DNA from: Blepharisma stoltei ATCC 30299
Lineage: Eukaryota > Protista > Ciliophora
Direction of reading: 5' to 3'
DNA: 64,000 nucleotides
Assembly (NCBI GenBank): GCA_965603825.1
Contig: CBFDEM010000024.1
Coordinates: 1 to 64,000 of the forward strand
Position 1 is the first letter of the stretch, and the number at the start of each line of letters is the position of its first letter. The position numbers and the translations under genes are program-made. Below, one piece after another: positions 1 to 64,000 of the stretch. The notes below the pieces were generated by a model. That model saw only the letters and a list, made by a program, of their open reading frames with translations. It was not told the DNA's origin and made no database searches.

Positions 1-1710
1 ACACCCTAACACCCTAACACCCTAACACCCTAACACCCTAACACCCTAACACCCTAACACCCTAACACCCTAACACCCTAACACCCTAACACCCTAACAC
101 CCTAACACCCTAACACCCTAACACCCTAACACCCTAACACCCTAACACCCTAACACCCTAACACCCTAACACCCTAACACCCTAACACCCTAACACCCTA
201 ACACCCTAACACCCTAACACCCTAACACCCTAACACCCTACACCCTAACACCCTAACACCCTAACACCCTAACACCCTAACACCCTAACACCCTAACACC
301 CTAACACCCTAACACCCTAACACCCTAACACCCTAACACCCTAACACCCTAACACCCTAACACCCTAACACCCTAACACCCTAACACCCTAACACCCTAA
401 CACCCTAACACCCTAACACCCTAACACCCTAACACCCTAACACCCTAACACCCTAACACCCTAACACCCTAACACCCTAACACCCTAACACCCTAACACC
501 CTAACACCCTAACACCCTAACACCCTAACACCCTAACACCCTAACACCCTAACACCCTAACACCCTAACACCCTAACACCCTAACACCCTAACACCCTAA
601 CACCCTAACACCCTAACACCCTAACACCCTAACACCCTAACACCCTAACACCCTAACACCCTAACACCCTAACACCCTAACACCCTAACACCCTAACACC
701 CTAACACCCTAACACCCTAACACCCTAACACCCTAACACCCTAACACCCTAACACCCTAACACCCTAACACCCTAACACCCTAACACCCTAACACCCTAA
801 CACCCTAACACCCTAACACCCTAACACCCTAACACCCTAACACCCTAACACCCTAACACCCTAACACCCTAACACCCTAACACCCTAACACCCTAACACC
901 CTAACACCCTAACACCCTAACACCCTAACACCCTAACACCCTAACACCCTAACACCCTAACACCCTAACACCCTAACACCCTAACACCCTAACACCCTAA
1001 CACCCTAACACCCTAACACCCTAACACCCTAACACCCTAACACCCTAACACCCTAACACCCTAACACCCTAACACCCTAACACCCTAACACCCTAACACC
1101 CTAACACCCTAACACCCTAACACCCTAACACCCTAACACCCTAACACCCTAACACCCTAACACCCTAACACCCTAACACCCTAACACCCTAACACCCTAA
1201 CACCCTAACACCCTAACACCCTAACACCCTAACACCCTAACACCCTAACACCCTAACACCCTAACACCCTAACACCCTAACACCCTAACACCCTAACACC
1301 CTAACACCCTAACACCCTAACACCCTAACACCCTAACACCCTAACACCCTAACACCCTAACACCCTAACACCCTAACACCCTAACACCCTAACACCCTAA
1401 CACCCTAACACCCTAACACCCTAACACCCTAACACCCTAACACCCTAACACCCTAACACCCTAACACCCTAACACCCTAACACCCTAACACCCTAACACC
1501 CTAACACCCTAACACCCTAACACCCTAACACCCTAACACCCTAACACCCTAACACCCTAACACCCTAACACCCTAACACCCTAACACCCTAACACCCTAA
1601 CACCCTAACACCCTAACACCCTAACACCCTAACACCCTAACACCCTAACACCCTAACACCCTAACACCCTAACACCCTAACACCCTAACACCCTAACACC
1701 CTAACACCCT
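1..1710 (+). repeat. Telomere, (CCCTAACA)n, ~214 units
   Basis: Perfect 8-mer tandem array from base 1 to ~1710, with one 7-nt variant unit (CCCTACA) at ~236-242. CCCTAACA is the heterotrich (Stentor/Blepharisma) telomere repeat. Confidence 0.99.
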
Positions 1711-1807
1711 ATTTATTAAAAATTAATATTTTCCCAAACTACATGTTTTAAAGATTTTATAAGTAAAAAGCGTAATTTATTTAATTTTCAAATAACCATC
1801 AAACCAA

Positions 1808-2498
1808 CTAAGTCTTAGAATTTTTTTCCAATGCTTTAGCTCTTTTTATGCACTCCTTTGATTCATTGTATCTTTTTAGCTTATCTAAAGTATCTCCTGC
1901 ATTTCTTCAATAAAGCGCAGAATTTGGATTTATCTTTACAGCTCAACTGTAATATTTATATTCCTCTTCAAAATTTTTTTCATTTCAAAATATATTTCCC
2001 ATTTCATTTATGCTGCATCACCGTTTGAATCAATTTCAATGACTTTTCTAAAGCACGCTTTAGCATCATCTATTTTACCCAAATATTTCATAGTATATCC
2101 TTTATTTCTGTAATAAAGTGCACACCTGGGATTTATTTCAATTGCTTTACTAAAACATCTCAAAGCTTCTAGATAATTCTTATTATCTTTATGAATCTGT
2201 CCTAATTCATTGTAAACTGTATCAAAATTTGGGTTAATTTCAATGGCACGGTTAAAACATTGTATAGCATCTGCTATATTGTTTAACCCAAAAAGAGCGT
2301 TTCCTTTATTTCTATAATAAGCTGCATTTTCTGGGTTGAGATTTATAGAGTATTCATAATATTCTAAAGCTTCTCTATATTTTTTATCATTATAATAAAT
2401 ATTCCCTATGTCGTTGCACACTGCATCTGCACCCGGATCAATTTCTAGTGCTTTGTATAAACATTCAAAAGCCTCATTTTTTCTTCTTACTTTTGCAA
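1808..2498 (-). pseudogene. TPR-repeat gene, frameshifted and 5'-degenerate, next to the telomere
   Basis: 34-aa TPRs (YRNKGNALFGLNNIADAIQCFNRAIEINP). A 1-nt deletion at ~2008 gives TAA, but TPRs continue in the shifted frame (NEMGNIFW...INPNSALYWRNAG) to TAG at 1808. In-frame TAG upstream at ~2500 and no clear ATG. Confidence 0.7.
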
Positions 2499-4089
2499 TC
2501 TAGCTATTAAAAGATCCTACTTTTAGAAGATTAATAACTCTGCAAGCAATTATTTTTTATATAGGTTATTGGATCTATCGTTAATAATTATTATAATGAT
2601 ATTGCTAGAAATTTATATAATAAATTGATTTTTACTTTAAAATATTTTGGAACCAGAATTTATTATTTATTCCATCAAAGTTTCAATTCTAATAAACGAA
2701 ATCAATTCAGAAAACGTTAATCCTGAATTCTCTCCTGTGCAATTGGAAAATAACCTTAAAGAAATTTCATTAGTAAAAATACAATCTTGCTATGAAAGGA
2801 CTTATGAAATTTTTGTTAAAAATGCAAAAAAACAGTTCTTAATGGAAAATATGAGTTTATTATTATAGATCATTCTACCAATATTCCAATTATAATTCAG
2901 TTCTAATGTTTAAGAATTTTATTTTTGGTAATTTTACTTCATGTGATAATTTTAATGCAATTTATTTTAATGAAAATATTATTATAATATTTGGAGCCTG
3001 CGAATATATTTTAGCTACAGAATAATTTTGGCAAGAAAAGCATTATATGAAGCAAGACATGAAAAAAATATTTTGCTTGTCATTAAATATGATTTTATTG
3101 CATAAGAATCTCCTTCCACGTTTATAAACACCATTAAGTTCTCTCTGAATCTATTTAGACTACTGAGCCAAAGCAAAAGTTTTCTATTGAAACAAATTAT
3201 TATTTGAGTTTGAAGAGTCTATAATTATTCGTGAATATGAATCGGTGCTCTAATCTTCCAATTCAATTAAAGGTAGAATGCCCGATAAACATCAACTAGT
3301 TACTTCAGGCAATCTTTAATTTATTAGAGCCAGGCAATTTTATATTTCCCTTCAAGCGGCGCAATAGAAAAAATGATACTTATTAGTTAAAAGCTTAGAT
3401 GCACTGCTCCAGATGGAAGTATTCTAATATTATAACTATCAGAGTTATCCCATATATTTGATTCCTTTTACCTAACTAAATAATTCTCAATTTGGGAGTC
3501 AAATAATGTAAGTCCTATATGGTCTAAAGTTTTTTTGATTTCCATTAGAAAAATCATTGAATTAAGCTAGTCCCAATGCCACAAATCAATAGAATTGGCC
3601 GTAGCAAAAAAGATAAAGAAAGTGCGGGTAAGAGATTGCACTTGATTGGATGCTGTGATATGGCCTCATATTTGAATGCGAAGTTTGAGATAAGCATTCT
3701 TGGAAACTAGGGGAGAAATTCTTCTTTGTTTTCAATTATTTATGCATATATTTGCTCTAAATAGGATTATTGATTGTATTAGTACAAGTATCAAAAATTT
3801 ATAGGTGCATCTATAAAATTTTTATCTTTCCTTCTTTTCTTTTATTATCGCCCCAAATATGAATAATTTTCAATAGTCATATATTGGTATTTATCAATGT
3901 CTTTGTATATTAGCAGTTCATTTAATAGATAACGAATTATAATTTTCTTAGACGCTACCAGTATAACTTGAAAGAAAAATCAATAACTTCACTGCCTTAT
4001 TAAGAGGCTTAATAGATCTCATTTGATGCTCTTGTGCTATTACCTATATAGCAGATTTAGATAAAATTTAGCCATTATTGTTATAATTA

Positions 4090-5849
4090 ATGGAGCTTAT
4101 GCAATGCTTCGAGCCAGGATGCAAGCATGAGGTTGAATACTCTTGCCCATGCACATCTCCTGAAACTCTATCCTGTGAATTGCATGTTTTAAAGCACATG
4201 AAGCTCCCTAACGGAGTTCATGCTTGCGACTCAATTTTTTTAGAGCCATGTCAAGAGACAAAAGAAGAAATTCTTAAGTTTCTTACAAGAAAAAAATCAA
4301 AAAATATCAAACAGAGGGGGAAAATCCTAAAATCCTTTAGCAAGCGTTTGCTTGAATCAGAAACTGAAATTAGAGAACTCTTAAAAAATTTGAATTCAGG
4401 CTCGGCTGAGCTAAACAATTATTTTACAAAAATTTCCCAAACTCAAAAACTTTTAAAATCAGAGCAAGACCCGATTTTAGGATTATTGAGATTGCAACCT
4501 GATGAAGCTGTTGAGAAATTAAAAAAAATTATTTCAACCAATCAAGAATGTTCCAAAAGTGCAAACCTATTTTGTGCTCTCAGTGAAAAAATTGAAAAAA
4601 TGATTAAGTGCTTTATCGAAGACAAATTTGAAGCTTATTTAGATAAAAGATTGTCTAATATAGAAAACACTCTTCAAGATCACAATAAAGCTATTAAATC
4701 AGTCAACGAAGAGAATAAAAAGATCATTGACTCAACTAATGATCAGATAGCAAACATCAAAGACACTATTTCTAAACTAATAAATGAGAATATAAAAAGT
4801 GAGAGAGAAATAAGAGACTGGAAAGAAAAAATAATACCTAAAGCAAAAATTGAAATAGACCCGCTTAATTCTCAAATAATTAAGACTTCTCCAGATTTGA
4901 TCAAAAATAATGAAGCAGAAAAAGCCCAAAAACCTTTGAAGAGCTAAGAGAGAAGAGATCTGAAATTTTAAATAGACTAAATGACCCAGAATTAGAGCAA
5001 GACTTTAGGAGAGCCTGCTCAAAGTACAGTAGATATATATATACTGATGATCCAACTTTCCAGCAAGCTTTTCAAGATTATACTAATGCCTATCGCCAAA
5101 AAGCATCTCTTTATACAATTATAAATAAAAACAACAAAACTAATTTGATTATTTATGATACAGAAAATGATAGTAAGGAAGTCAGGATAGTAGAGACTTC
5201 TGAACCACTTAATACTGGCACTTGTATCGCTCAGCTTCCTAATGGTAATCTATTTTGCTTTGGTAATAGCCCACCTTCTGGAGTTTCATTGATAATTGAT
5301 GAGAATTATAGAGTTCGGGAGCTTCCATCTGAAACTCCTTGCAAACACTCATCAGCTATCTATTTCAATAATAGTATTTATTGCTTTGGAGGATGAAATA
5401 ATGATGTTTTAACTCTATCAGAGAGATTTGATTTAAATGAAAATCGATGAATTAAATTAAAGCCATTGCCACAAGCTGATTTCTGTTGTAATAGTGTAAT
5501 ATTTAACGGGAATATTGTGATTTCTGGGCAGGATAATAAAAATCTTTTGAGGTATTCAATTGGTAGCAACACTTTCGCAACAATTCCTTATGATTTTCAA
5601 GCTAATAATGGCAAGATTCTTATAAGTGCAGAGAGACTTTATTTAATTGAATGTGATAATGGATCAATCTATGAAAGCGAATTGTTAAATGACACTGCCT
5701 GGCGACGAATTGGAGACTCAATAATAAATGATTTTATGCAAGTTTATTTGTCATATAATAAAGGAGGAATTAACATTGCACACCATTGGAATAAGATTAG
5801 ATATTTCAAGTTTAACTTAGAGGCAAAAATATTAATTAAGCTGGATTAA
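4090..5849 (+). CDS. B-box-like Zn finger + coiled coil + Kelch-like beta-propeller protein, with one frameshift at ~4930
   Basis: N-terminal CxxxxC..CxC..CxxH..H..H motif, coiled coil, then Kelch-like blades (LFCFG, IYCFGG, RW..L.P.P; TGA=Trp at 5394 and 5448). Adding one A to the A5 run at ~4928-4932 restores frame with sequence homologous to the downstream paralog. Confidence 0.75.
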
Positions 5850-5901
5850 AGTAATTTGCTACATAAATGGGCCTCAAGAAGCTAATGAGAAAGTGAAATT
5901 G

Positions 5902-8118
5902 ATGACCATAGCCAGCAGAGATTGATGTAACGGTGAGGAGCTGTTTTATATATTCAATCAAAAGTTAGAGAGTATAAATAGATCCTTCTTTACAGAAATA
6001 TGTGGGGCATATAAAACAAATATGCAAAATACTCCTGAAATGTATAATAAAGCTAGTAAGCCCACAAGCATAGAGTCAGCAAACGTTAAGAATTCGATTT
6101 CCTTGATAATAAATGAGAACAGAGAGAGTTTAAAAGAGCCTGAAAATGCAAAAAAACCAATAAAAAAAAGCCCAGGAAAGGAGAAAAGCTTGCTTAATTC
6201 TCAAATAAGCACCCCTACTAATGATCTCAACAATAAACCAAAGGAAACAGAAAGCGCTTTAAACCTTATAGACACCTTAAGAAATAAAAGAGCTGAGATT
6301 TTGAGTAGAGCAAACAATCCAGAATTAGAGATAGATTTCAGAGCAACTTGCTCAGCAATTCAGGTCGATTCTACTCTTTATGATCCACCACTAATGCAAG
6401 CTTACCAAGCTTATATTAATGCTCATCAGCAAAAGACATGTCTTTATACTATTACAGAAAATGTTGATAACAACAGAAATAACTTAATTATTTATAACAC
6501 TGAAACTGAAACAGAAGAAGCCGAATTCTTGGAGCTTCCAGAATCAGTAGACTGAGGCACTTGCATAGCTCAAATTCCAAATGGCAAGCTATTCTGTTTT
6601 GGTAAAGCTAATCCAGTTTCTGGAATTACAGTTCTAATTGATATGAATGGTGGAATCGAAGTGCTGCCATCTGGAACTCCTTGCTATTGATCATCATGTA
6701 TCTATTTCAACAGCTGCGTCTATTGCTTTGGAGGATTAAATGATTATGATTATTTAAATCTATCTAGTAGATTTGATTTTGATCGAAATCGCTGAATCCA
6801 ATTAGCTCCAATGCCACAAGCTGATTACTGCTGCAATACTATAATATTTAATCGAAATATTTTGATTTCTGGATGGAAAAATAGAAAACTTCTGTTATAC
6901 TCAATTGATATTGACTCTTTCTCGACAATTCCTTATAAGTTTGAAAAGGAGAATAGAAAGATCCTGATAAATGCAGAGAGACTATATTTGATTGAATGCC
7001 GTGGATCAATCTATGAAAGCGAAATTGGAAGTTACTCGAATTGGAGACGAATTAGAAAATCAGCAATCTCTTATGATCCTGGTCAAGTTTATTGCTCATA
7101 TAATAAAGCAGGAATATGCATCTCAACTATTTATGGATCGTTTAGAGAATATTATTATTTTAATTTAAATCAAAAAATCATTATTGAAGTTGCTTACTAT
7201 AATGAGCATGTCTCACTTAGAAGAGTAGGTAAAAAGATTGAAGTAAAAAAATGAAATAACCAGAATTTTAAGCTCGATCCTTATTATCAAGACGAATGAA
7301 ATCTAAAAGATGTTGCTCTAAGAGTTTTAGGAGAAAATCTAGAAATAATCGAACGCTTAGACGAAAAAATCAAACTCAATCCAAGCAAGATTAAATATTA
7401 CGATAAAAAAGGCAGCGCTTTTTATAGATTAGGAAGATATCTAGAAGCAATCAAATGCTATGACAAAGCGATCAAGCTCAATCCATACAACGCTGGCTTT
7501 TACAATGATAAAGGCAAAGCTTTTAACAGTTTAGGAAGATATCTAGAAGCACTCGAATGCTATGACGAAGCAATCAAACTTATTCCAAACAGCGCTGGCT
7601 TTTACAATGATAAAGGCAACTCTTTTTATAGTTTAGGAAGATATCTAGAAGCACTCGAATGTTATGATGAAGCAATCAAACTCAATCCAAACGATGATGA
7701 TTTTTACTGGAAGAAAGGATATGCTTTAAATAAATTAGGAAGATATCCAGAAGCAGTAGAAAGCTATGATGAAGCAATCAAATTAAATCCAAATAATGTC
7801 AAATTTTATAATCGTAAAGGCAATACTCTTTATGCTTTAGAGAGATACCAAGAAGCAAAGCAATGTTATGATAAGGCACTCAAACTTGAACCCAATAATC
7901 CTTTACATTTCTGCAACCGAGCTAGAGTATTTAATAATCTCAGACAAGAAGATGCAGCTTTGCAGGACTTTAATAAGGCTTATAATTTGATGCAAGAAAA
8001 TCAATTAAGTGATGCTTTCACTGAGGATGAATGGAAATTTTCTCAAAAAGATATCAATTTTATTAATGACGTATTAGGCCGAGACCGTATTGAGCTGTTC
8101 CAAAAATTGCAGATTTAG
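5902..8118 (+). CDS. Kelch-like propeller + C-terminal TPR array (5'-truncated paralog of the 4090 gene)
   Basis: Single open frame with TGA=Trp from ~5836 to TAG at 8116-8118. Kelch region is strongly similar to 5145-5849, followed by ~6 TPRs ([28 protein letters not shown]). First in-frame ATG is 5902 (alternative 6022). Confidence 0.8.
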
Positions 8119-8264
8119 AATATAATTTGTTTGTAATAAGCTGTCATTATAATAATTATATACTCCACTCTCTCCTTTAAATTGATACTAAGAAATTAAG
8201 AATTATTAAAGTGGCTGCGAAGCCTCTTCTTCTTATTATTTTTTTGAACTTACACGAAATTTCA

Positions 8265-9770
8265 TGTTTTTGCAAAGGATTGCTCACAAGCTATACCAAA
8301 GATATAAATTCCAGAATACATGATCTCAGCCTCCGTGATGAGCTCTACAGGAATAACCACCTTTATGTAAGAAAGCGTATCTCGATTTTAGAATTTATTT
8401 GTGACATTTTTCAAGATATTGTTTTTCAAATCCTTATAATTACTGTGATTAATTCCCTCGTAATCAGGATCATTGAATACCTTACCTCTGGCTAGATTGA
8501 ATGATCAGCAATATTGATCTTGTTTTTTTTTGTTGTGTGTGCAACTGCTACAAATGACTATGTAAAAGAATATCAGGTTATCAATCCGGGCATAGAGACA
8601 AATTTTATCACGTAATTCCAACTTGTAATGAGATCAAAATGGAAATACCTGTAAAGGCTATTTTAACAGGTAATTTGATTTATGTTTAGTTTGGAAAGGT
8701 CTTTTATGTAAATGGGATATTGATTAGAGGAAATATGCTGAGTGTAGATGAAAGTTCAATATCTTGAAAAAGCAAGCAAAAAATCAAACACGTTGTAAGG
8801 TCTAGTGATACAGACACTGAACCATTTTTGATTTCAATGGCCAAAATAAACCAAGGAAATAAAGTCTTGCTAGTTTATACAGTTGAAAATATTCAGTGCT
8901 AGAAAAAAATATAAACATGATGAATTAAGGTGATGAAGAAGCAGAATCTATTTTACAGGAAAACTTGGAGAAATGGCGTTTAATATTAGAATGTTTGGTT
9001 ATATTGCTGTGACTTTGCTGTTACTTGTGCTGATTGCCTATTTGTCGCATGATGCAATTAAACCAGAGCAATGGGGAGCTAGTGAATGGTAAGGCCTTGT
9101 GTCATCAATTATCCTTGATATCACGGTCTTGGTCGTATCTATCCCAGAAGGTCTTCCTTTCACTCCTACACTTGCAATTGCGTACGCTATTCTTCATATG
9201 AAGAAAGATAATATCACTGTAAGGTTCCTAAGAGGCTACGAAATATTGAACATTTACACAAATATTTAGTTTAACAAACCTGACAGTCTGATTCAGAATA
9301 AAATGATAGTCACCAGTGCTATGTTTTATAACCAGATTTTCAACAATATTGAAAGTGACAAGCTCACAAATTAATACTAAAAAATAATAGCTATGTTTGT
9401 TTCCAGAATTATTAACCTTTTATTATAACTAAAAATAATGAGAAAAGAGAGCATTTCAGCTGCAGGAGTAATTACACCTTATAATGATTAAACTTAGCTT
9501 ATTACATATACAGAGTTATAAAGCAGCAGAAACTTTAATGAAATTTTTATTTTAAAAGCAAATTAATGATTACTGTTTATAAAATTGTTAGTAGCGTTAG
9601 AGTTTGTACGAAAGGATTTTGATATGTTATATCGGACTTAGATGTTTTTTTGAAACTTTTGCGAATCAGAAAGAAATCCTTACCTTTAAAAAGAAGCTGA
9701 ACTTAGAAAAGCGATAAGGAACTTTTCAAATGATAGCTTAAGAGTTTTAAGTATATCTCATAATGCTATA
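8265..9770 (+). pseudogene. Decayed P2B (PMCA-type) Ca2+-ATPase, N-terminal half
   Basis: Motif remnants in the correct order across several frames and stops: ATNDYVKE.Q, LSVDESSIS(TGES), PFLIS, ITVLVVSIPEGLP..TLAIAYA...MKKDN, NKPDSL.QNKM (from DKTGTLT.N.M), FSNDSLRVL. Confidence 0.85.
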
Positions 9771-10435
9771 AACCAGTTGCTACTAGGAGTTGACAGAACA
9801 AATTCTAAAGTTGTTCAAAAAAAATGTTGAAATGTATTCGTTTTCTTAAGCTGTTTTAATAAAAACACAGAAAACTCTTAAATAGTTGGCAATTGATTGT
9901 AGAATAATTAGCTCCTCTTTTTACTATATTTTTATAACGTTACGTAAACAAAGATTTTTGCTTCTAAAACCACTATCTGGTTATTTTTTTCCTAATACCA
10001 TAGTTATTTTCAATGCAAAATTTTGATTTTAAATTCTGTATAATAATAGTATCAATTTATTCAGAAATTTCTTATAAAAATTGACAGGTGACGAATAAAA
10101 AGATAAAGCTGATCTGCTCACATGTTTATAAAGTTACTAAAGAGATTTTTATCTAATTCAGAATGAATCAACAGAATTACCTATCTATATTTACTTTTTA
10201 TTTAGCCATGAACATGGCGTATTTGGACTTAAGTAGCGAAGACTCTTGGGACGAATATTGCACAGATAGTGGCGATTTTGAAGAATTTTACGAGGAATTT
10301 TATGAAGCTAAAGAAGAAGAATTCGATGATGAAGACATGGATGAGATGGATGAAATGAAAGAATGGGAAATGGATATGGAGATGCTAGGAAAGCTAGGAA
10401 AGCTAGGCTTCAGTAGGGAAGTTGCTGGGAAAGCC

Positions 10436-10510
10436 TGGAGCATGTGTGGCGGCAATGTGGAGCATGTGTGGCGGCAATGTGGAGCATGTGTGGCGGCAAT
10501 GTGGAGCATG
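10436..10510 (+). repeat. 22-bp tandem repeat TGGAGCATGTGTGGCGGCAATG x3 plus 9-bp partial
   Basis: Three identical units at 10436, 10458 and 10480, then TGGAGCATG. Confidence 0.97.
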
Positions 10511-10587
10511 CTCTAAGACTTTTGCTAACAGAAAGAGACAAGCAAGAGGGGGCAGAAATTGCGGCAAAAATCATGGAAGAGGGAATT

Positions 10588-10880
10588 CCAGAAAACCAAG
10601 GAGAAAACCCAGAAGAAACCCCAGAAGAAACCCCAGAAGAAAACCCAGAAGAAAACCCAGAAGAAACCCCAGAAGAAAATCCAGAAGAAAACCCAGAAGA
10701 AAATCCAGAAGAGGACCCAGAAGAAAACTCAGAAGAGAGCCCAGAAGAAAACCCAGAAGAAAAATCAGAAGAAAAACCAGAAGAAAACCCAGAAGAAAAC
10801 TTAGAAGAAAACCCAGAAGAATACCCAGAAGAAAACCCAGAGGTACCCAGAGGAAAACCCAGAGGAAAATCCAGAAGAAA
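10588..10880 (+). repeat. 12-bp coding minisatellite (CCAGAAGAAAAC)n, ~24 units
   Basis: Directly visible; reads PEEN, RRKP or QKKT in the three forward frames. Confidence 0.95.
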
Positions 10881-12134
10881 TTGAAGAAATCGCTGGGAAA
10901 GTTGCAGAAATCCCTGAAGAAATTGAAGAAGAAACCCCTGGAAAAGCTAAAGGAAGACCTGTAGGGACTGAGGTTACTTGTACAAACCCCTGAAGAAGCT
11001 GAAAGTGAAGGAAAAAAGGCCTTAAGGCCTATCGGCGGCTTTTCTGCACTAAATAAACCCTAAACCCCCCTAACCTATCTATCTTTTTGTAAAATAAATT
11101 AAATGATACGTTTTGACTTTCATAATGATTAATTAATGTAAATTTAGAAAATTAACTTTTATAAAGCTAAGATGAAAAATTAATTAAAAATATAATGATT
11201 TTTGTTATCAAATAATTTTTGGGTGAATGATAACGAAGAGAAGATTGAGTTAATGCAGGTGTATTATATTTCATCTTCAATCAAAATTACAAATGAAAGT
11301 AAACGGATTTAAAATATTATTTCTGAAATATCTATAAAATACATACAAAAATTTAATCGGAATTTTTTATTTAGGATTTACTAAAAAATAATTAGTTAAA
11401 GATAATTAAAGCGAAACAATTGCTTCATTGCTACTTGATTTGTTGACTTTCCACAAAAATATTTTCAAATTACACACACAAAACAAGAGCAAATATCCTG
11501 AGTTTGTAATATGCTAGTCATAATTAAATTATGGATGTTCAAAGGATGTACCTGGTAACCTTTTTCAACAAAGACTAACCAAGCTGGTAACAACCGGTGA
11601 AGTTGATCTATGAATTTTGTTCAGGAGAACATCTGATTTCTCACAATACCTTGAAACTGATTCCATACAGTAAGGAGAATAGGTTAACGGTAAGGCTAAA
11701 CTTTTTGTAAGAGATTCTAAATATTTTAAATGCTCTTTGGTGCTGGATGAGATTCCATTGTAGCACAACATTAGAAGAGAGCCTTGATTATGGATTTTCC
11801 TTGTCAGATATTTTGATCCCACATGTGATAGGCAGGGTGAGATTTCGGTCTGGCCCCTGGTAGTAAGTCAAGGTGACCACCCGATAAACGCTAAAACCAG
11901 GGTTATTTTAGATCAATATGAAGGATTTAATGCGTTCATGCCTATCCAACAGAATTCAAACTTAATTATCTATATAATCTTTAATATGCCAGCCCAGGGA
12001 TTTATAATCATCGTTTTCATCGATATTATACCAGACAGCACACTAATCTATAAGTTCTCTTGCCGCATTACACCTTTTGGCGTAGCTGCATTCTGTATAT
12101 AATCTCATATTTGATTAATAAATTAAATTGCATT

Positions 12135-13922
12135 ATGGATCAGCTTATAGCTAAAGATCATAGGTACTGACTAAAAGAAGGGAATAAACTGTATGACAAA
12201 AATTTGTTAAAAGAAGCAATAGAATGCTATGACGAAGCAATTAAGCTTAAACCTAATTACGCTCCTGCCTACCAGGAAAAAGGCAGTGCTCTTGATGATT
12301 TAGGCAGAAGTGTTGAAGCAATAGACTGTCTTAATGAAGCAATCAAGCTTAAGCCTAATTATACTACTGCATACATCAATAAAGCCTATACACTTCATCA
12401 TTTATGCAAAAATCTTGAAGCAATAAAATGCTGAAATAAAGCAATTAAACTCAAGCCTGATGATGCTCATGTACACTATAATAAAGGAGTCGCTCTTAAG
12501 GATTTAGACAGGAAGCTTGAAGCAATCGAATGCTATAGTGAAGCAATCAAACTTCAGCCTGATCATGCTAACGCTCACTATAATAAAGGCTCTGCTCTTT
12601 TGGATTTGGAAAGATATGTTGAAGCAATAGATTGCTATAATGAAGTCATCAAACTCGACCCCACCGATGCTTCTTCTTACTATAATAAAGCTATTGCTCT
12701 TAAGCAAATTGATCGAAAACTCGAAGCAATAGAGTATTTTAATCAAGCGATCAAATTCAGACCTGCTTATGCTAAAGCTTTCTATAATAAAGGTTTAGTT
12801 CTCTCTGACTTAGGCAGGAATCCAGAAGCAATAGAATGCTATAATGAAGCGATCAAGCTTATTCCAGACGATGCATCAATTTATTATGCCAAAGCACTTG
12901 CTTTTCGTAATTTAGGCAGACAGCTTGAAGCCATAGAATTTTATAATGAGGCGATAAAACTAAAGCCTTATTACTCTGAAGCTTACTTTAATAAAGGAAA
13001 TGATCTGAGTGATTTAAAAAGATATTTAGAAGCAATAGAGTGTTATAACGAAGTATTAAAACTTAAACCTGACCAAACTTCTGCGTATTATAATAAAGGC
13101 TTGTCTCTTTGCGACTTAGACAGATATATTGAAGCAATAGAATGCTTTGACGAGGCGATTAGACTTAGGCCTGGCTATGCTAAAGCTTACAATAGTAAAG
13201 GAACTGCTCTTGATACTTTAGGCAGGGTTGCTGAAGCAATAGAGTTTTATAATAGAGCTATTGAATTCAAGCCTGACTATGCTATGGCGTATAATAATAA
13301 AGGCCTAGCTCTTAAAGCTTTAGGCAGGAGTGAGGAAGCAATAGAATGTTTTACTGAAGCGATCGAACTCATGCCTGACAATCATCTATACTTCTCTGAT
13401 CGCGGAGCATTGCTCAATGATCTAGGGCGAAAAAAAGAAGCTCAACTGGATTTTGATAAAGCAAAAATTTTGATGCAAGAAGAGCAAGCAAGAAAAAATA
13501 ATAATATCGCTAAAGGAAGTGTTGCAAAAGTAAATACTGCTTTTAGCAATAGCATACCTGAAAAAATTTCAAAAAGGAAGACAAAAAATAGAAAAGCTAA
13601 AGCAAAGTCAACAATTGCCAAGCGCATAAATAAGAAGGGAAGAAATAAGTCAGAAACTTTCGCCCTGTACATTTACAGAGTCCTTAAGCAAGTTCATCCA
13701 AACATTGGGATATCAAAAAGATCAATGAGCATTATGAATTCATTTATCAAAGATATTTTCGAAAGAATCTGCTTCGAAGCAAGAAATCTTGCTATATATG
13801 AAAAGAAAAGAACTCTCAGCAGCAGAGAAATCCAATCTTCTGTAAAATTGATACTCCCTGGTGAACTTGCGAAGCATGCTCTCAGTGAAGGAAACAAGGC
13901 ATGCACTAAATTTGCATCATAA
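12135..13922 (+). CDS. 13xTPR - histone H2B fusion protein (595 aa)
   Basis: ATG at 12135, open to TAA at 13920-13922 with two TGA=Trp (12168, 12432). 13 consecutive 34-aa TPRs, a Lys/Arg-rich linker, then [40 protein letters not shown]...[34 protein letters not shown], a complete H2B fold. Confidence 0.9.
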
Positions 13923-14488
13923 TTTAATTGAGCTCAATAATTTACTTGAGCTTTATATGTCTCATTTGCTAATCCTAAAATAATTCTATACTAAATAAAA
14001 TCTTCTTTTATTTCCCTTATTGAAATGGATTAAGAAGAAGAAAAATAGCCAAAACAAAGTATTTCTCTTTATATTGATAATAATGATAGCACGCTAATCA
14101 AATAATAGTGAACAACTAGGAAATTTTTTATATGCATGATTACGCTATTTTATAATTAATTGCTATAAATTGCATATCTAATAAGAACTTTTATAATTAA
14201 TTGCATAGTTAATTATTACTAACTTCGAAAAATATAAAATTTTTTCTTTCATATCAGGGGGATTAGAGCATCTTAATTGTTTATTAATCATTAACAAAGA
14301 TAATGTGTTAATAAATACTAAATCTAAAAGCTCTTATATTAATATTTTATTCATTTTATGATTATGAGCCTATAATGCAAAGTTAATTTATTGATATCAG
14401 AGTTTAAGAATCGGATTTAATTTTTTTTATACTTTATTTAAGTTTGTATTTTAATTTCAATTTAAAATTAGCTATCCAGTAATAATCT

Positions 14489-17230
14489 TTATATAAAAGA
14501 TATATCTTCATTGTTAGCCGAAGTCCATCCTAATTTTAAGTTCACTATCAACTTTTCATTTTTCTCTTTTATTATTCTTTCGTTATATTCTTTGATCGTA
14601 TCATCTATACTTCATAATTGAAATGATTCAGCTGGAATAATAGAAATTAAATATTTCCCACATGGTGCCCAAATTATTCCTTCAATTCATTCAAAAATCC
14701 TTCCAGTTTTAGCTATTTGAATTCCTTTCTTTATATCTCATATAATAATTTCATTCCTGTCAGTGCTGGCTAGGTAATTTTCGCAGGTTGAAAAGCAAAT
14801 TTTCGTATATAAATAATTTTTTGAGTTTTCATTATAAAGCAGTTTCTTTAAGTTTTTTTCTTTTCAGTTAAAAAGATATATTGCCGAATTATTTAGAACA
14901 TTTGGAAAGCCTAATCAATTACCGCTGCTCGATCCAATCATTTCATTTCTTAGATTTCTGATTTTATAAATTTTGCAGTCAGCAACATTACTACTTTTCC
15001 TATCTCAAATAACTAAAGACTCATAAGAAGTATAAAATATAAACATATCATTCACAAATGACGAAAAATAAATTTTGAAATCTTCATCTTCGCCATCATT
15101 TATTTCTAAAAATTGAATTAAGCCTCCTGAGTCTATACTAAATAGATAAAAATTTTCTTGCCTGGAAATAACACAAATTTCCCTTAAACACTGAGAAATT
15201 TTAACTTTGACACAATCAATACTTGTTTGAACAGTCTTTATAATCTTTCCTTCTTTTACATCAATAATCTTTATCGTATCCATAATTCCTGATTGGCTTA
15301 TTTCCGTACCTATGCATGCAATTAAATTTCCAGAGAGTTCATAATGCCTTGCATTAAATTTAGAAACATCATAATCAATTCACCAGTTTCTCTGCTTTGC
15401 ATTTCACAATTTTATTTTCCCATAATAAGCTGAAAAAATGACAAGCATTTGCCCACAAGCAGTAATATTTGATGAAACTGAATTAAATGCATCATTTTCA
15501 TTGAAGTCTAGCTTTAAATTATAATGCAAGTTTTTAAAAGGTTTGCTTGCTTTGCATCCTGATATAATTCCTGAATCATATACCCTTCCCATTATTTTAT
15601 TATTTTTATATGGTAAATTACCATTTCTAAAGTATAATATTGCCATACGCTGATTTTCGATTTCAATCAGCCCGAATTTTTGAGGAGAAAAAATAAGTAA
15701 GTATTTGCCACTTGAGGGTATGGTGCAATAGCTCATTTGAACAGCTTTAAATTGTAAAAAGGGCTCTTCTTTTTCAATGTTTCACATTTGGTACATATAG
15801 TTATTTTTTTCAATTATAAGAAATTTCCCTTGTAATGAGAAGGGTCTTCCTGATGAAATTGTAATATTTTTATATAATGATATTGACTTTGTCGATCAAA
15901 TTGTGATCTTCCCAACTGCGCTTCATAAAAGGTAATTAGAGCATGATGAAAAAATGATTCTATCTAAAAGCAAACCATGGAAAATAAGTATTTTTTCAAT
16001 GAGCTGCAGAGAAGGCAGTTTTTTTATAAAAATGTAATCTGTATAGTAATATGCAAGCATTTCTTCATTGATTGCTAATATTTTGGATGGAATTGGTGAG
16101 GACTCAATATTTAATTTATTGACAGTATTTCTATTAAAATCCCACACTCTGACTTCTGAGTTAAATGAGTCTCTTATGTTTATAAAAATCAAATTTGAGT
16201 CATAAGAGAACTTTGTAACAGTTTCGTAGCTCTTCTGAACCCATAGCCCAAGAGTGATGACTTGTTCCATTGTCAACATAGAAAATAATTTAAAATTTTT
16301 TACGTATAACTCATCCTCGTCATCTAATTTCTCTGGCTCGCTAATTGTAACAAAATATTTGCTGCATTTGGAAACTATTACCTCAGAAATTTTTTCTGAT
16401 GATGAAAGGAATAATGCTTCGAAAGGAGCCTGGCTCTGGATCTTGGAATTGCTAAAATTGGATGAAGCAATTAACGATGGAAGAAAGTCAGTGTAAGATA
16501 AATCACAATTAGAAAAGTCAGTATAAATAAAAGCTCCACGAGTTAAATCAGCAAATGGAATTTTGATCCCTTGCAAAAACCTGCAATTAAATGAGAATCC
16601 TATCAATTTTAACATTGTTGCAGCATTGCTAGAGGCCAAAGAAATATCATCGTGCTCTCTTGATAAGAGCATGATTTTATATAAGCTGTCTTGAAGCTCT
16701 TCTGACGAAAAGCATTGAAGATGCATGGTGATGTTTCTTAAATCTGACAAGTTTATTTGGTTAAAATAAGATTTCTTAAACGCATGAATTGTTTTCCAGT
16801 TTTTTAAGTCCGAAACAATCTTTTTTGCTAGCTTAATGTCAATTAGAGTTGTTGGTATTGCGCAAGTTGATAGATTGAGCTCCTGATTTGATGGGCAATT
16901 GTGATATTTATTTTTAAAGGTACCGATCATAAGATTTTTTGGGGTTTTTTCCTTCAGGTCTTTTAAATTGTTTTGGCTGCTTATTATTATTTTTTCAGTA
17001 GAATTGGAATTTCTTTTCTTGAGGGTATGGTTTAGATTTGAAATAGTTTGCAATGCATTTTCGAAGATCTTGATTTTATTGATAATCGGCAAAATTTTTT
17101 GCTTTTCATTAGGGCATAGCAGTTTTTTGAAACAAATGTTTTGGAGTCAGCAGTTTTTTGCGAAAACTCTTTGATTCAGCGTAATTTCAAAGTTGAACTC
17201 TTTTAAACACTTTTTCGTCTCTTCTTTCAT
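14489..17230 (-). CDS. Pentapeptide-repeat + WD40-repeat protein (913 aa)
   Basis: One frame with TGA=Trp from ATG 17230 to TAA 14489. ASSNAATML..F..LQGIKIPFADL..G.F..TDFS.CDLS motif followed by many WD-like blades (VRVWD, LVIWD, IIIWD). Confidence 0.8.
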
Positions 17231-18050
17231 GAATTATAAAAAGAATAGTTTTTAAGATTTTTTATCATACTTAAATTCTTATTTCCACTGCTTAAGATTT
17301 TATGTTTTTATTGTTGCAGAAATTGAAGTAACAAAATTTAGCAAGAGCCATAATAATTTCTTATCATTTTTTATTCTCGTCAACGCTAATATCTATTTAT
17401 TACTTAAATTAATTTAAATTTTAAAAGAAAAGATATGATTCGGCAAAAAATTCTTAGTGGCGTGCTTGCCCTTTAAAACTCTAGGTCCTAATCTCATAGA
17501 AAAAGAAATCTGGACGAAAGAAAGAATCCCGCTGCACTTCTAAATATTTATAAATTGGCAGTATAAAAATTTTGTCTTTACTCTTTTCCAAATAAGCTCT
17601 AAGCTCGGATTTTTATAGCAAATAAGTATGAAAATTAGAAAGAAAATAGACTTCTGCTCCTGCAAATTCACTCAATGCCCATTAGTAAAATCATAATTGC
17701 ACAAATTTTTAGTCCATTCAAGCTTGATCCAGGTGATAAAATCTTGGGTTCGTACTAATTTGGCTTTAATTTTGCAACGCTGAGGAAAAATTGTTGATTA
17801 AATAAAAATTAATTAAAATTATATGCAGATTTTTTGAAATGAGTTTGTATAATTTTTAAAAGTCTTTTATTAAACTACTAATCGCTTCACAATTTAAAGA
17901 AATTCCTGATGATTCTTAATATTTATTATTCTGTAGCAATAATGAATTTTTTCATGCTCATTTGAATAGTGTATTATCAAGCATGAAATAATAACTCATA
18001 TTCGATTTAATAGCAAAACTAAAATTTATGATTTCCAATCAAAATGTTAT

Positions 18051-18209
18051 TTAATTTTCTTTAGCTTTGTCTTTAGGTTTCAATTGCTGTTTTGTTTTTG
18101 CTTTCTCATCCAATTCGTCTTCATCAAGGCACAAGAAATGATACCCTATAATCAAAATCACTACGACTGCTCCTAATACATTTAGCAGGAAATACAACTC
18201 GTACTCCAT
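18051..18209 (-). CDS. OST4: Oligosaccharyltransferase small subunit OST4-like (52 aa)
   Basis: MEYELYFLLNVLGAVVVILIIGYHFL fits the OST4 single-TM pattern L...N.LG.....L++.YH++. Too short for the ORF track. Confidence 0.7.
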   Translation of the reverse strand: MEYELYFLLNVLGAVVVILIIGYHFLCLDEDELDEKAKTKQQLKPKDKAKEN

Positions 18210-18290
18210 TTATATATTTATAAACTTTTTACAATTTAATCCTATTACCTATATATAATCTCAAGCTCTATTAATTTAAAGAAAGAGCGT

Positions 18291-19829
18291 CTACTTCACT
18301 TTTCGCTTTTTCCTCACAATTTTAGTCACCAAACATTTGATCTCCTGGACCATTTCTTTAGTAACAATTGTTGTAGCAGTGATTGTGTTTTTCGTCAAAT
18401 CATCTGTCTCTACTTTGAACGGTGAAGACAAAACTGAAGGCAAACGAATAGGCTTTATTTTCCATTTTCCGAAGGCTGATCGGAGTCTAGATTTATAAAT
18501 AATGATTGAGAGTCGTACAGCATTCAAACTCATATGCTTTTCATTCTGCGCTGCTAGGTCTTCAATTTTAGACTCAATCTCACTGAGTTTTAGCTTGAAT
18601 TCCTGAGTCTTGTCTTCTTTCTTTTTGGGACTTTTTCTTGGGAAAGGCGACCCATATTTTTCAACATTTTCAAGGTCTTTTAAGGCTTTTAACGATTCTT
18701 CATGGAATATGGTAGCTTTGGCTTTAAGCTGATTATTTTCTGATTCAAGGAGTTTTATTTTTTCTTTAAGAACTTCAGCATCCACAATTTCTGCAGGCGA
18801 TTTACCAACTCTGGTCCCTCGACGACTTCTAGGGGCTGTTAAATATCGCCTTAACAGTATTGACCTGGCCCTTTCTACTTGGACCTCGTGTACGTTTTCT
18901 TTTTCTATGCTGCTTTCATCATTTTTTTCCTTGCTAGAATTCAAGTTTTCGAAAGATTTTTCGAACCTGCTGTCATCAAGACATAACGAATCTGTAAATC
19001 TCACTGAATCAGTATGGGCGACGTTTAACTTTGAGTAGGAATTTTCTACGTCATGCCTTTCTATATTAATACTGTCAGGGAATTTTTCTCAGTCGTGAAA
19101 AACTGTATCAGCAGTATTCTTGTGATGGATTTGCTGCACAGGACTTGAGTATAAAAACACGTTTTCCTTGTATCTCTGATTAATCATAGTTCTAATACCA
19201 GCTGGGGTAAATAGCAAAGGATATTTCAGCAGTCTAGTTATAAATGCTCGCTTAGAAATCACATCTTTTTGCAGCAGGAGCAGATTTTTGGTTGCAAAAA
19301 TAAAATCTTTTTGGGCATCAACAAGCTTTTTTTCAATTTCTGAAAGTTTTTCCATAGATATTTGGTCAGGCTTCTTGCCTAAAGCCATCCATACAAGATT
19401 GATTGCGATCGTAGAAATGATCTCAAGAAACGTTTCGACCTGCTCCCCCTTCAGTTCGATGACTTTATTATTAATTACATCGTGAAACAGAAGTGCTTTA
19501 GTCTTTAACTGGTCCTTAGTCAATAGAATGATCAAGGCTTTCAATTTCCTTGCATCAATTTTATCGTCCTGCTTAATTGTTTTGTACATTGAGCTAGCTC
19601 GCCCAGTGTTAAGTGGGAAAGAACTAGATGGAAATTTAAAGAAATACAAAATTTCTCAGAATGACTTGATGGTGATATAGTCTTCGGTTTCTTGGTTTGA
19701 CTCTATGCACTCTATCATAGTTTCAGCCTGACATTCATTGAAGTTAAGCTGCTTCTCTCACTGCGATATTTTAACTTCATCTATTTTCAAATGAGGGAGA
19801 CCTAAGGTGTTTGAAGCCGAACATCCCAT
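18291..19829 (-). CDS. Uncharacterised protein (512 aa) with N-terminal MGCSAS acylation motif and coiled coil
   Basis: ORFs 19089-19649 and 18291-19004 join through TGA=Trp and extend to ATG 19829. MGCxxS fits a myristoylation/palmitoylation signal. Confidence 0.75.
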
Positions 19830-20031
19830 ATTTTATTACCAAATTATAAATTCTATAACTGATTAAGTAAAAATTTGCCTGAGAGATCTGCTTCATCATT
19901 CGTGTGGATTTCGTTATGTTGAATTAATTAAAATGGAACTATCGGGCCCGATCTTGAATTTCAAATGAAATTTGCGTTTTAAGGTGATCAATAAATTTGC
20001 AAAAATAAATATAGAGAAATAAAATAGCTAA

Positions 20032-21555
20032 ATGTGTAACCCTTTATTACACATCTGGAAGGAAATGATCTCAGTGTCAAAGACGTGATCAATCAAGAAC
20101 CAGATGATGATCTGCTATTTAATGACCATGCTCATCATTATTCTCCTCATCATCTTTTTCCAAATCTTCAATCTCAATCTCTTAGAAGTCTCAACCACTA
20201 ACAGGATGGAGGAAGCTTTGGACAAGCAGGCTAGAGAAAATATGCTGAGCTTGATCAGAGAAAGCGGGGCTTATATTTTTTCTAAATTCCAAGAAGTCTT
20301 TATCATGTTCGATGTTGTTGGCCAAATGCTCATCAGCATGTATAATGAAAATACCTTTGCACTGGAGTATTTAACACCTATGAGATTTTCCAGCATCCCA
20401 GCTTCAGAGTTATCAAGCAATGTGTCGTTTTATGAAGGGCAGAATATCAGTTATTCGTATAGCTGCTTTTATAATTTCAGCTCAACTTATGATGGAACTT
20501 TGCTTAAAAAGGTGTCAAGATTTGATAATATCTGGAAAATGCTACTGGATTTGACGACTGGGACAGCCATCAGATTTTATATTTTATTCGAAGAGGGAAA
20601 TTTTATGGTCATTTATCCAGCCTCAAATCTGCCGAAAGGCTATAATCCGTATACGCAAATATGGTATACAACTTTTATTGAGAACCAAAATTCAACGACC
20701 TTGGCGACTACTTCTTATAAAGATATCATAGGTGATGGCAAAGGAATTATCTCGCTAGTTGCGCCTTTAAATAATGCATATGGACAGAGAATTGGCTTAA
20801 TTGTTGCAGACTTGCCAATTGTGTTTATAAATCAAGAAATATCGAAGATTTCTTATTTAAATAGTGGACAAACAGGACTGATTTATAAAAATGGTGACAT
20901 TCTGCAGTCCCCCAACACAGGGTGGTGGAGCAATAAGTACAAAAACATTGACCAGATCCCAGACAAAGTTTTCTGAAAACAAGTTTCGTCTACCTCGCCG
21001 CCTATTGGAATCTACTATTTAATAGACGATAATGTGATTTATAGGGTCGCTACTTATCCAGTGATGGACTCTGCAATAGACTCAACTAACTGGTACTTTT
21101 TATTAATGCTTTTTGTGAGCGAAGAAGAAATCATGGAAGACAAAAACGACAGCCAAACTAAAATTGAGGACTTTGGGGTCATTTTGCTGATTTCTACAAT
21201 CCTCTGCTCTATAGCTACTATGTCAGTTGTCACAGTTTGCATTTATTTCTTGGCAAGGCTCATTTTGAAGCCAATTAATGGTGTTATTGATTTCACGAAT
21301 AAAATTAACGCGACGATTGACAGTGAAAAAGACCCAGTCACACTTGAAGAGCTGAACAGCTTGTATGAAGGCGAGGACCAAGTTGCCCACCTCGTCAAGG
21401 CTTTTAAGTCATTTGCTAGCAATCTAATAAACCGAACCGATGATAGGATGCCTAAGCCTTTGTTAATATCTCAGAAGCGAATTTTTCCTCCAAATGAGTT
21501 TTATTTGAATAAGCGACTGAATTTGAGAGGAATGATTAATCAAATAAGAGAGTAA
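20032..21555 (+). CDS. Two-TM dCache + HAMP sensor-like membrane protein (507 aa)
   Basis: Joined through TGA at 20974. TM1, dCache motifs YNPYTQIWY and SYKD...IISLVAPL...IGLIVADL, TM2, HAMP (ILKPINGVIDFTNKI...DQVAHLVKAF). Confidence 0.8.
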
Positions 21556-21574
21556 TATTTTTTTAATATAAACA

Positions 21575-24199
21575 ATGAAGCACTCCTTCCCATCCCTGAA
21601 AATGACAGGGAATAATACAATGGTCTCTATTCCTATGCCCAGCAGAGTCCACAAAAGATCGTCTTCTCAGTTTTATAGCGAAACGACACAAAATTCTACT
21701 ATCAACTCCAAAGATTTTGACTTAGCAAAGTCTTCTGAGCTGAGTTTTACAAATAGCTTACATTATTCTTCCACGAGGAAGGGATCTGATACACTACTAG
21801 TCGCTGAATTTCAGCGGCTTGACAAAGAGCTGGAAATAAAAGAAGTCGAGTTAGAAGGGCTGAGGCATTTAAATTCATCTCAACAATATCTATGTGAAAA
21901 AGAATACGAAATCTATCGATGGTATTTAGAAGAGCTAGCTTTAAGCTTATTGCATAAAGATAAAGGAATTAGCAACCGAATAATTAAAGGAATTACTGGA
22001 TTTTTAAAAGTCGCAAAAAAGTCGTTTTCAGCAAAACCAATTGAAGAAAGCCAGCCCAAAAAACGCCATAAAGAAAATTCATCTCAAACTGAAGAAATAG
22101 ATGACAAGGAAGAGATCAGATTTTGCTCCACCCCAGAGCTTAATTTTATAAGAGACCTGAGTGGAAAATTGCAGAATGTCCGATTCTCGAAAATCACAAA
22201 GAAATTGTGCGATCTTTATGACTCTATATGCAAAATGCATACAGAAGTCCCAATATCTCCTACAGAACTCCCAGACGGTTATGATTTTGACGAGTACAAA
22301 GCAGCGAAGCTGCTTGAAGCAAATATCCATGATTTTCACAGTAAGCTTACTGTGACATTTTCAAAAGGACAGCCAAAACAAAATGCCAATGGAAATGACA
22401 AAGAAACACAAACAGACACTGCTGATAGAAAAGAGTCGAAGAAAGGAAAAGACCCTTTGCTGCAAGATAAAGAAATAGATACTGAGCTTCTGAAACAAAA
22501 ATACAATCACTTAATAAGTGAAAACAAAAGGCTCGAAGATGTAATCAATAAAATGAAGCATAACTTGCAAGACATAGAAAAGAAATTTAATGATAACGAA
22601 TTTGAAGCTTTTCAAGCCAAAAATAAGCAAACAGCTATTGAGGAAGAGCTGAAGGCAAGTAAGGAAAGAAACTCGCTGCTTTCTAATAAACTCATTGATA
22701 AGGATAAGGTCTTAAAAGCTATGAGAGCGGAAATAAATGATTTTAAAGTGAAGCTTATTGGGAAAAGAAATAAGCTGTCATCTTTAAGAGACAATCTTTT
22801 CCAGACTACTGTACATTTAAGGATAGCTGAAGAAAAACTCAAGCAAATTGAGGATTCCTGGCAGAAGAAATTTGGAGGGCCATATCATTTTTTGGAAATT
22901 GATGCAAATGAAATCATTAAAAAATATAAAATTTTCAAGATTGGCCAAAGTGACGAGGAAATTGATGCAAAAGCAAGCGAAATTGAGGCTCCAGACTGGG
23001 ATTCTGGTGATATTGATTTTTCTGATTTGAGAAAAATGAATGAAGGCTATCGAAAGACTTCACAAAACTATCCAAAGGCTAGCAGAGCGACTAGATATAA
23101 AGGAAATGCTCCATCTGCACGTGCAGAGAATGAAGGAAAAGAGCCTGGCGAAGGTAAAAAAGAAGACGTAGAAGCAAGCAATAGGAGGAAAGTACCCAAT
23201 GGCCAGAAAGGAAAGTATAATGGCAATCTAGGAATACTACAAAATGAATCTGAAGAAGAGGAAGAAGATGAAAGAGAAGAAAACAGAAGCAAAAATGATG
23301 CAAGAAGTAGAGAAAATAGTAAGCAAGAAAGAAGAGTCGTCTATGATAATATCTCTGCGAAATCGCAAGGAATTGGGCTAAAAAGTGCTGGGAATTCAGA
23401 AGGCCAGAAGGCAGCTGAGTCTGCTAATGATACTATTGAGTCACAAAGGGGTGTGCTTCAATCTAAAGACAAAGGCCGAAATGTCTCCCAGAGTGCCATT
23501 CAGACTCACTTATCAAAAACCGAGTTTTCTAATTCTATAAGAAATGAAGAAACTGTTCAAGACTCAGAAATTGAGTCAGAAATCGATGATTTTCCACAAG
23601 CACAAGCTCTTAGAAAACAAGAAAAAGAGCTTATAGCCAATCTGAATGATTTAGAGAAAAAATTTTTGGATTCTTTAAGCTATGATCAGCAGATTCTTTA
23701 TAAGGCTTATAAGGAGTCTCTCGACCATTTTAAGCTAGCCCAAAAACTTTCCAATATTAAGATCTTTTCCAAGTACACTCAATTTAATCTTTCAGAATTT
23801 TCATTGAGCAGTCCTCAGTCAAGAAAAGCTAGAGAGACCAGCTCATCTCCATCCAAAATTCGTAGGTCGCGTTTAGAAGGAGATACCATTATTGGTCCTA
23901 CAATGGTTGTCATCCACAGGCCAACACTCTCTGAGAATTTCAGTAGGGAGTATGAGGGGTTGATTGGAAATGACCAAATAAAACTCCCACCATTAGTAAT
24001 TTCAATTTTCAGCAGTGAGGCTGAAGCTCAAAATCTTTCCCCACGAGTAAAATCGGAGCTAATAAAGTGCTTTGAAGGCCATGACGAAAGAAAATGCGAG
24101 ACTGAGTGCATTCATTTAAAAAGAGCTATGATGATACGACAGAAATGCCGAGGAGTCCCTTATCCTTTGAAAAAGACTTTGATAAACGATTTAAACTAA
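21575..24199 (+). CDS. Uncharacterised coiled-coil protein (874 aa)
   Basis: Long ORF with heptad-rich middle, low-complexity acidic region and C-terminal CxxxCxH motif. Confidence 0.85.
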   Translation: MKHSFPSLKMTGNNTMVSIPMPSRVHKRSSSQFYSETTQNSTINSKDFDLAKSSELSFTNSLHYSSTRKGSDTLLVAEFQRLDKELEIKEVELEGLRHLNSSQQYLCEKEYEIYRWYLEELALSLLHKDKGISNRIIKGITGFLKVAKKSFSAKPIEESQPKKRHKENSSQTEEIDDKEEIRFCSTPELNFIRDLSGKLQNVRFSKITKKLCDLYDSICKMHTEVPISPTELPDGYDFDEYKAAKLLEANIHDFHSKLTVTFSKGQPKQNANGNDKETQTDTADRKESKKGKDPLLQDKEIDTELLKQKYNHLISENKRLEDVINKMKHNLQDIEKKFNDNEFEAFQAKNKQTAIEEELKASKERNSLLSNKLIDKDKVLKAMRAEINDFKVKLIGKRNKLSSLRDNLFQTTVHLRIAEEKLKQIEDSWQKKFGGPYHFLEIDANEIIKKYKIFKIGQSDEEIDAKASEIEAPDWDSGDIDFSDLRKMNEGYRKTSQNYPKASRATRYKGNAPSARAENEGKEPGEGKKEDVEASNRRKVPNGQKGKYNGNLGILQNESEEEEEDEREENRSKNDARSRENSKQERRVVYDNISAKSQGIGLKSAGNSEGQKAAESANDTIESQRGVLQSKDKGRNVSQSAIQTHLSKTEFSNSIRNEETVQDSEIESEIDDFPQAQALRKQEKELIANLNDLEKKFLDSLSYDQQILYKAYKESLDHFKLAQKLSNIKIFSKYTQFNLSEFSLSSPQSRKARETSSSPSKIRRSRLEGDTIIGPTMVVIHRPTLSENFSREYEGLIGNDQIKLPPLVISIFSSEAEAQNLSPRVKSELIKCFEGHDERKCETECIHLKRAMMIRQKCRGVPYPLKKTLINDLN

Positions 24200-24395
24200 A
24201 TTGTGATTATTATTCATTGCCTCCTAACTTTAAAAAAATAGATATCTACTCTACATATATAAAAAACTACCATTTTTATTAGAGATAAACGAACTCCCAT
24301 AATTGCTAGATTTATTTAATTCAACAATCTCAAAAGTATTGAAATTTGATTTATCATTACTGTAAACCTATACACCACACTATAAAATTGAAAAA

Positions 24396-25289
24396 TTAAC
24401 TCTGTTCTTTCGTTTTTCTATTATGCCTGCTAAAAATTTCCCTTGGAAAGCGGAATTGTTTTTTTGGCGAATTTTGGTTTGACCACAAATGTCTGCTACG
24501 AAAAGTGACAAGTTCCTCCGAATTTTCATTCGAAGCCTGGCTATTTTTGAATGACAAATTCAATGCCAAGGGTAACTGGCTCACCTCAGGCGATCTATGT
24601 TTTTCTTGGCTTCCATTTCTCCAAGGAGTTATCGACCGTGAGGAATTGATGCACCTGATTTTTCTTTCTTTCTCCAGTTGAGACACTGCGATTTGGAACA
24701 ATTTAAGTGGCTCTTTGCGAAGTCTCACATTTTTTTCTTTAGAAGACCTGATGAACTGGATTTGATCTTCTTGCTCTTTCAATTGCTGCCTAAGTTCGTC
24801 TTGTTCTTTTAGCAGCTGATTGCAAAGCTGATTTAGGACTTCGATTTCTTTATTTGTTTTTTTTTGGGGATTGGACTCGACACTAGAAGTTGCAGTTGAG
24901 CTTTCTTCAAAAGCAATTTTGTATCGCCTTAATCTTGGAGTGCATTTTTTGCTGGTTAAACTTGTCTCAGAGGGAGGTTTTGGAATTAAGATCAGCTCAT
25001 TTGGAGGCTTGCTGATGGGTTTTGGCAATGCTGACTTATCTTCTTTGAAGAATAGATTTCTTTTGCAAACTGGGCCCACACTTATGCATCTCGGAGGCAC
25101 TTTTGGAGGGTTTAAACAGTTTTCTAAAGGTTTTAAATTGGAAAGTCTGCCCTGATTGGGGCATTGGTTGAGGTTTATAAGTCTTACAGGTCTTGGGCTT
25201 GAGTGATAGCTTATAATTTTGGGCTGAAAGTCGTTGATGTCGTCATTTTTACTCATATTTAATATTATTTCATTCTGGTTTTGAGTCAT
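24396..25289 (-). CDS. Uncharacterised protein with short coiled coil (297 aa)
   Basis: ATG-to-TAA ORF flanked by AT-rich intergenic DNA. Confidence 0.75.
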   Translation of the reverse strand: MTQNQNEIILNMSKNDDINDFQPKIISYHSSPRPVRLINLNQCPNQGRLSNLKPLENCLNPPKVPPRCISVGPVCKRNLFFKEDKSALPKPISKPPNELILIPKPPSETSLTSKKCTPRLRRYKIAFEESSTATSSVESNPQKKTNKEIEVLNQLCNQLLKEQDELRQQLKEQEDQIQFIRSSKEKNVRLRKEPLKLFQIAVSQLEKERKIRCINSSRSITPWRNGSQEKHRSPEVSQLPLALNLSFKNSQASNENSEELVTFRSRHLWSNQNSPKKQFRFPREIFSRHNRKTKEQS

Positions 25290-25649
25290 TATTATAATTA
25301 CATTTAAATTTTTTTAGTTAAAATGCGAGGGATTTATAAAAAATAGATTAAAATTGAGGAAAAAAATTGAAGACTGAATACTAATATAAAAAAGTGAAGA
25401 AATTAATAGTTTTTTTTAAATTAAGCTAATATTATCCAGAAATTTAATCTAAGTATATCAGTGATTGAATTTCATAGCTCATGTGCAAATTATATTATAT
25501 ATATTGGATGCTAAATATATTAAATATTCCCAAATATTTTTTTAATGCTTGTCATCCTTTTCAGTAATAATATCTGATTTCTTCAAACCTATCTATTTTC
25601 TATAGATTTACTCTTTTTAAGTAGCATATTAAATTAAATAAATTATTGC

Positions 25650-26274
25650 TTAATTCTTGACTGGTTAGGAACTCAAAATAACAAATTTTGACAGCCTGAA
25701 ACAAAGAGCACATACTCTCTGCTTCATGCGAAGGAAGTTGATGTTTTAGGATGCCTTCTCAACTAATGCATTTTCTCATCAGTATTCACATCGAAGAATA
25801 CAATGGATTTTTTCTTCCCCCAGTAATTATATATAGAGCAACGCCCAAACAGATCAGCTGCTTTTGGACTTATAAGTATACTTTTAAAAAAATATGTGCA
25901 CATATACTGAGACTAAAAACCCAAAAGGTCTCCTATGGAACCCATCCTCCCTCAACAACTATTAGTCATAACCATCCATTTTCGTTTTGGAAATCTTTAA
26001 ATATATGTTTCTTTTGGCCATCCAGTACATCAAGCAGCAGAATCATATTTTCAAATGTATAGGCTAACAAGTATTGTCCATCTTCACTTAATTCCTTTGT
26101 TTTCAGGGCACTAATTTTTTCACACAAAATAGCGCCATCTGCATAGTTGCTTGCATCAGTCAGTTTGATATAATTCTTTGACATTTTGAGTTGCAATTGG
26201 ATAAGAAACCGCAAAAATTGCTCCAAAAGGGTCAAACGCGCACATTCCTTCAGCTGAAGTCTCTTTTTCATCAA
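25650..26274 (-). pseudogene. WDR82/Swd2-like C-terminal fragment, disrupted
   Basis: In shifting frames: GMCAFDPFGAIFAV, IKL.D..NY.DG, SEDGQYLL..T....I.LLD..DG and FVSGCQNLLFWVP, matching WDR82 blades in order. Internal stops and frameshifts; no N-terminal half. Confidence 0.65.
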
Positions 26275-26392
26275 GCCTTTCCAGAGTTCTTCTGCTTCTA
26301 GAATGATCTCTTCATTAGCAATAAGTGTATTCGATTAACTATTTTCTTCAATATTTATAATTTATTATTGCAAGCATTTCCCAACTGAAAAT

Positions 26393-27103
26393 ATGCAAGA
26401 TAATACTGAGAGAAAGCAAATTTCAGAAGGGCTTGAATTAATTGTGATCAAAGACATATCTCACTGATACATCGAGTTTTACTTAGAAAATCTCACTGAT
26501 TTCCTGTACATAGTCCAATTTATGCTTATAGATCTGAGAAATGTTTCCCCTATCGACGATCAGCTTACCAAGAAAGTGCAGGTCCTCCCAAATGAGTCTC
26601 TAAAACTGTCAGAATTGAGAATAGAAGGGTCATTTTCATACAAATACCAATTTGTTTTCCAAAAGCTGAACATTGAGCCTTTAATTAAATTTGTTGAGGT
26701 CCATAAGGGGTTAAGAATAAAAATTACTCAATATGACCTTGAGCATAGAATTACGTTTGAGCTTGTCAACGAGCACGAAGGCCCGGTGCATTTTGAGCTC
26801 AAATTCAACCACACAAAAGGAGTTAAAACTGAAAACGGCATGGCCCATTTTTCCTTGGATGCGTCAGCTAAGTCAACTTCGTTGGTTTGTGTAATGCACT
26901 TTTCAGGTGAGTGAGGATATAAATATGATTATAAATATCGGCTGCTTCCACATTCAATTGACCTAAGCAGAATTCAAGAAAAGCTAAATATGGACGCGAG
27001 CAGATCTTGGAAATTCAAACGCATTGATGTTGAGTCTACTAATGACTCTCTCTTTGGATCCCTGCCGAAGAAGAGGAAGACTCCTCAGCGCTGGAGACGA
27101 TAA
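26393..27103 (+). CDS. Uncharacterised beta-rich protein (236 aa)
   Basis: ATG 26393 to TAA 27101-27103 with TGA=Trp at 26465 and 26912. Confidence 0.65.
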
Positions 27104-27225
27104 AAATGTGCCAAAAGATTTTGTTTTGAGAATTTATATATTAAAATTTAATGAAGAAATCCCATTAATCAGAATTTTTAGATTAAAAGAAATCTATGAA
27201 TTTCTTTTCCCATTTATAATTAGAA

Positions 27226-28392
27226 ATGGACGAGAGGCAAAATCTGATTGCGAAATATATCCAGAAAAAGACCGAGCATGACGACCTTGAACAAAAAGTC
27301 ACTGCTTTAAAAGAAACAGTCGCAAAGCAGAAGCTAGAATTCGCAAAGACAGAAGACGACTTAAAAGCAATTCAGAACGCCGGGCTTATCATCGGAGAAG
27401 TTCTCAAGCAAATTGACGATGAAAAGTACATTGTCAAAGCTTCAAATGGTCCTCGATATGTTGTCGGAGCCAGACCAAAGCTTGACAAAGCATTGCTAAA
27501 GCCAGGCACGAGAGTTTCCTTAGACATGACCACTCTCACAATCATGCAAAAGCTGCCTCGTGAAGTCGACCCAATGGTTTTCAATATGATGAACGAAAAC
27601 CCAGGTGACGTCCCTTATTCTTCAGTAGGTGGCTTATCTGAGCAGCTTCGAGAACTCCGAGAAGCAATAGAGCTCCCCATCACAAACCCAGAATTATTCC
27701 AAAGAGTAGGCATCAAGACACCTAAAGGAGTCCTTTTATATGGTCCTCCAGGTACTGGAAAAACTCTGATTGCCAGAGCTTTGGCTTGCAATGTTGAGGC
27801 AAAATTCATGAAAGTGGTCGCTTCAGCCATTGTTGACAAGTATATAGGAGAAAGTGCAAGGGTCATCAGAGAAATGTTTGCCTATGCCAGAGAGCATCAG
27901 CCCTGCATCATCTTTATGGACGAAATTGATGCCATAGGAGGCAAGCGATTTTCAGAAGGAACTTCTGCTGACAGAGAAATCCAGAGAACTCTTATGGAAC
28001 TTCTTAATCAATTGGACGGATTTGACGAGTTAGGAAAGGTTAAAATGGTCATGGCAACTAACAGGCCTGATGTGCTTGACCCAGCTTTATTAAGACCTGG
28101 AAGATTGGACAGAAAAATTGAAATCCCTCTGCCCAACGAAGTCGCAAGAGTCGACATTTTGAAGATCCACGCACGATCAATCAGAAAAAGTGCAGAAATC
28201 GACTATGAAGCAGTAGCCAAGCTGTGCGAAGGATTCAACGGCGCTGACATGAGAAATGTCTGCACAGAAGCTGGGATGTTCGCAATCAGAGAAATGAGAG
28301 ACCACGTAGATCACGAAGACTTCATGAAGGCAGCCAGGAAGATCAAGGAGGCTAAGAAGCTTGAAGGAAAGATCGACTATAACCCAGTTTAA
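27226..28392 (+). CDS. RPT4: 26S proteasome AAA-ATPase Rpt4 (PSMC6)
   Basis: [60 protein letters not shown]. Confidence 0.97.
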
Positions 28393-28414
28393 GTAATTAT
28401 TATGATTAGCAGAT

Positions 28415-29521
28415 TTAAGCTCGATTAATAAAAGATGCTTCAATCCTTGCAAGGATAACATTGTGCAAGGTGTTCAAGGTCTCGTCAATGTGTTGGATGT
28501 TGATTGGGATAACAGTGAAAATATCGTTGTATTCCAGCAGCTGCCTTTGCACCTCTTGGAAGCTTTTTAGCAAGCGTTTTAGCTGCTGTTGGAAATTCCC
28601 GAGTGTTGCGACTTCTTCTTGGATACTTGGTGGCAAAATTCCCATCAGCCAGTTTTCAATGATATAAGCGTGCTCTTTTTCTGAAATGGTCAGCAAAAAC
28701 GGCACAATGACAGCGTTGCTTTGGTCTAAGTCGTCAAGCTGCTTTTTCAACATTTGATCATGAGGGTCATCAGAATTTTTCATAGTGATCCTGAACTTTC
28801 GAGGCATATCTTCGTGCTGCTGCAAATAAAGATTCGGATCAAGCTCGTATCCTTCAATAATCAAAGCTTTACCCTCTTGCAAGCATTTACTTATATCAGT
28901 CTGCACTCCTCGTCTGACAACTCCGCACTCACAATTGAATCTTTGTTCTTGCTCGTTTTCTGGGTAAGCCCAAAAAGGCTTTCCTATGATATTCGGGTTG
29001 AATTTTTTCATCACTGAGGTCACTATTGAGGTCTGAAGCACGTTTGCGACATTCACACGGTCAGCCAGCTGCGTCACCAAGGTAGATTTCCCACACACTG
29101 GTGGCCCTGCGACGAGAATGAGCAAAGGAGCTCTTTGTGCGTAGAAATTGGAGACCATTTGGTATCTTCTTATAAAAGAGTCACCATAGTTATAAGCTCG
29201 CATGATCTGAAAAAGATAATTTTGCATTTCAGACTGTTTTACGTCAAACTTTTCTTCTTCGACGAGGAGCTTTTTGAGGTCCATAGCAATTCTGATTGAG
29301 TCTTTGGGAGGGACTTTATTGAGGTTGAGAATTCTGCTGACCAGAAACCTGGAAAAGATGAAGAAGTGGTCGTCTAGCCATACACGCACTTTGAGGACAT
29401 CGTATTTTGATATTTTTTTGGCGATGAATTGTTCACTTGCTTCTGTGAGGGCTTCTTGGGAGTCTTGTAGAAAGCCGTCTGGAGGAGCGCTTTGGCTCTT
29501 ACTCATCTTTGCTTCTTCCAT
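28415..29521 (-). CDS. 2-phosphoglycerate kinase-like (LPA1-type) P-loop NTPase
   Basis: SKYDVLKVRVWL..HFFIFSRFLVSR, ATP-cone-like helices, GPPVCGKST P-loop, LIIEG. Confidence 0.8.
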   Translation of the reverse strand: MEEAKMSKSQSAPPDGFLQDSQEALTEASEQFIAKKISKYDVLKVRVWLDDHFFIFSRFLVSRILNLNKVPPKDSIRIAMDLKKLLVEEEKFDVKQSEMQNYLFQIMRAYNYGDSFIRRYQMVSNFYAQRAPLLILVAGPPVCGKSTLVTQLADRVNVANVLQTSIVTSVMKKFNPNIIGKPFWAYPENEQEQRFNCECGVVRRGVQTDISKCLQEGKALIIEGYELDPNLYLQQHEDMPRKFRITMKNSDDPHDQMLKKQLDDLDQSNAVIVPFLLTISEKEHAYIIENWLMGILPPSIQEEVATLGNFQQQLKRLLKSFQEVQRQLLEYNDIFTVIPINIQHIDETLNTLHNVILARIEASFINRA

Positions 29522-29764
29522 GAAATTAATTATATGTGATTGAATTAAAAGATACAGTATTATTAAGCATTTAACTATTAATCAGCAGATAAATATTTTG
29601 CTTAAAATTGGATATGCTGAATCAATGTGTCTTATAAATTAATAAGCAATTAGCTCTATTTGATTATTTTTATTTACATATAAGCATAGATATTTCTTCA
29701 CATAAATTTTAGCATCTTGGATTGTGATTATCTGGATTGATAAATTTGAACGTTATGATTTAAA

Positions 29765-30889
29765 ATGAAGTTACTTGTGACCATAGCCATCGTTCAGGTA
29801 GCTCTAGGGATTTCATGCTCAGAGCTTAAAGCAATTTATCCTATGCTTGATTTGGAATGCGAAAATCCAGAGTCTGTCTCAGAAGGATCATCATTTATAA
29901 ATTCAATGATATCGTTAGCATCAACAAAGTCTAAAATAAAATCTTTAGAAGACAAAAAAGAGCAGCTGGACACCGAGACTGCTTTTGTGCAGCAAAATCT
30001 GATTGAATTAAAAGAAAGTATATTAAGTGAAAAAGAAAATTTGAGAAAAATCGTTGAGCAAAAGAAAAATGAGGCTCAAGAACTTGCTGAAGTATCTTCG
30101 TCAAGACAAAAACTTCAAGAAATGATTGGGATTTTGCATAATGAGCTTTCCTCCCAGCTAGCTGAAATGAGTAAAAATAAGGAGAATTTAACCGCAATGA
30201 ATGAAAAAATTGAATGTGCTGAAAAGGAAAAAGCAAACATTGAGGCTGAAATAAATAAGAAATATAAAGAATACCAAGAGCTTGCCTCTGGAACTGAACA
30301 ACTTATGAATAAAAAAGAATCAATTGATATAGCTTTGAAGGAACTAAATAATTCTATTAGCCTTGAGTCAACCCATATTTCTGATCTAAAAAAAGAAAAG
30401 TCAGAAATCGACCTAGAACTAGTCAAAGCTAACCAAGAATACAGAGAGATTGTGAATGCTAACCAACTATACAAACTTCAAATTGAAAACTCCGACTCGC
30501 AGCTGAAAGCGCTAGAAGAAACCATTTTACAATTAAAGCATGAAAAGCAAATTCTTGAACTAGAAATCCAGGAAAAAGAAGAAGCTTTAAAAGAACTAAA
30601 AGAGAAAACAGTAAAGGAAACAGAGGATTTTGAGGTTGAAAAGAACGAACGGCAAAATGTGCTGGACGGGCTGAAAATAGCAATAACTCAGACAAAAAAG
30701 CAAGCGAAAGAAGATTTGGAAGCTCAAAAACGAATAGAGACAGAACAAAGAGAAAGAATACAAAAGCTTATGGAAAGTGAAAGCAAGCTTATTGAAGAAC
30801 AGAAGGCTGCAGTGTTAGAGCTGCAAACAAAAGAAAAAAGCTTTTCTGCTGAGAGCAAATCATTTCTTGGAAAAACTCAATCATGGTAA
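29765..30889 (+). CDS. Secreted coiled-coil protein with signal peptide (374 aa)
   Basis: MKLLVTIAIVQVALG signal-like N-terminus, Cys pair, long heptad repeat. Confidence 0.8.
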   Translation: MKLLVTIAIVQVALGISCSELKAIYPMLDLECENPESVSEGSSFINSMISLASTKSKIKSLEDKKEQLDTETAFVQQNLIELKESILSEKENLRKIVEQKKNEAQELAEVSSSRQKLQEMIGILHNELSSQLAEMSKNKENLTAMNEKIECAEKEKANIEAEINKKYKEYQELASGTEQLMNKKESIDIALKELNNSISLESTHISDLKKEKSEIDLELVKANQEYREIVNANQLYKLQIENSDSQLKALEETILQLKHEKQILELEIQEKEEALKELKEKTVKETEDFEVEKNERQNVLDGLKIAITQTKKQAKEDLEAQKRIETEQRERIQKLMESESKLIEEQKAAVLELQTKEKSFSAESKSFLGKTQSW

Positions 30890-31147
30890 TTTAATTATTT
30901 ATTGTAATTTTAATTTAATTTGTTATAAGATGGAAATAGGCATAAAAATTTGATATAGTGCAGGCTTGGGCTATTTGCTGATTTTTCATGGAAACTTATT
31001 ATAATTACAGCTGATTTCTTGGCAATAAGCTCACTTTTTATAAGCAATACCTTGCATCAGTGATATAAAGTTTCTTTTTTATAAATTAGCTTTTTTTTGT
31101 TTAATATAAATGTCATGGAAACTTAAAATAGGACTAAAAATTTTAAA

Positions 31148-32134
31148 ATGAAAAAATATATGGCACGAAATGGTTTCACGCGTCCTTTTCACTCTCTGCA
31201 ACTTCTCTCCTGAGTAATCACCTTTCTTTTAGCAGGGACCTTTTATACGCTCACTCTCCCTCCTCTTTATCTCCAAATGCAAATTTTGGCAGGAATTTCT
31301 TATTCAATAATTTCAATCTCAACAATCTTTTTTGGCTTCAAAGTTACCTACACAGATCCAACAGACCCAGCTGTGCACGCAGCCTTTAATTCTCAAATAT
31401 CAGGGTAATATTTAAACAGGAATGAAATGGACTTGTCCGAACTCACAAAACTTTGTAAAATTTGTAAAGTCCACGTGCACAGCGACTCAAAGCACTGTAG
31501 AGAATGCAATAGGTGTGTAAATAATTTCGACCACCACTGCAAGTGGCTAAATAACTGTATAGGCAAGATCAATTACCGGCATTTTATCGGAACAATTTTG
31601 AGTTTACAGGGTCAGATGGGAGTTCAGGTTTTGAGCTCCGTTTATTTATTAATTGCTATAAGCAGTGGATGATCTGAAAAAGAAAATGTGAAAGATATGT
31701 ATGGACTAGATGATGAAGGTATAGAAGGGATTTATATATACCATATTATTGTAACTATTCTAAGTTCATTGATTTTTCTGGTCGTAGGGCACTTACTGGG
31801 GTTTCATATATGGCTGATGCTTAATCATATGTCTACATATCAATATATACTGTCTAGGAGAGCCAAAAAGGCACTTGTAACGAATATTTAGAAATCAAAT
31901 AAAACAACTCCTGAGGCAAACCCGAATGAGTCAATACAAAGATATTATGAGCCTTATATTCTATCTAAAGAAGAAGATGAAGAGCTCCCATTCAGATTGG
32001 ATAGAAGAACTCCGAAACTTATAACTAATGATAAAAAGAAGAATATAAACAAAGAAAACTCACAAGACAACACTTTTTATAACTCACAGCTTGAAGAAAT
32101 GAAGAAAGAAAAGCCTGATATGAATCAGAGTTAA
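31148..32134 (+). CDS. DHHC palmitoyltransferase (ZDHHC1/11-like), two 15-nt introns
   Basis: [37 protein letters not shown]. Introns 31405-31419 and 31877-31891 remove in-frame stops. Confidence 0.92.
31405..31419 (+). other. 15-nt spliceosomal intron GTAATATTTAAACAG (representative of 7 tiny introns found)
   Basis: GT..AG, A at position 10, removes an in-frame TAA within the DHHC gene. Confidence 0.9.
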
Positions 32135-32615
32135 ATCGCCCAATAATTGCTTTACATTTTACAAGTAGGCAATTTTTACTTTATTTTATGTATGCTATAT
32201 TTAAAAACGTTCAAATCCAAATGAATAATCCACATTTTTAAATAAAAAATAATAATAATTTATCTAGTTTTCTAATTTTGTCTATTCAATCTTTTAGCTT
32301 CTACGGTTCAATGCTTGATTTATCATTTGCAGAGCTTAGCTTAGATTATTTTTTTATGTAAATTTTACTTTTCTACTATATAAATAAGAGTTCTTTTAGC
32401 TGCTGCTTTCTGTCATTTTTATAATAAATAACTGCTTTAAAATAGGAAAATACTTTTCAAATTTAATTTTTATGACTGCTCTTTGTTTTTGTCTTTGATT
32501 TTTATTTTAGAATAAGCACGCTAGACGACAAGCACCTTTTATCTGCCGATTTAAGAAAATGGCTTATTTAGTATATGAAAGAAAATATTTAGGGAAATCT
32601 TCTGATTAAGCTTAT

Positions 32616-33755
<1,140 letters not shown>

Positions 33756-35103
33756 TCAAGACATGAAAGATATATTTCATTAAAGTCATTATTTAATTAA
33801 AATAATGCTTTGGATATCATTAATTTGGAAGATTCTGATTCTTTTTCAAAAAATTTCAATGCTTTGAGGATAAGTCTTTAAAATTTCTAAATTTTTTTAT
33901 TTGTGCAGAACTTAAAAAGAAAAAAAATCAATTGTGTTTGATGTGTCGTTACCTTTTTCATTCATATGCAATAGTATTCAGATGAGCTATGAAAAGAAAA
34001 AATAGCTATTTTTAATCATAAAAAATTATTAAATATGAGGATGCATATGATGTCATCTGATGGATAAATGGAGAATCATAAATAATTTATATTGCTTTAT
34101 GAGATAAGATTTCTGCATATAGATCAAGATAAAAGTTAAAGTTAGTAAAATTATCAACTATTTGATAAAAGCTTAAAATATGTATGAAGTAAAGTTAGGT
34201 AATATTTCAAAAAATGTTTCTATAAGTTTTCAAACGTGAAGAAATTATCATGTTACATAAGAAAATTCTTAACCTCTTACTCTTCATATTTATAATAGAC
34301 TCACCATAATTTATAAAACAATAAATAAAGCATACAGAAATTTTCAAATAAAACCATTTTAAACTTTATCTTTAAGTTGATTTTAGCATTATTTTTATTA
34401 TTCAGTTTACCAAAGCCAATTTTGCTGCATTAATCTCAATATTTTCTCTTTCTGGATGTTCTCTAATGAAATTTCCTTGTCATATTATTAAATTGCTGGA
34501 AGTAAATATTTTAACAATGAAATAAATTTTGAAGGAAAAATTCATCTATCGCCATGCATCTAAGGACTTAGCCAAAAATGGTACGTCACAGGCATTTGTG
34601 ACCTCTTTAGCTAAATAACCCCAGATAAACTGTCGAAGAAATCTATTTATAAAAGAAATTTCAAAAATAGTTCAGCTTATTAAAGGAAGGAAAAATAAAG
34701 AAGCCATAAAATTTAATTATTTTTAACAAATCAATAACTCGATCCGTGTCATGCGATTTGGTGTCCTTGCATAAAATTAATTATATTTGATTCAATGAAG
34801 ACAAATTGATAGATAGATTAAGAAGAAAATAGCTAAACTTCATAAGATTATCTAAAATTTAATCTTAAGCAAATTCAAAGCTGGAATTATGTATGAAATC
34901 AAATAACGCTATTTTTTCAGAAATAAATTGATATCAGTGTTCACAACGTGAAGAAATCTCATCATGCTATGTATAGAAAATTTAGAGCCTCCTTCACTCC
35001 ATATTTATAATTACTCCACCATAATTAATCTAACTCTAACAAATAAAATCCAGTTAAGATTTTTCAGAATAAAATTACTTATAAAGGTTCTGCTCAAGCT
35101 GTT

Positions 35104-35748
35104 TTAGCAGCATTTCTTTTTCTTTGCAGTTGGCTTTTTATTTTCCAAAACTACTTTTGGTGAATTAATTTTTTTCTCGATATTTTCTCTTTCAGAATAT
35201 TTTTTATACAAAATTTCAGCTACTTTAACGAAACCCCTAAATAGCTCACTTACCTCAGTTACACCCTCCGCAGTTTTGGCTGAAGCCTCAATAAATCCAT
35301 CTAATTTGTGCTGTTTCGCAAATTCTTCTCCTTCTTCAGGGCTGACTTCTCTATCTTGCTCTGCAAGATCAAGCATATTTCCAACTAGACAAATAGTGAC
35401 TTCTGGGTCTGAATTTTGTCTGATTTCTTTAAGCCAGTCTTCAAGGTCTTCAAAGGTTTCTTTATGTGTAATGTCATACATCAGCAGAACGCCGTTAGCA
35501 TTTCTATAGAAACTCCTTGTAATTGCTCTGAAGGATTCTTGGCCAGCAGTATCCCAGAGCTGCAATTTAATGTTTTTCCCTGCGACTTGAACTGTTTTGG
35601 CGCCATATTCAACCCCAATTGTTACTGTGTGATCTTCTTTAAAGTCCCCTTCGATAAATTGAAGCATAAAGCAAGACTTGCCAACCCCTGAGTCTCCTAT
35701 TATTAAGAGTTTGAACAAGGCGTCTAAACTAACAGCCTCCTGAGCCAT
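35104..35748 (-). CDS. Rab GTPase, Rab2/4/14 group
   Basis: GDSGVGKSC, TIGVEYG, WDTAGQESFRAITRSFYR, EASAK, C-terminal CC. Confidence 0.93.
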   Translation of the reverse strand: MAQEAVSLDALFKLLIIGDSGVGKSCFMLQFIEGDFKEDHTVTIGVEYGAKTVQVAGKNIKLQLWDTAGQESFRAITRSFYRNANGVLLMYDITHKETFEDLEDWLKEIRQNSDPEVTICLVGNMLDLAEQDREVSPEEGEEFAKQHKLDGFIEASAKTAEGVTEVSELFRGFVKVAEILYKKYSERENIEKKINSPKVVLENKKPTAKKKKCC

Positions 35749-35809
35749 TTTTACTTATTAAAGAACATGATGAATTTCTCGAAAAATATTTTGCAGTTAA
35801 AAATGCAAA

Positions 35810-37939
35810 TTAATTATTTATTTGCAGGCTATCAAGCCATTCTTGCTTGACTTTTGTGATCCCTATCATATAAGGACGCTTTGTGAATAATAAATGCTGG
35901 TAAACGATAAGGCTTGGATAACTGCCATATAAATATGATGAAGGATGGATAAAAAATGTGTCTTTTTTTATTCCTAGTGCTGCGTAGTCTTTGGGGTAAA
36001 TTGAGGTATCAGTTGGAGTTGAGATTGTATAAGGGATTCTTTTGGTTTTGCTGTAATCATCTGGAATATCAATTTTGGTAGCCACTTGATCAATAAATCC
36101 TGAAATTAAGCATTTTAAGAGCTGTTCCCTTTCTTTCCTATGAGGATAAGGTATCAAAAATTCATTGGTTTCAATAGTTTTATCATCTTTATAAATCCTC
36201 AAAAGTTGCATTGATAAGTCTTCTACCTCTTTCAGTTTATTATAGTTCAAGTGGTTTTCTTCACAAAAATCTTCTTTTTCTGCATCATTTATTTTTATAA
36301 ATTTCAAAAATGCCTTGACCCCACACAATAAATCAGATTCACCTGAAAACCATTTAGCATGGAATTCTTTTGACTTTTTAACAGACTCTTTGGCTGTTTC
36401 GCCTTCAAAATCAAATTTAAATACCTGCTCAATTTCTAGAAGCGCCACAAGTATGCACATCCATTTTACAATATTGTGCTGGTCTGACAAAATAAGCATT
36501 TTTGAAAATCTCGGAGATATTGGGAATTCTGCCATTTTTCTGCCTAAGTCAGTGATATCATATACATCTCCCTTTCCTTTTCTGCATTGCTTTATTGAGC
36601 CAAGCTTGTCCAAAAGATTAAGTGCTTCAGCAAAAGAGCTTCTATCAGGGCATGTTGGGAACGGAAACTGCTCCACATTTCGTATCCCAATAGACTTCAG
36701 CTGCAAAATTACACTTGAAATAGGCAAATTCAAAATTTCAGGAGGCCGATACTCTTCAAAATGGATTCCATATGCAGCATTTGAATACAGTCTATAGCAA
36801 TGTCCAGCTGAAACTCTTCCTGCACGTCCTGATCTTTGTTCGGCGCTTGCTTTACTAATTCAAGTGACAACATATTTGCTCATTTTAAGATTTCCACTAA
36901 AAACTTTTCGCTTTTCTAGCCCAGTGTCCACTACATATTTAATCCCAGGAATTGTTAAGGATGTTTCTGAGACATTTGTGGATACTACAATCATCCTTCT
37001 GCTTGATGGTGGACTGAATATTTTCTTTTGCTTTGAGTATGGCAACATGGAATAAAGCCCAAGAATGACAGCTTCCTCTTTTGAAATTGCAGTCTTGAGC
37101 CTTTTTTTTAATGTAGTCACATCTTTTTTGCTTGTAACAAAGATGAGGATCCCGCCTTCAGGAAGTCTTGTATGAATTTTTAGAGTTTTTTCAAAAGCAC
37201 TGTCCAAGTATGTTTCGGCGCTTGTGGTTTTTGAAAAATGGACTGTTACAGGAAACTGTCTGGATTCTATGTGAATAACTGGAGGAGCGCCGGATGGGAA
37301 TAGTGAGGTATTTTCTGTGAAATCTGAAATTCTTAGGGTAGCTGACATAATAACGACTTTTAATGGATTTCCTTTCTTTGCTCTAAGAGGTGCGATTCTT
37401 GATAAAAATCCTAGCAAAATGTCTGTGTTAATGCTTCTTTCATGAGCTTCATCAATGATAATTGCAGAATACGAAGACAATAAGAAATCACCTTCAATTT
37501 CTCTGAGCAAAATCCCATCTGTCATGAATTTTATTTTGTTTAAGGCTGGATTTATGGTTGAAGCGTCATATCGGATTTGATATCCTACTTCTTTTCCAAT
37601 CTCAAGGTTCAGCTCATTTGCCACTCTTTGAGCCAGCGAAATTGCTGCAATCCTTCGGGGCTGTGTAATTCCGATTTTTCCAGGACATTTGCTGCTAGAG
37701 AAATCAGCCTCATATAAAAATTGTGGAACTTGTGTACTTTTACCTGAGCCTGTTTCTCCACAAATTAAGGTAAATGTATTTTCTTTGATTGATTCCATAA
37801 TTTCCTGCTCCATATAGAGGATCGGCAGCTTTTTTCTAGATTTTTGTATTGATTCAAGCCTATTGACTATATTTTCTCTTTCCTCATGATTTTCTGAATC
37901 ATCTTCTCTTGCCCTTTTAACAGGAATTAAAGATTCCAT
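35810..37939 (-). CDS. DHX37: DEAH-box RNA helicase DHX37/Dhr1-like (709 aa)
   Basis: GETGSGKST, TQPRR, DEAHERS.NTDILLG, SATLR, IESRQFPV, then W(TGA)ISKASAEQRSGRAGR joining the two ORFs. Confidence 0.9.
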
Positions 37940-37965
37940 ATTATTTATTCATAAAAACTATATTT

Positions 37966-40905
37966 CTAAGACAATGTTCTCATCAACTCCGCAATAGGCT
38001 TCGCCACCAGTTTCCTCGAAGGGAAAAATGACGCCAAAAATGCACAAATAATACTCCCCACAAACACTGCAATAGTGATTTCCCAAGGGAAAATAAATGG
38101 CATTGGTATATCATTGAACATCACCTGCTGCACAGACATGGTCCACGCTACAAAAGTCCCTATCATAATCCCCATAAGGCCAGCTGAAAAAAGCAGCACA
38201 AAAGCTTCATATACATACAAAATCGCGATTCTAATTTTCCTCACCCCAGTCGCCCTAAGCACTGAAATCTCTTTGGCTTGCTCCAAAATATTTGCTGACA
38301 TTGAGGAGACAAGAGAAAAGAAGCACAAAAACATAGCTATAAGGGTGACTAATGAAAAAACAGTGCTCATTAGTCCTGCACTTTGTTGGGCTGTGCTTTG
38401 GCTGTCTCTATAATCCCAAATTGACAAGTCGTCATTATATGAGATAACTTCATTTAGGTCAGTATAAAGCTTGTCGATTAAATCACCGTCACTTGTTGCC
38501 AGTTTTATCATTAAATACCCCATTGGCACATTATTAGCAGATTCAGCGTATTTTCCAGCTAAGTCTTGCCATGTTGGGATGCTCACTAAAAAGCTTTGTT
38601 TTTTGTTCTTTGGGAATTTCGACATGACAAAGCCTGAAAAGGACTCAGCAAATGCAATTGGCCGCATTACTCTAAAAAAGTTATCATAAGGAGCATAAAC
38701 TTGTACCAAAAATGTAGAGTTCGGAGACACACTCAGATCGAGCATGTCCTCATATAAAGTCCCCATAAGTGCTCCTTGTGTCCCTTCTGGGGTGTAAAGC
38801 TGCTCAGATAGCGAAAGCCCAGTCGATGTATCTCTGTCAGTCACAATCACAAATTCACCAAAAATGGTGTCAATCAGATTTGGGGAAACTCCATAGATCT
38901 GTACATTATATTCATATGCTTTGCCGAGATTTTTAAGCAAAGTGGCATCTGCTTCATCGATTACTTGGATCAGTTCTTTTGTAACCCAAGAATAGGAATC
39001 AATGATGTCACCATAATTGTCGACAACTAGCTGAAGATTGTGGCTGGGAAGGATATCGTCAGTTTTGGGGTCTGCTTGGACTACTAATTTTACTCCATGT
39101 GACTGCAAATTTCTATATGATGCAGCTGTAAGCTGCATTTCAGCCATAACTGATAAAAATATAATAAACGCAAGCGCCAACGCATACATAACAGTTGTTT
39201 TTCTATTTCTCAGCCTATGTGCAGCTAGATTTTTAACTATCATTAGCCTCATAGCTGACGATTCCCACCAGAAGAAAAGCAAAACTGTCGCCCTTTCAAA
39301 AAGATACTGAAAGTTCATTGAGAGCAGCACAAGACCCAGCAAAAATGCAATAAGGATTGCTAGGAATATTCCAAGTAGCAGCTGCAAATTAAATGATAAT
39401 AATGCAAGAGGGAGTAATAAGTATACCACAAACCCAAAGACCACCGTTACAAATCCAAACCACACAATGGTTCTTTTAACCACGCTATCACTGCCTTCAA
39501 TCTTGATACTGACTGCTTTGGATTTTGAATGCGACACATCTAAAGACTCTGCTAAGTTGCTGTAAAATATTTGTCTGAGAGGAGACATTCCAGCAATTAT
39601 TGGCATTAAAAAACCGATCATAATGGCTATGCCAACTGCATCAGGGGTAGGCTCTGGAGAGAATCCAACCCCAATTTGTTCTTCAAACATATCCGAAATG
39701 ATTTTATTGCAGCCAAAGGATAGAAAAATCCCAATAATAATTGCAGGGATCACAAAAATCATTGTTTGGGTGACCAGCATAAAGACCATCCCTGTCTTTG
39801 TAAGTCCAAGGACCCTAATGACTCCTAATTCAAAGGTTTTTGTCTCAATTGACACAAGCAGTAAGCTGTATATTAAAATCACGCTTAATGCAAATAAAAT
39901 GACTAAAATTAAGTCCAATAAAATCCCAAGGAAAATTGTCACATATTGAAGTGGCTGCAGCTCGTCCATAATTGGCAAATCTACAGAAACTGGATAAAAT
40001 CCAAGGTCATCGACTATCCCAGAAGCCTTATGAGTGACTTTTTTCTGGATATTGTCATAATTTGAGGTCATATAAGTGTCAGTGCGAGGCTTCGGCATGC
40101 TGATGAGTATGTGGGTGGAGAGGTCAGAAGCGCTGTGGGTGTCCAAGTACGTTAGAAATTCAGAATATCCTTGAGTTGTTGGCCAATAGTTGTCTGCTTG
40201 TATATGTTGGGAATACAACTGATATAGTGTAGACAGCTCAGCCAAGACTAGAGACGAAGCCGACCCATCAGCGACTTTTCCGTACCCTTTGCTGAAAATG
40301 TCCACAACAGTCAACTCAAGTGTAAAGTAAAACATCGCAAAAGAAGACGGGACAGTTATATTTTTTTCATAAGTAAAGCTTTGGAAAACTGATCGCCATC
40401 AGTTTACGTCCAAATCGTAAAGCGAAATCTTATCTCCTTTTTCTATGTGTAAAGCTAAGGCGAGTTTTTTATGAATCATGCATTCTCCAAGCTTTAGAGG
40501 GTCATAGGGATATTCTCTGCCCAGCTCGATGTCTTTTTCTCTTTTGGTGTCAATAAAATAGATGTTAGCCTTTTTGTCTGATGTCGAGCAATGCACACAA
40601 TTCGCCCTGGAATTCCCAAAAACGACTCTGGGTGCTGTTTTGTCACTGATAAGTTCTTCAATTCTGGTTTTGTTCAGATAATAGTTCTCGTTTTCAGATG
40701 TCAGCTTAATATCAATTTCGCCAGAACTCCCCTCTGCTGTGCGGAGAAAAATCAAGGGAGCGTGGTATAGTACAGTTTGAATGACGCAGGCCACTGTGAC
40801 AACAATAATGCAGCTTAGTAGCGCAAGTGTGAAGTGGACTTTGTGTCTTTTGCTTTCAATGCATCCATACTTCAGGAAAAATCAGGTTTTCAGTGCGTAT
40901 TCCAT
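37966..40905 (-). CDS. FtsX/MacB-type ABC permease-like membrane protein (979 aa)
   Basis: Two FtsX domains (KTFELGVIRVLG, QAKEISVLRATG) and multiple TMs; joined through TGA at 40399 to ATG 40905. Confidence 0.87.
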
Positions 40906-40944
40906 ATTTATGAATATTCTAAGTACTTTTATGCTAGTTATTCT

Positions 40945-41617
40945 TTATGCTTTTTTCTTCGGACTGTCGAGGAAAAGCTGATACTGTTTGGCAGCATGCT
41001 GAATTTGGAACACATTAATAACCTGCTTCACAAAAGTTCCTGCAGCGAAAAACACAAACAAAGCCTTGTGTAGAACCCCTAAAATTCCTTCAAACTGATA
41101 ATAATAAGTTATATAAGAAATCACAGCAAATCCCTAAATATCACTTACCTCACTGCATAAGCATAAAGTAAACAAAAGATGAGTGCCGTAGTAAAGCCTC
41201 AGCAGCCAATGGGTGTCTTCGTCTTTTAATTTATGTGTTGTCTTTCCTGATATCAAAGAACTGCTGACCATGGCGATATGTGAGACCCCGTCTAGTATAA
41301 TAAGAGTTAAATAGACGTTGGCATATTGTGGGAAGAGGATGAAGTTAATAGCTTGGATGACGAGATAAGCCATTCTGTCAATTGACATGTCGAGAACCAT
41401 TCCCACGTTGGATGCTGAATATAGGTTACTTTGATGGAAATGTCGGGCTGCCATCCCATCCACAGCGTCAAGTGCAGCTGAGACGACGTAGAAGAAAATA
41501 AAAGCTAGTGGGTTTGATTGATATACTGCCATTGCCCAAAGGAGAAAGAGGATTCTGCCATAGTCTTTAATAAGAAATACCTATAATGTTTGCGTAGTAA
41601 AGCAGCACATGCACCAT
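40945..41617 (-). CDS. PIS1: Phosphatidylinositol synthase (CDP-alcohol phosphatidyltransferase), three tiny introns
   Basis: NIIDYGR, LDAVDG.AAR...Q.S..G.VLDM..DR, LF.LC...E, KQ.INV.Q. Introns 41565-41580 (16 nt), 41415-41429 and 41134-41148 (15 nt). Confidence 0.9.
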
Positions 41618-42066
41618 TTTACAATAAGTTTTATTTCAATTGAAACAAGAAGTTTCAGCCTATATATAAATAAAATTATAAAAGCTATTTTAGCAATATT
41701 TAGAAATCTAGCTTCCTTTTGGTGGCCAGAAAAGAAATTTTATGAGGCTAGCTATTTGAGAAGAACAATTATTTATATAATTTGCATTATGTAAAAGTGG
41801 AAAAGCTATTATTTATGCACATAATATAGATCCTATACACATAAAAGAGTTATCAAGAATTAGCAGTTATTCTGGAGATCAGACTATCTAATAAAGAACA
41901 GATATAATAGGATACTAAAGAATTTTCAGATAAAATTTATCAAGAAAGAGCTTCTAGATCTGCAATGATAATAATCCATACATTATATATCCAAATTTTA
42001 AAAAATAAAACCAATAGTATCCTTTATTTTAAAATAGTTGGGAAAAATAGATAATATCTGAACATA

Positions 42067-43029
42067 ATGAAATCCGAATCAGTTTCAAGCTTCAGCGCTC
42101 TCTCAGTAGACGCCCCCAACACCACAGAAATTCGAGTGGAGATTGAAGATTTAGAACAAACCATCAGACTTAACAAACTTATCCTTGAAGAACTGCTCTC
42201 ATCTCTCTCTTCATCAAAGCCTTCAAAAGAACTATCATACGACACTGAAATCCCACAGCTGGTTTCTGCCAAAATCCACCAAGCAGTCAAAACAGAAAAC
42301 GAAATTCTGTTAAAAGCAAGCCAAAGGATCGAAAGCGAAATAAAACAAGGAGAAATTGCGATTCTTCAAGCTGAGGATCAAGCCAATAAATGCCGAATCA
42401 GAAAAAAAGAATCAGTTTCAAGGCTAAATGATGAAAAAGCCAAACTGCGAAAAGATATAGAGCTTAAAGAGCAGGCAGTCCAAAAATTGGAAAAATACAT
42501 AAGGCAGCTTGAAGTCGACATAGAAGACGCCCACAAAATTATGCATGACGACCCTAACCAAATGATAAAACAAGCCAAAATGCTGATTACTGCTGTAGAA
42601 GAAAGCTTAAAAGAAGCCAAAGCAGAAAGGGACGAAGAAATCGATAGGTGCAAAGAGCTTGAAGAAGAGCTCTACCGACTTCAATCCACTATAAAAGCTT
42701 CCCCTCCCAAAGCTACAAAAACAGTTGACAACATCATTCGTGAGGACAACTGGCTTAAACTGAACTATGAAAACTATTGATTTGAAAACCGAGAAGAAGT
42801 CTACAATAAAGAAGCCAATTCCAGCAATGAAAGCGAAAACCAAATCACAGACAAAATTTCAGTCGAAAACCTAGATGGAGAAGACAGTGACGAAGCTGAG
42901 CTAATCCAGCTAGAAATTGCATACCGAATGAAATGTGAAGAAATGCTTTCACTAGACAGAATTCTGGCTCATTTAAGAGAACAAGAACACACATTGAAAA
43001 ATTACATAGACATGAGGCATAGCACATAG
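42067..43029 (+). CDS. Coiled-coil protein (320 aa)
   Basis: ORF extends through TGA at 42778 to TAG at 43027-43029. Confidence 0.8.
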
Positions 43030-43047
43030 TTTAATTATAAATAAAAT

Positions 43048-44259
43048 TTAACTGTCATCCAGCTTCATTCCACACATCATACAAAATTTCGCCTCAAAGG
43101 GACAAGGCGACTTGCAGTTTTTGCATTTTTCGTCAAGGTGTTTGAGAGCTTTGCCAGATCTCCGGATTCTTAAGGTGGAGGTGTCTGTTTGGGAGTTTTT
43201 GGCTGCAATTGGGGAGTATTTGGGGTAGGGGCTTTCAGACATCACTCGGAATTGTTTAGTTTTGGCCAGCTCTTTGGAGTAGGTCTGGATGTGTTTTTCT
43301 AGTCCTTTGGGATCGAATACTTTTGAGCAGTGGGAACACTGGATTGCAAAAACAGCAGAGCGCTGGACTGATGAGTCCCTTCTGCGAGTTTTGATGGTAT
43401 ATGGGTCACTTGAGTCAGGGGAAACCCTGACAATTGGAGGTATTGGAGATTTGTTAGGAATAATTTCTTTTTTAGACATTGTAGGAGAACAGTAATACGA
43501 GCACTGGGAGTCTTCTTTTACTGTCGAGTTGTTTAAAGATTTTATTTGCTTATTGTGATAGCTTTTCCCATTATTTTTTATCTGTGGAAAATGCATATCA
43601 GTTGGCATTCGGGCCAGAGGCTTGGGCTTGTTAATAATATTTTTACAATTCGCAATATGCCTTTCTCCAGGAATTGGGGCAAACTTCCGCAAGCAGGTTG
43701 GGCACTGTATGTAATTATCATATAAAGCAGCTGGCGGCTTAAGCACTGTTGGGTCTTTGCCTTTTTCTTCAAACGATTTAAATTTTCTTGCATATCTGAT
43801 TGTGTTTAAAAAATCTTCATGCAGCTTATGCCACTTTTTGTCATTGAACTTCTGCGTCAAGGTATGTCTTTTTGAGTTATGCATAACTTTTGACGTGTCA
43901 CTTTCTAACAAAGGTGAGCGTTTTCGTTTCATATCGAACTGAGGCCTCTTTTTTGAAGAATATTCACATGCAAATTGGTGCTTTAAAACCCTTTCTGGGG
44001 CAAATTTTCTGTCACAGAATTTGCAAGTGACCCGAAGGTCGCTTTCAGTGTTGAGGGATACGTAGACTTTTTGTCGCTCTGTTGAAATTACAGAATCATT
44101 GTGTTCTGGCATGCAATTATTTAGATGAAATTCATATTCTTCGTGAGTTAGCACTTGTGAGCAGTTTGGGCAGGAAATTAGGCCTCCTTCTGTGTAGCTG
44201 AGTAGAGTTTACCATACATTTCCTATTGAGTTGGAGCTGGGGAGATTGTTGGTTTCCAT
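43048..44259 (-). CDS. C2HC zinc-finger protein (ZC2HC1-like), one 15-nt intron
   Basis: CKFCDRKF...RV.KH...C, YIQCPTC.RKF....ERHI..C, C-terminal KFCMMCG. Intron 44198-44212. Confidence 0.87.
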
Positions 44260-44431
44260 TTTATATACACATTATTTCAGGAGCAGGCTGGCTCTGTTTC
44301 TAGTAAATTATATTTGGCTTATTTTTGAAAATAAAACATTGAAAATGGCTGTTAAATTTAATTGAGAGAGGATTTTTAGCCTGCTTAAAAAATTATCATT
44401 CATATCTTTTCTACTAATAATAAGTTTAAAG

Positions 44432-46159
44432 ATGTCTTCCAATACCTTCGCCAAACGACTAGAGACCCAGGGCATCCCCCAGTCGCTTTACAGCCCAATT
44501 CCAGTTTCTCAATTAAAAGAAGAAAATGATGCTCTCTCTGTAATCTCAGAGTTATGCCAAATTTACCCTTTCCATGAGGCATCGCCACCTTTGCTTCCTG
44601 AGTTTTTCATTTCTCACATTGTAACTCTAACTTAGTGTCGCAAAATGAAAAATCTTGATGAAGTCGCAGATGTCGCCTGAAGGTTCAATTTCACAACTGA
44701 AAAATACAGAAACAAGCCAGGCGAAATAGGATTATTTCACAAATTTCTTAACGAAAAACTGGACTCAACAATGTTTTTGTTTTACTTGAAGGCAAGAAAA
44801 ATCATTTTACAAATAAAATTAGGAGACAACCCAAGAAACGATGTTTTTCTGAAAGAGCTGATGCTGACGACTAGCGAATGGGTCAGCATTGCGTCTCGGC
44901 TGTTTGCAGATGCAATTAAGCCGACTTCTTGTGTCCAGAAATTGACCAGCAGGCTATTTGATGCTGATTATACGGTGGAAATCCCTGCAGAAGCTTTTGT
45001 TGACTACTGTATGCAAGAATACTATGAAATTAAAGGGAAAAATAAGGAGGCAAATAATGGCAAAAAGAAAGAAGCGATTCCGTTGAATTCGCTATTTTAT
45101 CGAAGACCGTCAGGACTGATTGAATTTCCTAACAAAACAGCTAAACCTAAGCCACCACCAAGAAAAATCCCTGCTACTCCAGTAGATTTTGATATCATGA
45201 AATATGGCAAAAAATCAAATTCTGCTAAGAAAACGCAAGCTTTTGATAAAAAACCAGCCCAAACCAAAAATAAAACACAGGAAAGCCCTCAGCCAACTTT
45301 GCCTGTTTCTGTTTCTTCGTCTCTTGAAAATTCAGTAGTCGTTGACGAAGAGCTACATATGGCAACTGTAGTCGAATCGCCTCCATCAAAAGAAAAGCCA
45401 ATGTATTATTCTCTACCATTACAAAGCCCTCCATGAACTTCTCCACCCAAACAAGAAAGCAGCAATTTAGATGAAATTAATGCGTATAAGCGAGAAATAG
45501 AACAAATTACTTTAGAAAGAGACCATATTAAAGAAGCATTAGACGAAACCATTGAATTTTGTGACACGGTTTCTTATGAGCACGATCTTTTATTAATACA
45601 AAACAAAAAGCTCAAAAAAATTCTCAGCTTGGTGACTGATAAATTGATTCGGGTTGATTCTAAGCTTATAAAAGACATTGATTTTGGTGACGTTATCAAT
45701 GATCCGTGCAAGGAGTTCAAGCCAACTGGAATTTTAGATGAAAAACAAGAAAATGGAAAAATGAACTTAGCGCCTAATGAAATTGAAATTGAAGAACCTA
45801 TTGATGAGCCTATGTATGAGCCTATTGAGTCTAAAGAAACAAGAGAAGAAACATATCCAGAAGAGGAAGAAGAAGAAGATTATGGAAAAGGCTATGATAT
45901 GCCATTTTCAGACTCTGCAGGCAAAAATATAAAAAAGAAAAATATTCCTCCAACTCCGAAATTTACCCTAGGGAATGAAGAATTTGATGACTCAATTTTT
46001 ACTTGCAAGCAGGATCATAGGCCAATTCAGTCTGGGTTTTTAAGTATGAATAAAGGAGATTTGATTAAAAAGATATCGGAGCTAGATGAATGGTATTTTG
46101 GAGAAAATATGAATTCAGGCTGCAGAGGGTTTTTCACTCCAGATCTTGTTTCTAAATAA
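44432..46159 (+). CDS. Coiled-coil protein with C-terminal SH3 domain, one 15-nt intron
   Basis: Intron 44621-44635 plus TGA=Trp give one frame. SH3 motif FLSMNKGDLI...DEWYFG.....RGFF. Confidence 0.83.
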
Positions 46160-46407
46160 TGAACAATTAAGTAATTTTTTATTCTTTTATTGTGGTATGT
46201 GCGTTTCGAAATGAAATTTAAGTTGATATGAGTTTTTCCAAATTCAATTGTCTCATAGATCTTAGAGGAGTTTCAATATTTTTAATAAATAAAGATAAAT
46301 GTAAGTTAATTGCAAGACAGCAAGAGCGTAGATCTATTTAGAGTCTTTTATATATTATTCTGTAGATAAGATGCTAAGTAATTTAAAATATATTTAATAA
46401 GCAATAA

Positions 46408-46680
46408 ATGGAATCAATTAGCACAATATTAAGAGACGAAAAACTCTTCGACAGCATCACAAGAGAAATGTTCAGCGCAATTGACCTCGACCACAGTGGA
46501 AATATCGAAAAAACTGAGCTAAAAAAAGCAATGACAGTAATTGCAAGAGAAATTGGCATGTATCCGCTTTCTGACCAACAGCTTGACGGAGCTCTAGCAG
46601 TTTTAGACGAAGACGGAAATGGAGAGCTGAGCCACAGCGAATTCAAGATCCTCGTCAGGGCTTTATTTGAAACTCTTTAA
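46408..46680 (+). CDS. Small two-EF-hand Ca2+-binding protein (90 aa)
   Basis: DLDHSGNIEKTE and DEDGNGELSHSE loops. Confidence 0.92.
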   Translation: MESISTILRDEKLFDSITREMFSAIDLDHSGNIEKTELKKAMTVIAREIGMYPLSDQQLDGALAVLDEDGNGELSHSEFKILVRALFETL

Positions 46681-46778
46681 CTCCTTAATAAAAAACCAAA
46701 CTATTATGATAATTAATTTCCGCATAGTATTCCATGAAGGAGTTATTCAAATATGTTTTAAACACTTATAAATAAAAA

Positions 46779-49307
46779 ATGCTGACAAAGGCAAGAAGCC
46801 ACAACGAATCAATCCTATCAAGCGGTTACGAAGAAGTGTCCCGAGTCGAAGACGACGACGCCAGTATCTCAATGTCCTTTGCTTCTTTAAGAAATCCTCA
46901 GTCACGGCTAATTTCCAAAGTAACTCTCCCAGAGTTTATGTTCCATAAATCAGGCCTTATGAGGGTGAAATGGGACATTTTGATTATTCTTTTCGTCCTT
47001 TACAACACTTTTACAATCCCTTACCTTTTGGCGTTCGATATAGATGAAATGCGAAACCCTTCTATCAAGGCAACTGGACTCATTAATATGATTGTCCTTT
47101 CAGCTGATATTATTATGAACTTCAGGACGACTTATTTTGACTCTGCCTCAGGGGATGAAGTTATTGACCCTGTAAAAATCGCAATTAATTATACAAAAAC
47201 CAAGCTTTTGCTTGATATCTTGGCAGCATTGCCTTCAGAATATTTTTACACGATTCCTGCTTTTACGTTATTTAGGCTGACAAAGCTTGACAGAATCCTT
47301 AAGGTGACCAATGACTTGATGTTTATGAAGATGACAGAGTGGATTAAGCTCTTCATAAGGTTTTGTACAATTTTACTATGGCTCAGCATATATCTTCACC
47401 TTTTGGCTTGCTTTTGGTTCTACCTAGTTGACCAAGAGGACTCAAGCCATTCTTGGGTTCCCCCTTGTCTTTCATTAGACTCCAATCTTAAGCTCATATA
47501 CGAATCTCCTCTGTATTTTCAATATTCCCAAGCACTATATGCTATGGTTTTTGCCTACTCAGGGATCGAATTTTGGCCAAGAACTACGGTCCAATATGCT
47601 ATTGGCGGGATTTTAGTCTTGATAGGCTCTATTATCACTGCAGTAGTATTTGGGCAAATTTCTGTAATAATGACAAGCTTGACAAGAGAGTCCCAAAAGT
47701 TAAGCGACCTTCATGACGTTGTAAACACCGCTATGAGAAATATGGAGCTTTCTGACGATCTGCAAATGAAAATTACTGACTATTTGACGTCGTCTTTTAA
47801 AATTTTAGACAGACAGGCAAGCTATGAAAATTTTTCAAAACTGATCCCACCCAGCAAAAAGCAGAAAATCAGTGCATGTCTATTTGAAGAAGTTTTTCTA
47901 AGCAGCGAGTTTTTTGAAGGAAACTCTCAGCTTGTGAAATTTGCCTTGCAAAAGTTGGATAGCCAGTTTTTCCAGCCTGAGTACCCTGTAATTAATCAAT
48001 TTGAAACAGAGGAAAATATTTATTTTGTAGGTATGGGATCTTGTGAAGTTGAGGTCCTTGACGAATACAAAAACTCCCACTCAGTAAGGATACTAGAGCC
48101 AGGGAGCTTTTTCGGAGAGGTCTCAGCACTTTATAAAACCCCGCGAACAGCTAGCGTCAAAACCTGTACTTATTCAACCCTCGCTGTAATTACAAAGCCA
48201 ATTCTTAATGAGCTTCTAAAAAAATTCCCTGAGGTAAAGCAGACATTTTTGAACTCCGTTTCCACCTATAAAGACAATTATAAATCTTTCCTAAAAAGAA
48301 CCTTAGCAAGAGTCCCATATTTTGAAAATATTTCTCCAAGAGCCGCTGACCATTTAATTTACTCTCTTGATATTGAAAATTATGCTCCCAATTCTTACCT
48401 ATTCCAGCAAAACCAAACTATAGATAAAGCATTTTTAATATTAGAAGGAAAAGTCCAAATAATTTTTGTGGTTTTTGATGTAACTTTGACAATGACTTTA
48501 AAAAATAAAGAAAGGCATTCGTCTGTTATTGGGGGTGAGCATTTAGGTTTGAGCACTAGAAGTAAGCGAGGAAGTGCTACATATGGAAATACTAAAGGTG
48601 TTAAGCTGGTTATTGATGAATTAGGTATGGGAAGTGTCTTATGCTCAAGGCAGCTATTAATGCAGTACCCAGCAACTGTCTCATGCAGAGTTATAGAGCC
48701 AACCCGAGTCATGGTATTCACCAACCAAGACCTTGACGCTTTACTCGTCGACTTCCCCAAGCTGAAGAAAAAAATCGAAGCCCAAAAGCTTGAAATGCAA
48801 GTCTGGGACAATTTCCGACAAGAATACCTCAGAAAGCAAATCCCTCTGGACTACTCCAAATGCTTCAAATACGATAAAAACGCAAACAGAAAAGCCTGGA
48901 AATCCAAAATCAAGGTAAAAAACGAAGTAATTAAGCTGATTACTAATAAGAGAAACAGAAAAAATACCAAAATTACCAGCGTAAAAGCAATGGTAGAAAA
49001 AATAAGAGCCATAGTAACAGCTGAAGAAAAAGGCCACACGGTTATCGCAATGAAAATTTCTAAAGGAGAAATCCCGCCTGAAGCTCTAGAAGTGGTCGAC
49101 ATTTTGGACGCTGAAAGAATTACCAACCCAGTCTTAACCCAATTTGCTATAAAAACCAAAGAATTGTCCAAAGTGGTGGATTCCCTGTCTCATCAAATGA
49201 GCTCGCTAAATGACAAACTGGGAAGCATTGACAATATATGTGACCACATTGGAGAAAGAATAAATAGACTGCAAGAGACTACAAAAGCGTTGGAAATGGC
49301 TACATAA
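46779..49307 (+). CDS. EAG/CNG-family cation channel with two cyclic-nucleotide-binding domains
   Basis: WD..I......P, NFRTTY, IA.NY, six TMs, FGEVS..Y..PRTASV, second CNBD, C-terminal coiled coil. Confidence 0.9.
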   Translation: MLTKARSHNESILSSGYEEVSRVEDDDASISMSFASLRNPQSRLISKVTLPEFMFHKSGLMRVKWDILIILFVLYNTFTIPYLLAFDIDEMRNPSIKATGLINMIVLSADIIMNFRTTYFDSASGDEVIDPVKIAINYTKTKLLLDILAALPSEYFYTIPAFTLFRLTKLDRILKVTNDLMFMKMTEWIKLFIRFCTILLWLSIYLHLLACFWFYLVDQEDSSHSWVPPCLSLDSNLKLIYESPLYFQYSQALYAMVFAYSGIEFWPRTTVQYAIGGILVLIGSIITAVVFGQISVIMTSLTRESQKLSDLHDVVNTAMRNMELSDDLQMKITDYLTSSFKILDRQASYENFSKLIPPSKKQKISACLFEEVFLSSEFFEGNSQLVKFALQKLDSQFFQPEYPVINQFETEENIYFVGMGSCEVEVLDEYKNSHSVRILEPGSFFGEVSALYKTPRTASVKTCTYSTLAVITKPILNELLKKFPEVKQTFLNSVSTYKDNYKSFLKRTLARVPYFENISPRAADHLIYSLDIENYAPNSYLFQQNQTIDKAFLILEGKVQIIFVVFDVTLTMTLKNKERHSSVIGGEHLGLSTRSKRGSATYGNTKGVKLVIDELGMGSVLCSRQLLMQYPATVSCRVIEPTRVMVFTNQDLDALLVDFPKLKKKIEAQKLEMQVWDNFRQEYLRKQIPLDYSKCFKYDKNANRKAWKSKIKVKNEVIKLITNKRNRKNTKITSVKAMVEKIRAIVTAEEKGHTVIAMKISKGEIPPEALEVVDILDAERITNPVLTQFAIKTKELSKVVDSLSHQMSSLNDKLGSIDNICDHIGERINRLQETTKALEMAT

Positions 49308-52300
49308 TTAATTATTATTTGTATCCTTTATTGATAATATTTGCTTTAAGGCTTCATTTTTGGGGATTTTATGGTTGATTGCAGTGATAGTTTCAAAAAC
49401 TTTAAGCAGTCCTGATATAAGAGTGCTAGAAATGGTGATGTTTTTGACTAAATCCCTCATTTCGAATGAGATGCTGTCTTCTTCTTTGACGAATTCACAG
49501 TGTTTTATTTGGCGGAGTTTGATACTGGCTTTTTTTTCGCCTTTTACGAATAAAAGAACTCTCATAGAGGTGATCAGTATGACGACGTTGTCTAAATCTG
49601 CGAAATTTTGGTACATGACAAGTCTTTCCCACTTATTTTTTATATTTGCTCGAAGAAATTCTTGGGCTTGAGCAATTTCATGGCTATATTTTTCAACAAC
49701 CATAGTCGTCGAAAACTGGCGAGGAAATCTTGATCTGCCTCGCAGCCGCTGTTTACTTCTGTCATTCCAAAAAGGTGAGTTCGCAATCCCACCCGACACC
49801 GAAGCCCCAAAATGCAAAATTGCTGAATATGGCGCTGAAAATGCCCCAAACAAGCCAATTCCTGCACCTTTAATGAACCCTTTCGTCCCTTGCTTTTTGG
49901 CTCCTTTATAAGGCTTTATAAAAATCCCAGCAATCCCTTCACCTATATCTTGCACCCCTCCAATGACTCCATAAAAAGTCCCACTACACAGATTCCTTGT
50001 TTCTCTGATTTTTTCTCTTCCTTCGTCATCTCCACTGACATTTTTAAGAACCCCATAAAGGCTGCCTGTTATTTTTGAAATACTTCCAAACCCACCTGTT
50101 ATTACTTCAGAGACGAGCCCTTTGACACCTTTTCCAACCCCTTTTATGAACTCTTTAGGGCTTTTTAAGAGTCCTTTGTAAGGCTCATTTATAAATTGAT
50201 ATACCCCTTTTCCGAGTTTGTCTAGGAGCTGCACAGGGTTTCCTATTAGATCACTTGACCCTAGGATTTTATATAGCTGATAAAACCCTTGCTTTGCATA
50301 ATGAGCTAAAATCTTCCTTTGGAGGTCTGGAATTGTGCTGAACACATCATTCATTTTCAATTGATTCAGCTTGATAGGTGTTTCTGATATATTAATGATT
50401 GCTCCACCCACAGCTGACAGGATTTGTCCACCAAGGATTTGTCTAGCATCACTTTCCATTTCAAACCTTTTTTTGGAGCTCCTAAACGTCAAATTTAAAT
50501 GCAGGGACTCCAAGTTAATTTCATCAATAAAAACATTATTTGCTTTTTGGTTTGGGATAAATGACAATGATAAGCTAAAAGGGTCTAAATATTTATCAGT
50601 ATCTGTAGCTGATACTATATACATTGCGTTAGACCTAACCATTCTTGGCTCTGAACAAGAGTCCAACAGACTCCGAATCACCGATATTGACATTCTGACC
50701 ACGGGCTGGTCCAGTTGTATTTTAAACTCTTGTAAGCAAAAATGTACGTCAAAAAATTGGTCAAGAATTACACTTTCGGTTAGAGGGTTGCTCAATTTGG
50801 TCCTGCTGAACCCAAGCTGCAAAAAAGGAATGGTATCTTCAGAGCTATTCGCTGGAGAAAAAATGACTGGAAACTGCTTCCCTCTGGCTATCATATTATC
50901 AATCTGAAAATTTCCAAGCTGGTAATGAAATTCTAATCTCTCTTCTAGCTTGGAAGCGATCATTGACTGCTTTACCTTCGCGAAAATACTAATTTTATCG
51001 CAACTTATATAAAAAATTTCTGCCGGAGCATCAGTTATTAAAGAAACCCCTATTTTTTTAAGCTCAATGTCAGCTTTGAAATTAAATAGCCTCATTGATT
51101 TTCTGCATTTATGTAAAGGGTTTATAATGCTTTTTGTAAATTCATCGTTTTCCTTTTTAAATTTTTCATCAATAACGTATAATTCTCTTGTGCAGCCGTT
51201 AAGCTCAACGATTACGTCATAATTAGCGATTTTTTTTGGTTTTTTGGATTTATCTGAAACTTCGTCTATTGGGAAAATTTTGGAATCCTCGCCAATAGTT
51301 AGGCAGATATCTCTAGGATCTAAAGGGTTGAAAATAATAGGAATATAAGACCCAGACAGGACAGTATACTCTCTATATTTAGGGCTTTTCATAAATCTGT
51401 GCTCGTCTGGTCAGGAGTTAGGATCTATTTTTATTTTCTTTTTTACAGCTTTTATTTTTAGAGGCTCAGCAGCTTGGTTTATTATGACAAATTCTGGGTT
51501 GTCAGGCAGCGAAAAATTGACAAAAATAGTGGCTTGGTCTTCAGTAGTTGTGATGACTCTGACTGTATAGTGATAGTCATTAGATGAGTTGGGAAGATTC
51601 CATTTTATTGCTCTAAAGAATGCAGCTAAGCCTTTTTCTTTATTCGGCAGCTCAATTTTGTCAGCTTTTTCTGCTGGAATCCTCATTTGGTATTCATGCA
51701 GCTCGTCAATGTCAAATAAAGGCCCCCATTCAGAACCTCCAGCTTTAGCTTTAAAATACCGTTTCTTCCCATGTGTGAACCTGGTAAAGGCTTTTTTTTC
51801 TCCTTTTTTAAGCTCAATTTCGACCCAGCTTCCATTTTCAAGCTGAAGTAGCTGGATATCAAAATTCAAGCTATTTTCTATAACATACCGCGGGACAAAT
51901 TTAATAATTGTTGATTTCACCATTGGAGCAATCGCATTTTCTCTTATAATCCCAATAGAAATCTCTTCTGTATCATCTGGACGATATTTAATATCAATTG
52001 AATCGGCGACTCCAATAGCATCAATGCTAAAATTTCTTGACCATTCACTTTCTGGTTTCAGCTTAACTTGCATTTTTTTTGCATTGTGGCTCACAAACCC
52101 AGTTGTTCCTTTAAAAAGATGTAGGTTTTCTTCAGTTGACAAAATAAGTTTGTGATCTGTTTTATTTATAAATATATAAGGTGAATAAACTTCAAGCAGC
52201 TTGGCTCCATGGTTTTTATATTCGTCTTGATTCATTTGTTCTTTGCTAAGTTTTTTTATCTTTCTTGTCCTTAAATCAGTTATATCATTTTTTAAATTTT

Positions 52301-55300
52301 TCTTTTTTGTTATATCCATCAGTAAGGACGTAGCAGCCAACAAATCCACATTGTCTTCTTCCTCATTCTCAATTTTTCTTACTTTCAGGCACATTTTTTC
52401 AGTTATTTCTGCTTCAAAGATGTTTTTAATAGCAAAAGACTCAGTTGTAACTTCAGTCCTATCATTATTGTGGGCTCTTAATCTGAAATCTTCTAATTTT
52501 TTTACAGTGTAAATGTCTCTGGATGAGCCAGGATTTATAAAACCGCTTTGGTTTCCATATGAAATATATGATAGTGTGCAGGGAAGCAGATTTCTTAGCA
52601 CTATTGGGGGGTTGAACTGTAAAAACATATGGGTCATGCTTCTTCCCACCTTAAGCTCTAAAATTTCAAAAGCAATTGACCTTCCTTGTTCATGGCGATC
52701 TTCAGAAGGGTTTGAAATTAATCCTGGCCGATCCAGAACATTTCTATTGCATATGAGAGCTTCATTAAGCCAGCTCGTAGGCAAAGGTACTGAAGAATAC
52801 GCAGGCAGCTCAACCTCTCCAAGTCTTGAAACAATTTTTAGGTCCATTCTTGTATTGTTCATAAGCGTCTTATTTGTCTGGATTTTTATTATTCTTTCAT
52901 TATTTCTGCACTCTACTTCAATAATTACAACCTCATCGCCTATTTTTCTAGCTTTGGTTTTGGAGTCTTCCATCCCAAATGGCCTTGAAAAATTTTCTCC
53001 AATTCTGATTAACAGTTTTGCTGGGGCTCTAATGGTTTTTGATGTCCCTTTCTTTGAATAAATCCGATTTAAGTCATTTTGAGAGTAATATGCACAGATT
53101 ACGTCTGTAATTAGCGTTTCCTGAGCATTGTCTTTATCTATTTTAATATAGATGTCTTTTCCTAGTAAATTAACAATTTTATATTCGATGTCTTTATGCA
53201 TTCTTTCTACGGTCCCAGGCCTGCTTTCTACTTCATTTTCAGTAGGGACAGTCTCGATTGCATACATTACAGAGCCAATTGTTTTCATTAAATCATAAGT
53301 AACATTTATATTCAAGTCTTCTTTTGAGGAAAATTGTATATTAAACCTTTTACTTTCGTCTTGGATTGCATTGATTTCCATAGTCCACTCTTCAATTAAC
53401 GGCTCTCAAGACGCTACATTCAAGTTATAATAATTTATCAAAATTATAGTGCTAAAATTAACTGCAAGCTGAGGCATTATTTGCATATCCACTCCAAAAT
53501 TGCTGAAACTGGCATGGCAGAGCTCATATGATTTTTTAATTTTATCTTGTATTAAAGTAAACTGTAAAGAGTCACATATAAGCTCAGCCCGAAAAATATC
53601 TTTACTGATTTCCTTTTCTGGCTTTACGATAGGAACTGTAGATTCCTCATCATTATTTGTTTGAGTTGGGAGTATTGACATTCATTTAGCAGCTAATTCT
53701 TTGAAAAAATCAATATCTCTGAACCCAGCAGTCAGAGAAATGCTTTCTAAATTGAGGGAAGCTTCACTTAAGACTGTATTTTCTTTAGGCTCTTTTTTTG
53801 AAGAATAATTTATGATAATTCTAGATGGAGTGATTAGGTCTTGGATATGCCAGAAATTTGGGGTTATTAAATGGTTTTTGCAGGTTCCTAGTTGGATTGT
53901 GAAATGGCGGACTGCCAGAGAGAGCTCGTCGTCAATGAAGATTGAGGATGAGCCTTTGGTAGTTCGAGTGGAATTGTAATGGGCGATTGGTGATCAATTT
54001 ATACTTAAAATTTGAGAATTATTGGCTTCTGATAACGGCAGCCAGATCTCGAAGCAGCTGACCGACAAGCTTGCTTCTATTGTATTATTAGATATTTTTG
54101 GCTCAGATTTCTCAGCAGCTTGAGCTTTGGCTTGAGGCTTAAATCCAGGTTTTCCCGAAAAATCTTTTGAAAAGTCTATCAAATTCTTAATAAAAGAATG
54201 CACAAGGATAATCCTAATCCCACTTATCAGAGCTGAAACTTGAGTGACACCTTTTGAGCTGTCAACAATAACCCCAGCTCTGACTTGAGGAGCCAACAGC
54301 TGGCGTTCATCATTTAAAAATTCTCCATTTTCCGCCCTCACCTGAGGATTTGACATAATTGCCCTAAAATAAGCCTCTTCTCTCATATCCAAAATATCCA
54401 TTCTCCTTAAACTAAAATCAATTCCCATACTTCCTCCTGCAAACGCTTCATGCTCTATTTTAAGCCCTCTAAACGCGCATCACAAAATTTCCGAATTTTT
54501 CGAAAAAATTGATGTCGAAATTTCTCTGATTTCTAAAAAAATTTTCATAGAGCTTTTATGTGAAATTTCTTTTTCTGCATTTAATAATGATAAATTAATG
54601 TTTTCTGGCAAAGAAATGTTGCTATTTACTAATGGAGAATTCAGAATTGGTTCTAATGTTCTCATCAATATTTGATGAAATTCCTGGGCTGTCGAAAGTA
54701 AATAATCATTGAAATTTATTTTTATTTTTTTTAATTTTGCGTCGATTATCATTGGTGTCACGTCTTTATTTTTTGTTTTTGATATTTTAAAGTCAAAGCT
54801 GATAGGCTCTAAAATGTCGCTTCCTGTGATCCCAATATTAAATTTTGTCAGTTCAAAAGCATAAAATTCATACAAAATTCCTTCAATTTCTTCATTTCCA
54901 TTAAAAATATTAAACCTGCCGAAATCGAAAATAAAATACCCAGCCTCCATTCTTTTTAGGTCTAGAGGTATCTTGAATTTAGGCGCTGACAAATGCAAAT
55001 TTATTTTCATGGGTTGTTTTTCCTGCTGAATTATAGCTTCGTCGACATATTTTTTGCTGAGTTCTACATAATAATTCACTTTAGCATTTGCCTGAGTCTG
55101 GTAAAAATCAGAATCAATTTCTTGAATTAATTCTTTTTGAAAAGTCTTATAAACTTCTAATATGCTATATATATTGAGATTATAGCAAAAATCTCCAGAG
55201 TCTACATCAATGCTATTTATTCCAAAAGTGGAATATTTCGCATGCAAATGGCCGCTTTCCATGATTTTCCGATTTCCTTTGCAGACTTTGTCAGTGATAT

Positions 55301-56867
55301 ACATAGAGTTTATTTTGGCTTCGACAATAATGCTTGATGGTTTTATGGCGGCGTCTACATAAGTGCTCAAAATTTCCCACGAAGACAGTTTTGATTTTGA
55401 AGAGTTCAAATGGAAGCTTTGTCGGTCTATTTTTAATTTCAAAACAAATTTATCAGAGAATTCTGGCATATTTCGCTCATCAAATGTGTCGACGCCAGAA
55501 ACGAGCTCTAAAAGTTCATTTCTTGCTTCATTATAGCTGCCTCCTAGGATTTCTTCTAGCTCTTGTTGGCATTTGGCAATTTTTTCTTCCATTTCCTGTT
55601 TTTCTCTATTCAGAGTCTCTTCTGACTTCCCATACCCAAACATTCTTTTAAAAGATCCAGGTCTTTTTTGTTTGTAGCTCGCTTTTATTTCTTCGATTTC
55701 TTTTCGTTTTTCATCAGCGAGTTTTCTCATTCCTATTTCCTTAATCACATTTTCTCGCTGTTTTAAAATATCAGAAAGCTCAAAAATTTCTTCCATTTTT
55801 TGGAGCTCAAGTAAATTTTCTTCAGAAAATTTCCTAGACAGTCTATTATTATCACCACTAAAGCTTCTTCAGTTCTTATAAGTGGTGCAATATCTTATCA
55901 TATCTTCGTGAGTCATTGTTTTATAAGATTCTGACTTAGCAACTCCTTCTCTGAATTTAAAGAACTGAGATATGAATTCTCCCAGCTTGATAAAATGGGT
56001 GATTTGGGTGACCACAATGCCAGCTTCGATTTTTTCAGAAGAAATGCTGACAGAGTACTGAGGTTTTGAAGTATCTTTTGCGTCTTTATTCATAATCAGC
56101 TCAATTCTTAAAGAGACTGGAGAAATTATGTATCGATGATTTATCTGTTCAGCGAATTCCTGCTGAGCTAGATGCTCAAGGGATTGCTTTTCGCCCATCC
56201 CAGGAACGTGCTCAAAAGCTACCAAATTAAATTTTTCTCCAAAATCTGAAAAAATCGCAAAATTCCTCAGGTTTATCAATTTAAAGCAAATTAAATTGCT
56301 TTCCATAAACTGTTTTTCCCAGCTAGAATTGCATGTAAAACAGCTTATTTCTTCAATTTTCAATCCAACTGCAAATTTCTGCGAAAACGATTCTGTGTCT
56401 TCAAACCTTACATACACATTTTTTAATTCCACCTGGATATTATCCACGATTTTTCTAAATAATTTTTCAATCATTCCTGGACTGCTGGCTACAGCAACTT
56501 CTTCAGAATTCATTATCTCAAATTTATCAATTTGAGATCTTCTTCATTTTTGATTGATTGTCCGCTGCTCTTGTTCGTCCCAGTTTGCTTTTGGATAAGG
56601 CAGCAGGAAAACTATTACATCTTTTATGATGATTTTCAAAGGACTTGAGCCCAGCGAAGTCCATGGTATTGAGACTTGGATAGTCCCTACATAGCCACTT
56701 CCCAATTTAAAAGGAAAACCGAGCTTATCTAATGCTTCTGATTTTACACGAAGATCCTCTAGGGACACTTTTCCGCTGAATATTGATAAGTTTAGTTGAT
56801 CTGGGTTAAGATTTTCAATGAAGTCTCCTAAGACACTATTAAGAACCTTGGAAACAACTTTATTCAT
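49308..56867 (-). CDS. VPS13: VPS13 lipid-transfer protein (~2519 aa, no introns needed)
   Basis: Chorein-N (LGDFIENL..QLNLSIFSG.V.L.DL..IPW.SL), WEPLIE, KFVPRY, QIDN, ILGS.DLIGNP, GKG..G repeats. Seven ORFs join in one frame through TGA=Trp. Confidence 0.95.
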
Positions 56868-57017
56868 ATTTAAGGTTTATTAAGAAGCAAAAACAACAGT
56901 ATTTATTGGTAAGGATACTGAATTTTGTGCAAAATCAATATGGATTAGTAAAAATCTGAAAAGGAAACGGATAAATCAAGCTTTAAAATATTGTTTTATC
57001 AATTTTTATGGTAGAGT

Positions 57018-58883
57018 TTAATTACTTTGAAGCAAAGTTTGTATGTGAATCAAGTTTGGTAAAGGCCTTCCGATATAATGAGTTTCCATGTATGAAATAA
57101 GCTGCCTAAATGCTTTCATAATTTGTAGTGTTGCAGAATTGAGGACTTCTTTGTAGTTTTTCTCATCCAATACACTTCGCAGTGCATTATTGAAACTTGG
57201 GTAAATTCCCATAATCCTATTTGAGCTCTCCATAAGTGCAGCTTCTGCTTCTTCATATGGCAAAATAGGGCTATTTTTCCCTCGAATAATGAAAATAATA
57301 ATTGGATTCGCTATTTCATGGAAGACTTTCACGACAAAACTCTTGCAGGCTTCTTTTAGCTCATTTTCCAAGATTTTCCTCACATCTAAATTGCTTTCCA
57401 TAAATTTCGGAGCCCCAGAATTTACAATTTCTGCTAAAACCCCTTCTTTTTGTAGAGAAACTTCTCCCATAATTAGTTTCCAAAACAGCCGCTTTGTGTC
57501 GCTGAAATCAAGCTCTTTAACTGTATAGCAGTTTATTTCTGACATGGCAAGGATTTCTTTCCTTAACAGCAGGATATGCTTTATAAGAAATGCGTGGCCG
57601 TCAATAAAATCATCTTGTGGCATTGATTTTTTCAGCGCTGACAAACACAGGCTAACAGCTTCTTGGGCAAGACCTTGAAAAATCTCGTTTTCCACCCCAA
57701 TCACCAATTTTGATAGTAAATTTGTAGTAATTTTAAGAGCTGGGTGTTTTTCGTCATTAGACCTTAATGGGACTATGCTCTCATTTATATAAAGCTGCAC
57801 TGAATATATTAATCTTTCTTGGATGTCTTGGTAAATTCTTACTAAAATGCTGAGATCTTCTTTAATAAAGTCCCTTTTCATCATTAAGGCAAGCTCACAA
57901 AGGATGTCTACGCTCTGCTCTTGGATCATTTTTTCTCGGCAGCTTTCGTAAAGTCCGACACATAAACTGTTCATTTGTTGCTTTATAGGTTTTAAGGACT
58001 CTTCTGATTTTTCAGCTGTGAAGTAGCTTATAAATAAGTCTTTTTCTTTTTTCCAAGCTGTTTTGATAATTTCACAGATAACTCTTATATGGTCGACAAT
58101 TGATTGTGGGATATTTGTCAGCTCATTTTGCTTCTTTTTGATAGCTTTTTGTAAATGCCGACTTCTGATTCTAAAATAAGCTGTCTGGATATTTTCTATC
58201 AAAGACCCATAGATATTTTCTGGGTCAATTTTTGACTTCAAATGCTGTATAATCGCTTCAATTTCTTCAAAATTCGGCACTTTCTTATAAAAATTGTCAG
58301 CTTGTGAATAAAACAGATGAAGCTGCTCTGCGCACGAGTTTGCAAACTTATCAACCCAATGAACTTGCAGATCTTTATATAGCCTTAAATAGTCATCTCT
58401 TTCAAAGTAATGAGGATTTTCATTGAAAAAAGAAATCCCGTCCTCAATTTGAGCTAAAATTTCCAAGAATTTTTTCCTTGAAGTAACTGGGTCATTTGCC
58501 AATAATTCAATTTGATTTTCTAGTGATTCTAAATGTAAATAATAAAAATGTTTTGAATGCAGCTCAGAGTTTAGCTTGACTAAATATTCACGTTCTTTTA
58601 AGAGGTTTGAGCATTCTGAATTTAATTTTTTGCTCTGAGCAAGCATTTTTTCTCTGACTATATTGAGTTGTTCAAGAATTGACAGCATATTTAAAGAAGC
58701 TTTGTATGAGTTTTCTGATTCTCCTTTGTATCTCTCGAGCTCTGCTAGGACTAATGCAGATCAAGCTGGTGGCTCTTCAGGTTTGACAGGCTCTGCTATT
58801 TCCGGGATATATTCTTCTTTTTGGATTAATTGTCTTGCAGATTTGGTAAGAATTGCGTATTTTTCCCACTCTTCATAGCCCAT
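57018..58883 (-). CDS. COG3: COG complex subunit 3 (Sec34)
   Basis: QDIQERL, FQGLAQEAV..C, FLIKH.L.LR, ELDFS; extended through TGA to ATG 58883. Confidence 0.88.
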
Positions 58884-58936
58884 GTTATAATTATAAGAAA
58901 TATATGATTTTCTATTAAATTATTATTAGATTTCAA

Positions 58937-60676
58937 CTACCCAAAAGTCCTTAAAGTTTGGTCAGTAAAGAACCTTACATCTCTGTCTTCATCCTTATTC
59001 AGCATCCTCAATGAAGTTTTAATTTGATCTCTTGTGCCTGCATCTTTTAGTATTGGGGAAATCTCTTTTATTAGTTTTGCCAAGTTAAATCTAATGTTCG
59101 GAACGGCATCTGAGCTTAGTCTTACTAAAACTGGGACTATAGTGGATATGATTTTTTCAGGCGAAATATTCCCAATAATTGCTTTTAATGTAAAAATGGT
59201 CGACAGTCTTTTAATATGGCTCTCACTGCTATGTCCTTCTAAAATTTCATCAAGCAGTTTTTCCTCCACCCAGCTCGTCCTAAACAAGTCTGCAATCTCT
59301 TTATACCCCTTAATCGCAGCTTCCCTCACTGAATACACAGTATCGCCATATAATTTTTTCATGACCCCGCTCAAATGTGTCTCAAAAAATTCCTGCCCTA
59401 GCTGCTTACACAATAATGGTATGCATTCCGCAATTTTTTTCCTTATTCTCCACTGTTTATCATCACTAAGCTCCTGTATCGCTGGCATTACGCTTTGTGC
59501 TAGACTTTCAGCTCCAATTACATTACTTAGCCCTTCTAAATCATTAAATAAACAAATTCTAATCTCTGGGGAAGGGTCTCTTAATAGGTCTAAAAAGAGT
59601 GACATTATATATTGATTTGTGTTTTGTTTCCCTATAATTGAAGAAAGTTTCGTCAAATTTGTAGCGAATGACGCTTTTACGTAGTCGACGTCTATAGCAA
59701 GTGGAGCTAAAACAGGCAAAATATTATTAGAGATTTCGTCTACAGTCAAAAATTTTGAAAAATCCCAGAGCCTTTGACACGCGGAAGTCCTGACTTCACC
59801 TTCATTGTCTTGGAGAAATTTCACGAAGGAAGGCAAGAGAAGCCCCACTTTGTGCTCGGCAGGCAAAATATTGCAAAGTTCAGCGATTTTGTCACAGAGT
59901 AAATACCTGATTCTTCAGCTTTTGTCTTCTAGAAGCATTCTTAGCACTGGGATGTAGGTGGAATTTACCTTGGCAGGGGTCGCCCTGCAGCAAAATGATA
60001 GTAGGTCGTCAACGGCGAGTATTCTGACAGTGTCATCTTTGTCGGTTGCTACAAGTCCTAAGAATTCATTTAAATTGTTTTCAAAGGAAGGGTGGACTAG
60101 GATAGGCAATAATTTGAGCCCTTCTGCAGCTGATTTTCTGACAGATGGGTTGGGGTTTCCTAAAAGTTCTCTGTAGTTTGAAAGCATAATGTTCTGGGAC
60201 TCAGGAGACATCCCTCGAATTGCTGCAGGGATTAATTGAGCGGCTCCACTTTTTGAGGAAATTCATTCAGCGTCACTCATTTTTCTGATAACTCCTATAA
60301 TTAATCCTTCTAGTTTAGAAGTATCAATCTGCCCTAATATGATTTTGAAGCTTTTCAAAGCTGCAGATCTCACTGAAGAATCTTCGACTTGTGAAAGCTG
60401 CTCTAATAGCTCAAAAAGAATATGAGCAAAGTTTCTCCCACCTACATATTCCACCATTTCTGAGAGAATTTCAGCAAGTGGTAACAGGACCAGCTCTTCA
60501 TCGTCAAGAAGCTCAGATAAATAAGGGATCAATTCATTTCGCGTTCTTTCGTAACCAAGAGCACTCGCAATAATAGGGAGATTTTTGACTGAGTTTATAC
60601 GTCTTGAGATGTCGTCACTTTTTAGTTCATCTATTAGAAGGGCTATTGGGTATAAAGAATTTTGATCTTCAACCAT
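58937..60676 (-). CDS. PPP2R1A: PP2A 65-kDa scaffold A subunit (579 aa)
   Basis: LYPIA.LIDELK..D...R.NS, RTR.ELIP, DKSW(TGA)R.RY, WRIR, VPNIRFN, D.DVRFF HEAT repeats. Confidence 0.96.
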
Positions 60677-60771
60677 TATGAAATCTTATAAATGGATTAG
60701 TTCTTAAATATTGAAGTTTTTTTTGATGAATTTAGCGGATAATGCTAATATTAGTGATTTAAGTAGCATTT

Positions 60772-61827
60772 TTATTTAAAAGCTTTCCCAATGACTTCTT
60801 TGATACTTTGATAGCCTTCTGTCTTTAAAGCATTTTCAAGCTCTTGTGTGATTTTTCCTACAATTTGGGTGCCTTCCAAGTTCACAGCTGAATAAATTTG
60901 GACCAGAGAAGCTCCTGCTTTTAAGCGTTTTAAAGCTTCTTGGCCATTCATAATCCCACCGCTGCTTATCAATGCAATGTCTCCTTTTGTGTATTGATAA
61001 AATTCTTTCAATTTATTTATAGCTTGTTCTGCTAAGATTTCTCCTCCTTCCCCTTTTTCATTAGTCCCTGACAAAATAATTCCATCAATCCCTTCTTCTT
61101 TGCAAACATTCACAAAATTTTTCGCTTCAAAACCTTCATTATCAATTTTCACAAAAATCGGAGGAATCAAACTTCTTGATCTATAAGGGATTTCTACATC
61201 TAGCCCAGTCTTTGCAGCCACTTGCAGCCCAATCAGCATATCCCTCTCCCTAACCGCTCTTCTAAATAAATCCCTATACTTAGATTCTTTCCTATATAAC
61301 TGTAACTTGTTTACTCTATTTGCTGCTAAATTCAGCGTAAAATAGTCCACAAATGGATAAATTTCGTCAATGCAATATATAAATTCATCGTCACATATAG
61401 AAGGAAGCGCTGTAATTGTTTCGTTTGACGGCATAATATTAGCTCCTCTTGGTCCTTTTGCATTTTGCCTCAGTTTTTGGACAATCCATAGGATTCCTCG
61501 TTTTTCATCAACATTTTCCTGTATGCATTTTTTGTTTTGATAGTCAATTTTTTCTGTTTTTTGGCCTTGTTTTCGTTCAGTTGAGGCTGTAACAGAGCCA
61601 ACTTCGACAAAGCCAAAACCACAGCGAAATAGAGGGTCGAGGAAGTCTCCATTTCTGTCAAGTCCTGCAGCTGCTCCTATAGGAGATGGGAAATTAATTC
61701 CGCAAACTTCAGTTTCTAAGTCTTTGCTTGGGGTGAAAGGGGTGCTTCAGTCTGCAAGTTTAAGGTTAAGATAATGGGCAGTGGAGCCTGGGAGAGTATC
61801 TCGAAATATTGAGTATAAAGCACCCAT
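60772..61827 (-). CDS. Divergent class-2 dihydroorotate dehydrogenase-like protein (351 aa)
   Basis: PIGAAAGLDRNG, GFGFVEVGSVT, FVKI, GGI..G.EA..R+KAGASLVQ.YS. Single frame from ATG 61827. Confidence 0.85.
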
Positions 61828-62455
61828 TTATAAATAAGCTTGAATTGTTTTATAGGCTATTTATTAAAAGAAATTGAGCTTCTTAAGGCTTGCAAATCTT
61901 ATTATGTTCAATATTAGGCTAAGGATTACTGAAAAGCTCAGAGAAAATATTAAACTGTTATTTTTAGTTTTATAAGATTTGGCATTCATCTTTAAAAGAT
62001 TATTGACTCAAAGTAATCGGTCAAGAAGCAATTTGCCTTTTTATTATATATTTAAATAGGCATTTTTGATTTTTGGATCTAGAAGTTAATAAAGATGAAT
62101 CAAATATGATATTGCCAGAGCATTAATAAAAATTTAAAAGACTAGCAATAAAATATAAAATTTTACTAAAGAATTCTTAAGTTTATCCGATATTTATTTT
62201 GCATTAAAAAAATCCTTCATATGCATGCAAATAAAGTAATATCAAGCTAAATCTATTATCTCTAACCTCTATAAGTTTATTAAATATCCTATATTTTAAT
62301 CTTTTTTAATACTAAAATTTTTAATTTTAACTGGAATTGTCAGTAATGATAATAAAACTTTAAATAATATGATAATAATTTTTATTCCTAATAAAATCAT
62401 AAAATCTGCTTGATCTGAGCACAATTTCATAATCACGTTATAGTCAATAAAAATA

Positions 62456-62528
62456 AGCCTCCATCCGGGTTTGAACCGGAGACCTTTTGCTTACTAAGCA
62501 AATGCTCTGCCAACTGAGCTATAGAGGC
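62456..62528 (-). tRNA. tRNA-Thr(AGT)
   Basis: Cloverleaf GCCTCTA-TAGCTCAGTTGGCAGAGC-TTTGC TTAGTAA GCAAA-GGTTCAAACCC-TGGAGGC, followed by a T-rich Pol III terminator. Confidence 0.95.
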
Positions 62529-62635
62529 AGCAATGTCTCTTTTCTCTTCTTCTATAAATACCCATCATACCAATATTTCAAATTATTTCATTCCTAACAA
62601 ATTAATCAAAATGACTTTATAATCCATTATTTCGA

Positions 62636-63508
62636 ATGAACCCATTAATTTCAGTCCAAGAATTCACAAACCAGCCTGCAGAGAACTTCAATATAGTCTT
62701 CTGCTCACCTCCTTCAAATAGCCAAAACTCATTTATTCCAAATTCTTATATTTATTACATATCAGACGACACAGAAGAATTTATCAAAGATGCACGCAGT
62801 ATTGAATTTGACGAAGAAGAAAAAACCATCATTTGCTATGACGACGGCTCCTTTAACTATGCCAGTAAAGCATATTGAGGATTCAAAGCTACTGGTGTTG
62901 ATGAAGTCAGAATTTTAATCGGTGGCTTAAAAGTATGCCAAGAAATAGGTCTAGAGCTCGACGAAGGCGAGCCTCCTGAGATTACCAAATCAAACCACCC
63001 TTATTTGCCTTTCAATAACTCAGTTGTCTTCACAAAAGAAGAATTCGCTAAGAAAAGCGTGTATTGCCAACAAATTCTGCGAGCTAATAGTCTGCCTTTT
63101 AATTTGCTTGACGCTAGAGGAAATTTAATACTGCAAACACAATTAGTCAAAAATTTCGAAAATCATGGAATCACGTTCAGCACTGGAAAATCGACCATTG
63201 TGCATGGGAAATCTGCCTGCTTGCTAGGGGTTTTATTGACATTTTTAGGCGAAAAATCAGTGAGTGTCGTTATTGATGATACTGAAGGCGTTTTGGCAGG
63301 AAATAAAGGACGGGCTTCAAAAAAGAGAGAATTGTCGTTCCATATAATGCCTGACGGGTCTGATGTCCCTGATAGTGGGGCTACTAGATCACCTAAAAAG
63401 CCTGATGAAACACATTATATGCTGCCTGTTGAAGACGGAAATGAAACCAAAAAGCCTGAAGCTGGGAGGTCAAATACAATATGCTGCAGCGCATGTAGTA
63501 TATTTTAA
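62636..63508 (+). CDS. Degenerate tandem rhodanese/sulfurtransferase-like protein with C-terminal CaaX-like tail (290 aa)
   Basis: FIPNS, IICYDD....ASKAYW(TGA), EVRILIGGL; ends CCSACSIF. Confidence 0.7.
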
Positions 63509-63544
63509 GATAAATAATTGCAAAAATTATCAGAAAAATTCAAA

Positions 63545-64000
63545 TTAATTTATATTAAGAAACGCTTCTTTTAGCCACGGATGGCTGAGCGCGTCCTTTA
63601 TACTCAGCCTTCCTTGTGGATCAACCACCAGCAGTTTCGCAATAAAATCAAATGCCTGAGCACTGATTTCTTCTCTTCTTTTTTTATATCTTCCGTCAAT
63701 TATTTTCTTAGAAATTTCAGGCTGCCGATTTCCGTCAAATGGTAGCACCCTATGGAGCAAGTAGTAGGCGACCACTCCGACAGCCCAAGAATCATTTTTC
63801 GGTCCAAATTTTCCATCAAAACTTTCAGGAGAGGTAAAATGCTGCATACCATTATATTGAGAAATTTTCCTTTTATTGTGTGGTTTAGTGGTTTCAGCTC
63901 TCGTGAAATCGACTAATTTTACTTGGTTTTCTGCCAATTTTATATTTTCCAAATTAATTTTCAAATGCACATATTCTTTTTCATGCAAATAGTCTAAAGC
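63545..64000 (-). CDS. CAMK/CDPK-like kinase C-lobe, partial (runs off window), probably a pseudokinase
   Basis: SPE, D.WAVGV, PFDG, A.DFI.KLL..DP..R.S...AL.HPWL; HRD is replaced by HLK and DFG by DFT. Confidence 0.85.
   Translation of the reverse strand, partial: ALDYLHEKEYVHLKINLENIKLAENQVKLVDFTRAETTKPHNKRKISQYNGMQHFTSPESFDGKFGPKNDSWAVGVVAYYLLHRVLPFDGNRQPEISKKIIDGRYKKRREEISAQAFDFIAKLLVVDPQGRLSIKDALSHPWLKEAFLNIN

Follow-up and report, generated by a model that had tools for sequence, protein, structure and literature searches.

A single open reading frame close to a telomere of contig 24 of the Blepharisma stoltei ATCC 30299 macronuclear genome encodes a TPR solenoid followed by a C-terminal histone H2B fold (referred to here as TPR-H2B). 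The frame runs from position 12135 to 13922 of the window, i.e., the whole 64,000-nt stretch of DNA that was analyzed, and lies on its + strand, as do the parts of the gene described below. A histone fold and a folded accessory domain are thus predicted in one product: the frame is open throughout, and transcript contigs are continuous over the junction between the two halves. The sequence shows a real, single-copy chimeric gene, built of TPRs, cap helix, linker and H2B and constrained in its H2B half, and we give an even chance to the reading that this H2B would pair with H2A and in this way tie a TPR platform to it.

Reading Frame and Transcription of the TPR-H2B Gene

Telomere repeats CCCTAACA fill the first ~1.7 kb of the window, and the TPR-H2B gene is subtelomeric, at 10.4 kb from the telomere. 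In the genome paper, the B. stoltei ATCC 30299 macronucleus is described as 64 telomere-to-telomere contigs with CCCTAACA telomeres and UGA = Trp (PMC9942806); the genome that we searched was the 41.46-Mb assembly of 64 contigs. An ORF scan showed that long frames in the window open only when TGA is a sense codon. Under this code the coding sequence extends from the ATG at 12135 to the TAA at 13920-13922 (595 codons) and is stop-free apart from two in-frame TGA codons, in agreement with the uninterrupted frame (TGA = Trp) that an earlier note on this DNA had described. The first TGA (12168-12170), read as Trp under the published code (PMC9942806), occupies the site where a TPR of this kind has its Trp, in repeat 1, and the second (12432-12434) falls at a position that is Tyr or Phe in the other repeats. 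With the local base composition, 595 stop-free codons would arise by chance at a probability of ~6e-16. Elsewhere in the window, the overlaps between neighboring ORFs at 4911-4947 and 5836-5849 contained no obvious tiny intron, and no Pfam family was matched by the neighboring ORFs.

The transcript data were contigs from four probable RNA-seq runs of one study, holding 97% of the sampled words; the RNA label is a guess, and such contigs carry no 5' ends, strand or rare isoforms. Two segments that are intergenic by ORF content, 11168-11334 and 14007-14507, had no coverage in any of the four runs, and neighboring genes differed several-fold in word depth. The intergenic gaps and the depth differences between adjacent genes fit an RNA-seq pattern, not macronuclear DNA. 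Contigs on window positions 10500-15500 covered the gene continuously from 12134 or 12136 to 13963, 13970, or 13995, and the 3' UTR can be followed as far as these contig ends reach (13923-13995). One contig corresponded to 12265-13970 and three others to 12815 or 13224 through 13963-13995, and none of the four had a mismatch or a gap. TPR-H2B is apparently transcribed as one unit and left unspliced across the junction; a lack of transcripts over the junction would, according to the earlier note, have refuted the fusion, and contigs of all four runs cross it unbroken.

The same contigs bear on a rival explanation, an assembly or annotation artefact that joined two unrelated genes. Short-read contigs are indeed broken by the TPR repeats at 12815-12844 and 13224-13253. 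The assembly, however, is a HiFi assembly of telomere-to-telomere contigs according to PMC9942806, and the independent short-read contigs of the four runs agree with it over 13224-13963 or more without a mismatch, one of them over 12265-13970. Nothing here points to the misassembly that the earlier note had listed as a refuting outcome, and we regard an artefact as extremely unlikely.

A GT..AG pair at 13530-13546 could in principle allow two products from the locus: a TPR-only protein by splicing of these 17 nt, and a 149-residue long-tailed H2B initiated at an internal ATG (13473-13475, within 'LMQEEQ'). Splicing would give Gln followed by TAG and so close the frame immediately downstream of the TPRs, the ATG is in frame 60 codons upstream of alpha1, and the contigs are blind to transcript starts and rare isoforms. 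Against this, the splice joint was not found in the contigs of any of the four runs, and word depth was similar on the TPR and H2B pieces (e.g., 34.5, 32.2, and 31 in X3). The candidate intron also differs from the introns of the species in being 17 nt long with no A at -6 or -7: B. stoltei introns are mostly 15–16 bp according to the main text of the genome paper, and the 16-nt intron logos in its supplement are drawn for A at -7 or -6 (PMC9942806). Constitutive splicing of this cryptic intron, a concern of the earlier note, is not seen in the dominant form, and a two-product locus is in our view very improbable.

Domain Architecture of the Predicted Protein

The TPR array occupies 12162-13487. 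A Pfam search of the product matched TPR_1 with an E-value of 1e-79, and strict 34-residue steps from residue 10 gave 13 TPRs, most of which carry a pattern that includes A.(Y/F)(Y/N)NKG...L.(R). Repeat 13 has a degenerate sequence and merges with the cap helix. The structure was modeled by AF2 from the single sequence of a 495-aa piece downstream of the second TGA (from 12435). The solenoid was predicted at pLDDT > 90 and ended in a long capping helix (residues 333-371 of the piece, 13431-13547) carrying the 'LMQEEQ...KGS...' segment, which is shared with paralogs on contigs 18 and 36. The array of 13 tandem TPRs with its capping helix was therefore recovered as first described. In Foldseek the nearest structure was the TPR superhelix of O-GlcNAc transferase (OGT; 6eou, TMt 0.92, 26% identity), with consensus TPR proteins also close. 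Pfam, register, AF2 and Foldseek all describe a continuous solenoid of tandem 34-residue helix-turn-helix repeats.

The Asn of 'YNKG', which corresponds to the Asn ladder of OGT-type TPRs, is retained in most repeats of TPR-H2B; in TPRs of the OGT type the ladder binds extended peptides in the lumen. By analogy, the kept Asn suggests that the TPR lumen of TPR-H2B may bind extended peptides. The TPR domain of OGT and SPINDLY is likewise a continuous superhelix; the glycosyltransferase domain of OGT is absent from TPR-H2B, and the likeness concerns the scaffold only and is silent on the ligand.

The C-terminal module is a complete H2B. It scored 65.5 bits against Pfam Histone (PF00125; cut-off 26.4) and 66.1 bits in a six-frame search of the genome. 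When the 122-residue module was compared with PDB sequences by phmmer, the top matches were all H2B, and residues 1-122 aligned with residues 1-121 of Drosophila H2B (E 5.5e-40). The histone fold (13659-13916) consists of alpha1 (13659-13694), alpha2 (13716-13799), alpha3 (13821-13853) and alphaC (13863-13916), with L1 and L2 between the first three; the corresponding AF2 helices (409-420, 428-455, 463-473, and 477-494 of the 495-aa piece) have the order and lengths of H2B helices. Their pLDDT is 30–55 in this single-sequence, partner-free model, as expected for a subunit of an obligate heterodimer folded alone. Identity to canonical Blepharisma H2B is 72–76% at the amino acid level. The alignment to PDB H2B confirmed that the alphaC motif and the Lys of TKF are kept, as is the whole fold: the acidic-patch residues E105 and E113 and the ubiquitylated K120 (human numbering) are conserved. 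The replacements include D51N, N67K and R99K; on reading the alignment, several others equal the human H2B residue (e.g., I73, A81, and I94) and most of the rest are conservative.

Between the two domains lies a basic, disordered linker of ~37 residues (372-408 of the 495-aa piece, 13548-13658), close in length to the N-tail of an ordinary H2B. Its first 63 nt (13548-13610) encode a Lys-rich segment that is predicted to be disordered (AF2 pLDDT 30–40) and sits where the distal H2B N-tail would be; in DNA alignments this segment has no demonstrable homology to either the TPR parent or the H2B parent. The earlier note had proposed that ATA-CCT-GAA-AAA at 13554 is the vestigial MPEK start of a captured H2B gene, and it is still a candidate for that role. 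The end-to-end alignment of the 122-residue module with Drosophila H2B fits an H2B-type start near 13554. The parent H2B on contig 62, however, starts with MVKD and has a tail 7–8 residues shorter than that of the fused module, and H2B nucleotide homology is demonstrable only from ~13611, downstream of the proposed start. The distal tail (13554-13610) is ~53% identical to the first codons of the parent H2B, and a 27-nt stretch of it is 74% identical to the tail of a divergent H2B on contig 25, both by our own count in low-complexity sequence; since the distal tail is also Lys-rich, these comparisons do not place the boundary of the captured H2B.

Origin of the Two Halves and Selection on the Histone Fold

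A DNA search of the B. stoltei genome matched the H2B half from 13617 (query 238-553), and MAFFT alignments put the start of homology at ~13611. The segment 13611-13932 shows nucleotide-level homology to the contig-62 gene for canonical H2B from the proximal tail to the stop codon plus 10 nt of 3' UTR. Window positions 13617-13932 share 84% nucleotide identity with this gene (contig 62, 309264-309582) and 80% with the canonical gene on contig 1. In maximum-likelihood trees the fused H2B was sister to the contig-62 gene with bootstrap values of 86–94 (72 with third positions only), and nearly all change fell on the fused branch. These alignments and trees identify the H2B half as a duplicate of the canonical contig-62 gene that has since diverged. 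The flank shared with canonical H2B genes ends 10 nt past the common TAA and the canonical genes are without intron, so DNA-mediated and RNA-mediated copying both fit.

Besides two pseudogenes, the six-frame genome search with the H2B module returned six H2B-like genes that are intact and stand alone; five H2B are counted in the supplement of PMC9942806. One of the pseudogenes (contig 53, 840882) has HPN and ICFEAR in common with the fused copy, and a common ancestor of the two was considered. It was rejected, as the tree pairs the fusion with the contig-62 gene and both pseudogenes with the contig-1 gene; the HPN and ICFEAR changes are thus parallel, having arisen on different branches.

The TPR half is fully open and has no close relative: it shares 65–70% nucleotide identity with the 19 paralog loci compared. 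Two paralogs (contig 18, 85325-87301, and one on contig 36) have the same TPR array, with the degenerate last repeat and the cap helix 'LMQEEQ..SKGS'. They match TPR-H2B through the cap helix to ~13547 (query residues 92-97), with 49% amino acid identity over the last 92 residues. Beyond this point the paralogs carry a coiled coil and a C-terminal region of ~350 residues that matched no Pfam family. The coiled coil and the C-terminal region of the family are missing from TPR-H2B, which has H2B in that place. Because paralog homology stops at ~13547 and H2B follows, TPR-H2B is a member of the TPR family whose C-terminal module has been swapped for an H2B copy.

Over 88 codons of the fold, 23 synonymous and 16 non-synonymous changes separate the fused H2B from its parent (dS 0.58, dN 0.082, omega 0.14), a synonymous excess over the neutral expectation with p = 4.6e-7. 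The two canonical H2B genes differ from each other by 21 synonymous and 0 non-synonymous changes. Compared with these, the fused fold is relaxed, yet it is still clearly constrained. The two H2B pseudogenes of the same genome gave omega values of 0.70 (contig 53, 840882; dS 0.47 to the parent, 4 stops in 85 codons) and 0.45 (contig 7, 32591; dS 0.42, 3 stops in 63 codons). Purifying selection has acted on the H2B half, and the earlier suggestion that an undisrupted fold hints at selection is supported by this contrast with the stop-bearing pseudogenes, which serve as a better control than the putative frameshifts in neighboring genes that the earlier note invoked. A dN/dS near 1 together with a lack of intact homologs had been put forward as the signature of a recent neutral chimera. 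The first part fails at an omega of 0.14, and the second stands insofar as no intact homolog of the fusion was found; since no orthologous fusions were found, the omega value may partly reflect an earlier period as a stand-alone H2B copy.

TPR-H2B may instead be an expressed but functionless by-product of subtelomeric shuffling, with a low dN/dS carried over from its stand-alone era. The gene is single copy, has no orthologue that we could find and is apparently absent from the deposited proteome; it is subtelomeric, and H2B pseudogenes and other histone-fold chimeras occur in the same genome. Several observations speak against a neutral chimera. The 595 codons are free of stops though both halves are old (16–19% nucleotide divergence from the H2B parent and at least 30% from any TPR paralog compared), and pseudogenes of similar age are full of stops. 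The fusion is probably also not very recent, because the distal tail has diverged from the parent beyond recognition while the fold has not. We consider neutrality unlikely, and favor a constrained chimeric gene.

Occurrence of the Fusion and Comparison With Known Histone Chimeras

The six-frame search of the B. stoltei genome gave no second fusion, and no TPR-H2B protein was found among 5.8 billion proteins. Word-indexed searches with H2B words in long proteins (272–866 aa), with the linker plus H2B (95–303 aa) and with the TPR part (205–653 aa) together returned only tandem-histone or mis-merged models, canonical H2Bs and plain TPR proteins. The protein matches included named B. stoltei and Stentor entries, and no 100% self match to TPR-H2B was among them; as other B. 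stoltei proteins are present, the deposited proteome apparently lacks TPR-H2B. In a scan of JGI metagenomes with peptides from the junction, canonical ciliate H2Bs were the only matches, through ETFALYIY. A whole-library phmmer search with the 495-aa piece was not informative on fusions, its list being filled by multi-TPR proteins whose best-matching stretches never extended to the H2B part. TPR-H2B is not mentioned in the available portions of PMC9942806 and its supplement, and full-text literature searches for a TPR-H2B fusion gave nothing relevant. The earlier interpretation therefore holds as regards an intact, selected-looking fusion; an orthologue or a second copy that would extend it was not found in these searches. 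Domain-fused histones are a known kind, and H2B with an N-terminal TPR solenoid is a combination that we found neither described nor present elsewhere.

H2B is among the least variable histones. Among the core histones, H2A (in macroH2A) is to our knowledge essentially the only one for which fusion to a large folded domain is well established. Like TPR-H2B, macroH2A joins a core-histone fold to a folded non-histone domain by a basic flexible linker. The arrangement differs, macroH2A being an H2A with a C-terminal macro domain and TPR-H2B an H2B with an N-terminal TPR solenoid, and macroH2A is conserved across many eukaryotes, whereas TPR-H2B was found in one genome only. By analogy, the two likely follow the same logic, in which an interaction domain is displayed on chromatin. 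The N-extended H2B variants (plant H2B.8, mammalian H2B.W, and sperm H2Bs) also vary mostly at the N-terminus and keep the fold, alphaC and the geometry of tail exit, as TPR-H2B does (PMC11351261, PMC8857922). What these variants carry at the N-terminus is disordered or a short motif, some tens of residues long, in contrast to the rigid 13-repeat superhelix of ~450 residues in TPR-H2B.

Other histone-fold chimeras are encoded in the same genome. Domain searches found VWA_3 + Histone on contig 23 and VIT + VWA_3 + Histone on contig 27, and a pair of long B. stoltei H3 proteins that contain VIT and VWA_3 domains is discussed in PMC9942806 and its supplement. In these proteins, as in TPR-H2B, a histone fold lies within a long multidomain protein of the same organism, but the histone class and the partner domains are different and the H3 fold is internal, whereas the fold of TPR-H2B is C-terminal. 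A 611-codon frame on contig 39 (418094-419926) encodes a 'giant H2A', in which a helical region and a disordered stretch of ~130 residues precede a C-terminal H2A fold with docking domain (PDB H2A, E 7e-15). The genome shows that histone-fold capture recurs in B. stoltei.

Proposed Role of TPR-H2B

The H2B fold of TPR-H2B would be expected to heterodimerize with an H2A, and this pairing would tie the peptide-binding platform of the TPRs to H2A. Its site of action could then be the nucleosome, where it would be an H2B variant with an extended N-terminus, or the pool of soluble H2A-H2B. We prefer incorporation into nucleosomes, because the linker equals in length the tail that normally passes between the DNA gyres and because the acidic-patch Glu residues, alphaC and the K120 equivalent are kept. 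With a linker of tail length, the solenoid would be set just outside the DNA gyres.

Off chromatin, TPR-H2B may instead serve as a soluble H2A trap, chaperone or decoy, in which the H2B fold binds H2A or an H2B-recognizing factor and the TPRs are the working part. The TPR family is large and often subtelomeric and has variable C-terminal modules, an N-terminal domain of 470 residues may hinder nucleosome assembly, and selection on the fold fits this scheme equally well as it fits the nucleosomal one. A simple H2A trap, however, would have no need of the nucleosome-facing features that are kept (acidic-patch Glu, alphaC, K120 equivalent, and the basic linker of tail length). The TPR histone chaperones of the NASP type, represented by sNASP, have few TPRs and a large histone-binding acidic insertion in TPR2. 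TPR-H2B has 13 TPRs in uninterrupted register with no such insertion, and its best fold match was OGT and not NASP; we rejected a NASP-type chaperone, and think it unlikely that TPR-H2B is a trap or decoy of any kind. Incorporation into nucleosomes remains the preferred reading.

TPR-H2B and the giant H2A on contig 39 have a common build, in which a helical domain at the N-terminus is followed by a long disordered linker and then by the histone fold, and on this likeness they may be imagined as a dedicated pair. Such a pair would form a specialized H2A-H2B module with two solenoid platforms on particular chromatin, for example during macronuclear development or in telomere-proximal regions. 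We consider this a long shot.

If it is kept by selection, TPR-H2B would represent an H2B with a 13-repeat TPR platform on its N-tail, a naturally occurring 'reader or recruiter' that is part of the nucleosome itself, and would be a clean case of a new histone variant arising by gene fusion. If it never reaches chromatin, it would still be a dated example of a chimeric gene with both halves intact. Together, the TPR-H2B, VIT/VWA-H3 and giant-H2A genes suggest repeated capture of histone folds into larger proteins in Blepharisma, an idea that can be put to the test because this ciliate is culturable and an RNA-seq series of its development has been published.

Neighborhood of the fusion gene and its transcript contigs

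Two TPR-encoding frames lie on the telomere side of the TPR-H2B fusion gene, at window positions 1800-2500 (- strand) and 5836-8118 (+ strand). The latter has 760 codons and encodes at least five TPRs in its C-terminal part, and its N-terminal part matched no Pfam families. The ORFs at 4087-4947, 4911-5849 and 5836-8118 overlap one another in different frames, which reflects either frameshifts or separate genes. A low-complexity Lys/Gln/Thr-rich repeat (KKTQKK...) at 10407-10964 (+ strand) has several open reading frames, with both strands represented among them; contigs from the same runs as those of the fusion gene cover 10500-11081.

In the probable RNA-seq runs X2 and X3, some contigs agree with the window as far as 13487, beyond which they run on as the contig-18 paralog (a TPR plus coiled-coil relative), whose continuation encodes NGSSNLSKGS. 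Since these contigs have only a short stretch around "LMQEEQ" in common, we regarded the branch as arising at the k-mer level, which gives no support for an alternative junction.

Canonical and degenerate H2B genes

The two closest canonical H2B genes in the B. stoltei assembly (G000) are on contig 62 (C62:309277-309606), the parent of the fused H2B half, and contig 1 (C1:309407-309733). Their nearly equal coordinates on the respective contigs, their 21 synonymous and 0 non-synonymous differences, and the contig-62 branch length of about zero in the tree suggest a large duplicated segment, and canonical histone genes under strong synonymous constraint or gene conversion.

Two H2B pseudogenes with stops and frameshifts, both on the - strand (C53:840882-841106, piece L008; C7:32591-32782, piece L009), originate from the contig-1 lineage. 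Three amino-acid changes (D to N, V to I, and S to R) are common to the C53 pseudogene and the fused copy; common descent was rejected in favor of parallel change because the C53 copy belongs to the contig-1 lineage.

Other histone-fold proteins

A frame on contig 39 (C39:418094-419926, + strand; L037:595-2427) is open for 611 codons with one in-frame TGA. It encodes an all-helical N-terminal region, a ∼130-residue disordered linker and a C-terminal H2A fold. This fold includes the docking domain; it scores 28.3 bits against Pfam Histone and matches PDB H2A at E 7e-15. Its build is the same as that of the TPR-H2B fusion, and the protein may be the partner of TPR-H2B.

Two long proteins carry VWA_3 and an internal H3-type histone fold (C23:541760-544384, - strand, L035; C27:344293-347514, + strand, L036, the latter also with VIT); both are given in the supplement of PMC9942806. 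In view of these two proteins, the capture of histone folds is recurrent in the B. stoltei genome.
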